Shown: positions 1 through 64,000 of the stretch, one piece after another
Layout of the letters: every line of letters starts with the position of its first letter
Numbering within the stretch: the stretch's first letter is position 1
Assembly (NCBI GenBank): GCA_016182185.1
Contig: JACOXU010000003.1
Span: forward strand, 57,974-121,973
Length of the DNA stretch: 64,000 bases
Origin: Candidatus Levyibacteriota bacterium
GTDB lineage: Bacteria > Patescibacteriota > Microgenomatia > Levybacterales > UBA12049
Reading direction: 5' to 3'
Notes under the pieces: generated by a model
What the model saw: only the letters and a program-made list of their open reading frames with translations
The model's database searches: none
Told to the model about the DNA's origin: nothing
Program-made: the position numbers and the translations under genes

Positions 1-123
<123 letters not shown>

Positions 124-252
124 TTAATTATAAATCCTAAATTCAAAATTACAAATCCTAAATAAATTAAAAATTCTAATTTCCAAATATTCAAAATTTT
201 TGGATTTTGATTATTGTGATTTTGATATTATTTGGAATTTAAGGCTTAGTGC

Positions 253-528
253 TTAGGATTTTCTAAGCAATAAGTGTCTTAAAATATTTTCATTCAAAGT
301 CAGTTTTTTCTCAAAATCTTTTGGCATTTCGCTTTTGAGCTCAAAAGTTATATCTACGTAAAATCCTGCAACTTCTTTTTTAATTGAGTAGCTTAATGGC
401 TTTTGTCCCCAATTTTGTTCCTTAATAATTTTTGCATCCAAAAGTGCTTTAATTGCCTCAATTACTTTCTTTCGATTTGGCTCAGAAAGTGATGTTTTAA
501 GCACTAAAATCAGTTCGTAAGCACGCAT
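253..528 (-). CDS. rpsF: 30S ribosomal protein S6
   Basis: 91-aa ORF MRAYELILVLK...WGQKPLSYSI matches S6 in length and conserved N-terminal pattern. Confidence 0.85.
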   Translation of the reverse strand: MRAYELILVLKTSLSEPNRKKVIEAIKALLDAKIIKEQNWGQKPLSYSIKKEVAGFYVDITFELKSEMPKDFEKKLTLNENILRHLLLRKS

Positions 529-577
529 GGTTTCCTAATCCTAACATATTTAAAAAGAGAATTGCAAGAAGCATTTT

Positions 578-1780
578 TCATCCGCCTATTTTAAATTCTA
601 TAACATCACCGTCTTTTACTATATAGTCCTTCCCTTCAAGCCGCGCCTTTCCTTTTTCCCTCGCGCCTTTCCATCCTTCGCTTGCAACAAAATCTTCATA
701 TGAAACGACTTCTGCTTTAATAAATTTTTTCATAAAGTCTGTGTGTATAGTGCCGGAAGCAATAAGCGCGGTGGAACCGCGTCGAATGGTCCATGCTCGA
801 ATTTCTTTTTCTCCGCAAGTCAAAAAAGAAATCAAATCAAGCATCTCGTATCCTTTTTTTATTACCTTTTCAAGTCCGGATTCACCAAGCCCCAAACTTT
901 TAAGATATTCTCTTTGTTCCTCATCTGAAAGATCAGCCAATTCTGCTTCTGTTTTGGCGCAGACCGCAATAGCATCATCTGGGAATTTTTTATCTAAATC
1001 ATCTTCGGAAACATTGGCGATAAAAAATACCGGTTTTAGAGTAATAAGATTAAGATTTTTTACAGTTTCTTTTTCTTCCTCGGTTAAACCAATATTTTTT
1101 GCCAGTACCCCTTTATCTAACTGCGTTTTTAATTTTTTGATAATTTCCCAGCGCAACAAATCCTCTTTGGTTGCATTCATTCTTGGCTGCTGCTGTTTAT
1201 TTAAGGTTTCCAAATCGGCAAGAATCAGCTCAGTATCAACAGTGGTTCTGTCTTCACCGGGCTTTGGTTCTCCTGTTACATGCGTTATATTTGTATCTTT
1301 AAAATATCTTTGAACATGACAGATTAAATCTACTTCTCTTATGTGCGCCAGAAATTTATTTCCCAAACCCTCGCCCGCCGCTGCACCTTTCACCAATCCC
1401 GCAATATCGATAAATTTTACAGTTGCAGGAATGATCGGAGGCAAAACGGGTGACGCGAACGAAGGGTGCCCGAGGCGCGCATCTGCGTTCGCAGCGCTAG
1501 CAAGACTAGCAGGAGCACCTTGGGAAGAGTGAGCGGCAGGACCCTTTTCGCGAGCGGCCTCAGCGCCGATAATATATGCAAGCTTTTCCAATCTCTCATC
1601 CGGAACCGGAACAACCCCGACATTTGGTTCGATTGTCGCAAAGGGATAGTTTGCCACGAATGCAGTTTGTCTCTTAAGAAGTGCATTAAAGAGAGTGGAC
1701 TTCCCCACATTGGGAAGCCCAACAATCCCAATTGAAAGATTCACACATGAAATTATAACTAACCTAAAGTAAAGACGCAA
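578..1780 (-). CDS. ychF: ribosome-binding ATPase YchF (Obg-like GTPase) carrying an in-frame ~40-aa repeat-derived insertion
   Basis: G1 motif [28 protein letters not shown]...GLGNKFL, and a C-terminal TGS-like end ([14 protein letters not shown]). The annotated start is TTG; the true start may be the GTG at about 1738. Confidence 0.85.
1445..1564 (-). repeat. GC-rich palindromic repeat-element copy inserted in frame in ychF (encodes [14 protein letters not shown]...SFASPV)
   Basis: Local GC spike in an AT-rich gene. The 3' end TTTTCGCGAGCGGCCTCAGCGCCG matches the copies in prs, dnaX and the 61.0-kb intergenic copy. Contains the internal palindrome GCGAACG...CGTTCGC. Confidence 0.6.
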
Positions 1781-1885
1781 GAATTATAAAGACAATCTGA
1801 TACTAGAAACTTATAAAAAAAGATGACAATATTTTCTTGACAGACACATATTGGTACCATATAATCTACCTGTTTACTTTCTATA

Positions 1886-3223
1886 ATGTCAAAGGAATCC
1901 GATAGTTACAAAAAAAGACTTTCTGAGCAAGGACTTTGGTTAAGCGGTACTATACTGACAATAGCAGCAATCACTTCTGCTTGTAATGCAAAAAATAACG
2001 ACCCAATAAGTACAACCGATACTCCACCTCCAACAAGTACCTCTGAACATATCTCGCCCACTACACAAACTGAAATAACTCCACTAAAAGAAAACGGACT
2101 TGAAGATTTATCGGGGAAGATTTTAGTTAGGTCATTTCCAGATGGTTTTGGACAAGACATAAATTTTGATGAACAGTCTGATATTCCTGATTTTGATTTA
2201 TCCGTAAATTTGTGGCTGATTAATCCTAATGGCTCTGAAAAAATTCTTATTAGCGAACGCTCATCAATAAATGCACCTGTTCTTTGGTCACCCAAGGGTG
2301 ATATGTTTGCTGCCCTGATTGAAGGCGATAGTTATTTTGATTTTCAGAACGATCAATGGAATGTTTTTGATCTAAAAGGTAACGTAATTGCCACTCTTGG
2401 AAAAGGCTTCGCTACACTTATACCTGAAGAAGATGTATCATGGTCTCCCACTGATAATTCATTAATATATTCACAAAAATTTGGCGGTATATTTGAGTAC
2501 AATATAAATACCCAGCATACACGTGAATTTATTACCACCACTGGGCGGACTCTAGATAATAGTCCTGCAATTTCTCCAGATGGCAGTAAGTTAATATATG
2601 TCCATCATGAATTTGGTTCTAACTATTACGTTACGCTTGCCAAGCTAGATCCAAATAAATTACCGCATAAAGGAAACGAGCACAATCTTGGCGTTATTAA
2701 CCCTGAACTGAAAGTATTATCCAGCGGAGAATTCTCTGGAGATGTTCCTTTTAGGTTTTTGTGGACCCGAGATGGTCAAAAAGTAATTTGGGCCCAAGAA
2801 ACTATATCTAATGATAATTTTGATCAAGCAATTTATATTGCAGATGTAAATAGAGAGTTAGTTACGCGAATAGATCTCAACTGGTGTACCTCATGGCCGA
2901 GTAAAATAGGAGATAATATTGATTTATCAAAGGATGGTCAAACAATTCTTTTTACTTGTAATGATTCTCTTTATGCTACAGACCTAAATGGGGATATTAC
3001 AACTATACTCGATTCTGAAGATTTAAAACTATTTCTTAAATTACCCAATTACCAAGATGGTTTTGTTGAATATCCAAGATGGTCCCCAGATGGCAAACAT
3101 ATAATTTTTTATAGCTTTCCAGACGATATTATAATTGTAAAAAATGATGGTTCTGATATAGAGAAGGTACCTTTTACAGAAGCACTATTAAATACGGGCG
3201 GCGTTGAGTGGTCACCGAAATAA
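1886..3223 (+). CDS. TolB-like beta-propeller (PD40/WD40-like repeat) protein with N-terminal membrane anchor
   Basis: Repeated WSP(K/T)D...(L/I)(I/L)(Y/F) motifs (WSPKGDMFAAL, WSPTDNSLIYSQ, SPDGSKLIYV, WSPDGKHIIFYS). N-terminal hydrophobic segment followed by a Thr/Pro-rich linker. Confidence 0.6.
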   Translation: MSKESDSYKKRLSEQGLWLSGTILTIAAITSACNAKNNDPISTTDTPPPTSTSEHISPTTQTEITPLKENGLEDLSGKILVRSFPDGFGQDINFDEQSDIPDFDLSVNLWLINPNGSEKILISERSSINAPVLWSPKGDMFAALIEGDSYFDFQNDQWNVFDLKGNVIATLGKGFATLIPEEDVSWSPTDNSLIYSQKFGGIFEYNINTQHTREFITTTGRTLDNSPAISPDGSKLIYVHHEFGSNYYVTLAKLDPNKLPHKGNEHNLGVINPELKVLSSGEFSGDVPFRFLWTRDGQKVIWAQETISNDNFDQAIYIADVNRELVTRIDLNWCTSWPSKIGDNIDLSKDGQTILFTCNDSLYATDLNGDITTILDSEDLKLFLKLPNYQDGFVEYPRWSPDGKHIIFYSFPDDIIIVKNDGSDIEKVPFTEALLNTGGVEWSPK

Positions 3224-3282
3224 TCGCGGAGCCTTACCACTTGATAGCCACATTACTGGATCATACCAAAATAATTCCTAAA

Positions 3283-4395
3283 TTATTTGAGGTATTTTTG
3301 GAAGAAGGAGACTGTATTTTGCATTGATTGATTAAAAGAGGCTCCGGTAAAATTATGCCCTCCGCTTGCGTATTCATTTAGCTCATGGGGAATATCGGTA
3401 TTATCAAGTATTGAGTTAAAATTTCTGCTATAGCGGGTATCTACTACATTATCATCCAACGCGTGATTAATTTGTATTGCACCTTTAATATCTCCTAAAT
3501 AATTTGTCATCGGTACCTGTTTCCAGAAGCTACTATTTGGGTCAAACTGCCCATATTTTTCAAAAAGTTCATTCCTTTTTCTTCGGGTTTGCGAATCCTC
3601 ATTCGGCGGCTGGTAACTTGAGTCTTGAATTCTGAACTGACTAAAGTCCTCATAGGTGTAAACCGCACCCGCAAAAATGACTGTAGCGGAAATTTCAGGA
3701 CTTGCCGCAAGAGCACGGGAAACTACATTTCCTGCCATGCTGTGTCCCCAAAGTCCTATTTTCTCAGAATTTACAAAGTCAGAATTTTTAAGAGCTGCTC
3801 TTGCATTTAAAACATCTATAATATAATCTGACGAATAATATCCTCCCCCCGGCTCTCCTTCTGAAGTACCGTGTCCGCGAAGGTCGATCTTAAAGACTAC
3901 AAATCCGTTTTTAGCAAGATAATCTACATAGGTTGAGTAATTTTCTAAAGTCCTGTAATTCTTAGGAGGAATATATCCGTGGACAAAAATGATTGCCGGC
4001 CACCCATTTTCGGGGATATCTGCCTTAGGAATGGTGAGATATCCATTAACCTCTAATCCATCAGAATCATAACTGGTTAGATAACCGATGTAAGTTGCGG
4101 TCTCTGTGGCTTGACTTAATTTTCCAAGTGAGCTTTCATAAGAACGCGCGCGAAGATACGGAATTGTCATTTCCTGAAACGGAAAAGGCGTTTGAGAAAT
4201 TTCAACGCTTGACTTTTTTCCCAAACTACGATTTTCCGGAGTGCTTTGTTTGTTTTTATAGACAGAAAAATAGAATACTCCGAAAACAAATGAGTTTATA
4301 ACAATGAGCATGCCAAGAAGGAGCAAAAATTTTTTTGTCTTATTTATTTTTTCAGGAACAAACTTTTCCGAGGGCTCAAAAATTGGTTTTTCCAT
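3283..4395 (-). CDS. alpha/beta hydrolase (S9/dienelactone-hydrolase-like esterase)
   Basis: GWPAIIFVHGY..., nucleophile elbow GHSMAG, and an N-terminal TM helix. Paralog of 52139..53182. Confidence 0.7.
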   Translation of the reverse strand: MEKPIFEPSEKFVPEKINKTKKFLLLLGMLIVINSFVFGVFYFSVYKNKQSTPENRSLGKKSSVEISQTPFPFQEMTIPYLRARSYESSLGKLSQATETATYIGYLTSYDSDGLEVNGYLTIPKADIPENGWPAIIFVHGYIPPKNYRTLENYSTYVDYLAKNGFVVFKIDLRGHGTSEGEPGGGYYSSDYIIDVLNARAALKNSDFVNSEKIGLWGHSMAGNVVSRALAASPEISATVIFAGAVYTYEDFSQFRIQDSSYQPPNEDSQTRRKRNELFEKYGQFDPNSSFWKQVPMTNYLGDIKGAIQINHALDDNVVDTRYSRNFNSILDNTDIPHELNEYASGGHNFTGASFNQSMQNTVSFFQKYLK

Positions 4396-4396
4396 T

Positions 4397-4978
4397 TTAA
4401 ATATCTTCTATATAATATCTTATTTCTTCAATGTCTGGCGTAAGAAGATTGTAAAGATAGGTTATATCTGAGTCACTATGACGGATGCATCCTGCGCTTC
4501 CGGGATCAACTTTTGATAACTTGGAATTATTTCCGTTGACTCCGTGCAATCCAAAATACCCTGGCAGGACCCAATCACACTCTCCGTTACACTCAGGATA
4601 AGGAACCGGACCATAAGGCCACTTGTCAGTAGTTGGAATATCTAAAGTAAGGAAATAGGGAGCGGTTTCAGGATTATCAGAAGACGACTCTTTTTTGATA
4701 ATCCGCCAATAATCTCTTCCCAAAAGCTTTGGTAAGGGAGTTGGACTTGAAGGAGTCCCCACCTTTACTTGAAAAGTTCTGATCAATCGGCTATTATTAA
4801 CATCGCCTGAAACCCCGAAATAAAGAAATTCTTTTTCTGATTTTCTCTTTAGAATTAACCAATAGGATTTTTTTGGGGTTATATTTTTCTGTGCTTTTGG
4901 ATTTTCTTTTAAAATTGCCAATAAAAAAATAACAGGAGTCAAAAGAAGCAAAATTAAAATCAACTTAACTTTAATCAT
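4397..4978 (-). CDS. L,D-transpeptidase (YkuD) domain protein
   Basis: Catalytic-site signature GLHGVN...SAGCIRHSD (His...Ser-x-Gly-Cys-Ile-Arg) and an N-terminal signal anchor. Confidence 0.65.
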   Translation of the reverse strand: MIKVKLILILLLLTPVIFLLAILKENPKAQKNITPKKSYWLILKRKSEKEFLYFGVSGDVNNSRLIRTFQVKVGTPSSPTPLPKLLGRDYWRIIKKESSSDNPETAPYFLTLDIPTTDKWPYGPVPYPECNGECDWVLPGYFGLHGVNGNNSKLSKVDPGSAGCIRHSDSDITYLYNLLTPDIEEIRYYIEDI

Positions 4979-6118
4979 ATGAAGTATTTTAGCAAAAAAT
5001 TAATCTTTAACAAAAGATATATTTTTCTCTTAATGGGATTTTTAATCATTAATACATCTTTGATTTTGATATTTACCAAATTTCAAACTGTAAATGATAA
5101 CCGCTTCCTCCCTTCTCAATCACTCAATCGCCAATCATCAATCGTCAATCCCGCGGTTCTCCCTTCCCCAACTTCCCCGCCTATTCCCCCACAAAAAATT
5201 TTATCGACTGATTATCATATTTTCCAAACATTTAATAATTGCGGCCCCGCAGCCCTATCCATGGCATTGAGATTTTACCGAGTTGTTGTGAATCAACAGG
5301 AATTAGGGCAAGCGTTAAGACCATATCAGATCCCCGGAGGAAACAATGATGATAAATCAGTAACCTTAAAAGAGCTGGCCGAAAAAAGTAAAGACTATGG
5401 CTTTATCCCCTACCATCGTCCCATGGGAAACCCGGAGCAGGTTGTAAAATTTATCGCAAACGATATACCGGTAATTGCCCGCACTTGGACCAAACCTACT
5501 GAAGATATAGGTCATTATAGAGTTATCAAAGGGTATGATGAGACTCTGGGGATTTTTATTCAGGACGATTCTCTTCAAAACAAAAATTTAGAGTATTCAT
5601 ATGAAGACTTTAATCAAATTTGGAAAAAATTCAATTTTGAGTATTTAGTTCTGGTGCCAAAGGAAAAACGAGAAATTGCCGAACAGATCTTAGGAGAAAA
5701 TAAAGAAGAGAAATTTTCCTGGCAAATGGCAGTTGAAAACTCACTTCAGGAATTATCAAGTAATCCAAATGATATTTATGCCAGATTTAATCTATCAGTC
5801 GCATATTATAATGTAGAAGAATTTCAAAAGTCCACAGAAGAATTTGAAAAAATAGAAAATCTTCTTCCCTTCCGGACACTCTGGTATCAGATAGAACCGA
5901 TTCAGGCTTATTTTGAATTGGGAAATTACGACAGAGTCTTCTCTCTAACCGACAAGATTCTAAGCAATGCAAATCGAGCCTTTTCCGAACTTTATATCTT
6001 AAGGGGGAAAATTTATCAAGCCCAGGGGAAAATTCAAGAAGCACGGTCTGAATTTGAAAAGGCGGTCTTTTATAATTCTAGCCTCAAAGAAGCCCGGGGT
6101 TTACTAAATTCTGTTTAA
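4979..6118 (+). CDS. peptidase C39-like domain protein with C-terminal TPR repeats
   Basis: NNCGPAALSMALRFY (Cys motif) and downstream IGHYRVIKGYD (His) typical of C39_2-like domains. TPR-like helical repeats at the C-terminus. N-terminal TM. Confidence 0.55.
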   Translation: MKYFSKKLIFNKRYIFLLMGFLIINTSLILIFTKFQTVNDNRFLPSQSLNRQSSIVNPAVLPSPTSPPIPPQKILSTDYHIFQTFNNCGPAALSMALRFYRVVVNQQELGQALRPYQIPGGNNDDKSVTLKELAEKSKDYGFIPYHRPMGNPEQVVKFIANDIPVIARTWTKPTEDIGHYRVIKGYDETLGIFIQDDSLQNKNLEYSYEDFNQIWKKFNFEYLVLVPKEKREIAEQILGENKEEKFSWQMAVENSLQELSSNPNDIYARFNLSVAYYNVEEFQKSTEEFEKIENLLPFRTLWYQIEPIQAYFELGNYDRVFSLTDKILSNANRAFSELYILRGKIYQAQGKIQEARSEFEKAVFYNSSLKEARGLLNSV

Positions 6119-7260
6119 TTGGGATTAATTCTAATCACTCTATCGTCCGAGGTATCAGGCGTTCCTCTTCCATCCCGATTGCTTGTAGTTATATAAAGCA
6201 TGTTATCACTACCTAAAACTACTTCTCTTATTCTGCCGAACTGGCTTTTGAAATGTTTTTTAAGTTCAATATTATCCCCCTTTACGACTGCCTCATATAA
6301 AGTTTCTCCTCGAAGGCCTGCGAAAAATATTGAATTTTCAAGAATTGCCATACCAGATGGCGCCCAGGTTTCAGTCGGTCCTGAGTGAAGTTTGGGAATC
6401 TCCATTCCGCTTCTTGCCTTATCTCCTTCAATCGTGGGCCAGCCGTAATTTTTGCCAGGCTCGACAAGATTTAACTCATCAAATCCTGATAAAACTCCTG
6501 ACCGACCATGTTCGGTTGCCCAAAGTCTTCCCTGATTGTCCCAGGCAATCCCCTGTGGGTTTCGATGTCCGTAAGAATAAACTAAATTATTAAAAGGGTT
6601 TCCCGAAACAGCTTTTCCTTCATCTGTCACTCTGAGAATTTTTCCTGCCAAAGAATTAGTATTTTGCGCTTGAGAAGAATTTTGAGCATCGCCTGTTGTT
6701 ATATATAAATTTTTATCCGGTCCGAATTTAATTCTTCCGCCGTTGTGATTCGATGCCCCCGGAATTCGATCGACGATAACTTGCTCATTTTCTAACTTAT
6801 TGTCTCGGTAGACCATTCTTGCAACTCTGTTAAACGTGTTGTTTGTATTTGCGCTATAAGTGTAGTAAAAATAGACAAAATGATTCGAAGAAAAATTTGG
6901 GTGAAGTGCAATTCCTAAGAGTCCTCCCTCTCCGATTTCCCTGACCTGATTAAATACTGCCACAGGCTTTGGATCAAGCATGCCGTTACGATTAATAAGT
7001 CTTACTTGTCCTTTTCGCTCGGTAACCAACATACTATTGTCAGGCAAAAACGTAATCCCCCAAGGAGTATCTAGGTTTCCTGCAATAACTTTGACTTTCT
7101 CATTTTCATCAATCTTAATAGACTGCGAGCTTGTTTCTTGTTTCTGATTTATCCTTAAAGGAGATTGGGTCTTATTTCTAATAATAAAAAAAACTAAAAC
7201 CAAAATAACCAATAGCAATCCAAAAATAATAAATTTAATTTTCATATTCTTTGAGGACAT
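6115..7260 (-). CDS. PQQ-dependent soluble sugar (glucose/sorbosone) dehydrogenase family protein
   Basis: PWGITFLPDNSMLVTERKGQVRLI, GLLGIALHPNF, NHNGGRIKFGPDKNLYITTGD and GHRNPQGIAWD are hallmark SGDH beta-propeller motifs. Confidence 0.8.
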   Translation of the reverse strand: MSSKNMKIKFIIFGLLLVILVLVFFIIRNKTQSPLRINQKQETSSQSIKIDENEKVKVIAGNLDTPWGITFLPDNSMLVTERKGQVRLINRNGMLDPKPVAVFNQVREIGEGGLLGIALHPNFSSNHFVYFYYTYSANTNNTFNRVARMVYRDNKLENEQVIVDRIPGASNHNGGRIKFGPDKNLYITTGDAQNSSQAQNTNSLAGKILRVTDEGKAVSGNPFNNLVYSYGHRNPQGIAWDNQGRLWATEHGRSGVLSGFDELNLVEPGKNYGWPTIEGDKARSGMEIPKLHSGPTETWAPSGMAILENSIFFAGLRGETLYEAVVKGDNIELKKHFKSQFGRIREVVLGSDNMLYITTSNRDGRGTPDTSDDRVIRINPN

Positions 7261-7290
7261 TATAGCAGAAGATTAAATTGAAAATTTTCC

Positions 7291-7510
7291 TTCAAAAATA
7301 AACATCTTGCTTATTTTCAAAGGAAAAGAGAGAAGAAATTTTGTTGAGGTACGAAGACCAGCAAGTACAGACGCATTTGTCTGATGTGCAGTCTTAGTAA
7401 CTAGACAAAATTTGAGATCTTCTCTCTGTGATGGAATAAGTTGTTTGGTGGTGGTTTGTCATGCATATCGCAAGAGAGCAAGAGGGGGGAAACTCTCACA
7501 TCTGCGTCAA
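7291..7510. repeat. conserved AT-rich arm (downstream/3' side of cargo gene), copy 1; homologous to 22800..23050
   Basis: About 70-80% identity by eye to 22800..23050. Shared blocks CTGCTTATTTTCAAAGGAAAAGAGAGAAGAAAT, CAGACGCA(T/A)TTG(T/C)CTGA and CTTCTCTC. Ends in AGAGGGGGGAAACTCTCACA. Confidence 0.6.
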
Positions 7511-8395
7511 TGCAGCTGAATCACCAGGCTATTGCCCGAGGGGGTGAAATGACAACACCTAGTTCTTTCAGCCGAAACTGTCAGCGAAGCGCTCGCATCG
7601 CCGTCAAAGGGAGGTGAACCAGCGCGCAAGCGCTACTGTCGGGAGTGACTGTCTGGCGTCGGCGTGCTCAGGAACTGGCGGCAGAAGTGCCGGCAAGCCG
7701 ATCAGAGAAAAACACCCCTGCCTTTCCGCATCGCCGATGCAGGCCGTAGGTTAACGCAGTGCCCAGAACAACAGCTGCAATGATGGTCAGCTGAAGTGAC
7801 TGTGCATAACGAAGGATGTCGACGACGTCGCCGGTAATCGATGAGACGATCCAGCTGTCACGCAGGCTCGTTGGCGTCTGCGGAATCGTAGTAACTGGAG
7901 AGTCCCGAGATGAGCCGGTGATCGAAGAGTCAAGACCCACGTCATTGGTTAATGGACTATGAGCCATGCTCATGGCGCCGATGTCCGTGCAGTCGTGCGA
8001 TCCGCATGAAGCAGCCGTGTTGTCAGCAATGTCGGCGCTGTTGCGGATAGAGTCGTCCAGACCCTGACCTGACGTGAACGGGTGTAATATTCCCTGGGAC
8101 ACGTCCAGATTGACGATGGTCGCCTGAGACGAACTGGCGAGAGAGACTTCGGGACTTGCTCTGGCTTGCGGAGTCAAATGCTGACTGGGCATCAAAGCGA
8201 AGAAGCCGCAGATAGCAGCAAGTGCCACACACGCCATGAGTCCAAGAAGAGATCTCCCCTGTCGACATCTTACTGTCTCAAAGGACATAAGACCTCCTGT
8301 TACGGACCTGTCGGGATTGATATATTAAATTGTGATGAATCCGATAAACACCTCCGTATTGTGAATTTGGTGCAAATGCAAGAGTTCCCCCCGCC
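7481..8395 (-). mobile_element. GC-rich cassette-like island 1, bounded by inverted repeats AGAGGGGGGAAACTCT / AGAGTTCCCCCCGCC (putative; mobility unproven)
   Basis: Sharp GC shift (about 55-60% against about 35% in the flanks). A 12-bp inverted repeat sits at the inner boundaries. The same architecture with different cargo recurs at 23026..24281. Confidence 0.4.
7668..8288 (-). CDS. hypothetical membrane protein (cargo of island 1)
   Basis: 206-aa ORF with N-terminal and C-terminal hydrophobic helices. AGGAGGT lies 4 nt before the ATG. In GC-rich DNA long ORFs arise by chance, so coding status is uncertain. Confidence 0.4.
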   Translation of the reverse strand: MSFETVRCRQGRSLLGLMACVALAAICGFFALMPSQHLTPQARASPEVSLASSSQATIVNLDVSQGILHPFTSGQGLDDSIRNSADIADNTAASCGSHDCTDIGAMSMAHSPLTNDVGLDSSITGSSRDSPVTTIPQTPTSLRDSWIVSSITGDVVDILRYAQSLQLTIIAAVVLGTALTYGLHRRCGKAGVFFSDRLAGTSAASS

Positions 8396-8556
8396 AATTG
8401 ACAAGCCTTGTCAAAAAGCGGGGAAAACCTTACCCGCACTCAATTCATCACACTTATTCCAAATTTCAATGTGCGATTTGTTTTTTCCTGAAATACATCT
8501 GCAAATAGATGTACCAGAGCAAAAACAATTAATAGTCAACTATAATATAACACAAA
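8381..8556 (-). promoter_or_regulatory. conserved upstream arm/leader of island 1: TGTTATATT -10-like box, ~170-nt conserved leader with dyad TTGACAAGGCTTGTCAA, then the inverted repeat
   Basis: Homologous to 24266..24432 (TGTTATAAT, TTGATAAAGTTTATCGA). Lies upstream of the cargo-gene RBS in both islands. Confidence 0.45.
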
Positions 8557-8621
8557 TTATCCTAAATCAACAGGCATTTTGAGATTCTTGACTTAAATAT
8601 TAGAAGGTATATAATTCAGCT

Positions 8622-9146
8622 ATGATCGAGGCTTCATTACGATCAGTTAATGAGTTTCAGTTAGAATTCGAGGAAGCAAGAAGGTTTCTTTTGGAAAGCG
8701 GGTTTTTGGGCATAGTAAAAAATATTTCAGCAACTCTATGCCATTTACCCATAATTCCTCCCCGAGATTTTGACGAACAAAATCCCCAGGGGCCATACAT
8801 GGGACTAATAGCTCCAGTCATAACCCACAAAGTTGGTTTCTTAAATAGAGATCGTTTCTCTTCCATCCGAAAACAAAGAACATTTTTTATCTCTCTTCCA
8901 TTGGGAAGTAAAGATGTTTTAATGGAGGTTAGAGAAGCTGGAGCTTTGATTGGAAAAGATGGACAAGAACATCCCGCTTCGGATTACCCTGTTTGGGTCA
9001 TGGAACTTTCACGAGAATCTGAATTTTCGAACTTAAAAAGAGGGCTACTGGAAGGCATTGAAAATTTAATGCCACTTGATAAGAATCAACATAAAAATGT
9101 AATGATTGCTCTTGGCTTACTACCCCAACCTTTTAAAACCATTTAG
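8622..9146 (+). CDS. hypothetical protein
   Basis: 174-aa ORF. TTGACT...TATATAAT lies immediately upstream, with the ATG about 6 nt after the -10 box (leaderless-type start). Confidence 0.5.
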   Translation: MIEASLRSVNEFQLEFEEARRFLLESGFLGIVKNISATLCHLPIIPPRDFDEQNPQGPYMGLIAPVITHKVGFLNRDRFSSIRKQRTFFISLPLGSKDVLMEVREAGALIGKDGQEHPASDYPVWVMELSRESEFSNLKRGLLEGIENLMPLDKNQHKNVMIALGLLPQPFKTI

Positions 9147-10000
9147 GCTGTTCTTGCCTGAAGACTAAGAAGTGTAAGATTATTTGTTATCAAGCCGTCT
9201 GCACCGTTTCCCAAAACTCTAAGCGCTTGCCTTGCTGTCTTTACCACATAGACAAAAACTGTTCCTCCTGCTTCATGAAAACGACTAATATTCTCTTCCG
9301 ATGCAACTTCTGCGTCAAGAGAAATTCCAAATGGACCGTCGGGAAACCCGTCATGAACGAAAAAGGTATCTATGTTTCTCTCGTTTTGAATAGTATAAAA
9401 AAGATTTGAAGCGTCTCCTCCCTGCTTTTCTCTAACTTGCCCCAATGCCGACCATGCCTCGCCACTAAAAACCGCATCGGAGATTTGATTTTCTTCAAGA
9501 ATATCAAGCACCGGCCCTGGCGAATCAGTGTCCTTAAAATCAATAAGCACTTTATAACCATCTTTTTTAATTTCCTGAATCACTGTGGAAAGCTTGCGGC
9601 TCGGTCTTGAAAGAGTAATAGAGCCCTGGGAGCGATCCAATCCAACCCCTGCAAAATATTCTTCATGCCCTACATAGACTTTGCCACGATAGGTATAAGC
9701 ATCAGTTTCAATAAAATTACAGCCGGTTCGCTTAAATTGTCTGTAAAAAGGTCTTAAGTTTCCTCCGTTGTGAGCAACTGTCTCGAATCCTTCGTATTTG
9801 CTAAGTTCGTCAAAAGTTATTTGGTCAATTCTCTCGAAGGTTGGCTGTTCGGGGCTAATTGCGGGAAATCCGAAGACTTTCGCTACAAAATAAATACTAG
9901 CACCCCCCTCCGCTATTTTTACTCCCCTTCCCAGGAATACTCTTCTGGTTTCTTTTTTAGAGAATGAATTCGGAAAAAACCGAGAATTTTCCGCTCCCAT
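9143..10000 (-). CDS. glycerophosphodiester phosphodiesterase (GDPD)-like family protein
   Basis: VAHNGGN and ETDAYTYRGKVYVGHEE resemble the GDPD HR(G) and E-D motifs. C-terminal GADGLITNN is GDPD-like. Divergent. Confidence 0.45.
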   Translation of the reverse strand: MGAENSRFFPNSFSKKETRRVFLGRGVKIAEGGASIYFVAKVFGFPAISPEQPTFERIDQITFDELSKYEGFETVAHNGGNLRPFYRQFKRTGCNFIETDAYTYRGKVYVGHEEYFAGVGLDRSQGSITLSRPSRKLSTVIQEIKKDGYKVLIDFKDTDSPGPVLDILEENQISDAVFSGEAWSALGQVREKQGGDASNLFYTIQNERNIDTFFVHDGFPDGPFGISLDAEVASEENISRFHEAGGTVFVYVVKTARQALRVLGNGADGLITNNLTLLSLQARTA

Positions 10001-10021
10001 ATTTATAATAATTTCTTAAAA

Positions 10022-10294
10022 TTAGCCAACAATTGAGGCGTTTTGAAAAAGTATGCTGTACATCAACGCATCTTCCGCTTTTCTCATGATATCTTTTTCT
10101 ATATTTATTTTATCGAGAGTATTTAGTATTTTCCTTATATAAGGCTTGACCGCTTCCTTATCGATTTCGTTTCGTCGCGCAAACGCTTCTTTCAGGAACC
10201 TTTCTGCCATTCTTATCGAGCCTCTCTGGTAACCTATGGCTACGCGCTCTAAATCCATCGATAGAGAGGATAATGAGATAAAGGTTTTGTTCAT
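10022..10294 (-). CDS. hypothetical protein (possible HEPN-like partner)
   Basis: 90-aa ORF overlapping the upstream gene by 4 nt (ATGA), suggesting translational coupling. Confidence 0.4.
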   Translation of the reverse strand: MNKTFISLSSLSMDLERVAIGYQRGSIRMAERFLKEAFARRNEIDKEAVKPYIRKILNTLDKINIEKDIMRKAEDALMYSILFQNASIVG

Positions 10295-10629
10295 AAGATC
10301 TCTTCAAAAAAGTATTTCATGAGTTTTTCAAATTCTTTTCTTGTCTTTTCATTATGAATCTCATTACTTCTATTGCTATCGCTCGGACGGATATTAATGA
10401 AGGATTTAAAATCGATAACTTTTGTCTCCAAATCCAGTCCTCCACCCCATAAATCTGACTGATGAGAACCACCTTCCAATAATATTTTTTCAGAGTCAAA
10501 ATGACGATCACAGCCTGCAGAGCAAATTTTTCTTTTGATATCTATAACTGTTTTTATGTAAATTTCAAACTGCTCCTGCAATTGCTTAATCTCGTCTTTT
10601 GTGAACGGCTTATCTTTAGTTATAACCAC
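10291..10629 (-). CDS. hypothetical protein (possible minimal nucleotidyltransferase-like)
   Basis: 112-aa ORF. LLEGGSHQSDLWGGGLDLE faintly resembles the GS...D.D NTase signature. Weak. Confidence 0.4.
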   Translation of the reverse strand: MVITKDKPFTKDEIKQLQEQFEIYIKTVIDIKRKICSAGCDRHFDSEKILLEGGSHQSDLWGGGLDLETKVIDFKSFINIRPSDSNRSNEIHNEKTRKEFEKLMKYFFEEIL

Positions 10630-10676
10630 AAGACTATTATAACAAACTGTGTAAACTGCGCCAAAAGTAGAGAAAA

Positions 10677-11057
10677 TTATTTTTCTAAATATTTCTTAAG
10701 AGGGCCTAAATAATATCGCTTCCAACCATCATCTATGTCATCATGCTCATCATCTGGAACGTTCTCATGAACAAGCTCTACTTTGGTCTTTCCTTCTTTT
10801 TCAGAAAGTACAAATCTTACTATCGATGGTTCCTTCCAATCCCCGCCAAACCAATCTTGTTGCAATAATTTATTTTTTTCCACTTTGGTATTTGTACCGT
10901 GGACTTCCCCGCCCCAAAGTGAAAATTTCGTACCTACTTTATCATCCATTTTGGCAGGACCCGCTCCCCATTTGTCAATTTCTTTGGGGTCAACAAGCGC
11001 TCGCCAAACCCGCTCAACAGAAGCATTAATCAAATATTCCTGCCGAATGGTTTTCAC
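10677..11057 (-). CDS. SRPBCC superfamily protein (AHSA1/Aha1-like activator of Hsp90 ATPase domain)
   Basis: INASVERVWRALVDPKEIDKW matches the AHSA1/SRPBCC N-terminal pattern. About 126 aa. Confidence 0.75.
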   Translation of the reverse strand: MKTIRQEYLINASVERVWRALVDPKEIDKWGAGPAKMDDKVGTKFSLWGGEVHGTNTKVEKNKLLQQDWFGGDWKEPSIVRFVLSEKEGKTKVELVHENVPDDEHDDIDDGWKRYYLGPLKKYLEK

Positions 11058-11119
11058 AAGACCATTATACCACGGAGAGGAAAGAAGCCCTTTGATAACT
11101 CAGGCATTCTGTAGAAAAA

Positions 11120-11325
11120 TTACTGACTACTGATGGAAAATTTGGGATCCTTAGGGTCAAAAGCGTTTATATTTTTCGTAGCATCTAAAATCTCAATTCC
11201 CAAAACTTTTCCCTTCTTATCTTCATCCATTAAGATAGCATCGGAAATTTTCCGCGTACTCTCATATCCCCCTTTGCTAATTCAATATATACTGCGTCAA
11301 CTTTTGTATCGTATTTAAATTTCAT
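11120..11325 (-). pseudogene. DUF2283-family gene disrupted by a frameshift at a G5 homopolymer
   Basis: Reading frame 1 gives MKFKYDTKVDAVYIELAKGD... An alternative frame continues ...STRKISDAILMDEDKKGKVLGIEILDATKNINAFDP, the DUF2283 signature, to a TAA at 11120. Frame switch at GGGGG near 11255. Confidence 0.5.
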
Positions 11326-11339
11326 ATTATTATTCTATC

Positions 11340-11540
11340 ATTTTAATTCGGCAATCCGTATGTCGAATGCATGAGAGATTAAATGAGCGCATCAGGGGGA
11401 ACCCGAGAACTTCGGAGGGGGTGTTATCACCCGATAAGCGAGTTTAATCTTAAAAGCATGAGGCAAGGCTTGGCGAGAGCTTTTGCTTCTTTTCTCGGCA
11501 GAAAAGAGGAAGATTCACATGTTCCGAAAATATAACCGGC
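11340..11540 (-). pseudogene. possible decayed DUF4258-like gene remnant upstream of the DUF2283 gene
   Basis: Short broken frames MPVIFSEHVNL... and ...KIKLAYRVIT... resemble the DUF4258 N- and C-termini. Directly downstream of a TGGTATAAT promoter at 11546..11560. Low confidence. Confidence 0.3.
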
Positions 11541-11545
11541 ATGAG

Positions 11546-11560
11546 GAAATTATACCACGC
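11546..11560 (-). promoter_or_regulatory. extended -10 promoter GCGTGGTATAATTTC (copy 1 of 3)
   Basis: The 15-mer GAAATTATACCACGC (plus strand) recurs at 12194..12209 and 12693..12707, each just upstream of a minus-strand gene start. TGnTATAAT consensus. Confidence 0.55.
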
Positions 11561-11574
11561 CCAAATTTCGAATA

Positions 11575-12144
11575 TTATGGTTCTTCGTGATATTTATCTC
11601 TGAAATCTTGTTTTGCCTTTTCGACTGCTTTTCTTTGCTCTGAAGATGTTGCAGGAAAAATTCCGTCTCTCCTATTTTCATGGAGGAATTCCCTTGCTAA
11701 TGCCTTTGCATTGGCGGGATCAAATATTCCACTTGATTCGGCATTATCAATTTTCAAGAAATCAGCAAGCGCTTTATACGGCAGACTACCTGTTCCCCAA
11801 ACTGATGTTTCCCTAAATATTCCTCCCAATATTTCCTGCACTCCAAGCGGCATACCAGAATATACAAGCAATGCTTGAAATCTACCATTCAAAACATCCG
11901 TCAACTCAGAACCCTCCCTTCTCGCCATTGAAGCTAAGGCTTTTACCACCCTGCTAATATCGCTTGTATCTGGATCAGGGACTGGCAACCCTAAGGCATC
12001 CGATAACTGATCCACATCTACATCAGTCGCTCTCCCCTCGGAAAACGCAGTGGATGGTATCAACTTAAAAAGAGATCTAAGCTCTCCTTGAAGTTCCTGC
12101 GGGGTTGCTCGGGAATAATCTTTCTCGCCTTCGTGCTGCTGCAT
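11575..12144 (-). CDS. hypothetical protein
   Basis: 189-aa ORF. TGGTATAAT promoter about 55 nt upstream. Confidence 0.5.
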   Translation of the reverse strand: MQQHEGEKDYSRATPQELQGELRSLFKLIPSTAFSEGRATDVDVDQLSDALGLPVPDPDTSDISRVVKALASMARREGSELTDVLNGRFQALLVYSGMPLGVQEILGGIFRETSVWGTGSLPYKALADFLKIDNAESSGIFDPANAKALAREFLHENRRDGIFPATSSEQRKAVEKAKQDFRDKYHEEP

Positions 12145-12193
12145 ATTGAGGCTTGTATTTTAAAACTATTCTGCTTTAATTGCAAATGGCGAG

Positions 12194-12209
12194 GGAATTA
12201 TACCACGCC
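12194..12209 (-). promoter_or_regulatory. extended -10 promoter (copy 2), overlapping the stop codon of the upstream kinase gene
   Basis: GGCGTGGTATAATTCC on the minus strand. The TAA stop of 12198..12737 lies inside the TATAAT. Confidence 0.5.
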
Positions 12210-12737
12210 CTTTATTCTGTCTGCTGTCTCCTCCAGCGTTAATTCCGTACTGTCAATCTTCTCATCAAATTCCTTCAGCTTACCTTGCTCCATATGAAGA
12301 ATTTTTACCCTTTCTTCTTCAAGAGTAAAATCTCTCGACTTATTTCTTTTTAAAGTTTCTTCAAGCGTTGGCAGAAGCAAAACTATTTTTGGATTAAATT
12401 GTGAAAGACTTTCTTTGTATATTCTTGCTATCTCATCTGTTATAACATCAAGAATAATTACATCAAACCCTTCAGCGATAAAATTTTTTGTCAAAATACA
12501 AGCATTTCTTATTCCCAAAGCAACTTGTTTTTGTCCTTCTTCACCGTCCCACGGAGCTCGATGAGGCTTTGTAATCATATGACGGACAGTATCGACGTCA
12601 ACTATCGCACACTTTTTTCTTTCCGATGACAATATTTTAGAAACTGTATTTTTCCCTGCTCCGGCAGGTCCAGTAAGAATCAACAACATAAAGAAATTAT
12701 ACCACGCTGCTTTATACTGAGCGAAACCGAAGTACAA
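12198..12737 (-). CDS. P-loop NTPase / small-molecule kinase-like protein (AAA_33 or zeta-toxin-like fold)
   Basis: Walker A LILTGPAGAGKNT. The likely true start is MLLILTG at 12689, only 7 nt after the TATAAT (leaderless). Confidence 0.6.
   Translation of the reverse strand: MYFGFAQYKAAWYNFFMLLILTGPAGAGKNTVSKILSSERKKCAIVDVDTVRHMITKPHRAPWDGEEGQKQVALGIRNACILTKNFIAEGFDVIILDVITDEIARIYKESLSQFNPKIVLLLPTLEETLKRNKSRDFTLEEERVKILHMEQGKLKEFDEKIDSTELTLEETADRIKGVV
12693..12707 (-). promoter_or_regulatory. extended -10 promoter (copy 3), immediately upstream of the kinase-like gene start
   Basis: GCGTGGTATAATTTC followed by the ATG at the position expected for a transcription start. Confidence 0.45.
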
Positions 12738-12754
12738 AAGAAGCAGAGAATTAC

Positions 12755-13498
12755 CTACCTGCCCTGCTTTCTTTTCTCTATTGCACGCATTAACTGTTTA
12801 AATTCAATCGAAGGCTTCTTTTTACTCCATGGCATTTTTTTATCAAGCACCAAAGGTAGACTAAATATACCCCTTATTCCCCTAAGACGCGATTTAATGT
12901 CTTTGGATGACTCTCCTAGATAACTCTTATAAAATTTTAACTTCTCTCTTGCCTTATTTATTAATAAGTCCAAATTTTTTACTATATATTTATTCTTTAA
13001 AAATCCCTGTTTGGGTCGTATAAATTTTCCCTTTACAAATTCAACATATAATGAATTATTTCTAGCCCTCAATAATTCTTTACTCTCTTCGTCGGAAATT
13101 TTAAACATGTTAGTAATTTGTTCTAAATTAAACTCTTTAAAAGTTGTTAAACCATGGGATAGCTTTCGTGAATGCCTGACATAATTATTCTCAAACATTT
13201 TCCTTTTTCTTCGTCGAGAGTTAAAATTTATTTCAATTAATGTTGCTTCTGTATGCAAGAAGTCAATCTTACTAAGTTCTTCAATTGCAGTAGCAACATA
13301 AATTACGGATCTCTCCCTTTTACCTTTTTTTATTAAAAAATCGCATATATCCAGAAGCTCTTCAACGTTTTTCATTAGTTTTTTAATTGCGCGAGCACAA
13401 TCCAGCATGGATAGTCCCTCAAAAACTGGAAGTTGAAGAAATTTCTCGTCTGATTTATCAGTTATTATTTTAAGTCCTTTTTTTCTGTATACTCTCAT
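12755..13498 (-). CDS. hypothetical protein
   Basis: 247-aa Lys-rich ORF. TTGATT-17-CATAAT promoter at 13500-13545 with a short leader. Confidence 0.5.
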   Translation of the reverse strand: MRVYRKKGLKIITDKSDEKFLQLPVFEGLSMLDCARAIKKLMKNVEELLDICDFLIKKGKRERSVIYVATAIEELSKIDFLHTEATLIEINFNSRRRKRKMFENNYVRHSRKLSHGLTTFKEFNLEQITNMFKISDEESKELLRARNNSLYVEFVKGKFIRPKQGFLKNKYIVKNLDLLINKAREKLKFYKSYLGESSKDIKSRLRGIRGIFSLPLVLDKKMPWSKKKPSIEFKQLMRAIEKRKQGR

Positions 13499-13553
13499 CT
13501 CTGATGAGGGAAATTATGCGCTGGTTGGGGTGGAAAATCAAGCAGTTCTTGTT

Positions 13554-13928
13554 TTATTTGAAATATTTCTGAAGACCATCAGGAATCACTATCGCACCGC
13601 CCAAGATTGATCGCTCTCTGTCGTCGTACGGTTTGGGCTGAAAAATTACAGCATTAGCACCAACCTCTTCAAGTGTTCCAACAATATCTATTCCCATTTC
13701 ATGCATGAAGCTGGTAAATGACCGCAAATCAAATGGTTTTTCTTCTGTTATCTCAACCCTTATTGCATGTGGCTTCTTTCCTTCTGTCTGCCACCGATGA
13801 ATCCCTTCCAAAGCAATTGCAACAGCATTTTTTTCACGATCACCTAGATTTTCAAATGTTTCCAGTTGCTCGGAGCTTACAATTCCAAAATTCCTTCCTG
13901 CTTCCATAATAAGGTAGAAATATACCAA
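13554..13928 (-). CDS. hypothetical protein
   Basis: 124-aa ORF. The upstream region has the same TTGATTTTCCACC motif as the preceding gene. Confidence 0.45.
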   Translation of the reverse strand: MVYFYLIMEAGRNFGIVSSEQLETFENLGDREKNAVAIALEGIHRWQTEGKKPHAIRVEITEEKPFDLRSFTSFMHEMGIDIVGTLEEVGANAVIFQPKPYDDRERSILGGAIVIPDGLQKYFK

Positions 13929-13979
13929 AAATCAAAATTAAAATCAAGGGTTAGGGTGGAAAATCAAGCAGAATTAATT

Positions 13980-14237
13980 TTATCCATAAAGATTGCTGTG
14001 TTTATCAAGCACAATAAACAATACCGAATCTTTTTCTCTTCTAAATATTGCCCGTAAGTCTCCTGAAATATTTATACTCCTAAAACCCTTATATTCTCCG
14101 GTTAAGGCGTGATTATTGAGAATCGGACTAAATTCATCTTGTAGGAACAGGTTTCTTCTTTCTTTGAATTTTTTCTTTTGAGATTTAGTTAGTTTATTAT
14201 AGTCTTTGACAAACTTTCTGTGAGCGCGGATAGTCAT
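13980..14237 (-). CDS. yafQ: type II toxin-antitoxin system toxin, YafQ/RelE family mRNA interferase
   Basis: LNNHALTGEYKGFRSINISGDLRAIFRREKDSVLFIVLDKHSNLY is the canonical YafQ pattern. 85 aa. Confidence 0.75.
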   Translation of the reverse strand: MTIRAHRKFVKDYNKLTKSQKKKFKERRNLFLQDEFSPILNNHALTGEYKGFRSINISGDLRAIFRREKDSVLFIVLDKHSNLYG

Positions 14238-14620
14238 TGTGAGTCGAGGAATTTATCCATTTCTTCAGGAGTCTCAAACGGTCCGAAAATATTGCGATTG
14301 TGCTTTATGTCTTCCTCAACTTTTGCAATTATTTTTTCAAGCTCGGGAGTCATACGGGGAGTATGAGAAAAAATAACCTCTCTAGTTCTTATGAAATTTC
14401 GAAGAGATGCATTAATAACATCACTAAGGGTAAGTCCGAGCTCTTTAGCTGCCTTTTGAGCATTTTCCTTTACTTCTTTATCTGATTTTATATGAATAAC
14501 AGTCTGCATAATATCTAAAGTATATACACTGGATACACAATTGTCAATAACAAAAACGTGAAAAAGTTGATAAAAGCAATGTATTATAATAGTAGCATGA
14601 AAGTTGCGATTGTTGTGCAT
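14234..14620 (-). CDS. dinJ: type II antitoxin, DinJ/RelB family (RHH); the true start is probably the internal Met (MQTVIHIKSDKEV...)
   Basis: MQTVIHIKSDKEVKENAQKAAKELGLTLSDVINASLRNFI matches the DinJ N-terminal ribbon-helix-helix. ATGA overlap with the toxin gene. Confidence 0.65.
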   Translation of the reverse strand: MHNNRNFHATIIIHCFYQLFHVFVIDNCVSSVYTLDIMQTVIHIKSDKEVKENAQKAAKELGLTLSDVINASLRNFIRTREVIFSHTPRMTPELEKIIAKVEEDIKHNRNIFGPFETPEEMDKFLDSQ

Positions 14621-14824
14621 CCCAATTCGAAAAAACCAAGAATTGAAAAAGATCTCTTAGATACTCTTCATGTTTATGTAAATCAACCTCCTCTTGAAGG
14701 ACGGGCAAACAAAGCAGTAGCTGAATCACTGGCGGAATATTTTAAAGTAAAAAGAAATTGCGTAAAGCTTCTGTCAGGAGAAAAATCAAAAAATAAACTT
14801 TTTGATATTAAAAAAAATCAATAA
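14558..14824 (+). CDS. DUF167 (YggU/UPF0235) family protein
   Basis: VAIVVHPNSKK...LHVYVNQPPLEGRANKAVAESLAEYFKV...VKLLSGEKSKNK fits the DUF167 consensus. The start is probably MKVAIV at about 14597. Confidence 0.7.
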   Translation: MKKLIKAMYYNSSMKVAIVVHPNSKKPRIEKDLLDTLHVYVNQPPLEGRANKAVAESLAEYFKVKRNCVKLLSGEKSKNKLFDIKKNQ

Positions 14825-14827
14825 GAT

Positions 14828-16549
14828 TTACCCAAATGTGAACGCGTAAACTTCGGTATTCCCGTCTTCAAATTCAATCCTTAAATTGTGGCGTCCGGGA
14901 GTCGGTAAATTTATAAGTTTGTACAGTCTGTCAGAATCAACATTCACTACCCCATTGCGATTATCCTCACCAAAATCTTTTACTTCCCCATCGAGATAAA
15001 CTTTAAAACGTGAGGCTTTGCTTTTCGGCCGGGCTACCAGAAAAACTTCTTTTGATTCAAAATTCAGATATAATTTGGAATCTTTGGCAGGGTTCGCATA
15101 TTCTGACATAATATTCCACTCTCCATCGAAGGCGAAATAATTATTTTGTAAAATTTGAGGTGCTGTATAAATACCTTTTGCATCTTCATATATTTGTTCG
15201 GGTGAAGCAAAATTTTGAATTCGTAAATAACCCAAATAAGTCTCCGGAGTTTTTGAATATACTTCGTATTTCGGATTTGAAACAGATTCGCTGGAAACAG
15301 CAGAACCGGTTTCCGACAGAAGCCGAAGAATTACTTTTTCGCTTTCATCATATGCGCCTTCTCCAAAATGGGTGAAGCGGATTAGTCCGTCCTTATCAAT
15401 AAAATATTTTGCCGGCCAGTAGCGGTTGTTGTATGCTTGCCAAGTGGCAAAATCATTATCCTGGACAATCGGATAGACAAGTCCAAAGTCAGAAATTGCC
15501 TGCGCCAGATTATCCTCATTTTTTTCAAATTCGAATTCAGGCGAATGAACACCTATAATAACCAACCCCTTATCTTTGTATTTTCCCCACCAGCTTCGAA
15601 GATAAGGAAATGTACGCTGACAATTTATGCAGGAATAGGTCCAAAAATCAATCACGACTACTTTTCCTCGAAGCTCTGAAAGCCTAAGCGGTTTGCTGTT
15701 GAACCAGATTCCTCCGGGAATAATTTCAGGTGCAACTGGACCCTTAGGCAGTGTAAGCTCTGACATCGGCTTTCCGATCTTATTTTCTTCAATTGGTTTT
15801 TGATTTATTTTCCTGAGTAATTGTTTAACCGTCTGATTGTCTTCAAATTTAGTCAGTCCTACGCCATAATTTGGGAATGTATTTAAAATAAAAGTCTGAA
15901 ATTTTCTGTCAAGATTTAAGAAAATTCCAACCGCAGTAATGACCATGACGACACCGAAAGCCTTCTGAATCCTTGCAGAATTTGCCACGAGCCATGGAAC
16001 ACGTTTTAATATATTCTGACCGCCGATCATAATGATAAACATCGGAATAGAAGTTCCAAGAGAATAAGAAAAAGTGATTATAAATGTCTGAAGCGTAACA
16101 GTGCCGGTAATTGCCAGGGATATAATTGATGCGAGTATTGGCCCGACACACGGAGTCCAAAGCAGCCCCAAAGACAATCCAATAATTAAGCCTCCGAAGA
16201 ATCCATGCTTGGTCTGTCCATTCGGAGCAAAGCGGCTTAACTTACTAAACACTTGTTCCATCCATACTTGGATTCTCGGAACAAATAAACTTAAGCCGAA
16301 TATAATCAAAATAAAGACTGAAGTGAAACGCAAGGATTCGGCAGGAATACCGCTTAGTCTTACAATTATTGAAAGGAATAAGGTGAAAAAGGTAAAGCTT
16401 AAGACAAACCCTACGACCACGCCAAGCGGTCTTCTTTTTCCTGTGGTATCGACAGAAGAAGACAGAATGATCGGCAAAAGCGGTAATATACAAGGGGAAA
16501 GTATTGTTACGATCCCCGCCAAAAATGCAAATGCGACAAGTAAAATCAT
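14828..16549 (-). CDS. cytochrome c biogenesis / thiol-disulfide transporter CcdA(DsbD)-family membrane domain fused to a thioredoxin-like domain (DipZ-like)
   Basis: N-terminal ILSPCILPLLP CcdA motif and multiple TM helices. A thioredoxin-fold CxxC motif (WTYSCINCQRTFP...GVHSPEF). C-terminal extra domain. Confidence 0.8.
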   Translation of the reverse strand: MILLVAFAFLAGIVTILSPCILPLLPIILSSSVDTTGKRRPLGVVVGFVLSFTFFTLFLSIIVRLSGIPAESLRFTSVFILIIFGLSLFVPRIQVWMEQVFSKLSRFAPNGQTKHGFFGGLIIGLSLGLLWTPCVGPILASIISLAITGTVTLQTFIITFSYSLGTSIPMFIIMIGGQNILKRVPWLVANSARIQKAFGVVMVITAVGIFLNLDRKFQTFILNTFPNYGVGLTKFEDNQTVKQLLRKINQKPIEENKIGKPMSELTLPKGPVAPEIIPGGIWFNSKPLRLSELRGKVVVIDFWTYSCINCQRTFPYLRSWWGKYKDKGLVIIGVHSPEFEFEKNEDNLAQAISDFGLVYPIVQDNDFATWQAYNNRYWPAKYFIDKDGLIRFTHFGEGAYDESEKVILRLLSETGSAVSSESVSNPKYEVYSKTPETYLGYLRIQNFASPEQIYEDAKGIYTAPQILQNNYFAFDGEWNIMSEYANPAKDSKLYLNFESKEVFLVARPKSKASRFKVYLDGEVKDFGEDNRNGVVNVDSDRLYKLINLPTPGRHNLRIEFEDGNTEVYAFTFG

Positions 16550-16552
16550 AAC

Positions 16553-17062
16553 TTACTTAATATTTGTCAATAATTCATCTATTTGTCCGCCGTTCCATTT
16601 AACAATTTCTTTTCCGAAACTGTCTATCTGGACAAATGTATGCTGGTAAGTAATTTCGTACTTTTTTGCTAAATCTTTTTCCTCTTGATCTGTGTCCGTA
16701 TCATTATAGTTGACTCGAATCAGTGTCACGTCTTCGGGTATTTTACTTGCGTTTTGCTTAAAACTCGCATCTGCGGGTCTGCAGGTCGGGCACCAGTTTG
16801 CATAAAAGTACAAGACTCTTCTCGTGCTCACCGTTCCATCTAAAACTGCCTTTGAATACTCAACATATCGGGAACTGTCTTTGCCTCTTATCATTACGTC
16901 TTCATCCTGACTGGAGATCTCCTCCTTTGTCATGGAATCTTGGCTTCCATCTTTCATCATTGAATCTTGTTGAGATACCGATTTTTGAGAAAGACTGTAT
17001 GCGCCAAATCCCACTAATGCAAGAATTAGAACGACTATAAAAATTATAATTGGGTTTTTCAT
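16553..17062 (-). CDS. thioredoxin-like (TlpA/thioredoxin family) protein with N-terminal membrane anchor
   Basis: YFYANWCPTCRP WCxxC active site. Adjacent to the DsbD-like gene. Confidence 0.75.
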   Translation of the reverse strand: MKNPIIIFIVVLILALVGFGAYSLSQKSVSQQDSMMKDGSQDSMTKEEISSQDEDVMIRGKDSSRYVEYSKAVLDGTVSTRRVLYFYANWCPTCRPADASFKQNASKIPEDVTLIRVNYNDTDTDQEEKDLAKKYEITYQHTFVQIDSFGKEIVKWNGGQIDELLTNIK

Positions 17063-17118
17063 TCATTCACCTCCTCTAATTTAGAGTAATCTAAAAAAAT
17101 ATAAATGTCAAGTAGACT

Positions 17119-17472
17119 TTACATTTTGAAGTAGGAATAGATTCTTGAAAGAAGCTTTGAGGTAATCATAGCGCAGAGCGCAATTATAAGCCACGGATCA
17201 ATATTATGCACAAGCGCTTGAAAAACTATACCAAGAATCAGTGCTCCCACACCCACTAAATATGAGATTCTTCCTGCAGTAAGAATATGGATTGATTCTC
17301 TCTCATCCTTGGATTTTTCTCTAAAAATATATGCCGAAAAAATCAAAAAAGCTACAATAATTCCTACTATAAGCGTGGATTGCACAGTCATAGGCATGCT
17401 TAAACTTTTATTGTTTAAGAAAAAAATGGCTATACTTAAAATAAAAACAGAGCTGATTGTTTCAATGACCAT
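17119..17472 (-). CDS. small integral membrane protein (DUF2178-like partner of the HTH regulator)
   Basis: 117 aa with 3-4 predicted TM helices. Starts 1 nt after the stop of the XRE gene. Confidence 0.5.
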   Translation of the reverse strand: MVIETISSVFILSIAIFFLNNKSLSMPMTVQSTLIVGIIVAFLIFSAYIFREKSKDERESIHILTAGRISYLVGVGALILGIVFQALVHNIDPWLIIALCAMITSKLLSRIYSYFKM

Positions 17473-17473
17473 A

Positions 17474-17680
17474 TTAATTTATTATGTTAAAAATTTTCTC
17501 AACCGGCATATGAAAATATTTGGCAATCTTAAGCGCGAGCAGAACCGAAGGCGTATAATTCCCCTTCTCTATTGCAATTATGGTCTGGCGCGTCACACCG
17601 ATCTTAAAGGCAAGTTGTTCTTGAGTCATGTTATTTTTAACCCTTATACTCTGTAATTCATTTACAACTTTATCTGCCAT
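17474..17680 (-). CDS. XRE-family helix-turn-helix transcriptional regulator
   Basis: [39 protein letters not shown] is the classic Cro/C1 HTH. Confidence 0.8.
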
Positions 17681-17722
17681 ACTTAAAATGTAAAGGGTAG
17701 TTTACAGAATAATTATAGCAGA

Positions 17723-18049
17723 TTATTTTCCTTTGATTTTCTTAATATCTGAGTGGAGTTGTTTTTTTATCTCTTCAGCTGCTTCGATAATTTTATCTTC
17801 TATCTTATCTGTCTTTTCATTTAAATGTTCCCATACTTTGTCATGATTTCCCTCAGCAAGAAGCCTTAAAAATATCTCTTTATCCTCGTCTGACAGGTGA
17901 GAAAGTATAGCATCAACTACTGTATGATGAATGCTTTGATGAGCAAGATCAAGAAGCTCTTTTTTCTCCTCTTTGGATAAGATAAGCGTATCAAGTTCAG
18001 TTTCTAATATATCCAACGTTATTAAATGACTATAAAAATATTTTTTCAT
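17723..18049 (-). CDS. hypothetical protein
   Basis: 108-aa acidic, helical ORF. Confidence 0.45.
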   Translation of the reverse strand: MKKYFYSHLITLDILETELDTLILSKEEKKELLDLAHQSIHHTVVDAILSHLSDEDKEIFLRLLAEGNHDKVWEHLNEKTDKIEDKIIEAAEEIKKQLHSDIKKIKGK

Positions 18050-18903
18050 TTTAAATTGATAGGTCCTAAAGGAATCTTATCATCCGGATCGTTTATAAAA
18101 AAGTACAAAACTGCGCCTTTTCTTGGACCCTCGGATAAACCCAGAAAATGCATCACCTCAGGGGATCCTCCCAAATGCTTTCCCGTCCAAACCGCAGGCC
18201 CGGCATCGGCAATGTCTGAAACTACACTTTGGCCGGTCAATGGATTTACAATTAGCATTTTTCTATATTTGAAAAAATCTCTGTATTCCCTAAGTCTTTT
18301 ATTGTAATCCAAAGCTGCAAAAGTCTGAACCGCAATATACCATCTTTCCTTTTCTATATCCGCCGGGGTTAACTCCCCTTTTGAATTGGCAAAGTATCCC
18401 CATGCTCCTCTGCCTGGCGCCATACCGGACGAGTAAAATAAATTACTGTTTATGATCGACGTAAAATGTGTAGCCATGTTGTCGCCCGGATATCTGATAA
18501 GATGCTGCTCTGCTCCTATAACTCCATAGGTTCTATTGAGACGAAGTCCGTTAATAGCGGGCATTACGTCCATACCAAAAAACTCTGATAATTTGGCAGA
18601 GATAGTTGCCTCTTCTTCGGGATTTAACGGCCTGACATTCTGTGGAATAATTGAATTTAATTCTTTTAGAAATGTTTCAACTTTATTTTTTTCTTCAATT
18701 AAGGGCGGAGGAGTTTGAGTTGTGGCCGCAGCAAGAGCGGTAGCTGGATTAAGGCTTGAAGACAGAAGAATTAGGCTTGCGGCACCTGCTGACAATTTAT
18801 TCAGAGCTTCTCTATGCTTTTCCTCAAATTTACTCCGAATACTTTTATGCCTCTTTCCCCATTCTTTTTTTAGAAGTTTATAATGGGAATTTCCTAGATC
18901 CAT
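18046..18903 (-). CDS. hypothetical secreted protein, possibly with an RlpA-like double-psi beta-barrel domain
   Basis: MLIVNPLTGQSVVSDIADAGP...GGSPEVMHFLGL resembles a DPBB/RlpA C-terminal pattern. Weak. Confidence 0.4.
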   Translation of the reverse strand: MDLGNSHYKLLKKEWGKRHKSIRSKFEEKHREALNKLSAGAASLILLSSSLNPATALAAATTQTPPPLIEEKNKVETFLKELNSIIPQNVRPLNPEEEATISAKLSEFFGMDVMPAINGLRLNRTYGVIGAEQHLIRYPGDNMATHFTSIINSNLFYSSGMAPGRGAWGYFANSKGELTPADIEKERWYIAVQTFAALDYNKRLREYRDFFKYRKMLIVNPLTGQSVVSDIADAGPAVWTGKHLGGSPEVMHFLGLSEGPRKGAVLYFFINDPDDKIPLGPINLK

Positions 18904-18959
18904 TTATTAAATTATACCAAAACATAAACATATAGATATATTTAATTTAAATGTATCTT

Positions 18960-19211
18960 TCAAGTATGTCTCATGAGTCTTCCTATATATATCAGAGCTG
19001 CTGATCCCAATACTGCTACTACAAGACTGTATATGTTAAAACCCATAATTCCCGGCTGTCCAAATAAACCAAAAATTAATCCTCCAACAACTGCTCCTGC
19101 AATTCCGAAGAAAAGATCTTCAAGAAATCCCTGCTTGGCATTAGTCCGCATCATCACAGATGCTATCCAACCAGCCAGTGCGCCTAAAATAATCCAAAGT
19201 ATAAGTCCCAT
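18960..19211 (-). CDS. GlsB/YeaQ/YmgE family stress-response membrane protein
   Basis: LILWIILGALAGWIASVMM...GIAGAVVGGLIFGLFG matches the family consensus. Confidence 0.8.
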   Translation of the reverse strand: MGLILWIILGALAGWIASVMMRTNAKQGFLEDLFFGIAGAVVGGLIFGLFGQPGIMGFNIYSLVVAVLGSAALIYIGRLMRHT

Positions 19212-19260
19212 GTAAAAAATATCACCTCCCTCTTTATTCTTTCATTCTTTATGAAATCTT

Positions 19261-19779
19261 TTATATTATTCTTATCTGATCTACATTGAATCTTTGGAAA
19301 ATTTCCTTAATATTCTGGGTATCATTTTCAGAATGAGCAGGAACCGCCAATAGAACAGCTCCCTCTTTTATTTTCTTCTGATATTCCCTGGCAACCTCTT
19401 CAGGAAGTCCCAAACCAACAAGCGCTCCTACTAATCCTCCAGCCAAAACACCTGTCGCGGCACCTGAGATAGTCGTTGCCGCTGCTCCTGTAAGGCCTAG
19501 TGCGGCGGCGATTGGTCCTCCGACTAAAATCGCACCTACTCCAGGCAAAATAATCGCGCCAAGACCAACCAACAGTCCTGCCAGGCCTCCTAGTAATAAA
19601 CCTGCGCTTGCACCAAGAGCCGCATCTGTGACGACTGCCCCTCCTTTTGCACCCATGATTCCTTTTTCTTCTTTGATAACAATAGAAATATCTTTGGTAT
19701 TATAACCACTTCTTTCAAGTTCTATTATTGCCAAGTTAGCATTATGTCTTTCATTAAAAATTCCGATGAGAGTTTGCAT
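19261..19779 (-). CDS. glycine-zipper membrane protein (general-stress-protein/DUF1269-like)
   Basis: N-terminal YflT-like segment (IGIFNERHNANLAIIELERSGY) followed by long GxxxG/GA repeats. Confidence 0.5.
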   Translation of the reverse strand: MQTLIGIFNERHNANLAIIELERSGYNTKDISIVIKEEKGIMGAKGGAVVTDAALGASAGLLLGGLAGLLVGLGAIILPGVGAILVGGPIAAALGLTGAAATTISGAATGVLAGGLVGALVGLGLPEEVAREYQKKIKEGAVLLAVPAHSENDTQNIKEIFQRFNVDQIRII

Positions 19780-20054
19780 ATTTGTTCCCTTCTATTTAAC
19801 CGGTGCTGTCAATACATCCCAAAAACTATAAATAAACGTTCTTTTTAAAACACCACTTAGGTAATTTTTAACTTTTACTTCAAACATCTTTACTCCTGTT
19901 AAAAGGAGTGCTGCGTTTATCCTTCCTATTGACTGTATGCTTATATTTGTAGAGCTTATACTTATACTTTTCATAATTATGTATAAAATATAGAAAAGAA
20001 ATATGATACAAAAAGAAAATTAACGTAAGAAAAATGTAAAATTTACTTCGAGAT

Positions 20055-20099
20055 TTTAATAAAAATAGCGGGTAATCTTCATGCCCTAGATTACCCGCT
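20055..20099 (-). terminator. Rho-independent terminator (12-bp perfect stem AGCGGGTAATCT...AGATTACCCGCT followed by a T-run on the minus strand)
   Basis: Hairpin at 20067..20099 with ATTTTTATT immediately 3' on the minus strand. Sits 30 nt downstream of the small acidic ORF. Confidence 0.55.
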
Positions 20100-20127
20100 A
20101 AACGGAGGCCCTTCTATAAAGTTTGTC

Positions 20128-20292
20128 ATCTTTCTAGATCTTCCTCATCGATGTCCCCCGAGTCACTTTCTACACCGACGTTTTCCTCCATATCCTCTCC
20201 TCTGTAAGATGCCTGACCGCCCTTTGTTTGATCATCTTCCATTTCTTCGTGTTCCTCGTCTCCTCTTTTCTTTTTGTCTTGTGCCACTTTTT
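20128..20292 (-). CDS. small acidic protein (55 aa, GTG start)
   Basis: Strong SD AGGAGGTG 7 nt before the GTG. Asp/Glu-rich product. Followed by a terminator. Not in the ORF track because it is under 60 aa. Confidence 0.45.
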
Positions 20293-20381
20293 ATCACCTC
20301 CTCTCTATAACCAGGCAATAATAAAGTTCGGCAGTAAATAACAAACGATAAAATTGTAAGAGTTGGGGAAGGAATAGAAGA

Positions 20382-21044
20382 TTAATCTTTTATAACGTAT
20401 CCAAAACCGCGAATTGAAGATATTAATTTTTTAGAACTATTGCTGTCTATTTTTTTACGAAGGTATCCTACATATACATCTACAACCCTGCTGTCAACAT
20501 CTAAGGAATATTGCCATACTCTATTTAGAATCATCTCTCGGGTAAGCACCTTACCTTTATTAACAAGTAAATAATGTAAAAGTTTAAATTCATGCGGTGT
20601 GAGAAATATTTGAATTCCATTTCTTGTTACAACGATTGATTTAGGATCAAGAATTAAATCATCTGCTTGAAGCTTCTTGTCTTGTTTATCTTTAAGCTTG
20701 ACTCTTACTCTCGCCAAAAGCTCTTCAAGTTCAAACGGCTTGGCGATATAATCATCTGCTCCCAAGTTAAATCCCCTGACGACATCTATTGACTGATTTC
20801 TTGCAGTAAGAATAATTACAGGAATATCGGGATAAAGTTTTTTCACTTCCTTCAAGACTGCCTCTCCTGTAATCTTTGGCAACCCTAGGTCAAGAATAAT
20901 AAGATCAGGCTGATTTTTTTTGGTTGATTGCAGTGCCTCTGCTCCATCCTCTGCTGTCTCAACATAATAATGACCATCAGACAAAAAATCTTTAATAGTC
21001 TCCCTTATTGTTTTATCGTCCTCAGCAATTAGAATTTTTTTCAT
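20382..21044 (-). CDS. OmpR-family response regulator (REC + winged-helix DNA-binding domain)
   Basis: MKKILIAEDDKTIRE..., phospho-acceptor LIILDLGLP, and a C-terminal trans_reg_C (VLTREMILNRVW...VYVGYLRKKI). Confidence 0.85.
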   Translation of the reverse strand: MKKILIAEDDKTIRETIKDFLSDGHYYVETAEDGAEALQSTKKNQPDLIILDLGLPKITGEAVLKEVKKLYPDIPVIILTARNQSIDVVRGFNLGADDYIAKPFELEELLARVRVKLKDKQDKKLQADDLILDPKSIVVTRNGIQIFLTPHEFKLLHYLLVNKGKVLTREMILNRVWQYSLDVDSRVVDVYVGYLRKKIDSNSSKKLISSIRGFGYVIKD

Positions 21045-21079
21045 ATCAATTTAGCATAAGGCTCGCATATTATACCAAA

Positions 21080-21451
21080 TTACGATATGTTCTTCCTGAT
21101 AGCTTCAAATAAGATTTCTCTTTGAAAGGGCTTTGGAATGAATTCATTTACCGCTAGTTTCTCCGCCATGAGCTTTGCCTGCATACTTGCCGATATCAAA
21201 AGTATTGGTAATTTATCTCCGGCAATTGATCGTAATTTACTGACAATCTCCGCTGCATTTTCTCCCGGCAGAAAATAATCCAATATTACAATATCGGGTT
21301 CATCTTCTTTTGCTTTTTCAATTGCATCTTTTCCGTTTGTAAAAATTTTAACTTCGTAGTCTTCTTCTCTTATCATTTCTTCCATCACCTGTAAGATTGA
21401 GGTATCATCATCGATAATAAATACTTTATTTTTACCTAGGAAATCATTCAC
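21080..21451 (-). CDS. single-domain response regulator (REC)
   Basis: IIDDDTSILQ...IVILDYFLPGENA...KPF. Confidence 0.8.
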   Translation of the reverse strand: MNDFLGKNKVFIIDDDTSILQVMEEMIREEDYEVKIFTNGKDAIEKAKEDEPDIVILDYFLPGENAAEIVSKLRSIAGDKLPILLISASMQAKLMAEKLAVNEFIPKPFQREILFEAIRKNIS

Positions 21452-21590
21452 ACCCTAGTCTAGTTCCCGCTTACAAATATTTTTGTAATATAAGTGTAAG
21501 AAAAAGGTAAGAGCCATATTCCCTTTCAAAAAATAGTATTTGATTTAAATTATTTTTTGATTAAAATAGACTAGTCTATTAATCCAGGAC

Positions 21591-22787
21591 ATGGTATATT
21601 TTGATATGATGAAATCAATTTTACCTTTTGGAAAAATTGGGATTAAAAATAAAAAAACTTTCTATCGATTTTTACTGGACCATATACTCGCAGTTGTCTT
21701 GCCTCTAGCAGGTCTTGTTCTTGCAATGCAAATTGGTCCTCCCTTTACAACCAGCGCATCATATCTTTTTTTCGCGCCTCTTGTTGCCCTAAGTGCATGG
21801 AATGGCGGGGTAAGTGCCGGGACTCTCTCAACTATTATTGGGGCAGCTGCAATGTATTACTTCTTTTTATCCCCGGAAAAATCTCCTTTAGTATTTGATC
21901 TTTATGATGTTATTCAAATTATTTTAGTAATAATAGAAGGTACCTTTATAAGTTTTCTTATAGACATTGGAAAAAGAAAAGATAAAACACTTGAGTACAA
22001 AAAACTAATTAGAGAGCTCCGTATGGAAGTAGTAAATCTTGAAGAGGAGAGTAAAAAACGTTTAAATGAACTTAGATCGCGGGACGAATTTATTTCTATT
22101 GCTTCTCATGAGCTCAAGACCCCCCTCACATCGATGCTTCTTCAAACACAAACGGCTCTTCATAATATCCGCAATGTTTCACTTGCGCATTTCTCTATTG
22201 AAAGTCTTCTCAAAATGCTTGAAAGTGTTGAAGATCAAACAAAAAGACTTTCAAAAATGATTAATGATTTGCTTTCTGTTTCTGTAGTCGCAACCAGAAA
22301 AATTAATCTTGAATATGAAAAAATTGATTTTAATAAGTTGGTGGAGAACGTTTTGAACGACTTCTCTGAGCGAATAAGACGCGAAAATTATGTAGTAATT
22401 TATGATGCAAAAGAAAAGATCACTGGTAATTGGGATAAGATAAGAATAGCGCAGGCAATTTCAAACTTAATTTCAAACGCAATTAAATATGGCGATCACA
22501 AGCCAATTCAAATAAAGTTAAGAAAAAATCGAAGCTTTGCAGAGTTTATCATAAAAGACGAGGGCATTGGGATCTCCAAACAAAATCAGAAATACATATT
22601 TGATCTTTTCCGAAGGGGCATTTCCAATAATCAATACAAGGGTTTGGGAGTCGGACTTTATATATCAAAGGAGATAATCAAAGCGCATGGGGGAAAAATC
22701 GAAGTAACAAGTAAGTTAGCTAAGGGAACAAAATTTACAATTAAACTTCCACTTGGAAAATTGCAACAAAGCCCTGAGAATAATTGA
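21591..22787 (+). CDS. membrane sensor histidine kinase (HisKA + HATPase_c)
   Basis: H-box SHELKTPLTS, N/G boxes NLISNAIKYG...GLGVGLYISKEII, and N-terminal TM helices. Confidence 0.8.
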   Translation: MVYFDMMKSILPFGKIGIKNKKTFYRFLLDHILAVVLPLAGLVLAMQIGPPFTTSASYLFFAPLVALSAWNGGVSAGTLSTIIGAAAMYYFFLSPEKSPLVFDLYDVIQIILVIIEGTFISFLIDIGKRKDKTLEYKKLIRELRMEVVNLEEESKKRLNELRSRDEFISIASHELKTPLTSMLLQTQTALHNIRNVSLAHFSIESLLKMLESVEDQTKRLSKMINDLLSVSVVATRKINLEYEKIDFNKLVENVLNDFSERIRRENYVVIYDAKEKITGNWDKIRIAQAISNLISNAIKYGDHKPIQIKLRKNRSFAEFIIKDEGIGISKQNQKYIFDLFRRGISNNQYKGLGVGLYISKEIIKAHGGKIEVTSKLAKGTKFTIKLPLGKLQQSPENN

Positions 22788-22799
22788 CATAAATTCTCC

Positions 22800-23050
22800 T
22801 CCAAAAACAAACACCCTGCTTATTTTCAAAGGAAAAGAGAGAAGAAATAATGAAAGGTAACGATGACCAGCTTGATTCAGACGCAATTGCCTGAGTAGCA
22901 GTCAAGGAAACCTGACAAAATTTTGTGAGCCTTCTCTCCTGGTAAATGTAATGGGAATAAGTTTGCATTGGAGTCTCCTTTCGGATTAACATGGCTGTTA
23001 ATTGATCCGCCAAACGCAGAGATTTGAGAGGGGGAACTCTCACACCTGCA
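22800..23050. repeat. conserved AT-rich arm (3' side of cargo gene), copy 2; homologous to 7291..7510
   Basis: See copy 1. Ends GAGAGGGGGAACTCTCACACCTGC, immediately followed by the stop codon of the fbp-like gene. Confidence 0.6.
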
Positions 23051-24281
23051 CTAGCGGGGTTGTTGCTCCGTCTCGGGCGGAGGAGGTGAACCTGCAGGTA
23101 CAGGTTGCACCCTTGTGGTAGAAGCCGCTTCCTCATCGGATAGTGGCGTCCATCGGTCGGCGAGCTTTTTGGCAACGTCCGGCATGGTTGTGTATTCCAT
23201 CTCCTCCAAGGGAAGACGGTGGGGTTCGAATGGTCCGTGCTTACGCAGGTAGTCGGCGATATCGTTGGCCTCCTGGCGGACGTTGTCAAAACCCGGGTCG
23301 TCGAACATGTCGTTCGGGCCAATAAGCTTGCCGTTTGCAAGCTGAAATCCCAGCGACACGAGTCGCGGCGGGCCGTCGAAGCGGCTCGGGTGTGCGTCTT
23401 TCAAGCCAACAGGCATAAGCGGCCCATGGTGGGATCCGCGCATCCAGCCCTCAACTGTCCACGCAGTGGTGAACGGTTCGAGCACTTCGCCCACAGCCGG
23501 GAAATTTCCCTGACAGCGAACGATCATGGTCGGGTCGTCCTTGCCAACGTAGCGGCCGGCAATCATGGACAACTTGTCCGTGCTGGAACACGCAGCGATC
23601 TCACCGGAGTCACGATGGCGCACGCGCTTTACGGCGTAACGCTGTCCAGAACCGATGAAGACGAGCATGTCGTAGATCTCATCCGGCGCGTTAAGCGTGA
23701 CCTGCAGGTGCTCCTTGACGTCCTGGACTTCGAAGGAAAACCCTCCATGGAGTGGCGCTCCGATAACGAGCCCCGGCGTGTTGAACGGATCCGCGAACAT
23801 CTTGTAGAGCGGCAGGTTGAAAGCTCCGGCTGAGGTCTTGTCGCCCATGAAGACGATGATTGGCTCTGACGGCCGCTCGTCGATCTCCATTTCGGCCGAA
23901 CCGGGACCTGCTCCCTTGATGTTACCGCTGAATGCGTCCGTCAGAAGGTCCTGGCCTGCGCCGTAAAGCTTGAGCTTCTTGGCCAGTTCCGTACCCTTGA
24001 CAAACGTGTCCCACGCCAACTTGTGGATCTCTGTGTTGTTCTCGCCACGATCGTGAGTCATGATGAGAAACATGTCGTCTCCACAGTGGCTGACGTGACA
24101 ATCGACAAGAACTCCGGCCTGCTTTGCCTTCTCCAGCTCTTCACGACCGAGGTCGAGAATATCCGGATGAGACGAGCAGTGGCCGACCATTCCGCCGATA
24201 TCCGCTTTTATGACAGAAATTGTAACCAAAATTCCTCCTTGTTAGCTTTTGAATGGTGTAGATGTAAGAGTTCCCCCCGCC
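23026..24281 (-). mobile_element. GC-rich cassette-like island 2, bounded by the same inverted repeats as island 1 (putative; mobility unproven)
   Basis: GGGGGAACTCT at 23031..23041 and AGAGTTCCCCCC at 24267..24278. Cargo GC is about 60%. Confidence 0.4.
23051..24229 (-). CDS. fbp: fructose-1,6-bisphosphate aldolase/phosphatase (class V FBPase, archaeal-type bifunctional)
   Basis: N-terminal MVTISVIKADIGG and internal YKMFADPFNTPGLV, WMRGSHHGPLMPV, RFDGPPRL and EMEYTT are signature motifs of FBP aldolase/phosphatase. AAGGAGG lies 5 nt upstream of the ATG. Confidence 0.85.
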   Translation of the reverse strand: MVTISVIKADIGGMVGHCSSHPDILDLGREELEKAKQAGVLVDCHVSHCGDDMFLIMTHDRGENNTEIHKLAWDTFVKGTELAKKLKLYGAGQDLLTDAFSGNIKGAGPGSAEMEIDERPSEPIIVFMGDKTSAGAFNLPLYKMFADPFNTPGLVIGAPLHGGFSFEVQDVKEHLQVTLNAPDEIYDMLVFIGSGQRYAVKRVRHRDSGEIAACSSTDKLSMIAGRYVGKDDPTMIVRCQGNFPAVGEVLEPFTTAWTVEGWMRGSHHGPLMPVGLKDAHPSRFDGPPRLVSLGFQLANGKLIGPNDMFDDPGFDNVRQEANDIADYLRKHGPFEPHRLPLEEMEYTTMPDVAKKLADRWTPLSDEEAASTTRVQPVPAGSPPPPETEQQPR

Positions 24282-24432
24282 ACTCGATAAACTTTATCAA
24301 AAGACGGGGAAAACCCTACTCTACCCAATTCATTTTCCAACTTATTCCATTACTTTTTAATGTGCAAAATGTTTACACCTTTTTGTACCAGCGATATAGA
24401 TACAGAAGATGAAAAACAAAATATTATAACAT
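24266..24432 (-). promoter_or_regulatory. conserved upstream arm/leader of island 2 (TGTTATAAT, dyad TTGATAAAGTTTATCGA, inverted repeat)
   Basis: Homologous to 8381..8556. Confidence 0.45.
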
Positions 24433-24450
24433 ATGATTTCACTTAGAAGA

Positions 24451-25428
24451 TTATTTTCTCTGAAAATAGTCGTAGGCGGCCTTGGAGACTTGAGCAATTA
24501 TTTCATTTGCTTCAAGTATTTTTTTAGTTTTTGTAAGAACTACTATTATATAATCTCCCCGACTAGTATAAACAATCCCTGCGTCATGCGAATATTCTCC
24601 CAACTCTCCAGTTTTATGGGCAACTATAGAATTTTGCGGTAAATATTTAGGAAGCTTACTGTTTAATTGTTGATTTTTTAAAAGCGCAAGCATTTCTATT
24701 GTGTTTTCATTTAGGTTTTTATTATCTTTATAAAGTTTTTCCAAAAATAAAGCCGTATCATATGCACTTGTAGTCGGCGATCCTCCTACTGTCCCTATTT
24801 TTGATTCATTGAGACCTTCAAGATTTAAATAAGAAGTGACACTTGAAAGTCTTATCTTTTCCGTAAGTAAAAGCGCCGAATAATTATCAGAAATTGTAAT
24901 CATCCGTCTTAGGGCTTCGCCCACCGGAAGCGTGATTTCCCCTTCTGTCAGCTCTGCGGATTCTGTGGCAATCTTAAATTTCTCATTCAGGACTTCAATT
25001 TTTTCTGTAAGCACATCTGTTTTTTTAAGCCTGCCTTCTTCAATCTGCTCAAAGACGACAGACATTATCCAGAGTTTATAAAGACTGGCGGTTTCGAACA
25101 ATTTATGCTCATTGAATGAATAATTTTCATTGGTTTTAAGATTAATAACAACCACGCTATAATCCCCTGCTTTATTTTTTAAAATATTATTTATAATAGT
25201 GTTAAGTTGATTTCCACGACCAAAGGTATCACGAAATGGAATACTTGAGAAAATTAAAGGATTTGCAAGCGGAGATATCAAGGGAGAATTGGTAAATTTT
25301 CCCAAAAAAGCAAAGAATAAGAAAAATAAAGAAATAAAAACTACAAATATAAAACTTATAAGACGGATTAATTTTTTTCCTGCACTTCTCTCACGTCTGA
25401 GACGGTAGACATACTGGTCATGCTGCAT
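24451..25428 (-). CDS. serine hydrolase, class A beta-lactamase / penicillin-binding-protein-like
   Basis: SxxK (TASLYK), SDN (ISDNYSA) and KTG (AHKTGE) motifs in the correct order. N-terminal TM. Confidence 0.65.
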   Translation of the reverse strand: MQHDQYVYRLRRERSAGKKLIRLISFIFVVFISLFFLFFAFLGKFTNSPLISPLANPLIFSSIPFRDTFGRGNQLNTIINNILKNKAGDYSVVVINLKTNENYSFNEHKLFETASLYKLWIMSVVFEQIEEGRLKKTDVLTEKIEVLNEKFKIATESAELTEGEITLPVGEALRRMITISDNYSALLLTEKIRLSSVTSYLNLEGLNESKIGTVGGSPTTSAYDTALFLEKLYKDNKNLNENTIEMLALLKNQQLNSKLPKYLPQNSIVAHKTGELGEYSHDAGIVYTSRGDYIIVVLTKTKKILEANEIIAQVSKAAYDYFQRK

Positions 25429-25488
25429 ACGAAATTGAAACTGCGTTATTGAAGATTATAGCAGATCACCTAAGATACTAGATTGAAA

Positions 25489-26028
25489 CTAGGCTGCTTT
25501 TTCAAGATTCTGGAACGCGCCGCTATTTGCCAGCAGTCTCAGATGCATCCAGCGCTCAACTTCTTCAGGCCTTAATCCTTCTGAGCCTAATGATTTTCTA
25601 TTTAAGCTTCGGTATTCCTCTAATAACTCTTCCGGGTTTGCTAATTCTTGTGCTACAACATTGCGATGATTTTGATATAATTTTTCTCTCTCAGCAAGTA
25701 AACCCTCTCTTTGGCCTTTTATAAACAAACCGTACTCAGCCATGTCTGTAAGCTCTCGTTTTCTTTTCACTTCTTCGGGCTCAAGATCACTTTCATATTG
25801 TTTTTGAGTCAATTTTCTAAACTCTTCTGAAAGATGCGCGTATTTGTCGCTTAAAGATTCTGGTGCAGCTGCGCTTTCAGTCGTTTGAACCGGCTGTACG
25901 GGCCCAATGCCTGGTGCTTGTGTTGTTGATATTGGTTCTGGAACAGGTGTTGGTGCAGTTGTTACTGCTTGTTCTGAACTTTGAACTGTAGGCGCTGTCG
26001 GTTCTGGACTGGTTATCGTATCTATCAT
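25489..26028 (-). CDS. hypothetical protein (Pro/Thr-rich N-terminus)
   Basis: 179-aa ORF at the distal end of the pilus gene string. Confidence 0.45.
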   Translation of the reverse strand: MIDTITSPEPTAPTVQSSEQAVTTAPTPVPEPISTTQAPGIGPVQPVQTTESAAAPESLSDKYAHLSEEFRKLTQKQYESDLEPEEVKRKRELTDMAEYGLFIKGQREGLLAEREKLYQNHRNVVAQELANPEELLEEYRSLNRKSLGSEGLRPEEVERWMHLRLLANSGAFQNLEKAA

Positions 26029-26053
26029 CTAAACACCTCCCTTCTCTAGATAA

Positions 26054-27178
26054 TTATTCTCTACCGGTTGTAATTATTATATCAAAATTTTCAATTGTTT
26101 GGTTTTTCAAAACATCGGGCTTGGAAGATATCTCATTTACAGCACCGTTAATTTCGCTTTGCATCTCATCGGAAACTCCATTTTTATATTGAATGACGGT
26201 AATTTCTTTTATCGCATCTGTATTGCCGGTTTCAATTTCAAGATATCCTAAATCTGCAAGTACACTTTCGATCGTCCCTGCCTGCCCCTCAATACCTGAG
26301 CCGTTCAGAATCTGAATCTTTACAGTTTCTCGAGTCAAGGATACAGAGCTGCTTGCTGAATTCAGAGCATTTTCAATGTCAGGAGAAAGAGTTGGAGTTG
26401 CTGTCGGCATGGCGGTTAAAGAAGCACTGTCGGTTGCCGAAGTATTTTTCCCTCCTCCAAATGGATTGTTGATAATTCCTAAACTTATTAATGTGTATGA
26501 TAACGCACCTATCAAAATAGCAACTGAAATAATAAGCATTAGATATTGCTTGATTGATTGATGGGGTTTCAATTCCTCATCTTCCTCATCTTCATCTGGT
26601 GCATCTTCAACTGCCTCCATTTCGTTTTCAAGCGAAAGAAAATTTCCGACTTCAAGTGCCTTTGACTCTTTTCTTATCTCATTAAGAAGCGCTTGGGACA
26701 ATTCGTTATTAACCGAACTATTAGTAAAAAGCGTTACGGAAGCAACAATCGGAACGCCGAATCCGTTTTGACTAAAAATACCTACAACAGACTCATAGAA
26801 ACTTCTATTTGTAGCAAAGATAATTTCGTCTTTACCCATAGGAATGGTTTTTATAACAACTCGGAATTTTGCAAGTGGAAGAGATTTTATGAATTCTTCC
26901 TCGCTCTTCTCTTTTTCTCGGGTTTTGATTTTGGAGATTACCTTTGAGTAAACGAGATTACTTGAAAGAATCATAATAACATCTTTTTTTTCTTTCTCGG
27001 TAAATTGCGCCAGGAAACCTGCTATCAGACTCTCAAATTTTTTTTCATTTAATATTTCCTGGTATGAAGAAATTTCAGAAGGAAATGTGAGTTTTAAGAA
27101 TTCTTTTCTTTTGGTTTTATAAAAGACAAGACCGTTTTGGGTAAGAAAAACTACAATCTTTTTACTAAAAAGACCCAT
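26054..27178 (-). CDS. bitopic membrane protein with C-terminal LytR_C-like domain
   Basis: Central TM (LMLIISVAILIGALSYTLISL). The C-terminus VKIQILNGSGIEGQAGTIESVLADLGY...ITVIQYKNG resembles LytR_C. Confidence 0.5.
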   Translation of the reverse strand: MGLFSKKIVVFLTQNGLVFYKTKRKEFLKLTFPSEISSYQEILNEKKFESLIAGFLAQFTEKEKKDVIMILSSNLVYSKVISKIKTREKEKSEEEFIKSLPLAKFRVVIKTIPMGKDEIIFATNRSFYESVVGIFSQNGFGVPIVASVTLFTNSSVNNELSQALLNEIRKESKALEVGNFLSLENEMEAVEDAPDEDEEDEELKPHQSIKQYLMLIISVAILIGALSYTLISLGIINNPFGGGKNTSATDSASLTAMPTATPTLSPDIENALNSASSSVSLTRETVKIQILNGSGIEGQAGTIESVLADLGYLEIETGNTDAIKEITVIQYKNGVSDEMQSEINGAVNEISSKPDVLKNQTIENFDIIITTGRE

Positions 27179-27224
27179 ATATTAAATGTAGCATTTCCAG
27201 AAAAAAAATCAAAGAGGAATATAT

Positions 27225-27656
27225 TTACCTTGAGGCAGAGATATTTGGTGACCCTTCAGTACCGCAAGCTTTTACTGTAACAAGACCGGCAGCATTTACC
27301 ACAACAGAATATCCTGTTAAAGCAGCTGTGCCATTACTCGGATCTAATGGAATAGAATTGAGATAATTAGCAAGAGCACCGCTAAGATCTACACAGCCAT
27401 TAGTAGCTCCTACGTTGCAGCCACCTGTTGCAATAGCGCAATTAGCAGCTGTAGGTTCAGTACCGATCTGTTTTTCGACCATGCCGGCCGTAAGGCCAGA
27501 AGGAAGAGCACCAGCATTGTCTACGATTGAGGCATGAATGGCAGTCAAGATACTTTGAGTATCAGAAACTCTCTTGGCATCTCTTGTATCCTCGAGTCTT
27601 TGGGCAGGATTTAAGGCTACAAAGACCACGACTGCCAAAACTGCGATAATTGCCAT
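27225..27656 (-). CDS. type IV pilin-like protein lacking a prepilin leader (paralog A)
   Basis: Starts MAIIAVLAVVVFVALNPAQRLEDTRDAKRVSDTQ, corresponding to pilin helix residues ~7 onward. The first ~110 nt of coding sequence are identical to paralog B. Confidence 0.6.
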   Translation of the reverse strand: MAIIAVLAVVVFVALNPAQRLEDTRDAKRVSDTQSILTAIHASIVDNAGALPSGLTAGMVEKQIGTEPTAANCAIATGGCNVGATNGCVDLSGALANYLNSIPLDPSNGTAALTGYSVVVNAAGLVTVKACGTEGSPNISASR

Positions 27657-27700
27657 GAACCTTTGAGAGATTTTGTTTTGTTAAGAATTTTTTTCATATA

Positions 27701-28132
27701 TTATCTTGAAGCAGAAATTGTGGTTGCTCCTTCAGTACCGCAGGCTGTCACTGTCACAAGTCCTGCAGCACTGACCACTACGCTGTAACCTGTTTCTGCG
27801 GCTGTATAGGTGGTTCCTCCCGTTGGATCGATTGGAATAGTATTCAAGTAATTGGCAAGAGGAGTAGTTAGATCAACACATCCGGTTGGAGTTATCGAAC
27901 ACACGCCCACTGTTCCTCCGCAACCGGTTGCCGCTGTTCCGATTTGAGTCTGTGACATGCCTGCAGTAAGGCCAGAAGGAAGAGCACCAGCATTGTCTAC
28001 GATTGAGGCATGAATAGCGGTAAGAATTGTTTGGGTATCAGAAACTCTCTTGGCATCTCTTGTATCCTCGAGTCTTTGGGCAGGATTTAAGGCTACAAAG
28101 ACCACGACTGCCAAAACTGCGATAATTGCCAT
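27701..28132 (-). CDS. type IV pilin-like protein lacking a prepilin leader (paralog B)
   Basis: Identical N-terminal 36 aa, divergent C-terminus. TTGACA-18-TAATAT promoter with the ATG 7 nt after the -10 (leaderless). Confidence 0.6.
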   Translation of the reverse strand: MAIIAVLAVVVFVALNPAQRLEDTRDAKRVSDTQTILTAIHASIVDNAGALPSGLTAGMSQTQIGTAATGCGGTVGVCSITPTGCVDLTTPLANYLNTIPIDPTGGTTYTAAETGYSVVVSAAGLVTVTACGTEGATTISASR

Positions 28133-28231
28133 GTATATCTATATTAGAATAAAAAAAAATCGTTTGTCAAGTACCAGTTTTAAAGCTAAAAAGTGAGATT
28201 TCGAAAAATTTTTATAAAATTTTATCTGCTT

Positions 28232-28600
28232 TTAATTAGTTTGCTGCCATGATGTCACAGTTACGGAATAATCCCGGTTTGCCAGAATAGTGAAGTATTT
28301 TCCATAAGTACTGCCGAAAGAATTTATATAAATAGTATAATTACCAGCCCCGTCTGAACTCCATAAAATATTGCAATCACCTTCAGGTAAATTTACTGCT
28401 ACAGGATTCGTATTTGATCTTAATCGAAGCAACAATTCCTCTGCACAGCTATCTTGCAGATTGAGCTTTTGCTCTGCTTTGGTCAAAGAAAGAGCCGTCT
28501 GTCCTTCCCCAATAGAAAGATAGGAAACCGTAACTGCGATTACAAAAACAACGGCTGTAATAATTATAATGCTTGATATTGCCAAATAACCCTTCTGCAT
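28232..28600 (-). CDS. minor pilin-like protein (non-canonical prepilin N-terminus, no Glu5)
   Basis: MQKG|YLAISSIIIITAVVFVIA: short leader ending in Gly followed by a hydrophobic helix. Confidence 0.45.
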   Translation of the reverse strand: MQKGYLAISSIIIITAVVFVIAVTVSYLSIGEGQTALSLTKAEQKLNLQDSCAEELLLRLRSNTNPVAVNLPEGDCNILWSSDGAGNYTIYINSFGSTYGKYFTILANRDYSVTVTSWQQTN

Positions 28601-28601
28601 A

Positions 28602-29141
28602 TTAATTACTCCTTATCTCTGCATCACTGCTTATGCTTGTAGACGCATTATTCTGATTTCCTGACCCAAATTTTGAAGTGACTGTCAGGATAAACTGGAT
28701 ATTTTTTGTTTTGTAATCAGACGAAGAGTAATTGGTAAATTCAAGATTTGTATAGGTATTTCCTGAATTAAGCGGAACAAAGCTACCAGTTCCTTGCCTT
28801 ACCAAAACTTGTCCTCCTCCGCCTCCAATAATCCATGTAGGATTCGTGGCTGGATTTGAAGTATTAAGTATTATCATTGTTGGGAAGAAAGCGCTGACTC
28901 CCGTCGCATTTCTCACTTCGTATTTAAGTCTTTCTGCTATGTAACGCGCCTGAGAATTCACTTCCTGCTGTACTGCGCTTTTGCGGCTTGATAAAATCAT
29001 ATCCCAGGAAAAAGGTATTATTGTAACCAGCATCATTACAAATATTGACACATATAGAATAAGCTCTATAAAAGTGAAGCCTTTTTGATTATTTAATAAT
29101 TTATTACTGTTATTTTTCATTATTCTGTCAGATTCCTCCAA
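28602..29141 (-). CDS. prepilin-type N-terminal cleavage/methylation domain protein (minor pilin)
   Basis: ...NQKG|FTFIELILYVSIFVMML is a canonical class III signal. Confidence 0.65.
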   Translation of the reverse strand: MEESDRIMKNNSNKLLNNQKGFTFIELILYVSIFVMMLVTIIPFSWDMILSSRKSAVQQEVNSQARYIAERLKYEVRNATGVSAFFPTMIILNTSNPATNPTWIIGGGGGQVLVRQGTGSFVPLNSGNTYTNLEFTNYSSSDYKTKNIQFILTVTSKFGSGNQNNASTSISSDAEIRSN

Positions 29142-31081
29142 AATGCGAATGAAAACGGACTGCTTATTGTTTGTGATAACGATGATGTAATTCCGCCCGT
29201 ATCGGAATTAGTCCAAAATAAATAATCGGTTATTCCAATACGCAGGAACCATAATCTTTTTGCATATAATGAATTACTGCTGTCCGTAACGAAAAATAAA
29301 AATTGATTTTGAGTAATTGGATTCATTTGAATGTCGTACCATCTCTGACTGGTCGTGAAAAGCGGAGATGGCGCCCAGTCCGTTTGAAGCGTAAATGCGC
29401 CTCCGCTGCCTGCATACCAGCCGATGTTACCTGCTCCGCTGTCATGATAGGCAATCACATGTTTATTATAAGTTGTAAAGACCAGCCATCCCGTGGACAC
29501 CAATTTTGTCCCGGCCGAAGGTGCGGCGGTTGTAGTATCTGCAATCGCCGGTGAGTTCCAGACGGTTCCGTTCCAGTAAGCAAGTTGCAATCCCGGAGTA
29601 TTTGAGCCAACCGAACCAAGTATAATCTCATTTGAGGCAGCAGAGGGATTTGCCGAGATATCTAAATTTACCGCGTCGTTGGTAGTAAGCGTTATTATCG
29701 AACCCCATGAACACCCGGTATAAGTTGCTGCCCCACCGTTATTGGTACATATAGTATATTTTGTTCCGTTTGAAGCATTTCTTCCATGCCCTGTTGCGTA
29801 TCCCCACATTACCATAACATTACCTGACTGACTCATATACTCAACATCAAAATTATCCACATCCTGTACAGTACTTATATTCTCCAGTGAATTTTCCAGA
29901 GTGCTTCCCTGAACCCAGGAATTGCCTGTAGGATCCCAGACGGCATTTGACAGGCCGGATCCGTCATCGGCATAAATTGCCGTTATTAAATTGGAGCCTA
30001 TCCTTCTGTCCCATGCCATTTTCACCCATTGAATTATTCCTTTGGGCTGAGTAGGATTATAATTCACCTGCACTGACCAGTTTGCGCCTCCGCAGCCTAC
30101 TGATCCTGATTTAGTTCTATATGCCAGTTCATTTGTTGGTTTGTTGTTTGTGCTGTAAAGCACTACAATCTTACCAGAATTTGTTTCATAGGCAATATCA
30201 AATCTTCCTGTCTCCCCCGTTCCGCCTACAACTGCAGACCAATCCTGTGTCCACTCGTATCCGTCAAAACACATTATATATAGTATGCCTGAAGAATCGA
30301 CATATCCTGCAACAGCTTCTGATCCAGTCGGAGAAGTTCTGACAAGAAAAGTCCGGGTTTGTGTTCCTGTTGGAATAGGTGTAGGCATAGAGACCTGTTT
30401 TGAAAATTTAGTATTTAAAGCAGTCTCAAATATTCTATGTTTAACCACATCGGTTCCGTCTCCATACATTAAAAGACCTCCTTCCGTAATAATCGGTTTT
30501 TTGAAACTAGTAAGATAATTTATAAGAACAACAGAATTTTGCCGCGCCGCACTAAAATTCCAAGTGACCGTTGAAGTGATCTTCTTTGTATTTTTATCAA
30601 GCGCACCTCCACTTGTAACTATATTTCCTCCTGATCGATAGACATCTTCAACTTTGATAACTCTTTTATATTTGTTATTGGATCCAAAATAATTCTCGGT
30701 TCCGTAAAATTCCCAAACATTTCCTGCTGAACGCCTCACTCCGGTACCACTTGAGCTTACTAAATACTTATAATTTTGATTTCTAACGGATCTTGCTGCT
30801 TCAAGCCCTTCGCTGGCAAATTGAGTAGCCACAGCCTGCTCTCCCCCAAGTCTATTTGAAGAAAGAGCCTGAAGAACTATGCTGATTGCACCTGATGAAA
30901 AAATTACAAATAAAGTCGCAGCCAGAATCAATTCAATTACGGAAAACCCAGTATCAAAATTTCTAATTGACTTAATTCCTAATTGATCTAAAAAAATTCC
31001 AAATCTAAATTTTCTATATTTGCCTCTTGGTGCTTTATTAGAAATTAGATTAATTAGAGTACTTAGAAATTGTTTTCTCAT
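29120..31081 (-). CDS. large prepilin-like protein (653 aa; candidate tip or adhesin pilin)
   Basis: ...RNFDTG|FSVIELILAATLFVIF prepilin motif after a long leader. Large Gly/Ser/Thr-rich beta-rich body. Confidence 0.6.
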   Translation of the reverse strand: MRKQFLSTLINLISNKAPRGKYRKFRFGIFLDQLGIKSIRNFDTGFSVIELILAATLFVIFSSGAISIVLQALSSNRLGGEQAVATQFASEGLEAARSVRNQNYKYLVSSSGTGVRRSAGNVWEFYGTENYFGSNNKYKRVIKVEDVYRSGGNIVTSGGALDKNTKKITSTVTWNFSAARQNSVVLINYLTSFKKPIITEGGLLMYGDGTDVVKHRIFETALNTKFSKQVSMPTPIPTGTQTRTFLVRTSPTGSEAVAGYVDSSGILYIMCFDGYEWTQDWSAVVGGTGETGRFDIAYETNSGKIVVLYSTNNKPTNELAYRTKSGSVGCGGANWSVQVNYNPTQPKGIIQWVKMAWDRRIGSNLITAIYADDGSGLSNAVWDPTGNSWVQGSTLENSLENISTVQDVDNFDVEYMSQSGNVMVMWGYATGHGRNASNGTKYTICTNNGGAATYTGCSWGSIITLTTNDAVNLDISANPSAASNEIILGSVGSNTPGLQLAYWNGTVWNSPAIADTTTAAPSAGTKLVSTGWLVFTTYNKHVIAYHDSGAGNIGWYAGSGGAFTLQTDWAPSPLFTTSQRWYDIQMNPITQNQFLFFVTDSSNSLYAKRLWFLRIGITDYLFWTNSDTGGITSSLSQTISSPFSFAFWRNLTE

Positions 31082-31572
31082 CTGCTTGCCACCCCCTGAC
31101 TATTTACAGTTATCGTCTTTGTTTCTGAATTTCCCTGAATTGAAATACTGCCGGAAGAAGGATCTGGCAAGCCTGTCATTCTTGCAAATAAAATATCTGT
31201 CGTCCCTGTTATGGAAATATTCGGATTTACAGTGAATTTTTCATCTAAAGCCTGATTCCTAAGAGCAAAAGAGGTTCCGCTGAAAAGTGTGATCGTACCT
31301 GTTGCGTAATGTACACCCCAATTATTTGAATTTTTACTCATCATAGCGTACATCTGGGCTTTTCTTAACGATCCGATATATTGATCCTGAACGTCTGAAA
31401 CCGTATTCTGAATCAGGAAATTGGTGTAAAAATTTGCCGAGAAAGTTCCGATCAGAAGAAAAATTGCTGTTGTTAATATCAATTCGATTAAAGTGAACCC
31501 CAATCGGGATTTAGGACCTGCCTTGCCGACAGGCAGGTTTATGATATACGATTTATGATTTTCTTTATCCAT
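31078..31572 (-). CDS. type IV prepilin (candidate major pilin) with long leader
   Basis: ...GPKSRLG|FTLIELILTTAIFLLIG, a canonical G/FTLIE class III signal peptide. Confidence 0.7.
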   Translation of the reverse strand: MDKENHKSYIINLPVGKAGPKSRLGFTLIELILTTAIFLLIGTFSANFYTNFLIQNTVSDVQDQYIGSLRKAQMYAMMSKNSNNWGVHYATGTITLFSGTSFALRNQALDEKFTVNPNISITGTTDILFARMTGLPDPSSGSISIQGNSETKTITVNSQGVASR

Positions 31573-31605
31573 TCCATCTTAATTCTTAAATCTTAATTCT
31601 TATTT

Positions 31606-32697
31606 CTATCTTTTTATCCCGCCTGTAAATTGGTAAATCGGAGAAATAATAGACATCGCGATGAATGCGACAATAAGCCCAACCAGAATAAGAATTACCG
31701 GCTCTATAACAGTTGCGAAATTTTTGGCAGCAGAATCAACTTCGTCTTCAAAATAGTCACCCAAATAAAGTAGCGATTCATCAAGTTTGCCGGTTTTCTC
31801 CCCAACCCCGATCATTCTGGCCGCAATAAGAGGAATATACTTAAATTTGGCGGAGCTGAAGATTTCCTCGATTGATTTTCCCCTTTCAACCTCATGCGTT
31901 AAGGTTTTGAAGTATTTTTTGTAGACAGTATTTAAGGTAGCATCCGCTTGAGTGGATAAAGCAGTGACAATCGGAAGACCGCTTGAAAGCATGATTCCAA
32001 GATTGCGGCAAAACGAAGCAAGTTCTACGTTTTGAATAAAGGGGCCATAAATAGGAAAAGTAAGCACCACTTTCTGCCAGCGAGACTTAACAACCGGCAG
32101 ACTGATTACGGTTCGAACAAGTAGCGCAATTGCAATAAGTCCGGCAAAGATTACAAAACCGTATCCTTTCATTGCAGTTCCTATGAAAATCAGAACCTTT
32201 GTTGTAAACGGCAATTCAACATCCAAAGAGGTAAGAAGATCAACAAGTTTTGGCAAAACAAAGATACTTATTCCTGACCCTGCCAAAATTGCCGTTGAAA
32301 GTATTATAGCAGGATAAAACAGTGCCCCCTGAACCTTTTTCTTAAATTCCTGATTTTTTTTAATCTGAAGCGCTAAATAATCTAAATTTTTTTCAAGATT
32401 TCCTGATTCTTCTCCAATTGTAATAAGACTTAAATAAAACGAGTTAAAAACACGCGGGAATTCGCCGAGCGCTTTTGAAAGAGTACGTCCAGAAACAACT
32501 GTTTTTTTGATTGTGTGAACAATTCTTTTGAATAACCGGTTTTGTGTCTGACCTTCGACAATACTTATTGCCTCAGCAAGTGATATTCCGCTTTTAAGCA
32601 TTATGGATAAGTGACGCGTAAAAAGAAGAATATCTATGTCCCCTACCTTCTCAAAAAGGTTAAAATTAGGTGTTTGAATGGGCAGTTTTGTCTTCAT
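31606..32697 (-). CDS. pilC: type IV pilus assembly platform protein PilC (GspF family)
   Basis: Two T2SSF-like repeats and 3 TM segments. ATGA overlap with the pilB stop. Confidence 0.85.
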   Translation of the reverse strand: MKTKLPIQTPNFNLFEKVGDIDILLFTRHLSIMLKSGISLAEAISIVEGQTQNRLFKRIVHTIKKTVVSGRTLSKALGEFPRVFNSFYLSLITIGEESGNLEKNLDYLALQIKKNQEFKKKVQGALFYPAIILSTAILAGSGISIFVLPKLVDLLTSLDVELPFTTKVLIFIGTAMKGYGFVIFAGLIAIALLVRTVISLPVVKSRWQKVVLTFPIYGPFIQNVELASFCRNLGIMLSSGLPIVTALSTQADATLNTVYKKYFKTLTHEVERGKSIEEIFSSAKFKYIPLIAARMIGVGEKTGKLDESLLYLGDYFEDEVDSAAKNFATVIEPVILILVGLIVAFIAMSIISPIYQFTGGIKR

Positions 32698-34427
32698 TCT
32701 TTTGTTACCCGAAGGACTTCCTCAAGAGTTGTTTCTCCTCCCTTGACTTTTTCGAGTCCGTCTTCAAGCATGGTCGTCATACCCTCCCCAATTGCCTGTT
32801 TGTTTATGACAGGAGCATCTGTCTTTTTTACAACCAGATCCTCTATGGATTCAGACATTTCTAGAATTTCAAAAATTCCTACTCTTCCAGTATAACCCGT
32901 ATTATGACAAACATTACAGCCCTTGCCTTTATAAAGAGTAAGTGTCTGACGAGCTCCGAATATTTTCTTAATCATTGATTTGTCAAAATGTTTTAATATC
33001 TCAGAAGTTTTTTCTATATAAGAAACCTTACATGTTAGGCAAATCTTACGAACCAATCTTTGGGCAATAATTATATTTATGGTTGAAGCGACCAAAAAGG
33101 GTTCAATTTTCATATCGATTAATCTTGGGATCGCAGTTGCGGCATCATTCGTATGAAGAGTGGAAAGAACTATGTGGCCTGTCATGGCACTATTTACTGC
33201 AATATCGGCAGTCTCATCATCCCGAATTTCACCCACATAAATAACATTGGGATCCTGTCTTAGAATGGATCTTAATCCTTCGGCAAAGGTCAAATTAGTC
33301 TTGGGATTAACCTGAATTTGATTTAAGCCTTCAATATCGTATTCGACCGGGTCTTCGATTGTAGCGATATTGCGGTCTCTTGTATTTAAAATTTTAAGAA
33401 TTGCGTACATTGTTGTGGTCTTTCCTGAACCTGTCGGACCGGTCGATAAGATCATCCCGAATGGCTTTTGGATTGCATCTGAGACTTTATCAAAATCACT
33501 TTTATTCATTCCAAGATCTGAGAGTCCGAATTGCCGATAATGTGATGATAAAAGTCTCATTACGCAATTTTCTCCGTGTGTGATGGGAACAATTGAAACA
33601 CGAATATCAAGATCTTCAGCGGCGAGATTTGCTTGCATTTTCCCGTCTTGTGCGCTTAAGTGTTCATCTGTTTGAAGCTTGGATAAAACCTTAATGCGAG
33701 ATATTACCTGCTTGTGAATTTCCAAAGAAAATGATAAAACCTCGTGCATTATCCCATCGATTCGGAAACGAACTACAGATCTGTTTCTTTCAGGCTCAAT
33801 ATGAATGTCAGAGGCTGTATTGGCGTAAGCATATTCAATCAGAAGATCAACTATTTTAATAATAGGCGCCTCGTGGGGCTTTCCTTCTCCGAGCTTGGAC
33901 ATTTGTTCTTCCAAAAGCTTATTGAAGGTTTTCTGTAAATCTTTTTTATAAATATTAAAGGATTTTTCAATGTCTCTGATTGTCGCAAAATATGGAATGA
34001 CTTCCTTACCGGTTTTTTTGCTGACAAGAACTAAGACATCTTTATCTTTTGGATTATTCGTGGCTACTTTGACTGAACTTTCTTTCTCTTCAAAAACTAT
34101 CACCTTGTGATTTCGAGCAAATTCCTCAGGCAGCATAAGCTTGGCGGTTTCGGGAAAGGAAATGGAAGAAAGCGAAACAAATGGGGCATTGAGAAGTTCC
34201 GCAATACTTTTTCCGACATCCTCATCGGAGATCAAGTCTTTTTGTATTAATAACTCATCAAGAAGCGCACCGGTAACCTTTGTTTCTTCAAATACTTCAT
34301 CGAGTTTTTTCTGCGGAATTATTTTTAATTCCCTTAAGAAATCGTACAGGTCTTGATTCTCATAGGAAGCCATATGATTAGCGTAGCATAAGAAGTTTTG
34401 GGATACAACATTTCTATTTGGAGACAA
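32694..34427 (-). CDS. pilB: type IV pilus assembly ATPase PilB (GspE family)
   Basis: T2SSE N-domain. Walker A GPTGSGKTTT, Asp/His boxes, and a tetracysteine motif (CLTC...CNVC). Confidence 0.9.
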   Translation of the reverse strand: MSPNRNVVSQNFLCYANHMASYENQDLYDFLRELKIIPQKKLDEVFEETKVTGALLDELLIQKDLISDEDVGKSIAELLNAPFVSLSSISFPETAKLMLPEEFARNHKVIVFEEKESSVKVATNNPKDKDVLVLVSKKTGKEVIPYFATIRDIEKSFNIYKKDLQKTFNKLLEEQMSKLGEGKPHEAPIIKIVDLLIEYAYANTASDIHIEPERNRSVVRFRIDGIMHEVLSFSLEIHKQVISRIKVLSKLQTDEHLSAQDGKMQANLAAEDLDIRVSIVPITHGENCVMRLLSSHYRQFGLSDLGMNKSDFDKVSDAIQKPFGMILSTGPTGSGKTTTMYAILKILNTRDRNIATIEDPVEYDIEGLNQIQVNPKTNLTFAEGLRSILRQDPNVIYVGEIRDDETADIAVNSAMTGHIVLSTLHTNDAATAIPRLIDMKIEPFLVASTINIIIAQRLVRKICLTCKVSYIEKTSEILKHFDKSMIKKIFGARQTLTLYKGKGCNVCHNTGYTGRVGIFEILEMSESIEDLVVKKTDAPVINKQAIGEGMTTMLEDGLEKVKGGETTLEEVLRVTKE

Positions 34428-34791
34428 ATTTAGTAATTTTAGTGACCAAATCTCCCAATGATAAATTCGTTTTTATTATATAATCTGTTGCTCCAAGTCT
34501 TGTTGCTTTATCTATATCTTCCTTTTGCCCAAGGTTTGATGCGACAATTACAGGAATTCTTTTAGTCAGGGGGTTGGCTCTCACTTCTTCAAGAACAGTA
34601 AATCCGTCTTTAACAGGCATCACTAAATCAAGAATAATAACATCCGGTACATTTGTCTTCAGCTGCTCGATTGCCTGTTGACCATCCTCGGCGACTATAG
34701 CTGTGAAGCCTGCTTTTTCGAGTTTTACTCTAATTGCATTACGAAGATATTTATCATCTTCAGCAATTAATATTTTTTTACCAGTACTCAT
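34414..34791 (-). CDS. single-domain response regulator (REC)
   Basis: KKILIAEDDKYLRNAI...VIILDLVMPVKDG...K. Confidence 0.8.
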   Translation of the reverse strand: MSTGKKILIAEDDKYLRNAIRVKLEKAGFTAIVAEDGQQAIEQLKTNVPDVIILDLVMPVKDGFTVLEEVRANPLTKRIPVIVASNLGQKEDIDKATRLGATDYIIKTNLSLGDLVTKITKFVSK

Positions 34792-35177
34792 GCCAGTCTT
34801 TTGTGCTGTTTAATTAATGAAACAAGGTCTTCAAGCTTCCAGTCAGATTTGACCAAAAATGCGCGGACCGTATTTTCCTCTATCTTTGTATCTTTTTCTG
34901 CTCCGCTCAAATTAGAAAGGACAATAACTTCGGCATTTCTCCCCCATGAATCACGTCTTAGTTCTTCAAGAACAGTCATTCCATCCATTACCGGTAAAAT
35001 AATATCCAAAAGAATCAGATCCGGGTGGTTACTTAATGCTTTATCCAATCCTTCCTTCCCATCATAAGCAGATATGACAGAAAAGCCTTCTTTTTCAAGT
35101 TTTGTAACCATTGCACTGTGCAAGGCTTGATCATCTTCGATGATAAGAATTTTAAGAGTATTTACGTTTTCCATCAT
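34788..35177 (-). CDS. single-domain response regulator (REC)
   Basis: LKILIIEDDQALH...LILLDIILPVMDG. ATGA-type overlap with the downstream response regulator. Confidence 0.8.
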   Translation of the reverse strand: MMENVNTLKILIIEDDQALHSAMVTKLEKEGFSVISAYDGKEGLDKALSNHPDLILLDIILPVMDGMTVLEELRRDSWGRNAEVIVLSNLSGAEKDTKIEENTVRAFLVKSDWKLEDLVSLIKQHKRLA

Positions 35178-35220
35178 TATTAAAACTATCTAAGATTATA
35201 CATCTTTTTAAATAAAATAT

Positions 35221-36339
35221 TTAAGTAAGGGTGGTATCTCCTGCCTTTGCCTGGCTTCCGGTTTTGGGCAAGCTAAAGTAAAAAGATGTGCCTTTCCCCA
35301 CTACGGAATTAAACCAAATTTCCCCGCCTGAGCTTTCAATTATCGCTTTCGTCAGATGAAGGCCTAAGCCATTTCCGTCCGGAACTGATTTTATGGCATT
35401 ATCAGCTCTGAAGAATTTTTGAAAAATTTTTCCCTGACTTTCCTGCGGAATTCCCATGCCCGTGTCGCTTATCTGGGAAATTATGTTTTTTTGATCTTCA
35501 CTAACTATAACTTTTACCTCCCCGCCTGCAGGTGTGTACTTAATTGCGTTTGTAATCAAGTGGGAATAAACTTCATAAATTAACTTAGGGTCTATATTTA
35601 TTTTAGATAGTGTTTTATCAACATTAAAGATTAAATTAATTTTCCGCTCTTGCGCCTTAATTTTTTGCGCCAAAATTATATTCCCGATTAAGTCCGAGAG
35701 ATCGGTTGGTTTAGGATCAATTATTAATCTTCCTGATTCAATACGCGAGACATTAAGAAGTGAATTAACCAGTTCAATCATCCGTTCTGCTGAATCGCTA
35801 ATATTTTGCGTAAATTCTTTCTGCTCTTTATTCAGCTCTCCGGCATCTCCTGAGAGAAGCATTTCCGAGAACCAGCGAAGTGCAGCCAGCGGGGTTCTCA
35901 ACTGATGGGAAGCAAGGGATATAAAATCAGTTTTTTTTCTGTCCACTTCTTTTGTATGCAAAACGTCTTCATAAATTTCAAAGATAAATTCTGGCTGATT
36001 TTGTGAATTCTTGATAGGGATGGCGGTGACTTGGAAAAGATTATTCTTATTATCTCTTCTTATATAAATATCGTCTTTTACAGTTTTTTCGTTGTTTTTT
36101 ATTGCAACAACCGCAGGCAATTGATCGTAAGGATAAACTCCCCCGTTAATATTAAGAAGCTGAGCGGATTGATTGGGACCTTCGGTCTTGATGAATGGAT
36201 TTCCTAAAAGCTCAATCCCTAATTTATTAATCATTACGATTTCACCCGTAGGAACTTTTGATATCTTTGCAGCAAAAGGAATTGAATCTATCGCGATTTG
36301 AAGCAGTTTTTTATATTCGTCTGAAAATAAAGGAGTCAT
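35221..36339 (-). CDS. cytoplasmic PAS-domain sensor histidine kinase
   Basis: N-terminal PAS-like segment, H-box SHQLRTPLAAL, and HATPase N/G boxes (ITNAIKYT...GLGLHLTKAII). Confidence 0.8.
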   Translation of the reverse strand: MTPLFSDEYKKLLQIAIDSIPFAAKISKVPTGEIVMINKLGIELLGNPFIKTEGPNQSAQLLNINGGVYPYDQLPAVVAIKNNEKTVKDDIYIRRDNKNNLFQVTAIPIKNSQNQPEFIFEIYEDVLHTKEVDRKKTDFISLASHQLRTPLAALRWFSEMLLSGDAGELNKEQKEFTQNISDSAERMIELVNSLLNVSRIESGRLIIDPKPTDLSDLIGNIILAQKIKAQERKINLIFNVDKTLSKINIDPKLIYEVYSHLITNAIKYTPAGGEVKVIVSEDQKNIISQISDTGMGIPQESQGKIFQKFFRADNAIKSVPDGNGLGLHLTKAIIESSGGEIWFNSVVGKGTSFYFSLPKTGSQAKAGDTTLT

Positions 36340-36425
36340 GGATTATATTTTATTGTAACAAAAAAAATAATTGATTCACAATAAAATAATTCTTGTGAAA
36401 ATGATTCTTCGATAAGTAATTCAAG

Positions 36426-36842
36426 TTAATCTTCTTCAAGAACTTTCACTGCGGCTTTTGCGCATTCAACATCTTGCGAAACGTCCATTGATCCTCCCAC
36501 TCCGACGCCTCCAACAATTCTACCCGATTTTTTGACAGGTAATCCTCCTGCAATTACCATGAGTTCGCCACCGAATGCGCTTGTTGTTCCGAAATAAGGC
36601 TGTCCTTCACCAGAATACTGAGCCAGATCACCTGAGGCAGCTCCCAAAACAGCCGACGTATAAGCCTTGGCATAGGAAAATTTCGGACTGATCGGTATAG
36701 CATTTTCCATACGGTTTACACATATTAAGGTACCATGTTCGTCTACGATGGTCACAGTAACTGCGATACCAAGTTCGGTAGCTGTTTTGACTGCTTTCTC
36801 AGCAGCTTTTATGGCTTTTTCCAAGGTTATCAATTTAATCAC
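36426..36842 (-). CDS. GlcG/HbpS-like heme-binding protein (DUF336)
   Basis: VTIVDEHGTLI...GGLPV...GGVGVGGSMDVSQDVECAKAA matches the DUF336 consensus. Confidence 0.7.
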   Translation of the reverse strand: MIKLITLEKAIKAAEKAVKTATELGIAVTVTIVDEHGTLICVNRMENAIPISPKFSYAKAYTSAVLGAASGDLAQYSGEGQPYFGTTSAFGGELMVIAGGLPVKKSGRIVGGVGVGGSMDVSQDVECAKAAVKVLEED

Positions 36843-36864
36843 CTCCTTCCTTTAGAATAAAAAT

Positions 36865-37971
36865 TTAAAAAACTTTACTATAGTCTTCTCCGGGTCTCAC
36901 ATGCGTACATCTTCCATCCGACCATTTTAAAACTTCCAGAACTTCTCCTGGATCCTCGGGTCTCATTAGAAAGGTTCTATATCTAAACCCATTAAACCAT
37001 GCTTCTGTAAATCTTATTCCGGAATCAAAACTTGAATCTTTTTCTGCGAAATCCTGCATTACAACAACTCCTCCTTTTTTTGCAATTCTTGCAGCTTCCT
37101 CCTTGATTCTTTGCTGATTTATTTGTGTATGTTGATATAATACAGTACTTAGAATCACAGCGTCAAAATATCCATGAAAGGGCTCAGGAAGACCGGCTTC
37201 TAGGAGATCACTTTGCATAAAGCGTACTCTTCTGCTTCTTCTTAAGCGCGACTCTAGTTCTCTTACATTTTTGACTTTATCAAGCTCTTTGGGGTAGAAT
37301 GAACAAGCTACATACCAAGCATTTGCGTCTGGATTTTCAAAATTTTCAGAGTCAACAGCTAGTGCATCTTCTATAGAAATTGGCAAGGAAAGCGATTGAG
37401 AAAAAGATTTACTGTCAGTTTCATCCATAATCGGATCAAACGGTTCTTCGAGATCGATTCCCCTCAATCCATGATTTGCCCCACATCCTAAATCTGCAAT
37501 TCTTAATCCCCCATTTTCTGAAAATAGACGTCCAATAATTGCACGCGGACCTGCATATCTTTGGTAAATCGTCGTGACAGTATCCTTATTTCGTAATATG
37601 TCTGAAAGGGTCTCTTTATGATCCCCAAAGACACGTTTTAACCGACCTGTCCAGTGATCCGAAGCATCAAAATATCTATATGCCAGATGATCCTCACCTT
37701 GCTCAACATAAAGCTGAATGAATTGAACTGCTCTAAACGTTAAATTCACAAAGTGAGTGGGGCTAATTGCTCTTGCGTGATAATGATCGGCAAGAAATGC
37801 AGCTGCTTCAGAATCTGATCCCAAAAGCTCCAACAGTGCAGTGTTAAAAGAGGCTATAGATTTATCATTTCCAGGAGATCTTATTGATTGATCTTTAAAG
37901 GCGTTAACTACCTCGTCAAAGGGTGGATGGCCGTTAAAACTAATTGCTTCCCGTTCAAGATGCCTTACCAT
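36865..37971 (-). CDS. putative class I SAM-dependent methyltransferase
   Basis: Motif I IADLGCGANHGL and motif post-II/III-like segments (FDAVILSTVL, KKGGVVVM). Confidence 0.5.
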   Translation of the reverse strand: MVRHLEREAISFNGHPPFDEVVNAFKDQSIRSPGNDKSIASFNTALLELLGSDSEAAAFLADHYHARAISPTHFVNLTFRAVQFIQLYVEQGEDHLAYRYFDASDHWTGRLKRVFGDHKETLSDILRNKDTVTTIYQRYAGPRAIIGRLFSENGGLRIADLGCGANHGLRGIDLEEPFDPIMDETDSKSFSQSLSLPISIEDALAVDSENFENPDANAWYVACSFYPKELDKVKNVRELESRLRRSRRVRFMQSDLLEAGLPEPFHGYFDAVILSTVLYQHTQINQQRIKEEAARIAKKGGVVVMQDFAEKDSSFDSGIRFTEAWFNGFRYRTFLMRPEDPGEVLEVLKWSDGRCTHVRPGEDYSKVF

Positions 37972-38019
37972 TTCTTATATACTATATTCTACCCAAATAT
38001 ATGCTCGAAGTCTAATGTA

Positions 38020-38310
38020 CTACTTCCAGGTTTCGTAATTTACAAGAGCAGACAAAGTAACTGCGGTTAAGGCACCAGCAGCAGTAAGAAATTTTTCATG
38101 TCCTCTATTCATAGTTCCCTCAAATGATCTAGATGCAAAATAAAGAGAATAAATTGACATAAGTACTGTTGTAAGAGTAAGCATGGCTTTTTCCGCATCA
38201 GTGAGTCCTTCTCCTATGGACAAAACAGGCATTTCTTTAATATTGCCAATAAAATGACCCATGCCTTTCCCCGCCTCTGAAATAGATGATGAAATAATTT
38301 CCTTGTTCAT
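38020..38310 (-). CDS. hypothetical small membrane protein
   Basis: 96 aa with two hydrophobic segments. Confidence 0.35.
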   Translation of the reverse strand: MNKEIISSSISEAGKGMGHFIGNIKEMPVLSIGEGLTDAEKAMLTLTTVLMSIYSLYFASRSFEGTMNRGHEKFLTAAGALTAVTLSALVNYETWK

Positions 38311-38351
38311 TTCTTATATTTAAAGTATAATTATAGGTCTAATAATTACAA

Positions 38352-39323
38352 ATGTCAAACTATATAGAAAAAGCTGAAGGCGAAAATAGAAACCAAGTAA
38401 CTGTTGACAAATCTAACCCAAATGGAATTTGGGTTATTAATGCAACTATTCATGGAGAAAAAGTTCCTCCAATTTCTGTATTTAATATTCGCAACAACTC
38501 TCACAAGCCAAATATAGCAAAAGCCTTAGTCTCCGGAGATCCAGTGTGCGCGTTTGGAATTGGGAATTACGGACTTGCAATCGGTATTGAAGATCCTCGA
38601 AGAGGGAGAACACCCCATGTATGGGAGGGATGGTGGAAATTTAAACCAGAAAGACCTTCGGATAATAAAGTGCCAATGCTCTTGCCATGGAAACACTGGA
38701 GCAGGGTCATTGATAAGCGAAAAACTCACCCTAAAGTAAGACCGCTTTTCGAATACGAAAATCTTCAAAGACTTTTTCGAGAAGGGATAGTTTTTCACGT
38801 CAAGGCAGAAACTTTTGATATTGCTCCCCATATAGACTCAAGAGCTTTTATACAAGTTGAGAACGGAAAAAGAATGGTTAGCGTATTATTATGGGATGAT
38901 CCCGATCTTTACGAAGTTGCTGATCTGGCCTATAGACAGGATCCACAAGTAATTGTCGGAATTTCTTCTTATAATCCTCATGGTGAAAACCCAGCATTCA
39001 CATTCGAAGAAGTAATAGATCAAATTAAAAAAACAGGAAGAATAGGATTTAAATATTGCGTAAGGGATAGTCTGTGTGAGGGGTTTGTCAAATCATCTAT
39101 GGCCATTTTTGTCGTAGAAGGAGACCATTTTTACGAGCAAAGGCGAGGTTCGATTTCAGCAGAAAGGTTCCTTGCAGCAACACATCTTAATACATATATT
39201 AGAACTGACGCTGAGCCAAATTACGCAGGAAGAGATCATCCAAAAGAAGAAATGCTTGACTCAAAAGTTGAACTCATCCAGAAACTTGCATATAGGGACA
39301 GATCGCTGAGAAAAAGGACTTAA
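38352..39323 (+). CDS. hypothetical protein
   Basis: 323-aa ORF with no recognisable motif. Confidence 0.5.
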   Translation: MSNYIEKAEGENRNQVTVDKSNPNGIWVINATIHGEKVPPISVFNIRNNSHKPNIAKALVSGDPVCAFGIGNYGLAIGIEDPRRGRTPHVWEGWWKFKPERPSDNKVPMLLPWKHWSRVIDKRKTHPKVRPLFEYENLQRLFREGIVFHVKAETFDIAPHIDSRAFIQVENGKRMVSVLLWDDPDLYEVADLAYRQDPQVIVGISSYNPHGENPAFTFEEVIDQIKKTGRIGFKYCVRDSLCEGFVKSSMAIFVVEGDHFYEQRRGSISAERFLAATHLNTYIRTDAEPNYAGRDHPKEEMLDSKVELIQKLAYRDRSLRKRT

Positions 39324-39342
39324 TTTATTATATACTAATAAT

Positions 39343-40773
39343 ATGGCCTGGTTTTCGACTGCTCCGAAAACAAAAGACACAATACAATCTCTCTGGAAAT
39401 TAGAAAAAATTATTCTCGATACTCTAGATTTCCGTGAGGTCGTTCAAAAAATTTGTGACAGCGTATTGACTGAGCTGGGTTATCTTAATTTAGGATACAG
39501 AATAATTGTTCTGACTCTTATCGATGAAGAAAAGGGAGTTTTAAAAAGAATTTCATTATCTCAAACTTCAGAGGCCGAAGAAGCTCAAAAAGCCTCAGCT
39601 GTTCCCTTTCATGAAATCGAAATTCCTCTTAATGCTGAAAGTAACTTACTAATTAGAGCTCTTAAAGACGGTAAACCATATGTAACACATCATTGGCCCG
39701 ATATCTTCAGACCCATTCTTACAGATGAGCAAGCTCTAAAAAATCAAACTGCAGCCGGCATCAAAACAAGCATGATCTATCCAGTAATTATAAAAGATAA
39801 GCCTAGTGGAGTACTTATTTTCAGCATGATTAAAGGAGAAGAAGAAGTATTCGAAAATGAACTTGATCTCATCAAAGGATATACAGATGTGGTCGGACTT
39901 GCAGTGCAAAATGCCAAACTTTATACAAACTTGGAAGAAACGGAAAAACAATTGGAGCTTGCTAATATGCGGCTTAAGGAGGTTGATGCCTTGAAGGATG
40001 AGTTTGTCTCTTTGGCCTCACATGAACTTAGAACCCCTATGACAATCATAAAATCCTATGTTTTTATGCTTTTAAATGGGGCCATCGGGGAACTTAATGA
40101 AAGACAAAAAACATACCTTGAGAGGACTCTCTCTTCCACAGAAAGATTAATAAATTTGGTTAATGATATGCTCAATGTTTCAAGAATTGAATCAGGCAAG
40201 CTTACAATCGAAAAAACCCAGACAGATCTTGGAAAACTTATCTTTGACGTCGTAAATGAAATGCAGACAAAAGCCAGGGAGGCAGGTATAAACCTTATCT
40301 ATAATCAGCCGGAGTCGCCTTTAACTGCAAATATTGATATTAATAGGATAAAAGAAGTAATTATAAATCTTATTGGAAACTCGTTAAAGTTTACACCCAA
40401 AGATGGATCAATTACTGTCACGCTTGATCGGCAAGAAAATGATTCAGCTCTTATGAAAGTGGCAGACACCGGCCGTGGAATAAGTGCACAAGACATGGAA
40501 AAACTGTTCAAAAAATTCAATATGGTCGGCCATGGTCATCTGACAAAAGACAAAGGCCAAGGCACGGGACTTGGACTTTATCTTTCTAAATCTCTAGTGG
40601 AATTACATGGTGGAAAAATTTGGGCCCAGTCTCCGGGTGAGGGAAAAGGATCAACTTTTTCTATAATTCTGCCGCTTAATAACAACGGGGTTTCAAAAAC
40701 TACTGAGCAGCCGGCTGATCTTTCTGACCAGACAAATACAAATTTATCTCCCTCACCAAATCAACGGGCGTAA
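39343..40773 (+). CDS. GAF-domain sensor histidine kinase
   Basis: N-terminal GAF-like region, H-box SHELRTPMTII, and HATPase (IGNSLKFT...GTGLGLYLSKSLVELHGG). Confidence 0.8.
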   Translation: MAWFSTAPKTKDTIQSLWKLEKIILDTLDFREVVQKICDSVLTELGYLNLGYRIIVLTLIDEEKGVLKRISLSQTSEAEEAQKASAVPFHEIEIPLNAESNLLIRALKDGKPYVTHHWPDIFRPILTDEQALKNQTAAGIKTSMIYPVIIKDKPSGVLIFSMIKGEEEVFENELDLIKGYTDVVGLAVQNAKLYTNLEETEKQLELANMRLKEVDALKDEFVSLASHELRTPMTIIKSYVFMLLNGAIGELNERQKTYLERTLSSTERLINLVNDMLNVSRIESGKLTIEKTQTDLGKLIFDVVNEMQTKAREAGINLIYNQPESPLTANIDINRIKEVIINLIGNSLKFTPKDGSITVTLDRQENDSALMKVADTGRGISAQDMEKLFKKFNMVGHGHLTKDKGQGTGLGLYLSKSLVELHGGKIWAQSPGEGKGSTFSIILPLNNNGVSKTTEQPADLSDQTNTNLSPSPNQRA

Positions 40774-41092
40774 TTTGACTTTTTATAAGATACCCGTTGG
40801 CAAGGGAAAGGCCCTGATCTATTTCTTCGTTTCTATCAAGGTTCGTCAAGAATATCACTATCTTATTTGGTACTTGGGGCGGCTCTGCTTTTAATTTTTC
40901 CATTATCAAAAGTCCGTTTAAGTGCGGAAGAATAACATCAAGAAGTACCAAGTCGTATCCTCCTTGTTTCATCTTATCATATGCCTCCTGCCCGTCATCT
41001 GTAGTTTCGATTTCATGACCCGCCTCCTTGAGGGTATCCGAGTATAAATCTGAAAGATCTTTTTCGTCTTCAACAATTAAAATTTTAGCCAT
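40700..41092 (-). CDS. single-domain response regulator (REC); the 3' end overlaps the convergent kinase gene by 74 nt
   Basis: MAKILIVEDEKDL...LVLLDVILPHLNG...K. Confidence 0.8.
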   Translation of the reverse strand: MAKILIVEDEKDLSDLYSDTLKEAGHEIETTDDGQEAYDKMKQGGYDLVLLDVILPHLNGLLIMEKLKAEPPQVPNKIVIFLTNLDRNEEIDQGLSLANGYLIKSQITPVDLVREINLYLSGQKDQPAAQ

Positions 41093-41137
41093 AAATTAAT
41101 ATTAGCCTAACACTTGAGTTTAAAAAAGTCAATCAAT

Positions 41138-41614
41138 CTACATTTTGGTCATTACCTTAACTACGCCTGAAGCCAAATCAAATTCAAGACTTCTTCCTAC
41201 ATTACCTCCTACGTCTTCTGAATCGATCTTAATTCCATTTGTTGTCAAAAATTCCTCTGTGGCTTTAAGATTTTTCGAACCCAAATCATCTTCGATCCCG
41301 TCTAACATTTTAAACATATGGGCGCCTCCGATAATCTTGGCGGAGACTTTTTCTTTATCAACGCCCACTTTCTCAAGCTCCGAAATAACAACCGGCAAGG
41401 CAGAATTAACAAATCTTAAAGGATTAGTTTGGGTTCCGTCGCTGGGAATTCTAACAGTCTGAGGCAGCATTATATGAGCCAGAGCGCCGATTTTTTTTTC
41501 TTTTTCATATAGACAGATTGCTATACATGAACCGATTCCCTGAGTTGTCAAAACTTGGGGATCGTGTCCGATAGCAAAATCGGATATTTTTACAACAATT
41601 TTATTGCTGTCCAT
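41138..41614 (-). CDS. cheD: chemoreceptor glutamine deamidase CheD
   Basis: GIGSCIAICLYEKEKKIGALAHIMLP is the CheD catalytic Cys region. Confidence 0.8.
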   Translation of the reverse strand: MDSNKIVVKISDFAIGHDPQVLTTQGIGSCIAICLYEKEKKIGALAHIMLPQTVRIPSDGTQTNPLRFVNSALPVVISELEKVGVDKEKVSAKIIGGAHMFKMLDGIEDDLGSKNLKATEEFLTTNGIKIDSEDVGGNVGRSLEFDLASGVVKVMTKM

Positions 41615-41620
41615 ATAAAT

Positions 41621-42232
41621 TTATTTAGCAATTTTTTTCTTAACTGCATCAAGGATTACTCGTGTTGATTTGGGGTCAAAAAGTAAGTAATATTTTCCCT
41701 CAACCGTATTTTCCTCGTCCCGAAATACTGTCTCAAGAAGCAATACTTTATCCGCTGTTTCACCTAGGTCCGCAATTGTTGTATTAATCACCGCACTTAA
41801 CATATCGGTTGCAATATCCGGAATCGATTGCACCAGAGTAAAATCCAGAAAATCTGCCAACGCATTCAAGGCAGATCCTGACAGTATATTTCCTACCTCC
41901 TTAAGCGCGGATCTATCGGCCTCATCCAAAATTCCATCCCTTTTTGTTCTACCTGTGAGTTGTTCTGTCAGTTTAATAGCGTTTTCGGGATTAAAAAGAA
42001 GCATCATTGTTCCGGGAACATCCCCAATAATTTTAATAAGAACCACTGTGATTACCTGTTCCGAATCCCCCATCATTTCAGATATTTTTTCAATCGGAAT
42101 AAGCTTGAGCATTGGCACTTTTACTTCGAATTTTTTACTCAACATTTTCGACAGTGCCATTGATGCATTTCCCGATCCAATGGTTGCGATTTCTATAAGG
42201 ATATCTTTTTCCATTCCTTCAAGTTGATCCAT
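41621..42232 (-). CDS. cheC: CheC-like CheY-P phosphatase (CheC/CheX/FliY family)
   Basis: EIATIGSGNASMALSKMLS...-type repeats. Adjacent to cheD, as in Bacillus-type systems. Confidence 0.7.
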   Translation of the reverse strand: MDQLEGMEKDILIEIATIGSGNASMALSKMLSKKFEVKVPMLKLIPIEKISEMMGDSEQVITVVLIKIIGDVPGTMMLLFNPENAIKLTEQLTGRTKRDGILDEADRSALKEVGNILSGSALNALADFLDFTLVQSIPDIATDMLSAVINTTIADLGETADKVLLLETVFRDEENTVEGKYYLLFDPKSTRVILDAVKKKIAK

Positions 42233-43864
42233 TCAATTTGCACCTCCCTTCTCTAAAATTCCCTCAGGACTAATAATTAAGGCTGATTTTCCATTACTAA
42301 GTATCGTTGTTCCAAAAAATATATTACTTCCTCTTAAAATATCTGGAACTGGTTTTAAGAGAGTATCAGTTACTTCTACTATATTGTCGACCGCAAGGCC
42401 TATTTTTTCGTCTCCTATCTTAACTATTACGACCAGTTCTTCCTTTTTCTCCCTTTTCGTCTGGTTCTTTAGATCTTTTAAATTTAATTTTTCATCTAAC
42501 CTGATGAGGGGAACATCTTCATCGTCGAGAACAAATACTTCCTGATCGGCATTTTTTTTGATAAATGATCTGTCAATATCTATAGTTCTTTCGATTACTC
42601 CGGTTGGAATGGCGAAGCTTTGAGAAACGCTTTCAATTATAAGCGTTTTTATGATTGCCAGAGTCAAGGGGAATCGCAAAATAAACGTCGTTCCGTGACC
42701 TTGGGAAATTACATCCAAAGAGCCATTAAAATCTTCAACATTTTTTTTGACTGCTTTAAGTCCTATGCCTCTTCCTGAAACTTCAGTTATTTTCTCGCTC
42801 GTTGAAATTCCCGAGAAAAGTGCATCTTTTAATTTATTTTTCTCCGACATTGGAATATTTGAAATCTTTGAAATTTTTTGCCAATCTATTCCTTTTCCCG
42901 TATCTTCGATACGAACTTCGGCAAATTCACCCTGCCTTGCCGCTCTTACTTTTATCGTGCCTTTTTTCTCAATTCCATGATCAATTGAATTTCTCAATAT
43001 ATGAACCAAAGGCTCTTCGAGTCTTTCAACTATCGTTCTGTCAAGTTCAATATTTTCTCCTTCAATCACAACATCTACTTCTTTTCCTTGCTTGCGTGCC
43101 AGGTCTCTTGCCGCCCTAGGCAAAAAATCAAAAGCAAACTTAATCGGCAAAGTTCTCATTTTCATTATTTTTCTTTGAAGGTTATCTAGATTTTTTTCCA
43201 TCTGAGAGAAAAAATCTCTAAATTCCGGATTGTCTATTTTTTTTAGAGTACCAGCGAGCCTTAGTCTTTGGATTAACACTTCTCCCATGATATTCATAAC
43301 TTCATCAATTTTTTCAACTCTGACGGGAATAATCTTAAGTTCATCAATCTGATTTTTATTGTTCGTGTCTGAATCTATGGCTTGCTTTTCTTTACCCTTT
43401 GAGGATTCGGTAATCTTTTTTGTTTTAACTTCTGACTGAACCCCTTCGTCTCTTCCTGTTGATTTTCCTCCACCTTCTGTTTTGACACCAGTTAATTTTT
43501 TTAGATTATTGATAATTTCCGTATGGTCGACATCCTTTTTTTCTCTTTCGATCTCATCTATTGCCTTTTCAAGAGAGTCAAAGGCTGTAAATAATAAATC
43601 AGCTACCTGAGGATTAAGCTGCATTCTTTTTTTACGTATTTCATAAAAGATATCCTCAACTGTATGACAAAGATAGGCGGTGCTGTCATATTTCATAACT
43701 GCGCTTTGCCCCTTCAAAGAATGAGAACTTCTGAATATTTCCTCTATTGCCTCCTCGTCTTGTGGATTTTTTTCAAGCTTAAGAAGGGAATCATTGAGAG
43801 ACTTAACATACTCCCTGGCAGTTGAAACATATAAATCCTGGAACTCAGACCATTCATCAGCCAT
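42233..43864 (-). CDS. cheA: chemotaxis histidine kinase CheA
   Basis: Hpt (SSHSLKGQSAV), HATPase (RNSIDHGIE...GRGIGLKAV) and a C-terminal CheW-like domain. Confidence 0.85.
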   Translation of the reverse strand: MADEWSEFQDLYVSTAREYVKSLNDSLLKLEKNPQDEEAIEEIFRSSHSLKGQSAVMKYDSTAYLCHTVEDIFYEIRKKRMQLNPQVADLLFTAFDSLEKAIDEIEREKKDVDHTEIINNLKKLTGVKTEGGGKSTGRDEGVQSEVKTKKITESSKGKEKQAIDSDTNNKNQIDELKIIPVRVEKIDEVMNIMGEVLIQRLRLAGTLKKIDNPEFRDFFSQMEKNLDNLQRKIMKMRTLPIKFAFDFLPRAARDLARKQGKEVDVVIEGENIELDRTIVERLEEPLVHILRNSIDHGIEKKGTIKVRAARQGEFAEVRIEDTGKGIDWQKISKISNIPMSEKNKLKDALFSGISTSEKITEVSGRGIGLKAVKKNVEDFNGSLDVISQGHGTTFILRFPLTLAIIKTLIIESVSQSFAIPTGVIERTIDIDRSFIKKNADQEVFVLDDEDVPLIRLDEKLNLKDLKNQTKREKKEELVVIVKIGDEKIGLAVDNIVEVTDTLLKPVPDILRGSNIFFGTTILSNGKSALIISPEGILEKGGAN

Positions 43865-44903
43865 TGGCTACCTCCCTGATTCTATCGGCCATTTTCTCAA
43901 GAGGAACTATCTCGCTTGCCAGTCCATTTTCGACCACTTCTTTTCCCATTCCAAAAACTGCGCTTGATTCTTGATCCTGAACCAAGATTTTTCCTCCTTT
44001 TTCTTTTATTTTTTTGGCACCTTCAAGACTATCTTTTCCCATGCCTGTCAAGACCACGCCTATGGTATTTGAACCAAAAACTGAAGCTGCAGATTCCATA
44101 AGTTTATCTATTGAAGGAGACAAGGTTGATCCTGGATTTTCAGTGACTGAAAGAAAAGGTTGTTCATTCTCATCTAGCATAACTGTCATATTGGCACTTC
44201 CCGGAGCAATGTAGATTACACCCGGCCTTATCTTTTCTCCATCTGCTGCTTGAATTACATTAATATTACACATTTTCTTAAGACGTTTGGAAAGCGTTTG
44301 GGTAAATTTAGGAAGTAAATGTTGTGCAACTAATATTGGGTAAGCAAATCCGCTGTTTATCTTAGGCAAGATTGACTCAAGCGCAATGGGTCCACCTGTT
44401 GATGATCCTATCACGATTATCTTTCCTTGAATATGAGGGAGCGGTTGCTGATCTTGGGGAAAATTTACCTTACCAAGCAAGCTCTTAAGTGTCGCTATAT
44501 TTGTATTGGCCGATGATTTAATCTTTTCAATAAGTTCTCTTTTCTGTATCTCAAAATTGGCAGACATACTGTTTGGTTTTGGAACGTAATCAAGCGCGCC
44601 CTCTTCAAGAAGCTGCATTTCTTTATCTGCCACTTTTTCGTTCACTGATGAAATTAAAATTATGATTGGGCGAGGACTCTTATCCATGATTTGCTTGATA
44701 AATAAACGGGCAGTTTCAATTGAATTACCAACGTCAATTATTACAATATCCGGATTCTGCGTTGAGATTTTTTCAAGAATAAGATTGATATCAAAATTTA
44801 CTTCATCAGTTGTAATTGTTTTTTCAGAAACTATAAAGCTTTGGATAAATTTTCTTATCGCGATACTATCGCTTATAAGTAAAACTTTTATATCTTGTTT
44901 CAT
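43857..44903 (-). CDS. cheB: protein-glutamate methylesterase CheB (REC + CheB_methylest)
   Basis: N-terminal REC. Catalytic segment IVIGSSTGGPIALESIL...VLTGMGKDS. Confidence 0.85.
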   Translation of the reverse strand: MKQDIKVLLISDSIAIRKFIQSFIVSEKTITTDEVNFDINLILEKISTQNPDIVIIDVGNSIETARLFIKQIMDKSPRPIIILISSVNEKVADKEMQLLEEGALDYVPKPNSMSANFEIQKRELIEKIKSSANTNIATLKSLLGKVNFPQDQQPLPHIQGKIIVIGSSTGGPIALESILPKINSGFAYPILVAQHLLPKFTQTLSKRLKKMCNINVIQAADGEKIRPGVIYIAPGSANMTVMLDENEQPFLSVTENPGSTLSPSIDKLMESAASVFGSNTIGVVLTGMGKDSLEGAKKIKEKGGKILVQDQESSAVFGMGKEVVENGLASEIVPLEKMADRIREVANG

Positions 44904-45256
44904 TTAGCTGTTATTGATTTTATGGTTTCGATGACTTTATTGGAATCAAATGGTTTGATAATAAAATCCTTTGCGCCTAGGGCCTTTGCTTCTTCGATTA
45001 GTTTTTCCTGACCAGCCGCGGAAATTACTATCACTTTTACTAAATTACCAATCTCCTTAAGTACTGCAACACCGTCTTTCTCAGGCATTATAATATCCAA
45101 GAGAACCAAATCTGGATCGTTTTGGTGATATTTTCTAATAGCCTCTATTCCATCCCCTGCTTCTTCTATCTCGGTTGCATGAATACCCATGCTTAATATA
45201 ATATTCTTAAGAATGCCGCGCATAAAAGCGCTGTCATCAACTATCAGGACCTTCAT
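44900..45256 (-). CDS. cheY: chemotaxis response regulator CheY
   Basis: MKVLIVDDSAFMRGIL...LVLLDIIMPEKDG...IIKPF. Confidence 0.85.
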   Translation of the reverse strand: MKVLIVDDSAFMRGILKNIILSMGIHATEIEEAGDGIEAIRKYHQNDPDLVLLDIIMPEKDGVAVLKEIGNLVKVIVISAAGQEKLIEEAKALGAKDFIIKPFDSNKVIETIKSITAK

Positions 45257-45818
45257 TTTTTACACCTCCTTCTGGTAAATTTTTCTCATTTGCCACGTTG
45301 AGAGATTCTTTCAAATCCGAAACTTCAAATAATCTATTAAAATCCAGGATCAAAATAATTCTTTCATTCTTAATCTCTCCTCTCTTCTCTTCTTCTTGGT
45401 TATTTTCGGTTTGAATATAAACTCCTTTTAAATACTTTTCTGATATTTTATTGGTTATGGTGGAGGGAACTGGTTTTATGTCGTCGTCGCGCAATTTTAT
45501 AACTTCTTTCACTTCGTCAACTTGTACTGCAAATTTTATTTTATTTACCTCTACTATTAGAATATGTTTGGGAACAGTATCTGATTCATGAGTCAATTCA
45601 AATTTTTTCTCAAGATCAATAATTGGAATTATTTTCCCGCGAAGATTAATAATTCCTAGCACGAACTCCAAAGATCTGGGAACTGGTGTTATTGGAAGAT
45701 TCTCAACTATTTCGATGATATTATCAACGCTTGATGCATATTCTTCCTTATCCAACGAAAAAACAGTGTACAATTTTAAATTTGAGGCAGGGACGGAAGG
45801 ATTGACTGAATTATCCAT
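45237..45818 (-). CDS. cheW: chemotaxis coupling protein CheW
   Basis: CheW domain (LEFVLGIINLRGKIIPIIDL). Confidence 0.8.
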   Translation of the reverse strand: MDNSVNPSVPASNLKLYTVFSLDKEEYASSVDNIIEIVENLPITPVPRSLEFVLGIINLRGKIIPIIDLEKKFELTHESDTVPKHILIVEVNKIKFAVQVDEVKEVIKLRDDDIKPVPSTITNKISEKYLKGVYIQTENNQEEEKRGEIKNERIILILDFNRLFEVSDLKESLNVANEKNLPEGGVKNEGPDS

Positions 45819-45820
45819 AG

Positions 45821-47221
45821 TTATTTCAAACTTCCTGATTCAGCTGGTGATGTTACATGGGAGGTTTCTTCTTGATGAACTTGCATCAAAATATTATTTA
45901 GTTTTTGATCATACGCAGGATCAAGATGTGAATGATTATTGGTTGCATTCTTAGGTCTTTCTTCTTCGAAATTTTTTATTTTTTCCAAATGTTCTTTTGC
46001 TTTTCCGACATGAGCCTGTGTCTCAATGTCAATATTTTCTCCAATTATTTTAGAGTTAAAGCTGTACTCGTCGGTTTCTTCTCCCACCAAATTCTGAAGT
46101 TGTCCGGATAAACCGGCCAGTTGCTGTGTCATGGCTGAAATCTGTTGAGTTGCAGAAACTTGTTCTTGAATAGCACTTGAGATTTGCTCAGACGCAGCAA
46201 CATTTTGTTCGGCGACGGTCGACAGGGAGTTTACTGAGCTTACTATTTGCTGAGTGCTTGCCGATTGTTGCTGAGTGGCAGCTGATATATCCTGCATCCT
46301 GGCTGTGACTTCTTGTGCCATATTCGAGATTTTTGAAAGAGAAGACAGTGCCTCCTGAACTTGGGCTGTGTTTTCTTCTACCACCTTATTTCCTTGTGTC
46401 ATTGATGAAACGGCGTCATTAATCTGCTGTGTGATTGCGGCGATGATTTCTTTTATTTGCTCGGCGGATTTAGCCGATGATTCGGCTAATTTCCTGATCT
46501 CATCCGCAACGACGGCAAAACCTTGACCAGCCTCCCCTGCACGGGCCGCCTCAATTGCGGCATTTAAAGCAAGTAAATTTGTTTCCTCTGCGATTTTGGT
46601 AATTGTCTCGACAATTGCCTCTATATCCTTCGATTTTCCTTCCAAGAGCTTTACTTTTTCAGAAGAATTAACTACTGTAACTTTAAGTTTGTATAATCCG
46701 TTCACTGCTTTTTCTCCCACTTCACCGCCTGACTGAGCAGCCATCGAGGTCTTGCTCGATGCGTCTGCAACTTGAGTAGTCGAAGAGGCAACTTGGGTTG
46801 CCGAATTTGAAATTTGTTCGACAGAGCTTGCAACCTGATCTATTTGCGAGGACTGGTTTTGTGCACCTTCTGAGACCTGTCCTATTGAGGAGCCAATTTG
46901 TTCTCCTGATGAAGCCAATTGCTGGGCATTTGCCGCAAGTTGAAGTGCTGAATTCCGAAGACTCTTTGCTACCAAACGAATTGGCCTTCTTATATATTCA
47001 CTCAAGAAACGGGCTACAGAATAAGAAAGTAAAAAAGCAAAGAAAATCATTACGAAAGTTATAACCTGTATGTAGTTTTTGAGAAGGCTTATTGGAAGCT
47101 CAATTTTGCTTAAGGAGTAGTTAATAATAATAAGAGGGATGATTGAAAAAAATAAGAAAAATAACATGAGTCTTAAGGTAAGACCCATCTTATTTTTGGT
47201 TTTTGAAAAGAGTAACCGCAT
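45821..47221 (-). CDS. methyl-accepting chemotaxis protein (two TM helices, cytoplasmic signalling domain)
   Basis: Highly conserved MCP signalling core [31 protein letters not shown]. Confidence 0.8.
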
Positions 47222-47316
47222 CCTATTCTATCATGCTATAGTGAGCAAAAATTGTCAAGGGAAACGCTCAGGTTTCTGTTTGACGCGAAAAATATTTGAT
47301 GATAAGATGATACAAA

Positions 47317-47688
47317 ATGGCAAAAATATTAATTGCAGAAGACGACAAATTTCTTTCCACTGCCTTTCAAGTCAAGTTAACTAAGTTAGGTCATGACGTG
47401 AAAATTGCAGGCGACGGCAATCAAGTTCTTGAGATCCTTAAAACCTTCACTCCGGATATAATTTTGCTTGATCTTATAATGCCTGTAAAAGACGGGTTTG
47501 GGGTTCTTGAGGATCTTAAAGCAAGTAAAACTCTTGAGACAATTCCTGTCATAATTGCTTCTAATCTTGGAGAGAAAGAAGAAATTGATAAAGGTTTGGC
47601 CTTGGGTGCAAAGGATTACATTATCAAAAGTAATCTGTCGTTTGATGAGCTTGATAAGAAAATTAAAGGCTATATAGCTCAAGCATAA
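47317..47688 (+). CDS. single-domain response regulator (REC)
   Basis: MAKILIAEDDKFL...IILLDLIMPVKDG...K. Closely related to 34414..34791. Confidence 0.8.
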   Translation: MAKILIAEDDKFLSTAFQVKLTKLGHDVKIAGDGNQVLEILKTFTPDIILLDLIMPVKDGFGVLEDLKASKTLETIPVIIASNLGEKEEIDKGLALGAKDYIIKSNLSFDELDKKIKGYIAQA

Positions 47689-47690
47689 AT

Positions 47691-48416
47691 TTAATCTTTT
47701 TCCTTTTGTTCACTTTCGCCCTCATGTCCTCCTTTTTTTTCAATCTTATTATTTTCTTCTTCATGCGAGGTTTGAGCTGATTTAACTTCAATTTTTATGG
47801 ATTCTCCTCTATTTTGATCTTCATCGTGTATCTCTAATATCTTATTTTCAGTTTTTTCTATTGCCTCTTCTATCTTTTTCTTATTTTTTTCAACGCTTGC
47901 TTCTTTTGCCTCCTCAAGATTCTTTTTTGACTCCTCTATTTTAACACTATTGGTACTCTTAGTTTCTAATTCCTTACTGTAATTATCCAAAGTTTTCTGA
48001 AGAAGCCCAGAATCCTTCTTTTGCTCGCTTAAAGACTTTATCTCTTCACTTCTTCTCTTGAGAATCTCATTATTAAACGAGGGATTAACAGTTTTTATGA
48101 TATTTTCGGAGAGAATTTTTACCGGATAAAGGGGTTGTCCCGGTAAGCTTTTTTGAGCGCTTACTGTACCTGCAATCAGGATAAATAACAGAAACGTAAA
48201 CAATAATGCAGGTATATAAATTTGCGAATAAAAGAATTTTTCTTTTTTTTGATTTGACAACTTATTTAGATACGCTTTTTTGAAATTTTCTGAACGATTA
48301 ATACCTGAAGTTTTTTTAACCATATTAATGACGTCAAATAATTCATCTTTCTCATCAGGCGTTATGCCTTCTGTCTCAAGTTCTCTAATTAATTGATCTT
48401 CAAAATCCTTATTCAT
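47691..48416 (-). CDS. putative anti-sigma factor (cytoplasmic N-terminus, one TM, Lys/Glu-rich coiled-coil C-terminus)
   Basis: Immediately downstream of the ECF sigma gene and overlapping it by 8 nt. Single TM, FYSQIYIPALLFTFLLFILIAGTV. Confidence 0.5.
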   Translation of the reverse strand: MNKDFEDQLIRELETEGITPDEKDELFDVINMVKKTSGINRSENFKKAYLNKLSNQKKEKFFYSQIYIPALLFTFLLFILIAGTVSAQKSLPGQPLYPVKILSENIIKTVNPSFNNEILKRRSEEIKSLSEQKKDSGLLQKTLDNYSKELETKSTNSVKIEESKKNLEEAKEASVEKNKKKIEEAIEKTENKILEIHDEDQNRGESIKIEVKSAQTSHEEENNKIEKKGGHEGESEQKEKD

Positions 48417-48909
48417 TTTTGATGACCTCTCTTAATTTCCGAAGAGCTCTGTATTGCAAAACTCTTACATTTACTTCTGTTAAGCCCGAAATTTCCCCCA
48501 CTTCTTTGGCTGACAATTCCTCCATAAATCTCAATATTATAATTTCTTTTAAATTTTCAGGCAGCAATTTAATTGCATCACGCAGTTTTCTGATTTCATC
48601 ATCGTTTTGAATTTTTTCAATAAAATCTTCATCATACGAAGGCTCTATCCCCGCCTCAATTGATGTCTCCAAAGACATCTCATTTCTATTTTTATTTTTT
48701 CTCCAGTAATCAATAAGTAAGTTTCTTGCTACTCTATAAAGAAAAGCTTGCGAAAAATCCGGCTTGAATCTTTTCCAGTTCTTCCAAACTCTGGCAAACA
48801 CTTCTCCTGTGAAATCCTCAGCAAGATACGGATCTCCTGTCTGCCAGTAAAAATATTTGTAAATTTTGTCTGAAAATTGTAAATATAATTCATCAAAGCT
48901 ATCTCGCAT
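48409..48909 (-). CDS. RNA polymerase ECF-type sigma-70 factor
   Basis: Region 2 (YRVARNLLIDYWR) and region 4 HTH (LSAKEVGEISGLTEVNVRVLQYRALRKLRE). Confidence 0.85.
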   Translation of the reverse strand: MRDSFDELYLQFSDKIYKYFYWQTGDPYLAEDFTGEVFARVWKNWKRFKPDFSQAFLYRVARNLLIDYWRKNKNRNEMSLETSIEAGIEPSYDEDFIEKIQNDDEIRKLRDAIKLLPENLKEIIILRFMEELSAKEVGEISGLTEVNVRVLQYRALRKLREVIKNE

Positions 48910-48969
48910 CTGCGTATTGTAGCATAATATGTAACGAAAAATTTTATCTTTCGTTATATGTTTTAAATC

Positions 48970-49662
48970 GTGAGAAAAGCATCAATAATCATCGGACTTT
49001 CTGCATTAATAATATTTCTTCTTGTTTCAAATGAGTTAACTTTTGCCAAGAACGATGAAAACAATAAAAATAAGAATGAAGTAAAAATTGAGACTCAAAT
49101 AGAATCCAAGTCACACGGTCCCTCAAACAAAAGCATCGAAAATAAGCAAAAAATCGAAATAGAAATTGAAAATGATGAGGGCGAAAATGAAATAGAGATA
49201 GAAAATAATCAAAAAATCAAAGTACAAATAAATAAAAATAGATTTGAAATTCGGGGAATCGTCTCAGATGTTGGTACATCTTCTTTTGTAATAAACGGAC
49301 AGTTAATAAATATCGATCCTGCGATGGTTAAAAATATACATATGAGAGGCTTGTTGGTCAATGGCGCTTTTGTTCAAACAGAAGGAGTAGTTTTAAATGG
49401 CGTACTGTTTGCCCAGAATATCAAGGTCAAAGGTAATCTGCAGATTTCCCCATCAATAACTCAAACTCCGAGCGTAACCCCCAATGTGACTCCGGAAATT
49501 ACACCGACTGACACTCCAACCGCTACTCCAAGCGTAACTCCAGCTTCGGAATCTCAAATTTCTTTAAATGCAAAAATCAAAGGCATATTTACTTTAGATC
49601 AACTCTCGGTGATTTTTGAAGGAATATTAAATTCAATAAAATCTGCTCTGGGAGTTATCTAA
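48970..49662 (+). CDS. secreted DUF5666-like protein with acidic repeats and a Thr/Pro-rich tail
   Basis: Signal peptide, EIEIEN repeats, INGQLINIDPAMVKN...VNGAFVQTEGVV core, and a PT-rich C-terminus. Divergent from the ECF sigma. Confidence 0.5.
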   Translation: MRKASIIIGLSALIIFLLVSNELTFAKNDENNKNKNEVKIETQIESKSHGPSNKSIENKQKIEIEIENDEGENEIEIENNQKIKVQINKNRFEIRGIVSDVGTSSFVINGQLINIDPAMVKNIHMRGLLVNGAFVQTEGVVLNGVLFAQNIKVKGNLQISPSITQTPSVTPNVTPEITPTDTPTATPSVTPASESQISLNAKIKGIFTLDQLSVIFEGILNSIKSALGVI

Positions 49663-49726
49663 TAATCGGCAGGATTGCAATTGGAAGACCCATTTGAATT
49701 AATTTTCAAATGAGTCTTTTTCTGTT

Positions 49727-50104
49727 TTAGGGATTAGCAGATATTGTTGGGGGCTGAATCGGTAATTCGTCTTCTTCGTCTGTTTCGATATAAATATTCA
49801 ATTCTTTTCGAGTTTTTTCTGACCAAACTACTATTTCTTGCCCCTTCTCTATCCTTATTGGTTTTTGAGGATCTATAAGTCTTCCCTCTTCATCATCTTC
49901 ACTTTCATAAAATCTAACTTTGGAATTTTTTTGACTTTTAATAAAAACTCCGCCACCATTTCCATCCTGATCACAAATTATTAAAACTTTTGGGAGGCCA
50001 GAATAAATGAATTTTTTGCTATCATTTGGACCGACACTGTCAGACTCCAATAGCGGATCTGGCCCCCTTCTTCGTACAAAAAATAAATCTGCTTCAATTG
50101 TCAT
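49727..50104 (-). CDS. hypothetical protein
   Basis: 125-aa ORF. Confidence 0.4.
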   Translation of the reverse strand: MTIEADLFFVRRRGPDPLLESDSVGPNDSKKFIYSGLPKVLIICDQDGNGGGVFIKSQKNSKVRFYESEDDEEGRLIDPQKPIRIEKGQEIVVWSEKTRKELNIYIETDEEDELPIQPPTISANP

Positions 50105-50175
50105 AATTGTCGATTATATCACAATGATGGGATTATTTTATAGTTATTTATTTAAAAACTAAGAGTAGAATGGCG

Positions 50176-50709
50176 TTAAAATGAGGCGGCGTCTTGATCA
50201 TTCTGGCTAAGATCTGCTCCGACTGCGTCCGGATCGGTCTTATCTACTTCTTTAAGTGCATTTTCTACATCCTGTTGACTACTGATCGGCTGTTCTGAAA
50301 CGATTCCCTGATCTTCAGGTGTCGGACTCACTACTTGCGCCTGAGGCGTCGGAACAGGCTGATTATTTGTTTTATTGCTACTGCCTGAGATCATAATAAT
50401 TAAAATAAAAATAATAAGTACTGCAACCGCCCCAATGATAAGAAGTAAAAGCTTATTGTCGCGGACAGGAGCTTGATCATTTGATCCTTGATCAACCTGG
50501 TTGGGGCTTACAGCAGGCGGATCTGAAGGATTAACTGATGGTGGATCAGCTGGTGCTTGAGCTGTGACTGGTGGAGCTTCCCCAATAGGCTCGGAATTAC
50601 CTACAGGCACTCCCATGGGATGATTTTCAGAAGTCTGACTTTCTCCCTGATCATTCACCGGCTGTGCAGCTCCTGGTGTATTATTTAAATTGTTTTCTTG
50701 ATTATCCAT
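50176..50709 (-). CDS. hypothetical Pro-rich membrane protein
   Basis: Pro/Ser/Gln-rich N-terminus and one strong TM (LLLLIIGAVAVLIIFILIIMI). Confidence 0.45.
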   Translation of the reverse strand: MDNQENNLNNTPGAAQPVNDQGESQTSENHPMGVPVGNSEPIGEAPPVTAQAPADPPSVNPSDPPAVSPNQVDQGSNDQAPVRDNKLLLLIIGAVAVLIIFILIIMISGSSNKTNNQPVPTPQAQVVSPTPEDQGIVSEQPISSQQDVENALKEVDKTDPDAVGADLSQNDQDAASF

Positions 50710-50722
50710 AACTTACTTTAAA

Positions 50723-51415
50723 TTATAATGTTGGTACAGCCGTTGGTAAAACAGTTGGCAAAACTGTCGGTTCGATGGTCGGTGTCGCTGACCCAGTCGC
50801 CGTTCCGCCACCGGCTCCTCTTATTGATGCAATTGCAACTATAAGATTTCTAACAGATGTTTTGTAAGCTTTAAGTCCCGGAATAATTGCTCTTATATCT
50901 TGTTTGAATTGATCAAGCTGTCCTTTGGGATCATCTCCTTCGCAATTAAAGTTATCCACATCACTTTGAGCCGCTTCAAGAAGCGGAGTTATTGCATTCT
51001 TCTTGGTCTGTATATCCAAGATTAAAGCATCAAAATTTGCGAGTATCCTTCCCTGAGGCACTAATCTTGATTGATAGTAATTGGTTATTCTTGTAACAAT
51101 TGAGTCAAATACTGCGATAATCCGATTTACATGATTAACCATATTGGCAGAACGGTTTGTAATAATTTTCTCCTTAACTTGACAGACTCTTAATTTTGCC
51201 TGATCCAAACGAATCTTAAGAAGCGGTTTCCTACTGCCTGCTTTTGAAGCTGTTGTTCCTGTTTCACTTGAGGAAAGTTTTTTAGTAAGTCCCGGTGGAG
51301 TATTTGGTCTTTTTGTATTATCCGGCATTCCGGTTACTGCAAAAACTGATGAAGAATTGACCAATAAAATAAAAAGAGTAGATATAGTAAGAGTTAACTT
51401 AAAAAATTTCAGCAT
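50723..51415 (-). CDS. hypothetical secreted protein
   Basis: Signal peptide and a C-terminal (PT/VL)-repeat tail. Confidence 0.45.
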   Translation of the reverse strand: MLKFFKLTLTISTLFILLVNSSSVFAVTGMPDNTKRPNTPPGLTKKLSSSETGTTASKAGSRKPLLKIRLDQAKLRVCQVKEKIITNRSANMVNHVNRIIAVFDSIVTRITNYYQSRLVPQGRILANFDALILDIQTKKNAITPLLEAAQSDVDNFNCEGDDPKGQLDQFKQDIRAIIPGLKAYKTSVRNLIVAIASIRGAGGGTATGSATPTIEPTVLPTVLPTAVPTL

Positions 51416-51538
51416 ATAATATTAATAGCATACAAAAATTATTAATTCAATGTCAAGATATTAAACTATTAAAAATTTCCAAGAAAACAACTGCTTATTA
51501 ATATCGATAAGCATTATAATTTTACTAACTCCTCAAGC

Positions 51539-52006
51539 TTATTCTTCTACTGTAAGCGTGCCTTCCATTCCCATTGCTCTGTGATTACCGACAGAACAAT
51601 AATATTTAAAAGTTCCTGCTTGGTCTGCAGTAAATTCAACAGCTTCTTCTTCTCCAGCATTTAGAACTTGCGTCTTCACATCAAACTCATCTATAACAAA
51701 ATCGTGATTACCCTGCGCATTTTTGAAGAGTATTTTGACTTTCTGACCCTTTTTGACCGTAATTGTCTTAAGATCAAATTTAAACGGACTTCCCACCACA
51801 GTAATCTCCTTTACTTCACCAGACATAGCAGAATCGGTTGCTTCTTTTTCTGTAACACTTCCGGTTATAACAGCTGTTGGTTCTGCCTGAGTACTTGAAG
51901 GCGCATTTTGAGTTGATGGAGAACTTTTTATTAAAAATGCGCCAGCGATTACTACAGCCGCAACAATTATCAATCCTAATATTAAGTTTTTATTCATTAC
52001 TTTCAC
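51539..52006 (-). CDS. cupredoxin-like blue copper protein
   Basis: Type-1 Cu ligand pattern H...C-x2-G-x-H-x3-M (GNHDFV...YYCSVGNHRAMGM). N-terminal signal anchor. Confidence 0.7.
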   Translation of the reverse strand: MKVMNKNLILGLIIVAAVVIAGAFLIKSSPSTQNAPSSTQAEPTAVITGSVTEKEATDSAMSGEVKEITVVGSPFKFDLKTITVKKGQKVKILFKNAQGNHDFVIDEFDVKTQVLNAGEEEAVEFTADQAGTFKYYCSVGNHRAMGMEGTLTVEE

Positions 52007-52138
52007 CCCCTCCCATTAGAATATTAAATATAAAATAACTTTCAAAGCGAGAAATAAATTCTTTCGCTGGACGCAAGTGAATTACGGGTCCAAGAAAAAA
52101 TTTGATTTCGAGCGATTACCACAATTAACCTCAGTGTA

Positions 52139-53182
52139 TTATTTTAAGTATTTGTCAAAAAATTCAATAGATCTTTGCATTGCTATATTGAAACTATTTG
52201 AAATGTTATGATTGTCTCCATCGTATGTATAAAGCTCGACTGTTTTGCCAGCTTCTTTCATCTGTTTTTCCAGCGTCTGTGAAAATTCTACAGGGACGGA
52301 TTCATCGGCTGTCCCATGATGAAGTTGGATAGGTCCTGAAATATCAGAAAGATAAGAATTTGCAGAAATCGAATTCCAAAAATCAGGATTGTCTTGAGGA
52401 TCACCAAATTTCTCAATAAACAATTTTCTCCATCCTCTTGCCTGAGGAGTAGAAGGCGTAGGTCCGCCTCTTCTCCATCGGGTCAAAAGATCTGGGTATG
52501 ATGTCACTACTCCTGCCCAGATTACACCTACCTTTATATCTTTTCGAACTACCATGTTTCGCAAAGTAATAAAACCTCCCATAGAATGTCCCCACATGCC
52601 GATTGCCGAAGGATCAACATCTTTTAATTTTTTTACCGAAGAAACTGCATTAAGAACATCAATTGTATATGAGTTTGATCCATATGATCCCGTAGCGTCA
52701 CCTTCAGACTCTCCATGTCCTCTATAATCAGGCTTAAAGACAACGTATCCGTTTCTGGCAAATCCATCCAGATAAGCCACATATCTTTCAGTAGTTTTAT
52801 ATTGACTAGGTGCTATATAACCATGGTTAAAGATTATCGCCGGCCAGCCCTTTTCGGGTTTTTGTCCATTTGGAATCGTAAGAAGCCCATAGATTTTAAG
52901 TCCTTCTGACTTATATGATGCGACATATCTTTGATAATTACTGCCATTTTCAAGTTCTTCTCCTATTACTATTTCACTACCAGGATAGTCATTTTCTCTT
53001 AATTGCTTAATTGACAATGGGTTAATACTGTCAATTATTTCTCCTTCCTCCATTTGTCCCGAAATATTATCCGTAATATTTTTTGAAGTATTTTTGAAAA
53101 AAGCTGAGGAAGATATAATTAAGGACAATATTACCAGTAATCCCAGTGCGATAATAATTTTCTTAAACATCGGAACTACCAT
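52139..53182 (-). CDS. alpha/beta hydrolase (paralog of 3283..4395)
   Basis: GWPAIIFNHGY, nucleophile elbow WGHSMGG, and an N-terminal TM. Confidence 0.7.
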   Translation of the reverse strand: MVVPMFKKIIIALGLLVILSLIISSSAFFKNTSKNITDNISGQMEEGEIIDSINPLSIKQLRENDYPGSEIVIGEELENGSNYQRYVASYKSEGLKIYGLLTIPNGQKPEKGWPAIIFNHGYIAPSQYKTTERYVAYLDGFARNGYVVFKPDYRGHGESEGDATGSYGSNSYTIDVLNAVSSVKKLKDVDPSAIGMWGHSMGGFITLRNMVVRKDIKVGVIWAGVVTSYPDLLTRWRRGGPTPSTPQARGWRKLFIEKFGDPQDNPDFWNSISANSYLSDISGPIQLHHGTADESVPVEFSQTLEKQMKEAGKTVELYTYDGDNHNISNSFNIAMQRSIEFFDKYLK

Positions 53183-53225
53183 TCTATAATAGTTTTTTTT
53201 GCAAAGTCAAATTTAGCCAATTTGA

Positions 53226-53687
53226 TTGAATTTAAATCGTAATTGGTATATAATTGTGGCTAAAATTTATATGCCTAGAGAAATCCAAAGCGCTCCTTCA
53301 CAAGAGGGACAACCTAACGAACTAGAGTCAGCATCGGCAGTTTTTCACGGTGAAGAAATTCTCCTTATTAGAGTAAATCGACAAGCTTTACCAAAGTTTG
53401 GCGGCCAAACAGGAAATCAAGTTATCGGTTATATAACTGAATATTATTACGGCAAGATTGGAGATAGGGGGTATATTTTAAGAAGAAAAGAAGCTTTAAG
53501 TCCTGCTATTTTAAATTTCGAAGATTCTGACATTCCCCTGTCGCAACCGGACACTGAAGTATTAATTAGAAATGATGCTGTTAATAAATGGGAGAATCAA
53601 GAACCTGAAAATGCCATGCTTTACAAGGAATTAAAAAGAACTTATGAACAGGGAATCGCAAGAGTGCAGGAATCTAAATCTTCTTAA
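53226..53687 (+). CDS. hypothetical protein
   Basis: 153-aa ORF. The 3' end overlaps the convergent cysS by 14 nt. Confidence 0.4.
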   Translation: MNLNRNWYIIVAKIYMPREIQSAPSQEGQPNELESASAVFHGEEILLIRVNRQALPKFGGQTGNQVIGYITEYYYGKIGDRGYILRRKEALSPAILNFEDSDIPLSQPDTEVLIRNDAVNKWENQEPENAMLYKELKRTYEQGIARVQESKSS

Positions 53688-55071
53688 TTTCGGTTGATCC
53701 GTCTTTTTTATCTTCAATATCAAATCCTAATTTCTTAATTTTATGACGGATTTGATCTGAGAGGTGAAATCTTTTTTTCCTTCTGAGCTTTTCCCGTTCT
53801 TTTACCAGCTCTAAAACTTCATCTGGAATCTTTTCTTCAGTTTTTTTAGTTTTTTTAATATTTTCTAAATCAAGTCCGAGTACCTTATCAAATTTAAATA
53901 AACTTTCTGCTTTCGCACTCGTTGGATAGTCAGACTTGACTAAATCCCAAACGACAGCAAGTGCCTTCGGCATATTTAAATCATCATTTACTGCCTCGAG
54001 AAACTTTTCTTCGTATTCCGCGCATCCTATCTTTGGTTTATCCCAATCGGAAACAATATTTCTTAAATTATTAAGTGCTGTCTGGGCAGCATCGAGCCCA
54101 TCCCAAGTGAAATTCATCTTTGCTTTATAATGAACAGTCATTGCTAAGTATCTGAAGGAAAGTGCTTCAAAACCCTTTTTTTCAATTTCAGAAATCGTAT
54201 ATACATTTCTTTTTGAACGAGACATTTTTTCTCCTTCAATAAGCAGATATCCACCATGAACCCAATAATTAACGAATTTTTGACCGGCAGCTGCCTCGCT
54301 TTGGGCTATTTCATCTTCATGATGTGGAAAAACCAGATCTTCTCCTCCTGTATGAATATCGAATTTGTCCCCAAGGTATTTTATGCTCATAGCGCTACAT
54401 TCAATATGCCAACCGGGAAATCCGGCTCCCCAGGGACTGTCCCATTTCATCAGTCGATCCGGCTCTGCCTTTTTCCAGAGCGCAAAATCAATACTATCTT
54501 TTTTGTCTGTCTCAAAAGATATTCTGACAGCTTTAAACAGATTATCCATCTTGTCCAGTGTATTTCCAGAGAGCAATCCGTAATTTTTAAATTTTTTGAC
54601 GTCAAAATAAACAGTTCCGTCTGTCTCATAGGCAAATCCCTTTTTGATCAAAATCGAAATAATCGCAATCATTTCCTTTATGTGTTCTGAGGCCTTGGGA
54701 TTTATAGTTGCGGGCAAGATATTTATTTTCTTTTCATCTTCAAGATAAATTTTGGTAAAACGTTCTGCAATTTGCTGCGGAGTCTTGCCACTTTTCAAAG
54801 CTTCTTCAATAATCGGATCTATTTGGACATGATGGTGATCTTCTGTAGCTCTCATGTGTCCTACATCAGTAATATTTTTTACATGAATAACCCGATAACC
54901 ATTATAGACAAGGGCACGTCTTAAAATATCTGAAGCCAAATAGGTTCTCAGGTTTCCGATATGAACCTCTCTATAAACCGTTGGCCCACAGGTGTAAATT
55001 CCAACTTTTGCTGGATCAATCGGCTTAAAATCTTCAATTTTTCGAGATAAAGTATTGTAAAATCTTAACAT
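53674..55071 (-). CDS. cysS: cysteine--tRNA ligase
   Basis: HIGN (HIGH) and KMSRS (KMSKS) motifs. Zn-binding Cys (CGPTVY...C) at the N-terminus. Confidence 0.9.
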
Positions 55072-55074
55072 CTT

Positions 55075-55599
55075 TTATCCTGACCTTCCGGGGAATTTTT
55101 CAACTCTCAGCTTTGCTCTTTGGATTGCCAAGGGTGGCGGTTTCTTTCTTTCTTTTTTCTGAATTTCAATCACTTCTTCTTGCTTTTCCTTTTCGACTTT
55201 TTCTGCCGGGCGCTCCTCTTCAGTCGGTTTCTTGGAATTAACCAATGGATCATAGTAAACTTCATCGTGTAATTTTTTTCTAAGCTCCATTAACTTTTGT
55301 TTATCTTCAACGGAAGTGGTATCTTGATTTTGTTTTTGCTGCTGCGCTTGCTGACTACCTGTAATTGACCCAGGATTGATATTTTTTTTATCATCATTTA
55401 TGCCATATAAATTCTTTACAATATCTTTATCAGAAGCTAAATTTCCTCTTCCTGTAATTTGAGAGGCTGTTGCTTTGACTGTAGCAGAAGCTGTCTTTGA
55501 AACCGCTTTTGCGCTTTTTTGGGCCATTGATCCGCCGGTCTCAAGAATTTCACCTATTACTCCCTTTTTATTCATAAATCCTTCTTCCCTCAAGAGCAT
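55075..55599 (-). CDS. hypothetical Lys/Glu/Gln-rich protein
   Basis: 174-aa low-complexity ORF. Overlaps the recR 5' end by 32 nt. Confidence 0.4.
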   Translation of the reverse strand: MLLREEGFMNKKGVIGEILETGGSMAQKSAKAVSKTASATVKATASQITGRGNLASDKDIVKNLYGINDDKKNINPGSITGSQQAQQQKQNQDTTSVEDKQKLMELRKKLHDEVYYDPLVNSKKPTEEERPAEKVEKEKQEEVIEIQKKERKKPPPLAIQRAKLRVEKFPGRSG

Positions 55600-56209
55600 T
55601 CCTTAAGGTTACATCGTCTGCGTATTCAAGATCTGCTCCAATCGGCAACCCCCTGCCAATTCTGGTAATTTTAACAGTTTTGAGTTTTGAGTTTTGAGTT
55701 TTGAGTTCGCCAAATTTCTTGGCGATGTACATTGCCGTTGCTTCGCCCTCCATTGTTGGATTTGTCGCCAAAATTACCTCTTGAATAAGTGATCCCGAAC
55801 CGTTTGACGATTTTTTCACCCTGTCAATTAGCTGCTTTATATAAATTTCATCTGGTCCAATATTGTTCAGAGGATCAATCTTTCCATGTAATACGTGGTA
55901 TAGCCCGTTATATTTTCTGCTTCGCTCAAGTGAAATCACATCCAGAGGTTGCTCCACTACGCATATAATTGAATTGTCTCTCTTCTCATCACTACAGATA
56001 GAACAGGGGTCAGTTTCTGCAATAGTAAAACACTCGGAACAAAGTACAGTATCTTTCTTAAGATTCTGAACTGAGGCTGAGAATTTATCAAGTTCGCCTT
56101 GCGGAACATGAAGAAGATAAAAAGTCAGCCTCTGTGCGGTCTTGGGCCCAATACCCGGTAATTTTTCAAATGATTCAATAAGATTTTGAATTGCTTTTGG
56201 AATCCGCAT
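55568..56209 (-). CDS. recR: recombination protein RecR
   Basis: HhH (LPGIGPKTAQRL), C4 zinc finger (CSECFTIAETDPCSIC) and a Toprim domain. Contains an in-frame GTTTTGA x4 repeat. Confidence 0.9.
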   Translation of the reverse strand: MRIPKAIQNLIESFEKLPGIGPKTAQRLTFYLLHVPQGELDKFSASVQNLKKDTVLCSECFTIAETDPCSICSDEKRDNSIICVVEQPLDVISLERSRKYNGLYHVLHGKIDPLNNIGPDEIYIKQLIDRVKKSSNGSGSLIQEVILATNPTMEGEATAMYIAKKFGELKTQNSKLKTVKITRIGRGLPIGADLEYADDVTLRNALEGRRIYE

Positions 56210-56215
56210 AAAATT

Positions 56216-56295
56216 TCTAATTACTTTAATTTCTAATTAACCTAAATAAATTCTAAAAGCAAAATTTAGAAATTAGGTCAATTAGGTTAATTAGG
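56216..56295 (-). promoter_or_regulatory. AT-rich promoter repeat with tandem TTGACCTAAT units (upstream of recR)
   Basis: Minus strand: TTGACCTAATTAACCTAATTGACCTAATTTCTAAATT...ATG. About 85% similar to 61476..61542. Confidence 0.45.
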
Positions 56296-57330
56296 TCAAT
56301 TTTTTCCTAGTTCTTTTGCTATTTTTCCGCTGACTGATAATATTTCCAGTTTATCAAACCCCTTCTCTCTTGGTACATTTATTGAATCTGTAACATAAAT
56401 CTTTGAAACTTTTGAGCTCTCTAAAATGTTTTTTGCATCATTTGACAGAACTGGATGAGTTACAAAAACTAGAATTTTTTCTATGCTATTTTTTCTAAGA
56501 AGGTCTGCTGCTGCTGCAATTGTCCTGCCGGTTGAAATCATATCATCGACAATAATAGCGGTTTTAACTCCTTTTTTCCATTCTTGACCAGAAACATCTA
56601 CTCTGTTTGATTCTATATTTCCTGTCGCAAGATCTCTGTCTTTAATAATTGAGACATAAGACATATTATCAAGCATTTCTGACAATAATTTAATTCGTCT
56701 TATTCCGCCCATGTCGGGAGAGACGAGGATCGTATCGTTGATGCGCGGGGAGCTTTCAAAATTTTCATTGCGAGCATTTACGCTATCTGACTTTGGGATT
56801 TCGGATGAAACTTTTCTCGCGTTGCGAACAGGAAAATTTTCGCGAGCGACCTCAGCACTCCTCAGAATTTCTTTTATTTTCTCTGCAAAAATTGGCAGAG
56901 CAGATAGATGAACAATCGGAATAGAAAATAGTTCAGGGATTTTGACTGAATGAAGGTCAAGCGTTATAAGACGATTCATTCCAACGCTCTCAAGAGTTTC
57001 AACAATCACTTCAAGAGACACTGCCTCACCGTCTCTGAAGATATGGTCTTGTCTCTGATACCCAAGATATGGAACAACGGCAGTAACAGTTTTGGCTCCG
57101 CTTCTTTTGAGTGCATCAACTATAAAAAATAATTCCATGTAACAATCATTGGGATTTGGAGAAGTAGTTTGGATCACAACAGTATCCTCATTTATTACTT
57201 TATCAACAACTCTTACTCTTTTTTCCCCATCTGGGAAAATATCAATTTCAAGAGGAGATAAGCTGATTTTTAATTCTTTGGCAATTTTTTCTGCCAATGG
57301 CTTATTGGAGCTACCAGAAAAGATCTTCAC
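56296..57330 (-). CDS. prs: ribose-phosphate pyrophosphokinase carrying an in-frame ~40-aa repeat-derived insertion
   Basis: N-terminal Pribosyltran_N and a PRPP-binding loop (AIIVDDMISTGRTI). Insertion ...SAEVARENFPVRNARKVSSEIPKSDSVNARNENFESSPR... before the VSPDMGG motif. Confidence 0.85.
   Translation of the reverse strand: MKIFSGSSNKPLAEKIAKELKISLSPLEIDIFPDGEKRVRVVDKVINEDTVVIQTTSPNPNDCYMELFFIVDALKRSGAKTVTAVVPYLGYQRQDHIFRDGEAVSLEVIVETLESVGMNRLITLDLHSVKIPELFSIPIVHLSALPIFAEKIKEILRSAEVARENFPVRNARKVSSEIPKSDSVNARNENFESSPRINDTILVSPDMGGIRRIKLLSEMLDNMSYVSIIKDRDLATGNIESNRVDVSGQEWKKGVKTAIIVDDMISTGRTIAAAADLLRKNSIEKILVFVTHPVLSNDAKNILESSKVSKIYVTDSINVPREKGFDKLEILSVSGKIAKELGKN
56737..56860 (-). repeat. 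palindromic repeat-element copy inserted in frame in prs
   Basis: GCGCGGGGAGCTTTCAAAATTTTC...CGCGTTGCGAACAGGAAAATTTTCGCGAGCGACCTCAGC. Near-identical in sequence and position-in-frame to the dnaX copy. Confidence 0.65.
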
Positions 57331-57363
57331 AAGTTTAATTGTACTATGAAGTCCTTATTTTTT

Positions 57364-58284
57364 CTAGACAGAAGGTTGATCTGATCCTCTTTTTTTTTGA
57401 TGGTATCTCTTCACGCTCTCTGAGATTTTCTGTCTCATTTTTTTAGTCCTTCTTAAAATGCGTTTTCTTTTTTTAGAATCCGAGAAAACTAGTTGCGCTG
57501 CTTCTTTTTTTGTTCTTAAAGGAATTCCCGCTGCTTTCATCCATTTAATCACTGTGTCTATCTTAATTTCTAACTTCCCGGCAATTTCCGGCAATGACCT
57601 ATTCTTACCCCAATATTCATTGTATAGAACCTCATTTATTGGCTTTCCATATCTTCTTTCTACATCTTTTAGCTTGGTGCTTCTAATCGGCTCTGAAATT
57701 TTAATCTCTATACCGAACTTATCGCACCAATCGCCAATAACCCTATGACTCTTGCCAAGTTTCTGACCAATCTCTCTTCTGCTAAAGCCCCTTGAGGCGT
57801 AATCCAGTAAAATTTGTTCTATGGGCCTCCCATGTTTATTTTCTATCTCAGTCATCGCAGGAGTTTTTTTAATAGGCGGTCTCTCGCTTGGAATTGCCTT
57901 ATCGAGTTTTTTATATGCTTTGTCTCTAAGTTTAGCGACTGCTTCTCTTGAGATACCACCCATTTGTCTACCTATTTTTCTTAGGCTAGACGGCAATCCT
58001 TCCTCGGGATGTATTAAATTAATTACGTCTCGTTGTCTTTCTGTCAACGTGTTAATTATTCCAGTTTCTCTGGCTTGAAAGATAAGACCGTTTCTAATTG
58101 CATGCTGATCTCCGCCAAGATTTTCTCTACGTCTAACAACACCAACATCGCTATTTGGAAGACTTGAGATACTTACTCTTGATGTATCCTGACTAGATTC
58201 ATTTAAGATAACTCCACTAGGCCGAAAAGGCTTGACAGCGAATTTATGGTGCTCTAAACCTGGTTGTAATTCGTGTTTTGACAT
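57364..58284 (-). CDS. multi-HTH DNA-binding protein (sigma-70 region-4-like HTH plus two HTH_23/transposase-type HTH repeats, basic C-terminus)
   Basis: LTERQRDVINLIHPEEGLPSSLRKIGRQMGGISREAVAKLRDKAYKKL is sigma r4-like. FSRREIGQKLGKSHRVIGDWCDKFGI and RSLPEIAGKLEIKIDTVIKWMKAAGI are IS630-type HTH repeats. Confidence 0.5.
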   Translation of the reverse strand: MSKHELQPGLEHHKFAVKPFRPSGVILNESSQDTSRVSISSLPNSDVGVVRRRENLGGDQHAIRNGLIFQARETGIINTLTERQRDVINLIHPEEGLPSSLRKIGRQMGGISREAVAKLRDKAYKKLDKAIPSERPPIKKTPAMTEIENKHGRPIEQILLDYASRGFSRREIGQKLGKSHRVIGDWCDKFGIEIKISEPIRSTKLKDVERRYGKPINEVLYNEYWGKNRSLPEIAGKLEIKIDTVIKWMKAAGIPLRTKKEAAQLVFSDSKKRKRILRRTKKMRQKISESVKRYHQKKRGSDQPSV

Positions 58285-58607
58285 ATGGACTAAAAAGTCA
58301 ATGATAAGTAAATTTATTGGTCAAGAATAGGAGTATGTTAACTTTACCTAAGTTTTTTTGATTCTATTGTTGTAGTGACTAAACTTACTTGATCAATACT
58401 TGGCAAAGTTTTATTTGTCGGGTTACGGTCTGTATTTAGAGAGCGTCCAAATTGATGCTCTTCAATTAGTTTACTAAATCCATTTAAAGAGTCGTGGACC
58501 CTCCTGATCCTAGTACCTACAAGTCTACGGTCTAGTTCAAGACTTGACATATAAATACTACTAAACTAGCTTATAGTATACATCGTAGAAATTAAAAAGT
58601 CAATAGC

Positions 58608-58883
58608 TTACTGTCCTCCGCCCAACAGTCCTTGAAGACCTCCGCCCATTGATTGTAGTTTTCTGGCCGCCACCTCCTGGGATTTTTTGATTGCCTCATT
58701 TACTGCTTCTTTTATGTCGTTATCCGACCGATCATTACTGTTTAATTCCTTTATCTTCTGATCTCCCGTTATAAGAATGTCAACGCCGTTTTTTGAAACT
58801 TGAACTTCCTCTTTTTGAAGCTCTCTTTGGATTTCCATTGCCTGGTCCCGCATTTTCTTAAGATCTTTTAACTGCTGAAACAT
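58608..58883 (-). CDS. ybaB: YbaB/EbfC family nucleoid-associated protein
   Basis: MFQQLKDLKKMRDQAMEIQRELQK...GGGLQGLLGG. Immediately downstream of dnaX. Confidence 0.85.
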   Translation of the reverse strand: MFQQLKDLKKMRDQAMEIQRELQKEEVQVSKNGVDILITGDQKIKELNSNDRSDNDIKEAVNEAIKKSQEVAARKLQSMGGGLQGLLGGGQ

Positions 58884-58887
58884 AAAA

Positions 58888-60303
58888 TCACCCCCTTAAT
58901 AATACTGACATTTTAACTTTTTTTCCAGTAATTTCTTCTATAACTTTTTCAATCAATGTCCGAACCCTTACATCTTCTAACTTTTCTTTATGAAATTTGA
59001 ATTTTGCTTCAATCTCAAGTTTTTTCCCGTCAAAGTTTTTAAGAATACATCCTCTGAGAAGCCCTGCTGCAGAATGGTTGTGAGGTTTTACTTTGGCAAT
59101 AAGTTGAGCAAAAATATCTTGGCGCGGGAAGCTCACAAAATTTTCTCTGTTCGCGTTTGCGCCATCTGACTTGGGGATTTCGGGCAAATTTTTTCCCGCG
59201 TTGCGAACAGGAAAATTTTCGTGAGCGACCTCGGCGCCAATACACCACTCAACAATTGCCATTTCAAGCGGCATTTGTGGCAAAACCGCAAATTTCAGTT
59301 GAGAACTTGCCCTTACAAAGAGTTCTGTTAACTCTTTTATTTCATCTAAGCTTAATGACGCCTCTGGTTCTTTGTCCTTAACAACACCTACATTTATCAA
59401 AAGCAGTTCATGCATTTTAAGTATCAGTTGTTCGAGAAAAAATTTCATATCAATTCCCTGCTCTGTCATTTTCCCCACCATCTCAAGACTCCCTTTTACA
59501 TCTTTTTCTGTCAAAAGCCTGAACATCCCTGAAATATAAGATGATAAGTTTGAAATTTGAAATTTTTTCTCAACTATTTCCTTGGTAATTTTCCTGTTTC
59601 CGATTCCTGAATGTATTTCTTCAAGAATCTTGACTCCGTCCCTAAAGCTCCCGTCGGAAAGATCAGAAATTGCCGAAAGTGCATCCTTATCTATGGAAAT
59701 TTTTTCTTGTTTTGCGATTCTTAAGAATGAACGAATTAACTCATCCATGGTTGCTCTCTTAAAAACTATATGGAAACAGCGGGATACAATTGTCGCCGGA
59801 ACTTTATGAGGTTCAGTTGTGCAGAGAATAAACACTACATGATTTGGGGGCTCCTCAAGAGTCTTCAAAAGCGCATTGAATGCCTCAGTGGTAAGCATGT
59901 GAACTTCATCAATAATATAGATTTTTTTATGGGCTCCTGCTGGGGACAGTCTTACCTTTTCACGCAAATCCCTTATCTCATCAATTCCTCTATTTGATGC
60001 TCCATCAATCTCTAAAACATCTATATTGGTTCCATTTGTAATCGATACGCATTGAGCACATTTATTGCAGGGCTCCAAAACTGACTTTTGACTTTTGCCT
60101 TTTGACTTTTGCCTTAATTTTTCGCAATTAACTGCCTTCGCTACAATTCTTGCCGCAGATGTTTTGCCTAAGCCTTTAGGCCCAGTAAAGAGAAGCGCAT
60201 GAATCGATGATTTTTTTGCCAGAAAAGCCGTTAGCTTTTCACGAACCTCACTATTGTCGAGTTCATCTATTTTTTGAGGTCTGTATTTACGATAGAAAAC
60301 CAT
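58888..60303 (-). CDS. dnaX: DNA polymerase III subunit gamma/tau, with an in-frame repeat-derived insertion and a short tandem repeat in the Zn-finger region
   Basis: Walker A GPKGLGKTSA, DEVHML, and sensor motifs. Insertion ...GAEVAHENFPVRNAGKNLPEIPKSDGANANRENFVSFPR... Confidence 0.9.
   Translation of the reverse strand: MVFYRKYRPQKIDELDNSEVREKLTAFLAKKSSIHALLFTGPKGLGKTSAARIVAKAVNCEKLRQKSKGKSQKSVLEPCNKCAQCVSITNGTNIDVLEIDGASNRGIDEIRDLREKVRLSPAGAHKKIYIIDEVHMLTTEAFNALLKTLEEPPNHVVFILCTTEPHKVPATIVSRCFHIVFKRATMDELIRSFLRIAKQEKISIDKDALSAISDLSDGSFRDGVKILEEIHSGIGNRKITKEIVEKKFQISNLSSYISGMFRLLTEKDVKGSLEMVGKMTEQGIDMKFFLEQLILKMHELLLINVGVVKDKEPEASLSLDEIKELTELFVRASSQLKFAVLPQMPLEMAIVEWCIGAEVAHENFPVRNAGKNLPEIPKSDGANANRENFVSFPRQDIFAQLIAKVKPHNHSAAGLLRGCILKNFDGKKLEIEAKFKFHKEKLEDVRVRTLIEKVIEEITGKKVKMSVLLRG
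59113..59237 (-). repeat. palindromic repeat-element copy inserted in frame in dnaX
   Basis: GCGCGGGAAGCTCACAAAATTTTC...CGCGTTGCGAACAGGAAAATTTTCGTGAGCGACCTCGGCGCC. Confidence 0.65.
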
Positions 60304-60374
60304 ATCCTGAAAATTTCTAAATCCTAATTTCTAATTTCTAAAATTTTTTTAGATTAATTAGATTAATTGTGAAT
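60304..60374 (-). promoter_or_regulatory. AT-rich promoter repeat upstream of dnaX (tandem AATTAATCT units)
   Basis: Same flavour as 56216..56295 and 61476..61542 (TTTCTAATT..., tandem 9-10-bp units). Confidence 0.35.
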
Positions 60375-60761
60375 TTATTCATGATGTAATCCGAGCAAGT
60401 GCATTAGTCCGTGTTCAACAAGCTGATCAATTTTATCATCAACCAGCATTTCTTCTTTTGCCGCTTCTTTTATGACCTCCGGATATGAAATAACTACATC
60501 ACCCAAGAAAAGAACATCGGAATAAGAAGGTGTGGATTCTCCTTCAGTGAGCGAGAAGGACAGAACATTTCGAGTTTTATCTTCATTCTTATATTTTTTG
60601 CTCAAAGAACGCATCTTGCGATCCCCTACAATCGCAATGGAGACTTCGGCCTTCCCCGCAATGTCCTTGCTATTTAGTATTTTGGACACTAAATTTCTAA
60701 TTCTTTTTCTATCCACTTTATATCTGCTCTCAACATAAATGGGGACTGAAATTTCTGCCAT
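60375..60761 (-). CDS. ybeY: rRNA maturation RNase YbeY
   Basis: C-terminal HGLMHLLGLHHE metal-binding H-x-x-x-H...H motif. Confidence 0.85.
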   Translation of the reverse strand: MAEISVPIYVESRYKVDRKRIRNLVSKILNSKDIAGKAEVSIAIVGDRKMRSLSKKYKNEDKTRNVLSFSLTEGESTPSYSDVLFLGDVVISYPEVIKEAAKEEMLVDDKIDQLVEHGLMHLLGLHHE

Positions 60762-60764
60762 AAG

Positions 60765-60956
60765 TTATACCCAAGTCTTTTTGACTCTTCTTGCTTCTTC
60801 TTGCTTTTGCTTTCGAGCAAGTGAAGGCTTCAGATAAAACTCTCGTCTTTTTGCCTCCTGGATTATTCCTCCGGCAATAACTTTTCTTGAGAATTTTCGA
60901 ATCAAAGACTCATCACTTTCTCCCGGCATTTTTTTAACAACTACCATAATGAACAA
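60765..60956 (-). CDS. rpsU: 30S ribosomal protein S21
   Basis: Basic 55-63-aa product ...LIRKFSRKV...AKRREFYLKPS.ARKQK. matches S21. The start is probably MVVVKK. Confidence 0.75.
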   Translation of the reverse strand: MFIMVVVKKMPGESDESLIRKFSRKVIAGGIIQEAKRREFYLKPSLARKQKQEEARRVKKTWV

Positions 60957-61019
60957 ACACCCCCTTCTTAAAACAAAATTCCAAAATCTAAATCTCGAAT
61001 TCCAAATAAACTTAAATTA

Positions 61020-61145
61020 TGCTGTGCGGGGAGCTTTCAAATTTTTGGAGCACGCATTTGCGCCTTCTGAGTTTCTATTCTAAGCAAAGTTGCCCGCTCT
61101 GCGAGCGCACAAAAATTTCGGAAGCGACCTCAGCATAGCCCTATT
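61020..61145. repeat. intergenic copy of the palindromic repeat element (between rpsU and the HIT gene)
   Basis: TGCGGGGAGCTTTCAAATTTTTGG...GCGAGCGCACAAAAATTTCGGAAGCGACCTCAGC. Same termini as the prs and dnaX copies. Confidence 0.6.
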
Positions 61146-61148
61146 TTA

Positions 61149-61475
61149 CTACATTTTTACTTTTTTACCGACCGGACCGACTACATGAAAATGTAAATGG
61201 TCGATAATCTGCGCTCCCCCTCCGTTTAGTACAAGTCTATAGCCCTTATCCTTAAGCTCTGTTTTCTTTACCATTTTTTGAATAGTATTTGCCAATTTAC
61301 CAAAAAGTTTATCATTTTTAAGTTCCAAAAAATCGGTTATATGTTCCTTCGGAACTACCAAGAGATGGGTTGAGGCAATCGGATTTATATCCGAAAATAC
61401 CATTATTTCATCATCTTCATAGGTAAAATCCTTTGGAATTTCTTTCTTTGCAATTTTGCAAAAAATACAATCCAT
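61149..61475 (-). CDS. HIT (histidine triad) family protein
   Basis: MDCIFCKIAKKEIP... N-terminus and the HLHFHVVG histidine triad. Confidence 0.85.
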   Translation of the reverse strand: MDCIFCKIAKKEIPKDFTYEDDEIMVFSDINPIASTHLLVVPKEHITDFLELKNDKLFGKLANTIQKMVKKTELKDKGYRLVLNGGGAQIIDHLHFHVVGPVGKKVKM

Positions 61476-61542
61476 AAAATTTCTAATTATTCTAATCTGT
61501 AATTAACCTAAATGACTTGAAAATTAGGTCAATTAGGTCAAT
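61476..61542 (-). promoter_or_regulatory. AT-rich promoter repeat with tandem TTGACCTAAT units (upstream of the HIT gene)
   Basis: Minus strand: AAATTGACCTAATTGACCTAATTTTCAAG...ATG. Confidence 0.45.
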
Positions 61543-62469
61543 TTAGATTGTCTCTAGCACTTTTATTATATCACTCAATGACAATCTGGTTGCTTTCATC
61601 TTAGGGTTTTTAACCGAGCCGTTTAAAAGCATTTTCTTACCAACATGCAGGAACCATGTTGCCTGGGGATCTACTTTACTGAGTTTTTCATAGGTCAGAG
61701 TCAAGTCTATGTCTACATTTTTCGTATCTTCGGGTTTTTCAAAAACCATGCTCTCATCTCTTGGCCGTGCTTTGATACGGACATAACCCTTTCTCGGATC
61801 CTTACGAACTACCAAAACGTATCCCTTTTTTTGCGCGAGCTTGATGACTGAATCATTGATAGTTTCAAAACCTATTCCTTCACCAAATCTAGTTTTAAAT
61901 TTTATTCCTTTTCCGATTTCTTTTTCTGCCCAAATTTTATTCTCAAACTCATGCAAAAGCGCATCGAGATTTCGACTCATAAAGTCAACATAAAATTCAT
62001 CATGGTCAGGCTTTTCTATCTTAAGCCCATCCAAAATTCCAATAAGTGAAAAGTCGTGATAATCAGCAACGGGGTTTTCCCAAAAAACTTCCTTAAAATG
62101 ATCTATGTCAACAATTATTTTTATCAATCTTTCAAGCGCAGATAGCTTCTCAGGACTTATAGCTTGATTACGCAAAAGGTGTTCAGCTTTAACAAAGTCA
62201 AGTGTAAGACTTGCAGCACAAACCTTGTCACTCGCTGTCTGGTGATGATCCAAAGGTCCTAATCCAGTATCTACATGAATCACTTCATCATTATTTATAT
62301 TTTCTATCGGACCTCGTTGATTAGGCGCAAGTACGACATTTTTAAACCGTTCACCAGCCGGTACAAATTCTACTTTTGCGCTTTCCCACCCCGGCATAAA
62401 TTTTTTGATCACCCAGACAGATGAAACTGCATCCAAATCCGGTGATGAATGCGTAACTATAATTTTCAT
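61543..62469 (-). CDS. DHH-family phosphoesterase (NrnA-like)
   Basis: THSSPDLDAVSS matches DHH motif I-II (H-x-x-P-D-G-D-A). Confidence 0.6.
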   Translation of the reverse strand: MKIIVTHSSPDLDAVSSVWVIKKFMPGWESAKVEFVPAGERFKNVVLAPNQRGPIENINNDEVIHVDTGLGPLDHHQTASDKVCAASLTLDFVKAEHLLRNQAISPEKLSALERLIKIIVDIDHFKEVFWENPVADYHDFSLIGILDGLKIEKPDHDEFYVDFMSRNLDALLHEFENKIWAEKEIGKGIKFKTRFGEGIGFETINDSVIKLAQKKGYVLVVRKDPRKGYVRIKARPRDESMVFEKPEDTKNVDIDLTLTYEKLSKVDPQATWFLHVGKKMLLNGSVKNPKMKATRLSLSDIIKVLETI

Positions 62470-62566
62470 TTAAAATTTAAAATTTTGATTGAGTTATAGT
62501 ATACCCTTTCCGAAGCAAAAAAGGAAGTACAACTTGACAAAAAGTGGTAAATAAATCACTATATAA

Positions 62567-62857
62567 TTGAACTGTCCTATGAACCCGAAAAATCTGACCC
62601 AGCTTGATCCCAAACTCAAAGAAGCTTACGAAAGAGTAATGGGAACATCTGTGCCTCCTCCTGCCCCGGCAGCAACACCTGCTCCCATCCACCAAGAACC
62701 TCAATCTGCTCCCCAAACATCAAATCAGGTAGTTGTCAATAAAAAAAGAGGTGGCTTATCACCTGTGCTTATTGCAATTGCAATAATTTTATTTTTTACA
62801 ATCTATACGATTGTGTGGGTTATGGTGTTTGGTCTTAAAGTTCCTTTTCTTCCTTAA
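62567..62857 (+). CDS. hypothetical small membrane protein
   Basis: Pro/Ala-rich N-terminus and a C-terminal TM (LIAIAIILFFTIYTIVWVMVF). Confidence 0.35.
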   Translation: MNCPMNPKNLTQLDPKLKEAYERVMGTSVPPPAPAATPAPIHQEPQSAPQTSNQVVVNKKRGGLSPVLIAIAIILFFTIYTIVWVMVFGLKVPFLP

Positions 62858-64000
62858 GTCTTTTTTCAGCCTCTTCAATACTCAAAAGCTCTTTTTTTTC
62901 TTTATTTCTCTCTTTCCATTCGATTTTATCTCCTGTTTTTTCAGACAAAACCAGTCTTGCCGGAATACCGATTAGATCGGCATCCGCAAACTTTTCTCCC
63001 GGAGAGACTTCTCTGTCATCATACAAAATATCAATTCCGCTCTTTTGCAAATTATTGTAAATCTTCTCCGCCTTGTTAATTGTTGATCGTGAATTGTTAA
63101 CTGTTAAGAAATGAGCCTGGTAAGGAGCAACAGATCTTGGCCAAATAATTCCATTTTCGTCATGATGAACTTCAACAATTACTCCCATTACACGGGAAAT
63201 TCCTATGCCGTAACAACCCATGTAAACAAACTGATCTTTTCCGTCTTTGTCTTTATAAACGAGATTAAACGGTTCGGAAAATTTATTTTTGAGGGGAAAG
63301 ATATTACCAACTTCGGCAACTTTTACTCTCTTAAGCGATCCGTGTCCCAAATCACATTGCTTGTTCTCAAGTTTCTCCGGATTTTCAATTATTTCAACAT
63401 TTTCCGCATAATCTCCGCCGGGACAATAAATAATTTGATCTTCTCCGCTTTCGCAAATCACCTGATATTCATGGGAAAATTTTGAAAAAGTTCCGCCTGC
63501 TGCCCTGGTTTCAATTGCCGAAAGGCCTAATCTGTTGAAAGTATTTATATAAACTTTTTTCATCTTCTCATAATATTCCATCATATTCTTTTCATCCGCA
63601 TGAAAAGAATATAAATCCTTCATCAGAAATTCTCTTCCGCGCAAAAGCCCTGCCTTGGCTCTTGCCTCGTCTCTAAATTTATTTTGAATTTGATAGACAT
63701 AAATTGGTAAATCACGATAAGAACTGATAAATTCCGAAATAAGAGGCACTAATACCTCCTCGTGGGTCGGACCAAGTGCATATTCTTTTTCGAATTTACT
63801 TGCAAGCCTGAAGAGCGCGTCAAAACTTTCCCATCGTCCGGTTTTCTCCCAGTTCTCTTTGCCCTGAAGAGACGACAGTAGAACTTCTTGCCCTCCGGCT
63901 TTGTTCATTTCTTCTCTAACGATTTGAGCTATTTTATTAAGCGCTCTAAGTCCAAGGGGTAAAAAATTATACACGCCGGCAACTTCTTTTCGGATAAATC
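62835..64000 (-). CDS. proS: proline--tRNA ligase, C-terminal portion (N-terminus lies beyond the window end)
   Basis: Class II motif 2 region FRDEARAKAGLLRGREFLMKDLYSF and a C-terminal anticodon-binding domain. The N-terminal ~80 residues typical of ProRS are missing. Confidence 0.85.
   Translation of the reverse strand, partial: FIRKEVAGVYNFLPLGLRALNKIAQIVREEMNKAGGQEVLLSSLQGKENWEKTGRWESFDALFRLASKFEKEYALGPTHEEVLVPLISEFISSYRDLPIYVYQIQNKFRDEARAKAGLLRGREFLMKDLYSFHADEKNMMEYYEKMKKVYINTFNRLGLSAIETRAAGGTFSKFSHEYQVICESGEDQIIYCPGGDYAENVEIIENPEKLENKQCDLGHGSLKRVKVAEVGNIFPLKNKFSEPFNLVYKDKDGKDQFVYMGCYGIGISRVMGVIVEVHHDENGIIWPRSVAPYQAHFLTVNNSRSTINKAEKIYNNLQKSGIDILYDDREVSPGEKFADADLIGIPARLVLSEKTGDKIEWKERNKEKKELLSIEEAEKRLKEEKEL

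Follow-up and report, generated by a model that had tools for sequence, protein, structure and literature searches.

Two unrelated GC-rich genes of a Levyibacteriota genome share a conserved leader and trailer that may form a bipartite UTR scaffold

Why should two functionally unrelated genes carry the same long leader, and does this leader act as an operator in the DNA or as a structured part of the mRNA? The question was raised by an earlier note on the 64-kb stretch of Levyibacteriota DNA analysed here, called the window throughout, which reported homologous sequence on the minus strand in front of two cassette genes. We find this sequence with all of its described features in place. The leaders of the two units, copy 1 and copy 2, align over ~120 nt with 75% identity (blastn E = 2e-17), and only the dyad of copy 1 has to be shifted by 2 nt, from 8396-8412 to 8414-8398. 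Common to both GC-rich genes is a leader composed of a TGnTATAAT box, a conserved GGAAUAAGU block, a hairpin of ~85 nt and an SD. Absent from the earlier description is a homologous 3' trailer of ~250 nt, which the two genes also have in common; here the 3' flanks align over ~155 nt (blastn E = 1e-27), including an invariant block of 32 nt. The 16-mer GGCGGGGGGAACTCTT occurs exactly twice in the 64 kb, both times at the units, where 0.27 occurrences are expected. Two inverted repeats connect leader and trailer. The first, from the leader to the region behind the stop codon, comprises A' (GGGGGGAACTCTTACATCTACAC) and A'' (GTGCAGGTGTGAGAGTTCCCCC) and spans 22 nt with 86% complementarity in copy 2; it is found in both window copies (four hits, a number reached by 0 of 100 shuffles). 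The second, X (GGAATAAGT) and X' (ACTTATTCC), brackets both ORFs as well.

We propose that the leader represents the 5' half of a bipartite RNA-level shell, which would enclose a single ORF slot. Its 5' part would begin with an extended -10 promoter, followed by one or two small hairpins and by a conserved single-stranded block with GGAAUAAGU (X) at its end; next would come a G-U-rich hairpin of 36-40 bp (arm A, tip, arm A') and the SD. Behind the ORF would stand a conserved, small hairpin (A'') and, after a variable spacer, ACUUAUUCC (X'), with two further hairpins at the end, first a long irregular and then a terminator-like one. The two window units are 16 kb apart and consist of the following features.

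Copy 2
24431-24423, minus strand: extended -10 box, promoter-like, TGTTATAAT; at the same position in copy 1, L068 and L069 by alignment
between -10 box and SD, minus strand: leader of ~190 nt
24339..24374, minus strand: conserved single-stranded block GCACAUU...GGAAUAAGUU; GCACATT and GGAATAAGT are invariant in four of four copies
24348-24339, minus strand: X, predicted 5' half of the long-range helix, GGAATAAGTT; inverted repeat with 22963-22954, paired with X' in MFE and ensemble predictions
within the leader, minus strand: GGTTTTCCCCG, a leader feature described in the earlier note, present on reading
24251..24331, minus strand: leader hairpin (arm A, dyad tip, arm A'), from folding and the four-copy alignment
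24300-24284, minus strand: dyad tip TTGATAAAGTTTATCGA
24278-24256, minus strand: arm A', containing GGGGGGAACTCT
24240-24234, minus strand: SD AAGGAGG, part of the shell; (A/C)(A/C)GGAGG in four of four copies, TTG start 4 nt later
24229-23051, minus strand: cargo, a class V FBP aldolase/phosphatase (PF01950; FBPase in the following), TTG-initiated, GC 58%, MBI2031887.1
23026..23051, minus strand: A'' GTGCAGGTGTGAGAGTTCCCCCTCTC behind the ORF; complementary to A', with its own small hairpin GAGAG/CUCUC
22963-22954, minus strand: X' AACUUAUUCC, predicted 3' half of the long-range helix
22794..22939, minus strand: 3' module, a long irregular hairpin (~22939-22837) and a terminator-like hairpin (22836-22794); supported by homology to copy 1 and a terminator scan hit

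Copy 1
8552-8544, minus strand: -10-like box TGTTATATT
8452..8483, minus strand: conserved block, with X UGGAAUAAGU at 8461-8452
8361..8448, minus strand: leader hairpin, with dyad tip TTGACAAGGCTTGTCAA at 8414-8398 and arm A' at 8392-8370
8355-8351, minus strand: shell SD (GGAGG); a separate AGGAGG of the cargo precedes the ATG at 8288
8288-7668, minus strand: cargo, an orphan membrane-anchored protein of 206 aa, NCBI HYT08_04580
~8330 to 7506, minus strand: GC-rich insert
7482..7505, minus strand: A'' behind the ORF
7432..7441, minus strand: X' ACUUAUUCCA
7285..7426, minus strand: 3' module, a long hairpin and a terminator-like hairpin (7327-7285)

Transcription would start from the -10 box, and in L068 and L069, two loci from other genomes introduced below, a TTGACT is located 19 nt upstream of it. 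An internal promoter at the TTGAAA of the conserved block was considered and rejected, since an acceptable -10 follows downstream in none of the copies. At the other end, a terminator-like hairpin closes both window units; its 20-pair stem is followed by TTTATGTC or TTTTCAAT (minus strand), an only moderately T-rich tail. The arrangement is not an assembly chimera, because 4.7 kb of sequence on both sides of and including copy 2, with its junctions, is recovered at 100% identity in an independently made Logan assembly (L027; SRR12113430), and identical junctions occur in four assemblies.

No strongly GC-rich island occurs in the window apart from the two cargos, which have peak GC contents of 0.59 and 0.62 (300-nt windows) versus ~0.37 for the window as a whole. 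For the ORF of copy 1 no close relatives were found; its one distant homologue (P0122, E = 1e-6) suggests that the gene is genuine. Copy 1 also shows a weak 13-nt resemblance to the FBPase start, which lies downstream of its shell SD.

Further copies were obtained via the cargo protein. Among the FBPase homologues, two are located in AT-rich CPR-like contigs, and both carry the full shell. The locus L068 (GCA_040960375.1) encodes the FBPase P0001, with ~95-96% aa identity to the window protein, and L069, annotated as Patescibacteria and derived from Hainich groundwater, encodes P0095, with 80% identity. In both loci the gene has a GC content of 56-58%, compared to 37-39% across the remaining locus. 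On the leader side these shells contain TGTTATAAT, GCACATTGAAATTTGGAATAAGT, the long hairpin and the SD, and on the trailer side A'' and X' together with the long 3' hairpin and a terminator-like one (nhmmer E = 1e-35 to 1e-67). This recovery, with the paired regions maintained, bears out the idea that unrelated genes share a conserved cis element upstream of them. FBPase is the cargo in three of the four copies, and the ORF of copy 1 is the sole non-FBPase cargo known. By blastn and nhmmer, no further shell copy was detected elsewhere in the window or in ~40 kb of L068 and L069 flanks.

Relatives of the FBPase genes also occur in another kind of locus. Donor-type FBPases are 78-92% identical to the CPR FBPases, the nearest to the window protein being P0002 (92%) and P0003 (88-91%). 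Nine such loci show a common DUF1122-FBPase synteny, and their named relatives are Dehalococcoidia/Chloroflexota. None of these nine loci (L070-L079), which come from genomes of 63-67% GC, shows any trace of the shell. Scans of genome, viral and metagenome contig collections with exact leader patterns gave chance hits only (26 in the genome contigs, 2 GC-rich ones in the metagenome contigs), none with a second shell motif. As the patterns represented the window variant (CCCCG/CGGGGGG) and were blind to the variant of L068 and L069 (CCCTG/CAGGGGG), this result says little about the distribution of the element. Comparison with phages and plasmids by blastn gave no match.

With four copies at hand, the nature of the leader can be addressed. 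Compared with shuffled sequences, the leaders fold with z = -6.7 (copy 2) and z = -5.3 (copy 1), the 195-nt leader of copy 2 reaching -64.1 kcal/mol. Its 99-nt stretch from X to the SD contains seven G-U pairs and folds with -45.5 kcal/mol in sense versus -27.1 kcal/mol in antisense. The same asymmetry holds for the leader hairpin of all four copies (-45 to -49 kcal/mol in sense versus -27 to -35.5 kcal/mol in antisense, a difference of 12-18 kcal/mol), each of which has 6-7 G-U pairs. This excess of stability on the sense strand suggests that the structure is used in the sense transcript, and it speaks against an operator or a symmetric recombination site in duplex DNA. The dyad emphasised in the earlier note is the mere tip of the hairpin of 36-40 bp. 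In the four copies it reads TTGACAAGGCTTGTCAA, TTGATAAAGTTTATCGA, CTGATCGGATTTGTAATCAG and CTGATTAAATCTAGTCAG, with lengths of 17, 17, 20 and 18 nt, and its pairing is kept via compensatory and G-U changes such as CCCCG/CGGGG to CCCTG/CAGGG. Hence in the further copies it is the pairing that is conserved, not the sequence or the length. Of the two options put forward initially, an operator or a cis-regulatory RNA, only the latter is in good agreement with a dyad of varying sequence and length whose pairing is retained, inside a hairpin that is far more stable on the sense strand.

The check proposed together with the original claim, RNA structure and covariation over further copies, yielded a consistent fold. 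In the four-copy leader alignment (helix P1 and hairpin), 96.3% of the cells are paired compared to 48-55% in slid controls, and seven pairs are changed on both sides, three of them in the hairpin itself, compared to 1-3 in the controls. The 3' part (A'' hairpin and 3' module) gave 93.5% paired cells versus 47-57%, and ten pairs changed on both sides versus 1-5. Since the evidence base comprises four copies from three genomes in two closely related pairs, these changes represent few independent events. No Rfam 15 family accounts for the structure: there is no match at the gathering score in the whole window, and permissive scans of both units and L068 returned sub-threshold noise from unrelated families (best E = 0.14-1.4). 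A similarity of A'' in L068 to group II domain V (E = 0.18, 20 versus 61 bits) was discarded as noise, as it lies on the antisense strand and its order with respect to the ORF is wrong. In the literature, no description of the shell element was found.

The earlier note further suggested that a leader segment can pair with sequence just after the stop codon, which would clamp the whole mRNA. The underlying complementarity of GGGGGGAACUCU and AGAGUUCCCCC is real and conserved in four of four units, but the segment is predicted to pair locally. We folded the four full-length transcripts (1.26-1.68 kb); MFE predictions are unreliable at such lengths, and translation of the ORF would disturb any structure that extends across it. 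All four MFE structures have X paired with X' over a distance of 1.0-1.4 kb, A' paired with A locally, and A'' in a GAGAG/CUCUC hairpin of its own. The ensemble probabilities are ~0.9-1.0 for X:X' in four of four units, 0.91-0.99 for the local pairing of A', and ~0 for A':A''. X:X' duplexes have -14 to -18 kcal/mol and are better than 985-1000 of 1000 shuffles. The core of X:X' is invariant and thus uninformative for covariation, while its extensions differ yet stay complementary, G-U pairs included: GUAAUGG/CC(C)AUUAC in copy 2, UUUGG/CCAAA in L068 and AUUUGG...GUAAA/UUUAC...UCAAGU in L069. A clamp of the whole mRNA is therefore predicted by the models, but by way of a different pair, GGAAUAAGU with ACUUAUUCC (X:X'), and not through A':A''. 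The X element is located ~100 nt upstream of the SD.

The A'/A'' repeat gives rise to the first alternative, a two-state RNA switch. A trans factor (protein, sRNA or ligand) bound to arm A or to the GCACAUUGAAAUUU block would free A' for A'' and alter decay or translation. The complementarity of A' and A'', 19-23 bp, is kept in four of four units, and when arm A is barred from pairing, A' pairs with A'' in the MFE structure of each unit while X:X' persists. Moreover, the local helix is rich in G-U pairs and the A':A'' core is all Watson-Crick, and candidate binding sites are offered by two invariant elements, the single-stranded block and the loop UUCCCC of A''. Against this stands the cost of the alternative state, 19-27 kcal/mol, and its ensemble probability of ~0. 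The four sequences have one long hairpin and a conserved single-stranded block as riboswitch-like traits, with no U-tract after the hairpin, and no conserved anti-SD; a junction resembling an aptamer was not recognised, and Rfam gave no match. The four copies have no conserved partner that would sequester the SD, the accessibility of the SD is inconsistent among them and its occlusion inconsistent in both states, so that no obvious switch or expression platform is visible; the trailer and arm A were rejected as sequestering elements, as the partners are inconsistent. A switch also comes without a candidate regulator. We therefore regard it as unlikely, and A':A'' could act only as a factor-dependent alternative to the local fold. 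Nevertheless, the conserved 22-nt complementarity of A' and A'' is not accounted for by the scaffold that we favour.

The histories of shell and cargo are discordant. The neighbouring Beta-lactamase2 protein has 57% identity between the window and either L068 or L069, and 79% between L068 and L069. For FBPase, window and L068 are the close pair (95% aa, 89% nt, dS 0.52, compared to dS 2.5 for the neighbour gene of the same pair), and L068 and L069 are more distant (80% aa, dS 1.8). The shell sequences track the hosts, with L068 near L069 and copy 1 near copy 2. Site by site, L068 resembles L069 in promoter, leader and A'. Just 3' of A' it begins to resemble the window, and it does so across SD, ORF, A'' and spacer as far as about X', where the right-hand breakpoint is not sharp; its terminator is L069-like again. 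Protein tree and four-point test place the CPR FBPases in two donor clades: those of the window and L068 group with P0002/P0003 (91-92%), and that of L069 nests with the donors P0077, P0080 and P0074 (85-88%). Together with the unrelated cargo of copy 1, these discordant clades suggest at least two refills of the ORF slot with FBPase and one with an unrelated gene, the shell being kept throughout. From these comparisons we read the shell as inherited vertically with the host lineage and the ORF segment as replaced horizontally more than once. Replacement probably occurred by homologous recombination in conserved shell blocks, which is favoured by breakpoints inside such blocks and by the lack of a recombinase or transposase among the ~60 ORFs of the window. 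The invariant blocks have a length of 17-32 nt, and intergenic DNA outside of them is down to 30-50% identity. The conserved flanks could persist partly as recombination homology rather than for an RNA function.

Could the element act at the level of DNA instead? In a DNA-level mobile or recombination cassette, A'/A'' (and X/X') would serve as terminal repeats or recombinase sites through which the ORF segment is moved or inverted. Integron cassettes, MITEs with cargo, pdif modules and invertible genes are systems of this type. Each cargo is indeed bracketed by a 22-nt inverted repeat, as terminal inverted repeats would be, and this repeat also occurs in L068 and L069. The cargos differ and are foreign and GC-rich, the segment exchanged between window and L068 begins right after A' and extends beyond A'', and a hairpin with conserved arms and variable tip is loosely attC-like. 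Yet the Pfam scan of the ~60 ORFs of the 64 kb contains no integrase, transposase or invertase, and on reading there is no target-site duplication or direct repeat beside A'/A''. The A' of L068 is of the host type and not of the donor type, which places the left breakpoint inside or after the repeat, as in homologous recombination and not as in transposition. In addition, the structure is strand-asymmetric owing to its G-U pairs, the core motifs do not follow the attC order (RYYYAAC...GTTRRRY), only one orientation occurs in all assemblies, and copies are linked to the platform only, with none dispersed in the window or the flanks of L068 and L069. A cassette of this kind appears improbable to us.

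A slightly poorer prospect, in our estimate, is that the element has no dedicated function: the flanks would be native UTRs of an FBPase gene, duplicated once here, similar by descent and recombination, and forming ordinary stem-loops. Three of four copies carry FBPase, only one other cargo is known, and copy 1 may derive from an FBPase-bearing copy, for which the weak 13-nt resemblance mentioned above can be cited. What such an explanation has difficulty with is that blocks of 17-32 nt stay invariant and pairing is kept between hosts whose neighbour protein is 57% identical and whose synonymous sites are saturated, while the intergenic DNA beyond these blocks retains only 30-50% identity. We consider it very improbable that the dyad is an operator bound by a regulatory protein, because the palindrome, although perfect or near-perfect, placed between promoter and gene, common to two genes and ending in YTGA...TCAR in all four copies, varies in half-site sequence and spacing (17, 17, 20 and 18 nt) with compensatory changes, is left imperfect as DNA by the G-U pairs, and is located ~120 nt (window copies) or ~190 nt (L068 and L069) downstream of the -10 box within a much longer hairpin.

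Taken together, we favour a bipartite UTR scaffold that acts in cis on mRNA stability, processing or translation, and we give this reading, whose function we infer from the folding models, a probability of roughly 55%. When folded in the cell, X:X' pairing would close a loop that holds the ORF between stable 5' and 3' stem-loops. The likely role would be a cis-acting post-transcriptional control, i.e., protection from nucleases or controlled access of ribonucleases, with 5'-end-dependent decay, RNase III acting on the long duplex and 3' exonucleases as candidate routes. The near-perfect long duplex of the leader is a plausible RNase III substrate, and a tuning of translation would be possible as well. 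In case the shell works in this way, it would represent a new family of cis-acting bacterial mRNA elements with co-evolving 5' and 3' UTRs around an ORF, for which the precedents (hbs and icaR) are single-gene cases. Its source lineage belongs to the CPR/Patescibacteria, whose RNA biology is almost unknown.

One may go further and regard the shell as a domestication chassis of Microgenomates-type CPR: a vertically inherited scaffold of promoter, leader and trailer would offer one slot for GC-rich genes from Chloroflexota-like neighbours or hosts, and the cargos would then be swapped between CPR lineages by recombination in RNA-structure blocks. This extension is speculative, and we would not expect it to hold in full. 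If it does, the scaffold provides foreign ORFs with the transcription and translation signals and the nuclease protection that they are missing, and forms a recombinase-free, RNA-structured analogue of the integron slot. A vertical shell with swapped GC-rich cargo would give a testable handle on how ultra-small episymbionts install and express genes of unrelated bacteria, and its promoter and stabilising UTRs could serve as ready-made parts for gene expression in such organisms.

Several known systems share single traits with the shell. In rRNA operons, complementary flanks pair to processing stems for RNase III and enclose a long functional segment. Likewise, complementary sequences enclose a long segment in the shell; unlike in rRNA operons, an ORF that is translated makes up this segment, the helix that closes it is shorter, and processing would be a proposal. 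REP sequences are known to affect mRNA stability, and similar to REP/REPIN elements, two inverted motif copies of ~22 nt form a long hairpin, with a third single copy near, in extragenic DNA. In contrast to these elements, the motif is confined to the two shell loci of the 64 kb, and its copies keep a fixed arrangement with respect to promoter, SD and ORF; no gene for a RAYT (Y1 transposase) was found in the 64-kb window. The resemblance to an integron cassette with its attC site is twofold: the content of the ORF slot changes and is acquired horizontally, and the slot lies beside a hairpin with a conserved stem base and a variable tip. Here, however, the window is without integrase, the units are 16 kb apart and form no array, and the breakpoints are of the homologous-recombination type. 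The complete shell hairpin is situated 5' of the ORF within the 5' UTR, whereas attC follows the ORF on its 3' side, and, again unlike attC, the GTT arm precedes the AAC arm on both strands, with GTT followed by pyrimidines (GTTCCCC).

The closest parallels are interactions between the two UTRs of one mRNA. In the hbs mRNA of B. subtilis, a 14-bp interaction of 5' and 3' UTR modulates RNase Y cleavage in the leader (PMC5737220), and in the icaR mRNA of S. aureus, the 3' UTR pairs with the 5' UTR on the SD, which blocks initiation and creates an RNase III substrate (PMC3868564). The shell is like both in that a helix of 10-16 bp joins the 5' and 3' UTR of one mRNA beside highly structured UTRs. 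It is unlike icaR in the position of the 5' partner, which lies ~100 nt upstream of the SD, with no overlap between the two. The pairing of the shell is a predicted one, and where hbs and icaR each concern a single gene, the shell is a repeated family that surrounds unrelated ORFs and is conserved across genomes.

The FBPase (class V FBP aldolase/phosphatase) lies within the shell, i.e., the conserved 5' leader and 3' trailer around the cargo ORF, and downstream of the Shine-Dalgarno sequence (SD) that ends the leader. Its sites in the window and in L068 are:

Window 24229 / 23051, minus strand, start / end of the copy 2 FBPase
L068 9962, FBPase site on a second CPR contig that carries the shell (GCA_040960375.1)

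In both the window and L068, a TTG start codon follows the shell SD after 4 nt, whereas the FBPase of L069, a Hainich groundwater Patescibacteria contig, begins with an ATG approximately 70 nt 3' of the shell SD. The spacer in between (L069 9935-10000) is AT-rich and without a clear SD of its own. Given these spacings, the junction differs between the two FBPase types. Public annotations disagree on the start codon of CPR FBPases, with forms of 375, 388, 392 and 393 aa within one 90% cluster; the true start is likely the TTG directly after the shell SD. At its other end, the window protein carries a C-terminal extension (…TTRVQPVPAGSPPPP…) common to some donor proteins (P0077, P0048).

Copy 1, whose cargo is an orphan membrane protein, contains TTCATCACAATTT 3' of its shell SD (window 8339-8327). 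Because this stretch resembles the first FBPase codons (TTGGTTACAATTT in copy 2, TTGATCACGATAT in L068), there is a hint that copy 1 might once have been a unit carrying FBPase, with another ORF taking its place later; the likeness is weak and out of register with the SD.

Among the GC-rich donor loci read, which lack the shell, four (L070, L071, L072 and L079) conserve a GGAAC-(about 17 nt)-CGTCT motif, located at most about 150 nt 3' of the FBPase stop codon. By its appearance, the motif would be a promoter of the ECF-sigma type serving the gene after the FBPase.

The window holds a second repeat family, AT-rich and palindromic, of approximately 70-110 nt and with the motif …AAAATTTCTAATTA…CTAATTAACCTAAAT … AGAAATTAGGTCAATTAGGTTAATTAGG. 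Its three copies are listed here, followed by the pilin and type IV pilus genes that the next paragraph refers to:

30953-31064, repeat within listed ORF 29120-31081, which overlaps 31078-31572
56207-56301, repeat, intergenic
61473-61543, repeat, intergenic
28602-29141, N_methyl protein
31606-32697, T2SSF
32694-34427, T2SSE

The repeats may represent bidirectional terminators or a REP-like hairpin family. A tandem pair of 143-aa ORFs (27225-28132; spacing 476 bp, DNA identity up to 90%) adjoins the pilin and type IV pilus genes listed above. Elsewhere, the ORF at 12755-13498 carries a HEPN AbiV domain (E = 1e-15), which makes it a candidate for abortive-infection defence in this CPR bacterium.

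The antisense of A'', the post-ORF shell element complementary to leader-hairpin arm A', gave a weak Rfam match to the group II intron domain-V model RF04356 in L068 (11138-11179, minus strand). With E = 0.18 and only 20.3 bits, where the gathering score is 61, the match was taken as noise.

Shortly 5' of A'', both cargos carry GC(A/T)GGTTCACCTCC (window 23095-23082 and 7623-7610), identical at 13 of 14 positions and, with a blastn E-value of 0.47, possibly alike by chance. In copy 2, the SD is predicted to pair with the CCUCC stretch of this motif (P about 0.96), which recalls the UCCCC motif of icaR; the other copies do not show this consistently.

Follow-up and report, generated by a model that had tools for sequence, protein, structure and literature searches.

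The gene for ribose-phosphate pyrophosphokinase (prs) in the DNA analysed here, a stretch of 64,000 nucleotides that we call ‘the window’, contains within its reading frame a copy of a dispersed palindromic repeat, which also occurs in unrelated genes and between genes. We consider it probable that the repeat is a non-autonomous palindromic element of the RPE or MITE kind, specific to Levybacteria and related Patescibacteria, that survives inside genes as a translated and tolerated loop. A preliminary description of this DNA had proposed the copying of one DNA repeat rather than convergent evolution of proteins, and the non-coding copies with stop codons, the covarying stem and the many unrelated hosts reported below bear this out. 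It had also called the transposition ‘recent’. That word finds poor support, as the prs copy and its counterpart in dnaX are only ~80% identical overall, and the prs hairpin has lost most of its stability.

In-frame ‘protein-coding palindromes’ have so far been treated as a peculiarity of Rickettsia. The Levybacteria element behaves in the same way, belongs to an independent, unrelated family, and resides in free-living or epibiotic ultra-small bacteria, where prs, dnaX, topA and a leuS-like gene are among the essential genes that it occupies. The element offers a second natural system in which to follow the arrival and persistence of selfish repeats in proteins, and part of the length variation and lineage-specific insertions of host proteins may be due to it. 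Annotation and phylogenetics are affected, because insert-bearing linkers are homoplastic and the repeats break assemblies. It also poses testable puzzles: the occupation of one Prs linker by several families, and a decay that is slower than neutral.

The repeat in prs and elsewhere in the window

The window is A+T-rich (~37% G+C). A profile HMM built from the window copies finds four of them, all on the minus strand; these, their hosts and one related empty site are as follows.

56296–57330, minus strand: prs, ribose-phosphate pyrophosphokinase, an intact ORF of 344 aa
56739–56861 (56741–56859 in a second nhmmer run), minus strand: prs copy of the palindromic repeat (family A), located by nhmmer
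58888–60303, minus strand: dnaX, DNA polymerase III tau/gamma subunit, host gene assigned by Pfam
59118–59240, minus strand: dnaX copy, in frame, DnaX residues 356–395, in the linker before the C-terminal domain
61019–61138, minus strand: intergenic copy, ~10 nt past the stop of a co-oriented HIT-family gene (61149–61475)
1447–1572, minus strand: divergent, G+C-rich putative copy in ychF (578–1780), in frame, residues ~72–111
61543–62469: ORF of 308 aa with no Pfam match and a DHH-like motif (GLGPLDHHQ), an empty-site orthologue

The host gene is assigned to prs by phmmer (E = 2.5e-49 to B. subtilis Prs) and by its Pfam domains, Pribosyltran_N, Pribosyltran and Pribosyl_synth, and its product is identical to an NCBI MAG protein annotated as Candidatus Levybacteria (candidate phyla radiation). 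The repeat, ~120 nt long, encodes Prs residues 158–197 (SAEVARENFPVRNARKVSSEIPKSDSVNARNENFESSPRI) in the inter-domain linker that directly precedes the VSPDMGG loop. Residues 160 and 161 of B. subtilis Prs (1dkr) are contiguous at the place where the window Prs has ~39 unmatched residues, and in about 65 of 120 Levybacteria-type orthologues only a linker of 6–16 residues is present there. The preliminary description placed the in-frame segment at 56737–56860, and credited Prs with ~43 extra residues. The latter number is right as the total difference in length, since Levybacteria orthologues with an empty site are ~300 aa long compared with 344 aa in the window; the element itself accounts for 39–40. 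In an AlphaFold2 model of the protein (overall pLDDT 83), the helix before the insert is prolonged to residue 164, and residues 171–193 fall below pLDDT 50, from which we infer a mostly disordered loop at a putatively permissive surface linker. The same prs gene, insert included and identical in sequence, was assembled independently in contigs of four sequencing runs, and so the insert is not an assembly artefact. No tRNA lies near it.

An in-register alignment of the prs and dnaX copies gives 79.8% identity across 119 nt, which drops to 28.0% and 27.0% in the 300-nt flanks, and the edges of the similarity are sharp. The preliminary description had named as its refutation an identity between the two segments no higher than that of the surrounding coding regions; the comparison, ~80% against 27–28%, goes the other way. 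It had also quoted a 36-mer as near-identical in the two genes, and 35 of the 36 bases are indeed equal. This 36-mer has exactly two matches in the window (56818–56853 and 59197–59232) and none in 100 shuffles. It is an arm of the repeat that is conserved family-wide, in distant genomes too, and its near-identity is therefore uninformative about age.

The dnaX copy is the best-preserved hairpin of the window, and sits where an alignment of DnaX orthologues shows the linker to be variable. The intergenic copy has a stop codon in the frame that genic copies use. The ychF copy combines an A-type left terminus (GCGCTGAGGCCGC) with a B-type interior, aligns with family-B copies (family B is described below) from contigs L072, L007 and L057, and falls at YchF residues 75–115, a stretch that the solved H. 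influenzae protein (1jal) lacks. By sequence its membership in family A appears weak, because a family-A HMM built without it does not recover it. The empty-site ORF at 61543–62469 encodes a protein 62% identical to the product of a gene in L040/L064 that carries the element after ‘…PAGER’. Two further palindromes of the window, at 11135–11253 and 22907–22934, have arms resembling GGAAAATTT and were rejected as copies of the element.

Other repeats are present in the window. An A+T-rich leader of 70–110 nt, with CTAATT/AATTAG motifs and containing AATTGACCTAATTT, occurs three times (30940–31085, 56195–56300 and 61460–61545). Two of the three end at the ATG of the minus-strand gene downstream of them, recR and the HIT-family gene, respectively, and the third lies at the start of the ORF at 29120–31081; the leader looks like a shared promoter or operator region. 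The four short-read Logan contigs that carry this prs, L001–L004, all end within ~25 nt past the gene, at this leader, which probably breaks the assemblies. Two repeat pairs (7282–7362/22791–22871 and 8368–8433/24254–24319), 66–81 nt long and 82–83% identical, flank a class V fructose-1,6-bisphosphatase gene (23051–24229; Pfam FBPase_3) as well as an unannotated ORF of 206 aa (7668–8288). The upstream repeat contains a palindrome, TTGACAAG/CTTGTCAA, bracketed by CCCCGC/GCGGGG, and the pairs are possibly a shared regulatory site. Finally, tandem paralogues of 143 aa with a pilin-like hydrophobic N-terminus (27225–27656 and 27701–28132) have 5′ parts that are 90% identical and diverged middles, and adjoin other pseudopilin-like ORFs (28232–29141).

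Structure, distribution and reading frame of the family

To collect family members, the left arm was searched as an exact pattern in two scans, of a set with one genome per species and of JGI metagenomes, and the matches were filtered with nhmmer. This gave 49 distinct full-length copies, 104–125 nt long, in MAG and metagenome contigs of Levybacteria and Patescibacteria. The true matches are in contigs labelled Levybacteria or ‘Patescibacteria group’, plus two MAGs labelled ‘uncultured Gammaproteobacteria’ (contigs L012, L020 and L074; assemblies CAYZEE01 and CAYPAU01). The gene order on the CAYPAU01 contigs is that of Levybacteria (HIT-ybeY-dnaX-ybaB-prs-recR), so that this MAG is very probably mis-binned, and the two bins are probably mislabelled or contaminated. 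First-scan matches in Verrucomicrobiota, Fibrobacter, Marinomonas, Hadarchaeum and others consist of a 21-nt word without the full element, and were set aside as chance. Searches elsewhere returned little. No Rfam family matches the element at the gathering threshold or at E <= 1, and blastn finds no match to it in plasmid and phage collections. An alignment search of an index of 5.8 billion proteins, in which the element peptide shares too few words, gave no match. A profile search of 1.84 billion representatives with two window peptides gave six matches, of which three are true, namely a further FolC, occupied at the same position, together with two fragments; a profile of 40 aa is too weak, and hence unsuited to a census.

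The element lies inside at least 12 unrelated, mostly housekeeping, genes. Pfam identifies as hosts Prs, DnaX, TopA (at two sites), DprA, a FolC-type Mur ligase, a GT1 glycosyltransferase, WecG/TagA and Tgt, with YchF as host of the variant copy; a LeuRS-like synthetase and another Mur ligase were recognized by eye.

The termini of the repeat are conserved (GCGCTGAGGTCGC…GAAAATTTTC … GAAAATTTTG.AAGCTCCCCGCGC), and the family consensus reads 5′-(GGC)GCTGAGGTCGCTNNCGAAAATTTTC … variable centre of ~55 nt … GAAAATTTTGNAAGCTCCCCGC(GCC)-3′. They form terminal inverted repeats, GCGCTGAGGTCGC… and …GCTCCCCGCGC, that pair and covary. In a stem model of 21 pairs, 96% of the cells in 43 aligned copies are standard pairs. 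Both partners have changed in 84 cells, compared with 25 ± 3.9 in shuffles (none of 500 reaches 84), and sliding the stem partners by 1–3 columns leaves at most 24 such double changes. The invariance of the left arm is in part forced, because both scans required it. The three outermost pairs, which alternate between CG/UA, GC/UA/AU and AU/UA/GC, lie outside the search patterns, and so the signal is not forced by ascertainment. Prs orthologues found through protein similarity share the AEVA.ENF start.

‘Palindromic’, the term used in the preliminary description, thus suits the family on account of its covarying stem, and suits the prs copy less well. The dnaX copy folds at −52.5 kcal/mol (z = −6.05), whereas the prs copy, at −27.9 kcal/mol (z = −0.33), folds no better than shuffled sequences, nor do the intergenic and ychF copies (z = −0.17 and −0.57, respectively). 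Within a palindromic family, then, the prs copy is a member whose hairpin has eroded. Shorter versions that retain both termini exist as DNA of 88, 78 and 37–44 nt, the last a termini-only form found in L015/L045, and Prs orthologues with linkers of the type AEVA…SPR and a shortened middle mirror them in protein. A decay series generated by internal deletion is plausible.

Within genes, the 22 sense copies are without exception free of stop codons and of in-frame length, and all (22/22) are read in one common frame of a long ORF, to yield the peptide G-AEVA.ENF…ENF.SSPR. An in-frame length and freedom from stops are found together in 9 of the 26 non-coding copies. A single genic copy is antisense, in frame within a membrane protein of 544 aa, where it encodes an unrelated peptide. 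Orientation in genes is accordingly 22 sense to 1 antisense, although 15 of the 22 have an open antisense frame. Non-coding copies are also oriented. A co-oriented ORF ends 2–63 nt upstream of 18 of 25 of them, a proportion that overstates their independence, because some of these loci are orthologous to one another. A simple selective filter for open frames accounts for neither the genic nor the non-coding bias in orientation. Strand-specific insertion relative to replication, or a role for the sense-strand RNA, are possible causes.

History of the prs linker and origin of the repeat

The closest relative that we found, L030, has a Prs 78% identical to that of the window and carries a copy of the same subfamily at the same prs site. 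Its copy has 81% identity with that in the window prs and 80–83% with that in the window dnaX; the three share a lineage-specific centre, with identities of 77–83% in the central region. From this sharing it follows that copying between prs and dnaX took place around or before the split of the two lineages, or that the copies have been homogenized by gene conversion. More generally, a copy usually finds its nearest relative at another host site (85–91% central identity); between genomes, copies that share a site are only 42–71% identical. Two copies in one genome can differ down to 51–57% identity in the centre.

An NJ ordering of 120 Prs orthologues, made with the linker removed and not a rigorous test, intersperses empty linkers, family-A inserts, truncated family-A inserts and at least three other types of insert. 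The element-bearing proteins P0016 and P0081 nest among orthologues with conserved, short, empty linkers. Given these scattered states among the 120 sequences, we judge a single ancient insertion into prs to be unlikely. The linker has been occupied sporadically and by several families, and the history of the site is consequently more complex than one recent hop. The other inserts (e.g. at L072:8454–8591, L073:4334–4546 and L074:8454–8645, and in proteins P0005, P0009, P0038 and others) belong to further families. Family B, a related, G+C-rich palindrome, encodes GPVRSFPPASA…AVGSPSTSATPR and is found also in dnaX of the same genomes. Family C (ARLPH.ENDA…RSLSESRQ) is an unrelated palindrome. 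Family D (ALRS..Q..FSNASVPA…KSPRA) is palindromic as well, and has the termini of family A read one base out of register. The DnaX linker of L072 (6660–6900) is a mosaic in which a family-B copy is followed directly by the right half of a family-A copy, and suggests nested insertion or recombination between elements. L034 (8941–11023) has a tandem pair of prs genes, encoding proteins of 319 and 340 aa, with the element in the second only.

The element changes slowly. In orthologous pairs of prs it is 81, 72 and 72% identical, compared with 77, 69 and 65% for the remainder of prs; third codon positions, at 55, 45 and 41%, are far below it. It is thus not decaying neutrally; constraint, homogenization or re-insertion is needed, and pure ‘junk’ does not fit. 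These observations are consistent with an old family in which turnover continues, through re-insertion, gene conversion or both, and there may be some constraint on the element.

According to the explanation that we favour, copies would arise from site to site, by transposition with an enzyme acting in trans and/or by gene conversion between copies. Essential genes would retain only those copies that lack a stop in the host frame, span a whole number of codons, and fall in a permissive surface linker; in prs, this would be the inter-domain linker before the PP-loop strand. The insert would be transcribed and translated with its host and tolerated by Prs as a mostly disordered loop, while internal deletions and point changes would slowly erode the hairpin, as has already happened to the prs copy. 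Co-oriented copies just past stop codons may act as putative 3′ hairpins. No transposase was found for the element. Nor was a target-site duplication: no direct repeat is evident at the element ends, the variable outermost bases are inverted complements, and in topA, where empty and occupied sites can be set side by side, none is seen, the sites being too diverged to define one. Across all loci (~0.6 Mb), no pair of left and right arms more than 160 nt apart bounds a longer element. With no transposase, parent element or target-site duplication, mobility is deduced from distribution; as only ~0.6 Mb is covered, the absence of a cognate autonomous IS is weak evidence.

Several other explanations compete with this one. 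Ongoing transposition might play no part, a few ancient insertions having descended vertically and been homogenized by conversion or recombination, with existing palindromes attracting further pieces to give mosaics. In its favour, many lineages have the same linkers occupied in prs, dnaX, topA and the GT gene, the L072 DnaX linker is a B/A composite, and the L030 prs copy and the prs and dnaX copies of the window have a lineage-specific centre in common. Nevertheless, we find it rather doubtful, given occupied sites that nest among conserved empty linkers, the many distinct host and non-coding sites, and copies within one genome that have diverged to 51–57% in the centre. Somewhat less likely still is that the element is kept for a function of its own, whether as an RNA hairpin (a processing site, stabilizer, terminator or translational pause) or as a peptide module. 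Its stem covaries, it is conserved above the third codon positions of its host gene prs, its orientation is biased relative to transcription in genic and non-coding copies alike, non-coding copies start 2–34 nt after stop codons, and its hosts are enriched in genes for information processing and nucleotide metabolism. Yet the prs, intergenic and ychF copies, with z-scores of −0.2 to −0.6, fold no better than shuffles, AlphaFold2 gives the peptide no confident structure, and many orthologues have no insert or only truncated remnants. Compact genomes, moreover, bring any intergenic element near to a stop codon, and a conserved, active master copy or gene conversion would also account for the slow apparent decay.

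Two further accounts fare much worse. An ordinary lineage-specific protein insertion under selection for its peptide, with the similarity to dnaX DNA as a by-product, would explain why the ends AEVA.ENF and ENF.SSPR recur across host proteins. However, copies of this DNA lie outside genes too, with stop codons and frameshifts in them, family D reads the same termini in a different frame (ALRS…), the antisense in-frame copy gives an unrelated peptide, and it is pairing in the DNA that covaries, not codons. The non-coding, antisense and family-D copies rule out convergent selection on the peptide, and this account as a whole is very improbable. Most improbable of all is an intron- or intein-like intervening sequence that is excised before a functional protein results, or else an artefact of assembly. 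Introns in rRNA and tRNA genes are a known feature of Patescibacteria, according to the part of one preprint available to us (bioRxiv 10.1101/2025.07.03.662931). But Rfam offers no match even at E <= 1, introns of group I or II are larger than 120 nt and inteins longer than 40 aa, and the keeping of frame and absence of stops in 22 of 22 genic copies would be needless if the insert were spliced out; assembly of the identical sequence from four independent runs speaks against an artefact.

A more radical proposal seems to us distinctly unlikely, less so than the two accounts just described. The same surface linkers of essential proteins in Levybacteria might be rewritten again and again by an orientation-specific mechanism that recognizes hairpins, such as single-strand transposition of the HUH type or hairpin-templated conversion directed at palindromes already in place. 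The elements would then be more than tolerated, being kept by selection as RNA or peptide modules. If true, this would be a lineage-wide engine of protein-linker evolution in ultra-small bacteria.

Comparison with known systems

We found no description in the literature of in-frame palindromic elements of this kind in Patescibacteria. The element is not a self-splicing intron or an intein: it has no Rfam match, adds an insert of 40 aa, and preserves the frame. REPs are extragenic sequences of ~20–40 nt, defined by their link to a RAYT (Y1/HUH transposase) gene. The Levybacteria element resembles them as an imperfect palindrome with conserved mismatches and an orientation bias, and its minimal, termini-only version is 37–44 nt long. 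It differs in that the full element is ~120 nt and often genic; with full copies of this size and 22 of 49 in genes, we do not place it in a REP/RAYT system.

Closer in size are the small dispersed repeats of other bacteria (e.g. ERIC/IRU, BOX, RUP, SPRITE and Correia), which have been found fused to ORFs (PMC3184786; PMC10969869). Like these bacterial MITEs, the Levybacteria element is small, hairpin-forming and multi-copy, often lies just after genes, and is sometimes fused to them in frame. MITEs, however, are mainly intergenic, and for them in-frame insertion into an essential gene is exceptional, whereas 22 of the 49 copies described here are internal to genes. Moreover, no target-site duplication was seen for the Levybacteria element, nor, in ~0.6 Mb, a cognate IS.

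The closest parallel is with the Rickettsia palindromic elements, RPE-1 to RPE-10 (Ogata et al. 2000 Science 290:347; 2002 Genome Res 12:808; PMC10969869; PMC3184786). As described in the last two of these sources, RPEs are palindromes of 105–146 bp that lie in frame in unrelated genes, encode a conserved peptide, and are compatible with the fold of the host protein (PMC10969869; PMC3184786). The two systems have much in common. Both consist of palindromes of ~105–150 bp, present many times in a genome, in intergenic DNA as well as in housekeeping genes unrelated to one another; those in genes keep the frame and encode a conserved peptide; and neither system has a known transposase. Insertions of RPEs appear compatible with the host fold, and those in Levybacteria may be so too, as they fall in linkers without counterpart in solved homologues and, in the predicted Prs structure, in a loop of low pLDDT. 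Transcription has reportedly been shown experimentally for RPEs, and here the two differ, as the Levybacteria element is known from sequence alone. The Levybacteria element is not a member of the Rickettsia RPE families, given the different phylum of its hosts, the restriction of true matches to Levybacteria and Patescibacteria contigs, and the lack of any blastn match in the plasmid and phage collections. RPEs belong to an intracellular alphaproteobacterium, whereas the hosts here are Levybacteria (Patescibacteria). What further distinguishes the Levybacteria system is that its linkers have been occupied repeatedly, by several related and unrelated palindromic families and sometimes by mosaics of them, and that the termini of the element are used in two reading frames.

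What the first reader, a model, noticed from the sequence alone, without database searches (positions are those of the whole stretch)
59113..59237. Family of ~120-bp palindromic repeats inserted in frame into essential genes (RPE-like), dnaX copy
dnaX, prs and ychF each contain a GC-richer segment of about 120 bp with shared termini (GCGCGGG(G)AGCT..CAAAATTTTC at one end and (C/T)GCGAGCGACCTC(A/G)GCGCC at the other) and internal palindromes (CTCGCG..CGCGAG). All three are in the same orientation relative to the host gene and in the same reading frame. They add about 40 residues starting AE(V/A)A(R/H)E(N/K)(F/G)P... between conserved blocks of otherwise normal proteins. A fourth copy is intergenic. 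This closely parallels Rickettsia palindromic elements, which insert in frame into ORFs. As far as I can recognise, this is not a named element family in this kind of low-GC genome.
Basis: partly seen in the sequence, partly recalled or inferred. Interest (0 to 1): 0.8.

Follow-up and report, generated by a model that had tools for sequence, protein, structure and literature searches.

The report
In-frame palindromic repeats in Levybacteria genes
A family of about 117-base hairpin-forming repeats is scattered through the tiny genomes of Levybacteria (candidate phyla radiation) and sits in frame inside many housekeeping genes, adding a floppy 39-residue loop to each protein; this closely parallels the Rickettsia palindromic elements, and I found no description of it in this bacterial group.

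Summary
The window comes from a Candidatus Levybacteria MAG. It holds three clear copies of a ~117-nt palindromic repeat: in dnaX (59122-59238), in prs (56743-56859) and in the HIT/rpsU spacer (61024-61136). A GC-rich relative sits in ychF (1448-1567). Scans of public genomes and metagenomes gave 66 unique full-length copies. Twenty-six lie inside long ORFs. With four more host proteins from a protein profile search, that makes at least 14 insertion sites in 13 protein families, mostly at inter-domain linkers. Every in-gene copy has the same orientation and reading frame (AEVAxxNF...SENFxSSPR), keeps the host frame and has no stop. Only 9 of 38 intergenic copies do both. The 25-nt termini are nearly invariant and the hairpin is kept by compensatory changes. 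In an AlphaFold2 model the dnaX insert is disordered. I conclude this is a non-autonomous, MITE-like mobile palindrome that is translated where it lands in genes, and so works like Rickettsia palindromic elements. No transposase, target-site duplication or clean empty site was found. No Rfam family matches the window. The element gave no phage, plasmid or viral-contig match, and I found no paper describing it. An unexplained extra is that intergenic copies also favour the sense orientation, 18 to 3.

The parts
59122..59238 (-). dnaX copy of the element. 117 nt = 39 codons (GAEVAHENFPVRNAGKNLPEIPKSDGANANRENFVSFPR). The palindrome extends to 59119-59240 (TTGGCGC...GCGCCAA).
   Evidence: Hairpin -50 kcal/mol, z = -4.4. 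AlphaFold2 residues 358-393 have pLDDT about 31 and no secondary structure.
56743..56859 (-). prs copy. 117 nt = 39 codons (SAEVARENFPVRNARKVSSEIPKSDSVNARNENFESSPR), between the two PRPP-synthetase domains.
   Evidence: PDB alignment splits at residues 152/190. Orthologs L001 and L002 lack the full copy.
61024..61136 (-). Intergenic copy in the spacer between the HIT-family gene and rpsU. 113 nt, with a stop in the AEVA frame.
   Evidence: Shorter related copies lie in the same spacer in L002, L003 and L004.
1448..1567 (-). ychF insert, a GC-rich (65%) palindromic variant in the same orientation and frame ([15 protein letters not shown]...HPSFASPV).
   Evidence: Only the 5' terminus matches the family model (E = 0.017). 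The interior is shared with L072 7780-7975, which has canonical termini.
58888..60303 (-). Host gene dnaX (DNA polymerase III gamma/tau, 471 aa).
   Evidence: P0001, 100% identity, Candidatus Levybacteria MAG
56296..57330 (-). Host gene prs (ribose-phosphate pyrophosphokinase, 344 aa).
578..1744 (-). Host gene ychF (redox-regulated ATPase, 388 aa as annotated in P0130).

Best explanation
This is a family of non-autonomous, MITE-like palindromic mobile elements specific to Levybacteria and close Patescibacteria. The standard form is about 117 nt; forms of about 40, 85 and 155-180 nt also exist.

Each copy has nearly invariant termini of about 25 nt: 5'-GCTGAGGTCGCT-YNC-GAAAATTTTC ... GAAAATTTTG-NAAGCTCCCCGC-3'. 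These termini pair with each other. The interior is variable but mostly self-complementary. The element encodes no protein of its own, so it must be moved, or copied by recombination, by an enzyme encoded elsewhere that recognises the termini or the hairpin (inferred).

When a copy lands in a gene in the sense orientation and in the frame that reads AEVAxxNF...SENFxSSPR, it adds 38-40 hydrophilic, disordered residues. It survives where a protein tolerates that, mainly at inter-domain linkers and surface loops. It is then transcribed and translated with the host protein (shown by frame and stop-codon statistics; not shown by proteomics). Copies in other frames, or carrying stops, persist only in intergenic spacers.
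For: - Dispersed repeat: 117 family hits and 66 unique full-length copies in 92 loci plus the window. There are 3-4 copies in this 64-kb window.
- In-gene copies: 26 lie in long ORFs. Together with four more hosts from the protein profile search they mark at least 14 sites in 13 protein families, confirmed by Pfam or PDB matches. All 26 are sense, in the same frame, keep the host frame and have no stop. Among intergenic copies, 18 of 38 keep the frame and 10 of 38 have no stop.
- DNA-level conservation: the termini are invariant at synonymous positions and are equally conserved in intergenic copies, so the constraint is on DNA and not on the peptide.
- Hairpin: 82.6% of cells are paired, against 35-52% for slid controls. 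Eighteen pairs have changes on both sides. No shuffle of 500 reaches the observed covariation score.
- No clustering by host gene: copies group by subfamily, e.g. L033 GT1 with L004 dnaX at 91% and L062 GT1 with L052 RluA at 87%.
- Missing or reduced copies: the closest ychF ortholog has no insert. prs of L001 has none, and prs of L002 carries only a 43-nt remnant.
- The dnaX insert is a disordered linker in the AlphaFold2 model.
- The element is richer in G+C than the host: 47.5% in genes against 38%.
Against: - No transposase or autonomous partner with the same termini was found.
- No direct target-site duplication is visible. The variable bases flanking the core are inverted complements of each other, not direct repeats.
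- No clean empty site in a close relative was available, so insertion boundaries are approximate.
- The dnaX and HIT/rpsU-spacer copies sit at the same sites in relatives at about 60-75% dnaX identity. Much of the distribution could therefore be old and vertical, with gene conversion, rather than ongoing transposition.
- Translation is inferred from sequence only.
- The sense-orientation bias of intergenic copies (18:3) is not explained by peptide tolerance.
Confidence: 0.8

Rival explanations
1. The segment is a functional protein module: a short linear motif or tag (AEVAxxNF ... ENFxSSPR). It would have spread among housekeeping proteins because the peptide does something, such as partner binding, localisation or turnover. 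The DNA palindrome would be incidental.
For: The same frame is used in all 26 in-gene copies, although 2-3 of the 6 frames are open in most of them. The peptide ends are conserved. The sites are exposed linkers.
Against: The conserved residues coincide exactly with the DNA termini. These termini are just as conserved in untranslated intergenic copies and show no synonymous variation. The central peptide is highly variable. The AlphaFold2 model shows no structure. No Pfam family covers the inserted stretch in the host proteins scanned, and domain matches stop at or split around it.
Confidence: 0.06
2. It is a strand-specific nucleic-acid element whose hairpin is the functional unit. Candidates are an RNA stabiliser or attenuator, an antisense RNA, or a site for a replication- or transcription-coupled single-strand enzyme. 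The in-frame coding copies would be a tolerated by-product.
For: Intergenic copies between co-directional genes are sense 18 times and antisense 3 times. Covariation keeps the hairpin. The strand antisense to the genes folds better as RNA in 20 of 21 copies (mean -39.4 against -33.0 kcal/mol). Intergenic copies fill compact spacers just after stop codons.
Against: The fold asymmetry comes largely from the shared termini, so the 21 copies are not independent evidence. No Rfam family matches. Some in-gene copies, such as prs and L011, fold no better than shuffles. Transcription direction cannot be separated from replication direction with these data: GC skew is negative throughout the window.
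Confidence: 0.1
3. The extra residues are ordinary, vertically inherited linker sequence of these proteins, or an artefact of MAG assembly.
For: The dnaX insert lies in a linker that is variable in all Levybacteria and is shared with several relatives at the same place. One database protein (P0125) looks like a chimera joined at the element.
Against: The same about 117 nt occurs in 13 unrelated protein families and in spacers. Independent assemblies from NCBI, JGI and ENA give intact ORFs with the insert at orthologous sites. Close orthologs of ychF and prs lack it.
Confidence: 0.02

Closest known systems
Rickettsia palindromic elements (RPE; Ogata et al. 2000 and 2002, as summarised in PMC10969869; census in R. 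bellii, PMC1458961)
   Same: Both are short (about 100-150 bp) palindromic dispersed repeats in a small genome. Many copies are inserted in frame in unrelated housekeeping genes and add a conserved peptide. Other copies are intergenic. Several subfamilies exist. No transposase is known. Inserts appear compatible with protein fold and function.
   Different: The host is an unrelated phylum (Patescibacteria, Levybacteria). Homology to RPE sequences was not tested and none is expected. Here the termini are nearly invariant while the interior is free. Intergenic copies also show an orientation bias (18:3). Orthologous sites carry different subfamilies, and defined mini forms recur.
Bacterial MITEs in general (Correia/NEMIS, ERIC, RUP, BOX, Nezha and others; review PMC10969869)
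   Same: Small size, terminal inverted repeats, no coding capacity for a transposase, many dispersed copies, a hairpin-forming transcript, and occasional in-frame fusion with host ORFs.
   Different: No target-site duplication and no cognate insertion sequence could be shown. In-frame intragenic copies make up a large share here: 26 of the 64 unique copies that could be anchored at both termini. That sample was collected through conserved termini, so it is not a census.
REP/BIME elements mobilised by RAYT (IS200/IS605-like) transposases (PMC3733652)
   Same: Palindromic, hairpin-based and often orientation-biased. The proposed mechanism is single-strand and strand-specific, which would fit the orientation bias seen here.
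   Different: REPs are 20-40 nt and extragenic, and carry GTAG or CGTC tetranucleotide tags. No RAYT gene was seen in the loci examined.
Mini-inteins
   Same: In-frame insertions in essential genes, including replication proteins.
   Different: At 39 residues the insert is far too short. It has no Cys/Ser/Thr at its first position and no His-Asn plus nucleophile at its end. It is disordered in the AlphaFold2 model.
Palindromic amphipathic repeat coding elements of Mollicutes (PMC2996958; title and abstract only)
   Same: Palindromic DNA that is translated.
   Different: Those are intragenic tandem repeats linked to surface phenotypes. They are not single dispersed insertions in housekeeping enzymes.

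Membership tests
RPE-like protein-coding palindromic elements (functional class) | Dispersed repeat of about 100-150 bp with palindromic (hairpin) potential | tested here: met
   66 unique full-length copies. 82.6% of cells are paired with compensatory changes, and no shuffle of 500 reaches the observed score.
RPE-like protein-coding palindromic elements (functional class) | Inserted in frame in several unrelated protein-coding genes, giving a homologous peptide | tested here: met
   At least 14 sites in 13 families. All 26 in-gene copies are in the same orientation and frame, with the frame kept and no stop.
RPE-like protein-coding palindromic elements (functional class) | Insert lies where it does not disrupt the fold (surface loop or linker) | tested here: met
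   In dnaX, residues 358-393 have pLDDT about 31 and lie between two confident domains. Pfam and PDB domain matches split around the insert in prs, FolC-like ligase and GT1. Other hosts were judged by alignment only.
Rickettsia palindromic elements (the family itself) | Sequence homology to RPE-1 to RPE-10 consensus, in a Rickettsia host | not tested
   No RPE sequences or models were available in the tools. The host is a Levybacteria MAG. I do not file the element as a member of this family.
MITE | Terminal inverted repeats | tested here: met
   Imperfect terminal inverted repeats of about 25 nt, nearly invariant.
MITE | Direct target-site duplication flanking each copy | tested here: inconclusive
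   The flanks are inverted complements of each other rather than direct repeats. No closely related empty site was available to define the boundaries.
MITE | Cognate autonomous insertion sequence with the same termini | tested here: inconclusive
   None was seen in 640 kb of loci or in the window, and genes flanked by two copies are housekeeping genes. No collection-wide search for termini spaced 0.7-2.5 kb apart was possible.
MITE | Presence/absence variation at orthologous sites (evidence of mobility) | tested here: met
   ychF: present in the window, absent in P0131. prs: a full copy in the window, L007 and L053, a 43-nt remnant in L002, none in L001. topA sites A and B are filled or empty reciprocally in L010, L012 and L018.
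Intein | Nucleophile at the first residue, C-terminal His-Asn plus a downstream nucleophile, and at least about 130 residues | tested here: not met
   The insert is 38-40 residues. It starts G/S/N-A-E-V and ends S-P-R/H.
Known RNA families (Rfam 15) | Match at gathering score | tested here: not met
   No match anywhere in the window, and no tRNA or tmRNA.

The most novel reading that the evidence does not exclude
The element may spread by a strand-specific mechanism coupled to transcription or replication. It could be a hairpin-recognising single-strand DNA transposition system, or one with an RNA intermediate. This would explain three things: why both genic and intergenic copies are almost always in the sense orientation; why the bases flanking the core are inverted complements rather than direct duplications; and why a defined 43-nt mini form recurs. 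If so, it would be a previously undescribed mobility system, and a major generator of linker and loop sequence in the proteins of ultra-small bacteria. The other recurrent peptides in the dnaX linker hint that several such families exist.
Probability: 0.15. Interest if true: 0.8.

Novelty: new member of a known kind. Interest (0 to 1): 0.62.

Why it matters
In-frame protein-coding palindromes have been treated as a peculiarity of Rickettsia. [quoted passage not shown]

An independent family with the same behaviour in Levybacteria has three consequences:
- Selfish palindromes that colonise essential genes would be a recurrent outcome in reduced genomes. Such genomes have almost no intergenic space in which an element can hide.
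- It gives a concrete source for the many lineage-specific insertions seen in candidate-phyla-radiation proteins.
- It flags a cause of annotation and assembly errors in MAGs, such as chimeric proteins joined at the repeat and inflated protein lengths.

The nearly invariant termini also give a handle for finding the unknown enzyme that moves the element.

Tried and rejected
- **Peptide search, word-indexed database.** A search of the 5.8-billion-protein database with the 40-residue insert found nothing. The method is insensitive for so short a query: the window's own dnaX is in that database.
- **Peptide profile search.** A profile search of 1.84 billion representatives gave only 9 significant hits. 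It is useful for listing host families but is not a census, because one representative stands for each 50% cluster.
- **Exact boundaries and target-site duplication.** Codon alignments of prs and topA orthologs were too divergent.
- **Transposase search.** I looked near copies and in genes bracketed by two copies. Only LeuRS, an amino-acid-kinase-family protein and GT1 were found.
- **Phages and plasmids.** Viral contigs (two scans), the phage collection and the plasmid collection gave no match.
- **Rfam and tRNA scans.** Nothing was found.
- **Possible antisense in-gene copies.** L054, L059, L035, L085 and L092 have the element antisense in open frames of 111-178 codons. These frames are low-complexity and look spurious, so I rejected them.
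- **Proximity to the upstream stop codon.** Intergenic copies usually start within about 20 nt of it, but the next gene also starts 9-60 nt downstream. This reflects compact spacers and is not a specific signal.
- **RNA fold asymmetry.** The antisense strand folds better in 20 of 21 copies. I did not treat this as independent evidence, because the shared termini drive it.
- **Intein and intron readings.** Rejected on motif content and on the frame and stop statistics.

Full report
**Source and context**

The window's dnaX product is 100% identical to a protein annotated 'MAG: DNA polymerase III subunit gamma/tau [Candidatus Levybacteria bacterium]' on a 190-kb NCBI contig. The window has 38% G+C. 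It has no tRNA gene and no Rfam match at gathering score. GC skew on the plus strand is negative throughout. The genes around the finding are all on the minus strand: ychF, rpsF ... cysS, recR, prs, an HTH-repeat ORF, ybaB, dnaX, ybeY, rpsU, HIT, a DHH-like gene and proS.

**Checking the observation**

Reading the four places and aligning them shows that three are plainly the same sequence. These are the segments in dnaX, in prs and in the HIT/rpsU spacer.
- A profile of the three finds each again at E = 1e-38 to 8e-45, and finds nothing else in the window above noise except the end of the ychF segment.
- A broader 21-copy model gives 1e-30, 2e-29 and 6e-26.
- The repeat finder reports the same termini independently (families D3, D8, D17, D18).
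- All copies have the same orientation. On the coding strand of the genes, one frame reads GAEVAHENFPVRNAGKNLPEIPKSDGANANRENFVSFPR in dnaX and SAEVARENFPVRNARKVSSEIPKSDSVNARNENFESSPR in prs. The intergenic copy has a stop in that frame.
- Refined limits are 59122-59238, 56743-56859 and 61024-61136.
- Against solved structures, prs has about 39 extra residues between its two domains and ychF has about 41 extra residues.
- As single strands, the dnaX copy forms an almost complete hairpin (-50 kcal/mol, z = -4.4) and the intergenic copy is also clear (z = -3.0). The prs and ychF copies are not above shuffled controls.

**The ychF segment**

The ychF segment is 65% G+C. Only its 5' 23 nt match the family model (E = 0.017). 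It is still palindromic. The AAAATTTT core is replaced on both arms by AAAAGGGT and ACCCTTCG.

One metagenomic copy, L072 7780-7975, has both canonical termini and a GC-rich interior that shares several blocks with the ychF insert: GGGTCCTGCC, GCTCCTGCTAGTCT and CGAACGCAG. I therefore accept the ychF segment as a divergent subfamily member, with less certainty than the other three. The nearest ychF ortholog (P0131, 355 aa, 71% BLASTP identity to the window's ychF) has no insert. The site is a hot spot for unrelated short insertions in other relatives.

**Is it native protein sequence?**

It is not.
- The dnaX alignment of 27 Levybacteria orthologs shows a hypervariable linker between domain III and the C-terminal domain. 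Several relatives carry the same AEVAHKNF...SENFxSSPRQD peptide at the same place (P0002, P0004, P0007, P0013, P0016, P0025). Others carry quite different sequences.
- Syntenic loci L001-L004 carry the element in dnaX and a shorter related copy in the HIT/rpsU spacer.
- Their prs genes lack the full insert. L001 has none. L002 has a 43-nt remnant that keeps both termini.

**Distribution**

One scan of species-representative genomes with the 5'-terminus pattern gave 22 loci, 14 of them from Levybacteria or Patescibacteria MAGs. One metagenome scan with the independent 3'-terminus pattern gave 66 loci.

A 21-copy family model finds 117 hits in these 640 kb plus the window. Of these, 85 are full length and score above 45 bits, and 66 are unique.

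Twenty-six unique copies lie inside open frames of 242-1045 codons. The host proteins, identified by Pfam, PDB or alignment, are:
- DnaX
- PRPP synthetase
- a GT1/GT4 glycosyltransferase
- a FolC-like Mur ligase
- DprA
- RadA
- LeuRS
- topoisomerase I, at two different sites
- an RluA-type pseudouridine synthase
- a DHH-like protein
- a conserved protein with no Pfam match

A profile search of 1.84 billion representative proteins adds an NTP-transferase and a tRNA-binding-domain protein.

That makes at least 14 insertion sites in 13 families, plus ychF. Where domain matches are available, the insert falls between domains (prs, FolC-like ligase, GT1, DnaX). In the AlphaFold2 model of the window's DnaX, residues 358-393 have pLDDT about 31 and no secondary structure. 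They lie between two confidently modelled parts.

**Translation**

All 26 in-gene copies are in the sense orientation and in the same frame. Their length between anchors keeps the host frame (106, 109, 112, 115 or 121 nt), and none has a stop.

Among 38 intergenic copies every length from 106 to 112 nt occurs. Eighteen keep the frame, ten have no stop and nine do both.

If the segment were removed from the RNA, there would be no reason for this difference. I conclude that the in-gene copies are translated. This is inferred from sequence and is not demonstrated by proteomics. The few open frames that contain the element in the antisense orientation are short and low-complexity, and look spurious.

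**A DNA element rather than a peptide module**

The conserved residues (AEVA..NF and ENF.S.PR) coincide with the two DNA termini, GCTGAGGTCGCT-YNC-GAAAATTTTC and GAAAATTTTG-NAAGCTCCCCGC. These termini are invariant even at third codon positions and are equally conserved in intergenic copies. The interior is free to vary.

On 55 copies, a hairpin pairing the two halves has 82.6% of cells paired, against 35-52% when the partners are slid by 1-3 columns. Eighteen pairs have changes on both sides. No shuffle of 500 reaches the observed covariation score. The compensatory changes are concentrated in two places: the three pairs just outside the invariant core (GGCGC..GCGCC, AATGC..GCATT, TTTGC..GCAAA) and an inner stem (GTTCGC/GCGAAC against GCTTTC/GAAAGC).

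Copies cluster by subfamily and not by host gene. L033 GT1 is 91% identical to L004 dnaX. L062 GT1 is 87% identical to L052 RluA. The window's dnaX and prs copies are each other's nearest relatives at 80%. Orthologous sites therefore carry different subfamilies. This means either repeated insertion at the same permissive sites or gene conversion between copies.

Derivative forms exist:
- a 40-nt form in which the two termini are joined at the GAAAATTTT core (L017, L051)
- an ~85-nt subfamily
- an identical 43-nt form in two different genes of two genomes (L002 prs, L005 dnaX)

**What is not explained**

No transposase or autonomous partner was found, and genes bracketed by two copies are ordinary housekeeping genes. 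No direct target-site duplication is visible, because the variable flanks are inverted complements of each other. No clean empty site in a close relative was available.

Intergenic copies between co-directional genes are in the sense orientation 18 times and antisense 3 times. Peptide tolerance cannot explain this. A strand-specific mechanism could, and so could selection at the RNA level. Replication direction and transcription direction cannot be separated with these fragments.

The strand antisense to the genes folds better as RNA in 20 of 21 copies. This comes largely from the shared termini, so the copies are not independent observations.

**Comparison with what is known**

The behaviour matches what is reported for Rickettsia palindromic elements. 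Those are about 150-bp palindromic repeats in several families, with many copies inserted in frame in unrelated genes and each encoding a conserved peptide (PMC10969869). [quoted passage not shown]

I do not file the element as a member of the RPE family. The host phylum is unrelated and homology was not tested. It meets the MITE criteria of size, terminal inverted repeats, copy number, lack of coding capacity and presence/absence variation. The criteria of target-site duplication and a cognate insertion sequence remain open. Intein, intron and known-RNA-family readings fail their defining tests.

No copy was found in viral contigs, phage genomes or plasmids. Six full-text searches combining Patescibacteria, CPR, Microgenomates or Levybacteria with palindromic element, MITE, in-frame or the RPE paper titles found no description of such an element (one search was uninformative). 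The library lacks most subscription journals, so this is absence of evidence only.

**Verdict**

It is a new family of an already known kind of element, in a lineage where I found no report of it. It has some unexplained features (orientation bias outside genes, inverted flanks, recurrent mini forms) that could point to an unusual mobility mechanism. Interest is moderate to high for specialists in mobile elements and in candidate-phyla-radiation genomics.

Noticed in passing
window 7282-7362 / 22791-22871 and 8368-8433 / 24254-24319: Two GC-rich cassettes are bracketed by the same pair of repeats (83% and 82% identity; the second repeat is itself a palindrome). One cassette holds a GC-rich ORF with no Pfam match (7668-8288, minus strand). 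The other holds a class V fructose-1,6-bisphosphatase (23051-24229, minus strand, PF01950, E = 7e-177). They look like acquired genes sharing upstream and downstream signals.
   Followed up: partly
window 30953-31064, 56207-56301, 61473-61543: An AT-rich repeated spacer motif (AAATTTCTAATT... and AAATTAGGTCAATTAGG) recurs in three intergenic spacers, including recR/prs and HIT/DHH. It may be a shared promoter or operator (families D5, D9, D12, D16).
   Followed up: no
window 27225-28133: A direct duplication with a 476-bp period (families D1 and D4; 90% and 74% identity).
   Followed up: no
dnaX linker of relatives (alignment A3, columns about 410-520); L004 about 11180; L008 RadA: Other recurrent peptides occupy the same dnaX linker in other Levybacteria. 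PHIENDAR...SAFSSFSSGQ occurs in P0016, P0021, P0063, P0070 and P0114. NAEKR...SASF.DK occurs in P0067 and P0100. LPASAPS...VGSPSSRVTLRSSD occurs in P0011 and P0017. 'AHIENDAL' also sits just before the element in RadA of L008. These are probably further insert families.
   Followed up: partly
L002 13103-13133 (prs) and L005 about 3349 on the minus strand (dnaX): An identical 43-nt mini form, GGCGC(C/G)(G/C)AGGTCGCCCCGCCAGGGCGGGGCTCCCCGCGCC (peptide GA(E/Q)VAPPGRGSPR), occupies the site where other genomes have the 117-nt copy. It occurs in two different genes of two genomes, so it is either a reproducible deletion or excision product or a mobile mini variant.
   Followed up: partly
protein P0125 (270 aa): An RluA-type N-terminus is joined to a GT1 C-terminus exactly at the element. 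This is either an assembly chimera across the repeat or recombination between copies. It is a warning for MAG assemblies.
   Followed up: no
L012 (CAYZEE010000036.1) and L019 (CAYPAU010000003.1): These contigs are labelled 'uncultured Gammaproteobacteria' MAGs. They carry full element copies inside topA and GT1 genes that resemble those of the Levybacteria loci, so they are probably mis-binned.
   Followed up: no
ychF orthologs (alignment A6): Many lineage-specific short inserts occur at several positions of YchF in relatives, for example AEASAGQAGSGIAR in P0138 and P0246 and SASSGQVQ in P0155. Short insertions seem common in the proteins of this clade.
   Followed up: no
window 57364-58284 (minus strand): An ORF of 306 aa with sigma-70 region 4 and repeated HTH matches lies between ybaB and prs, between the two genic copies. 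It is absent in L001 and is 212 aa in L002. No transposase domain was found.
   Followed up: partly
L004 1498-2556: A reverse-transcriptase (RVT_1) gene lies about 8 kb from the dnaX copy in one relative. No link to the element was examined.
   Followed up: no
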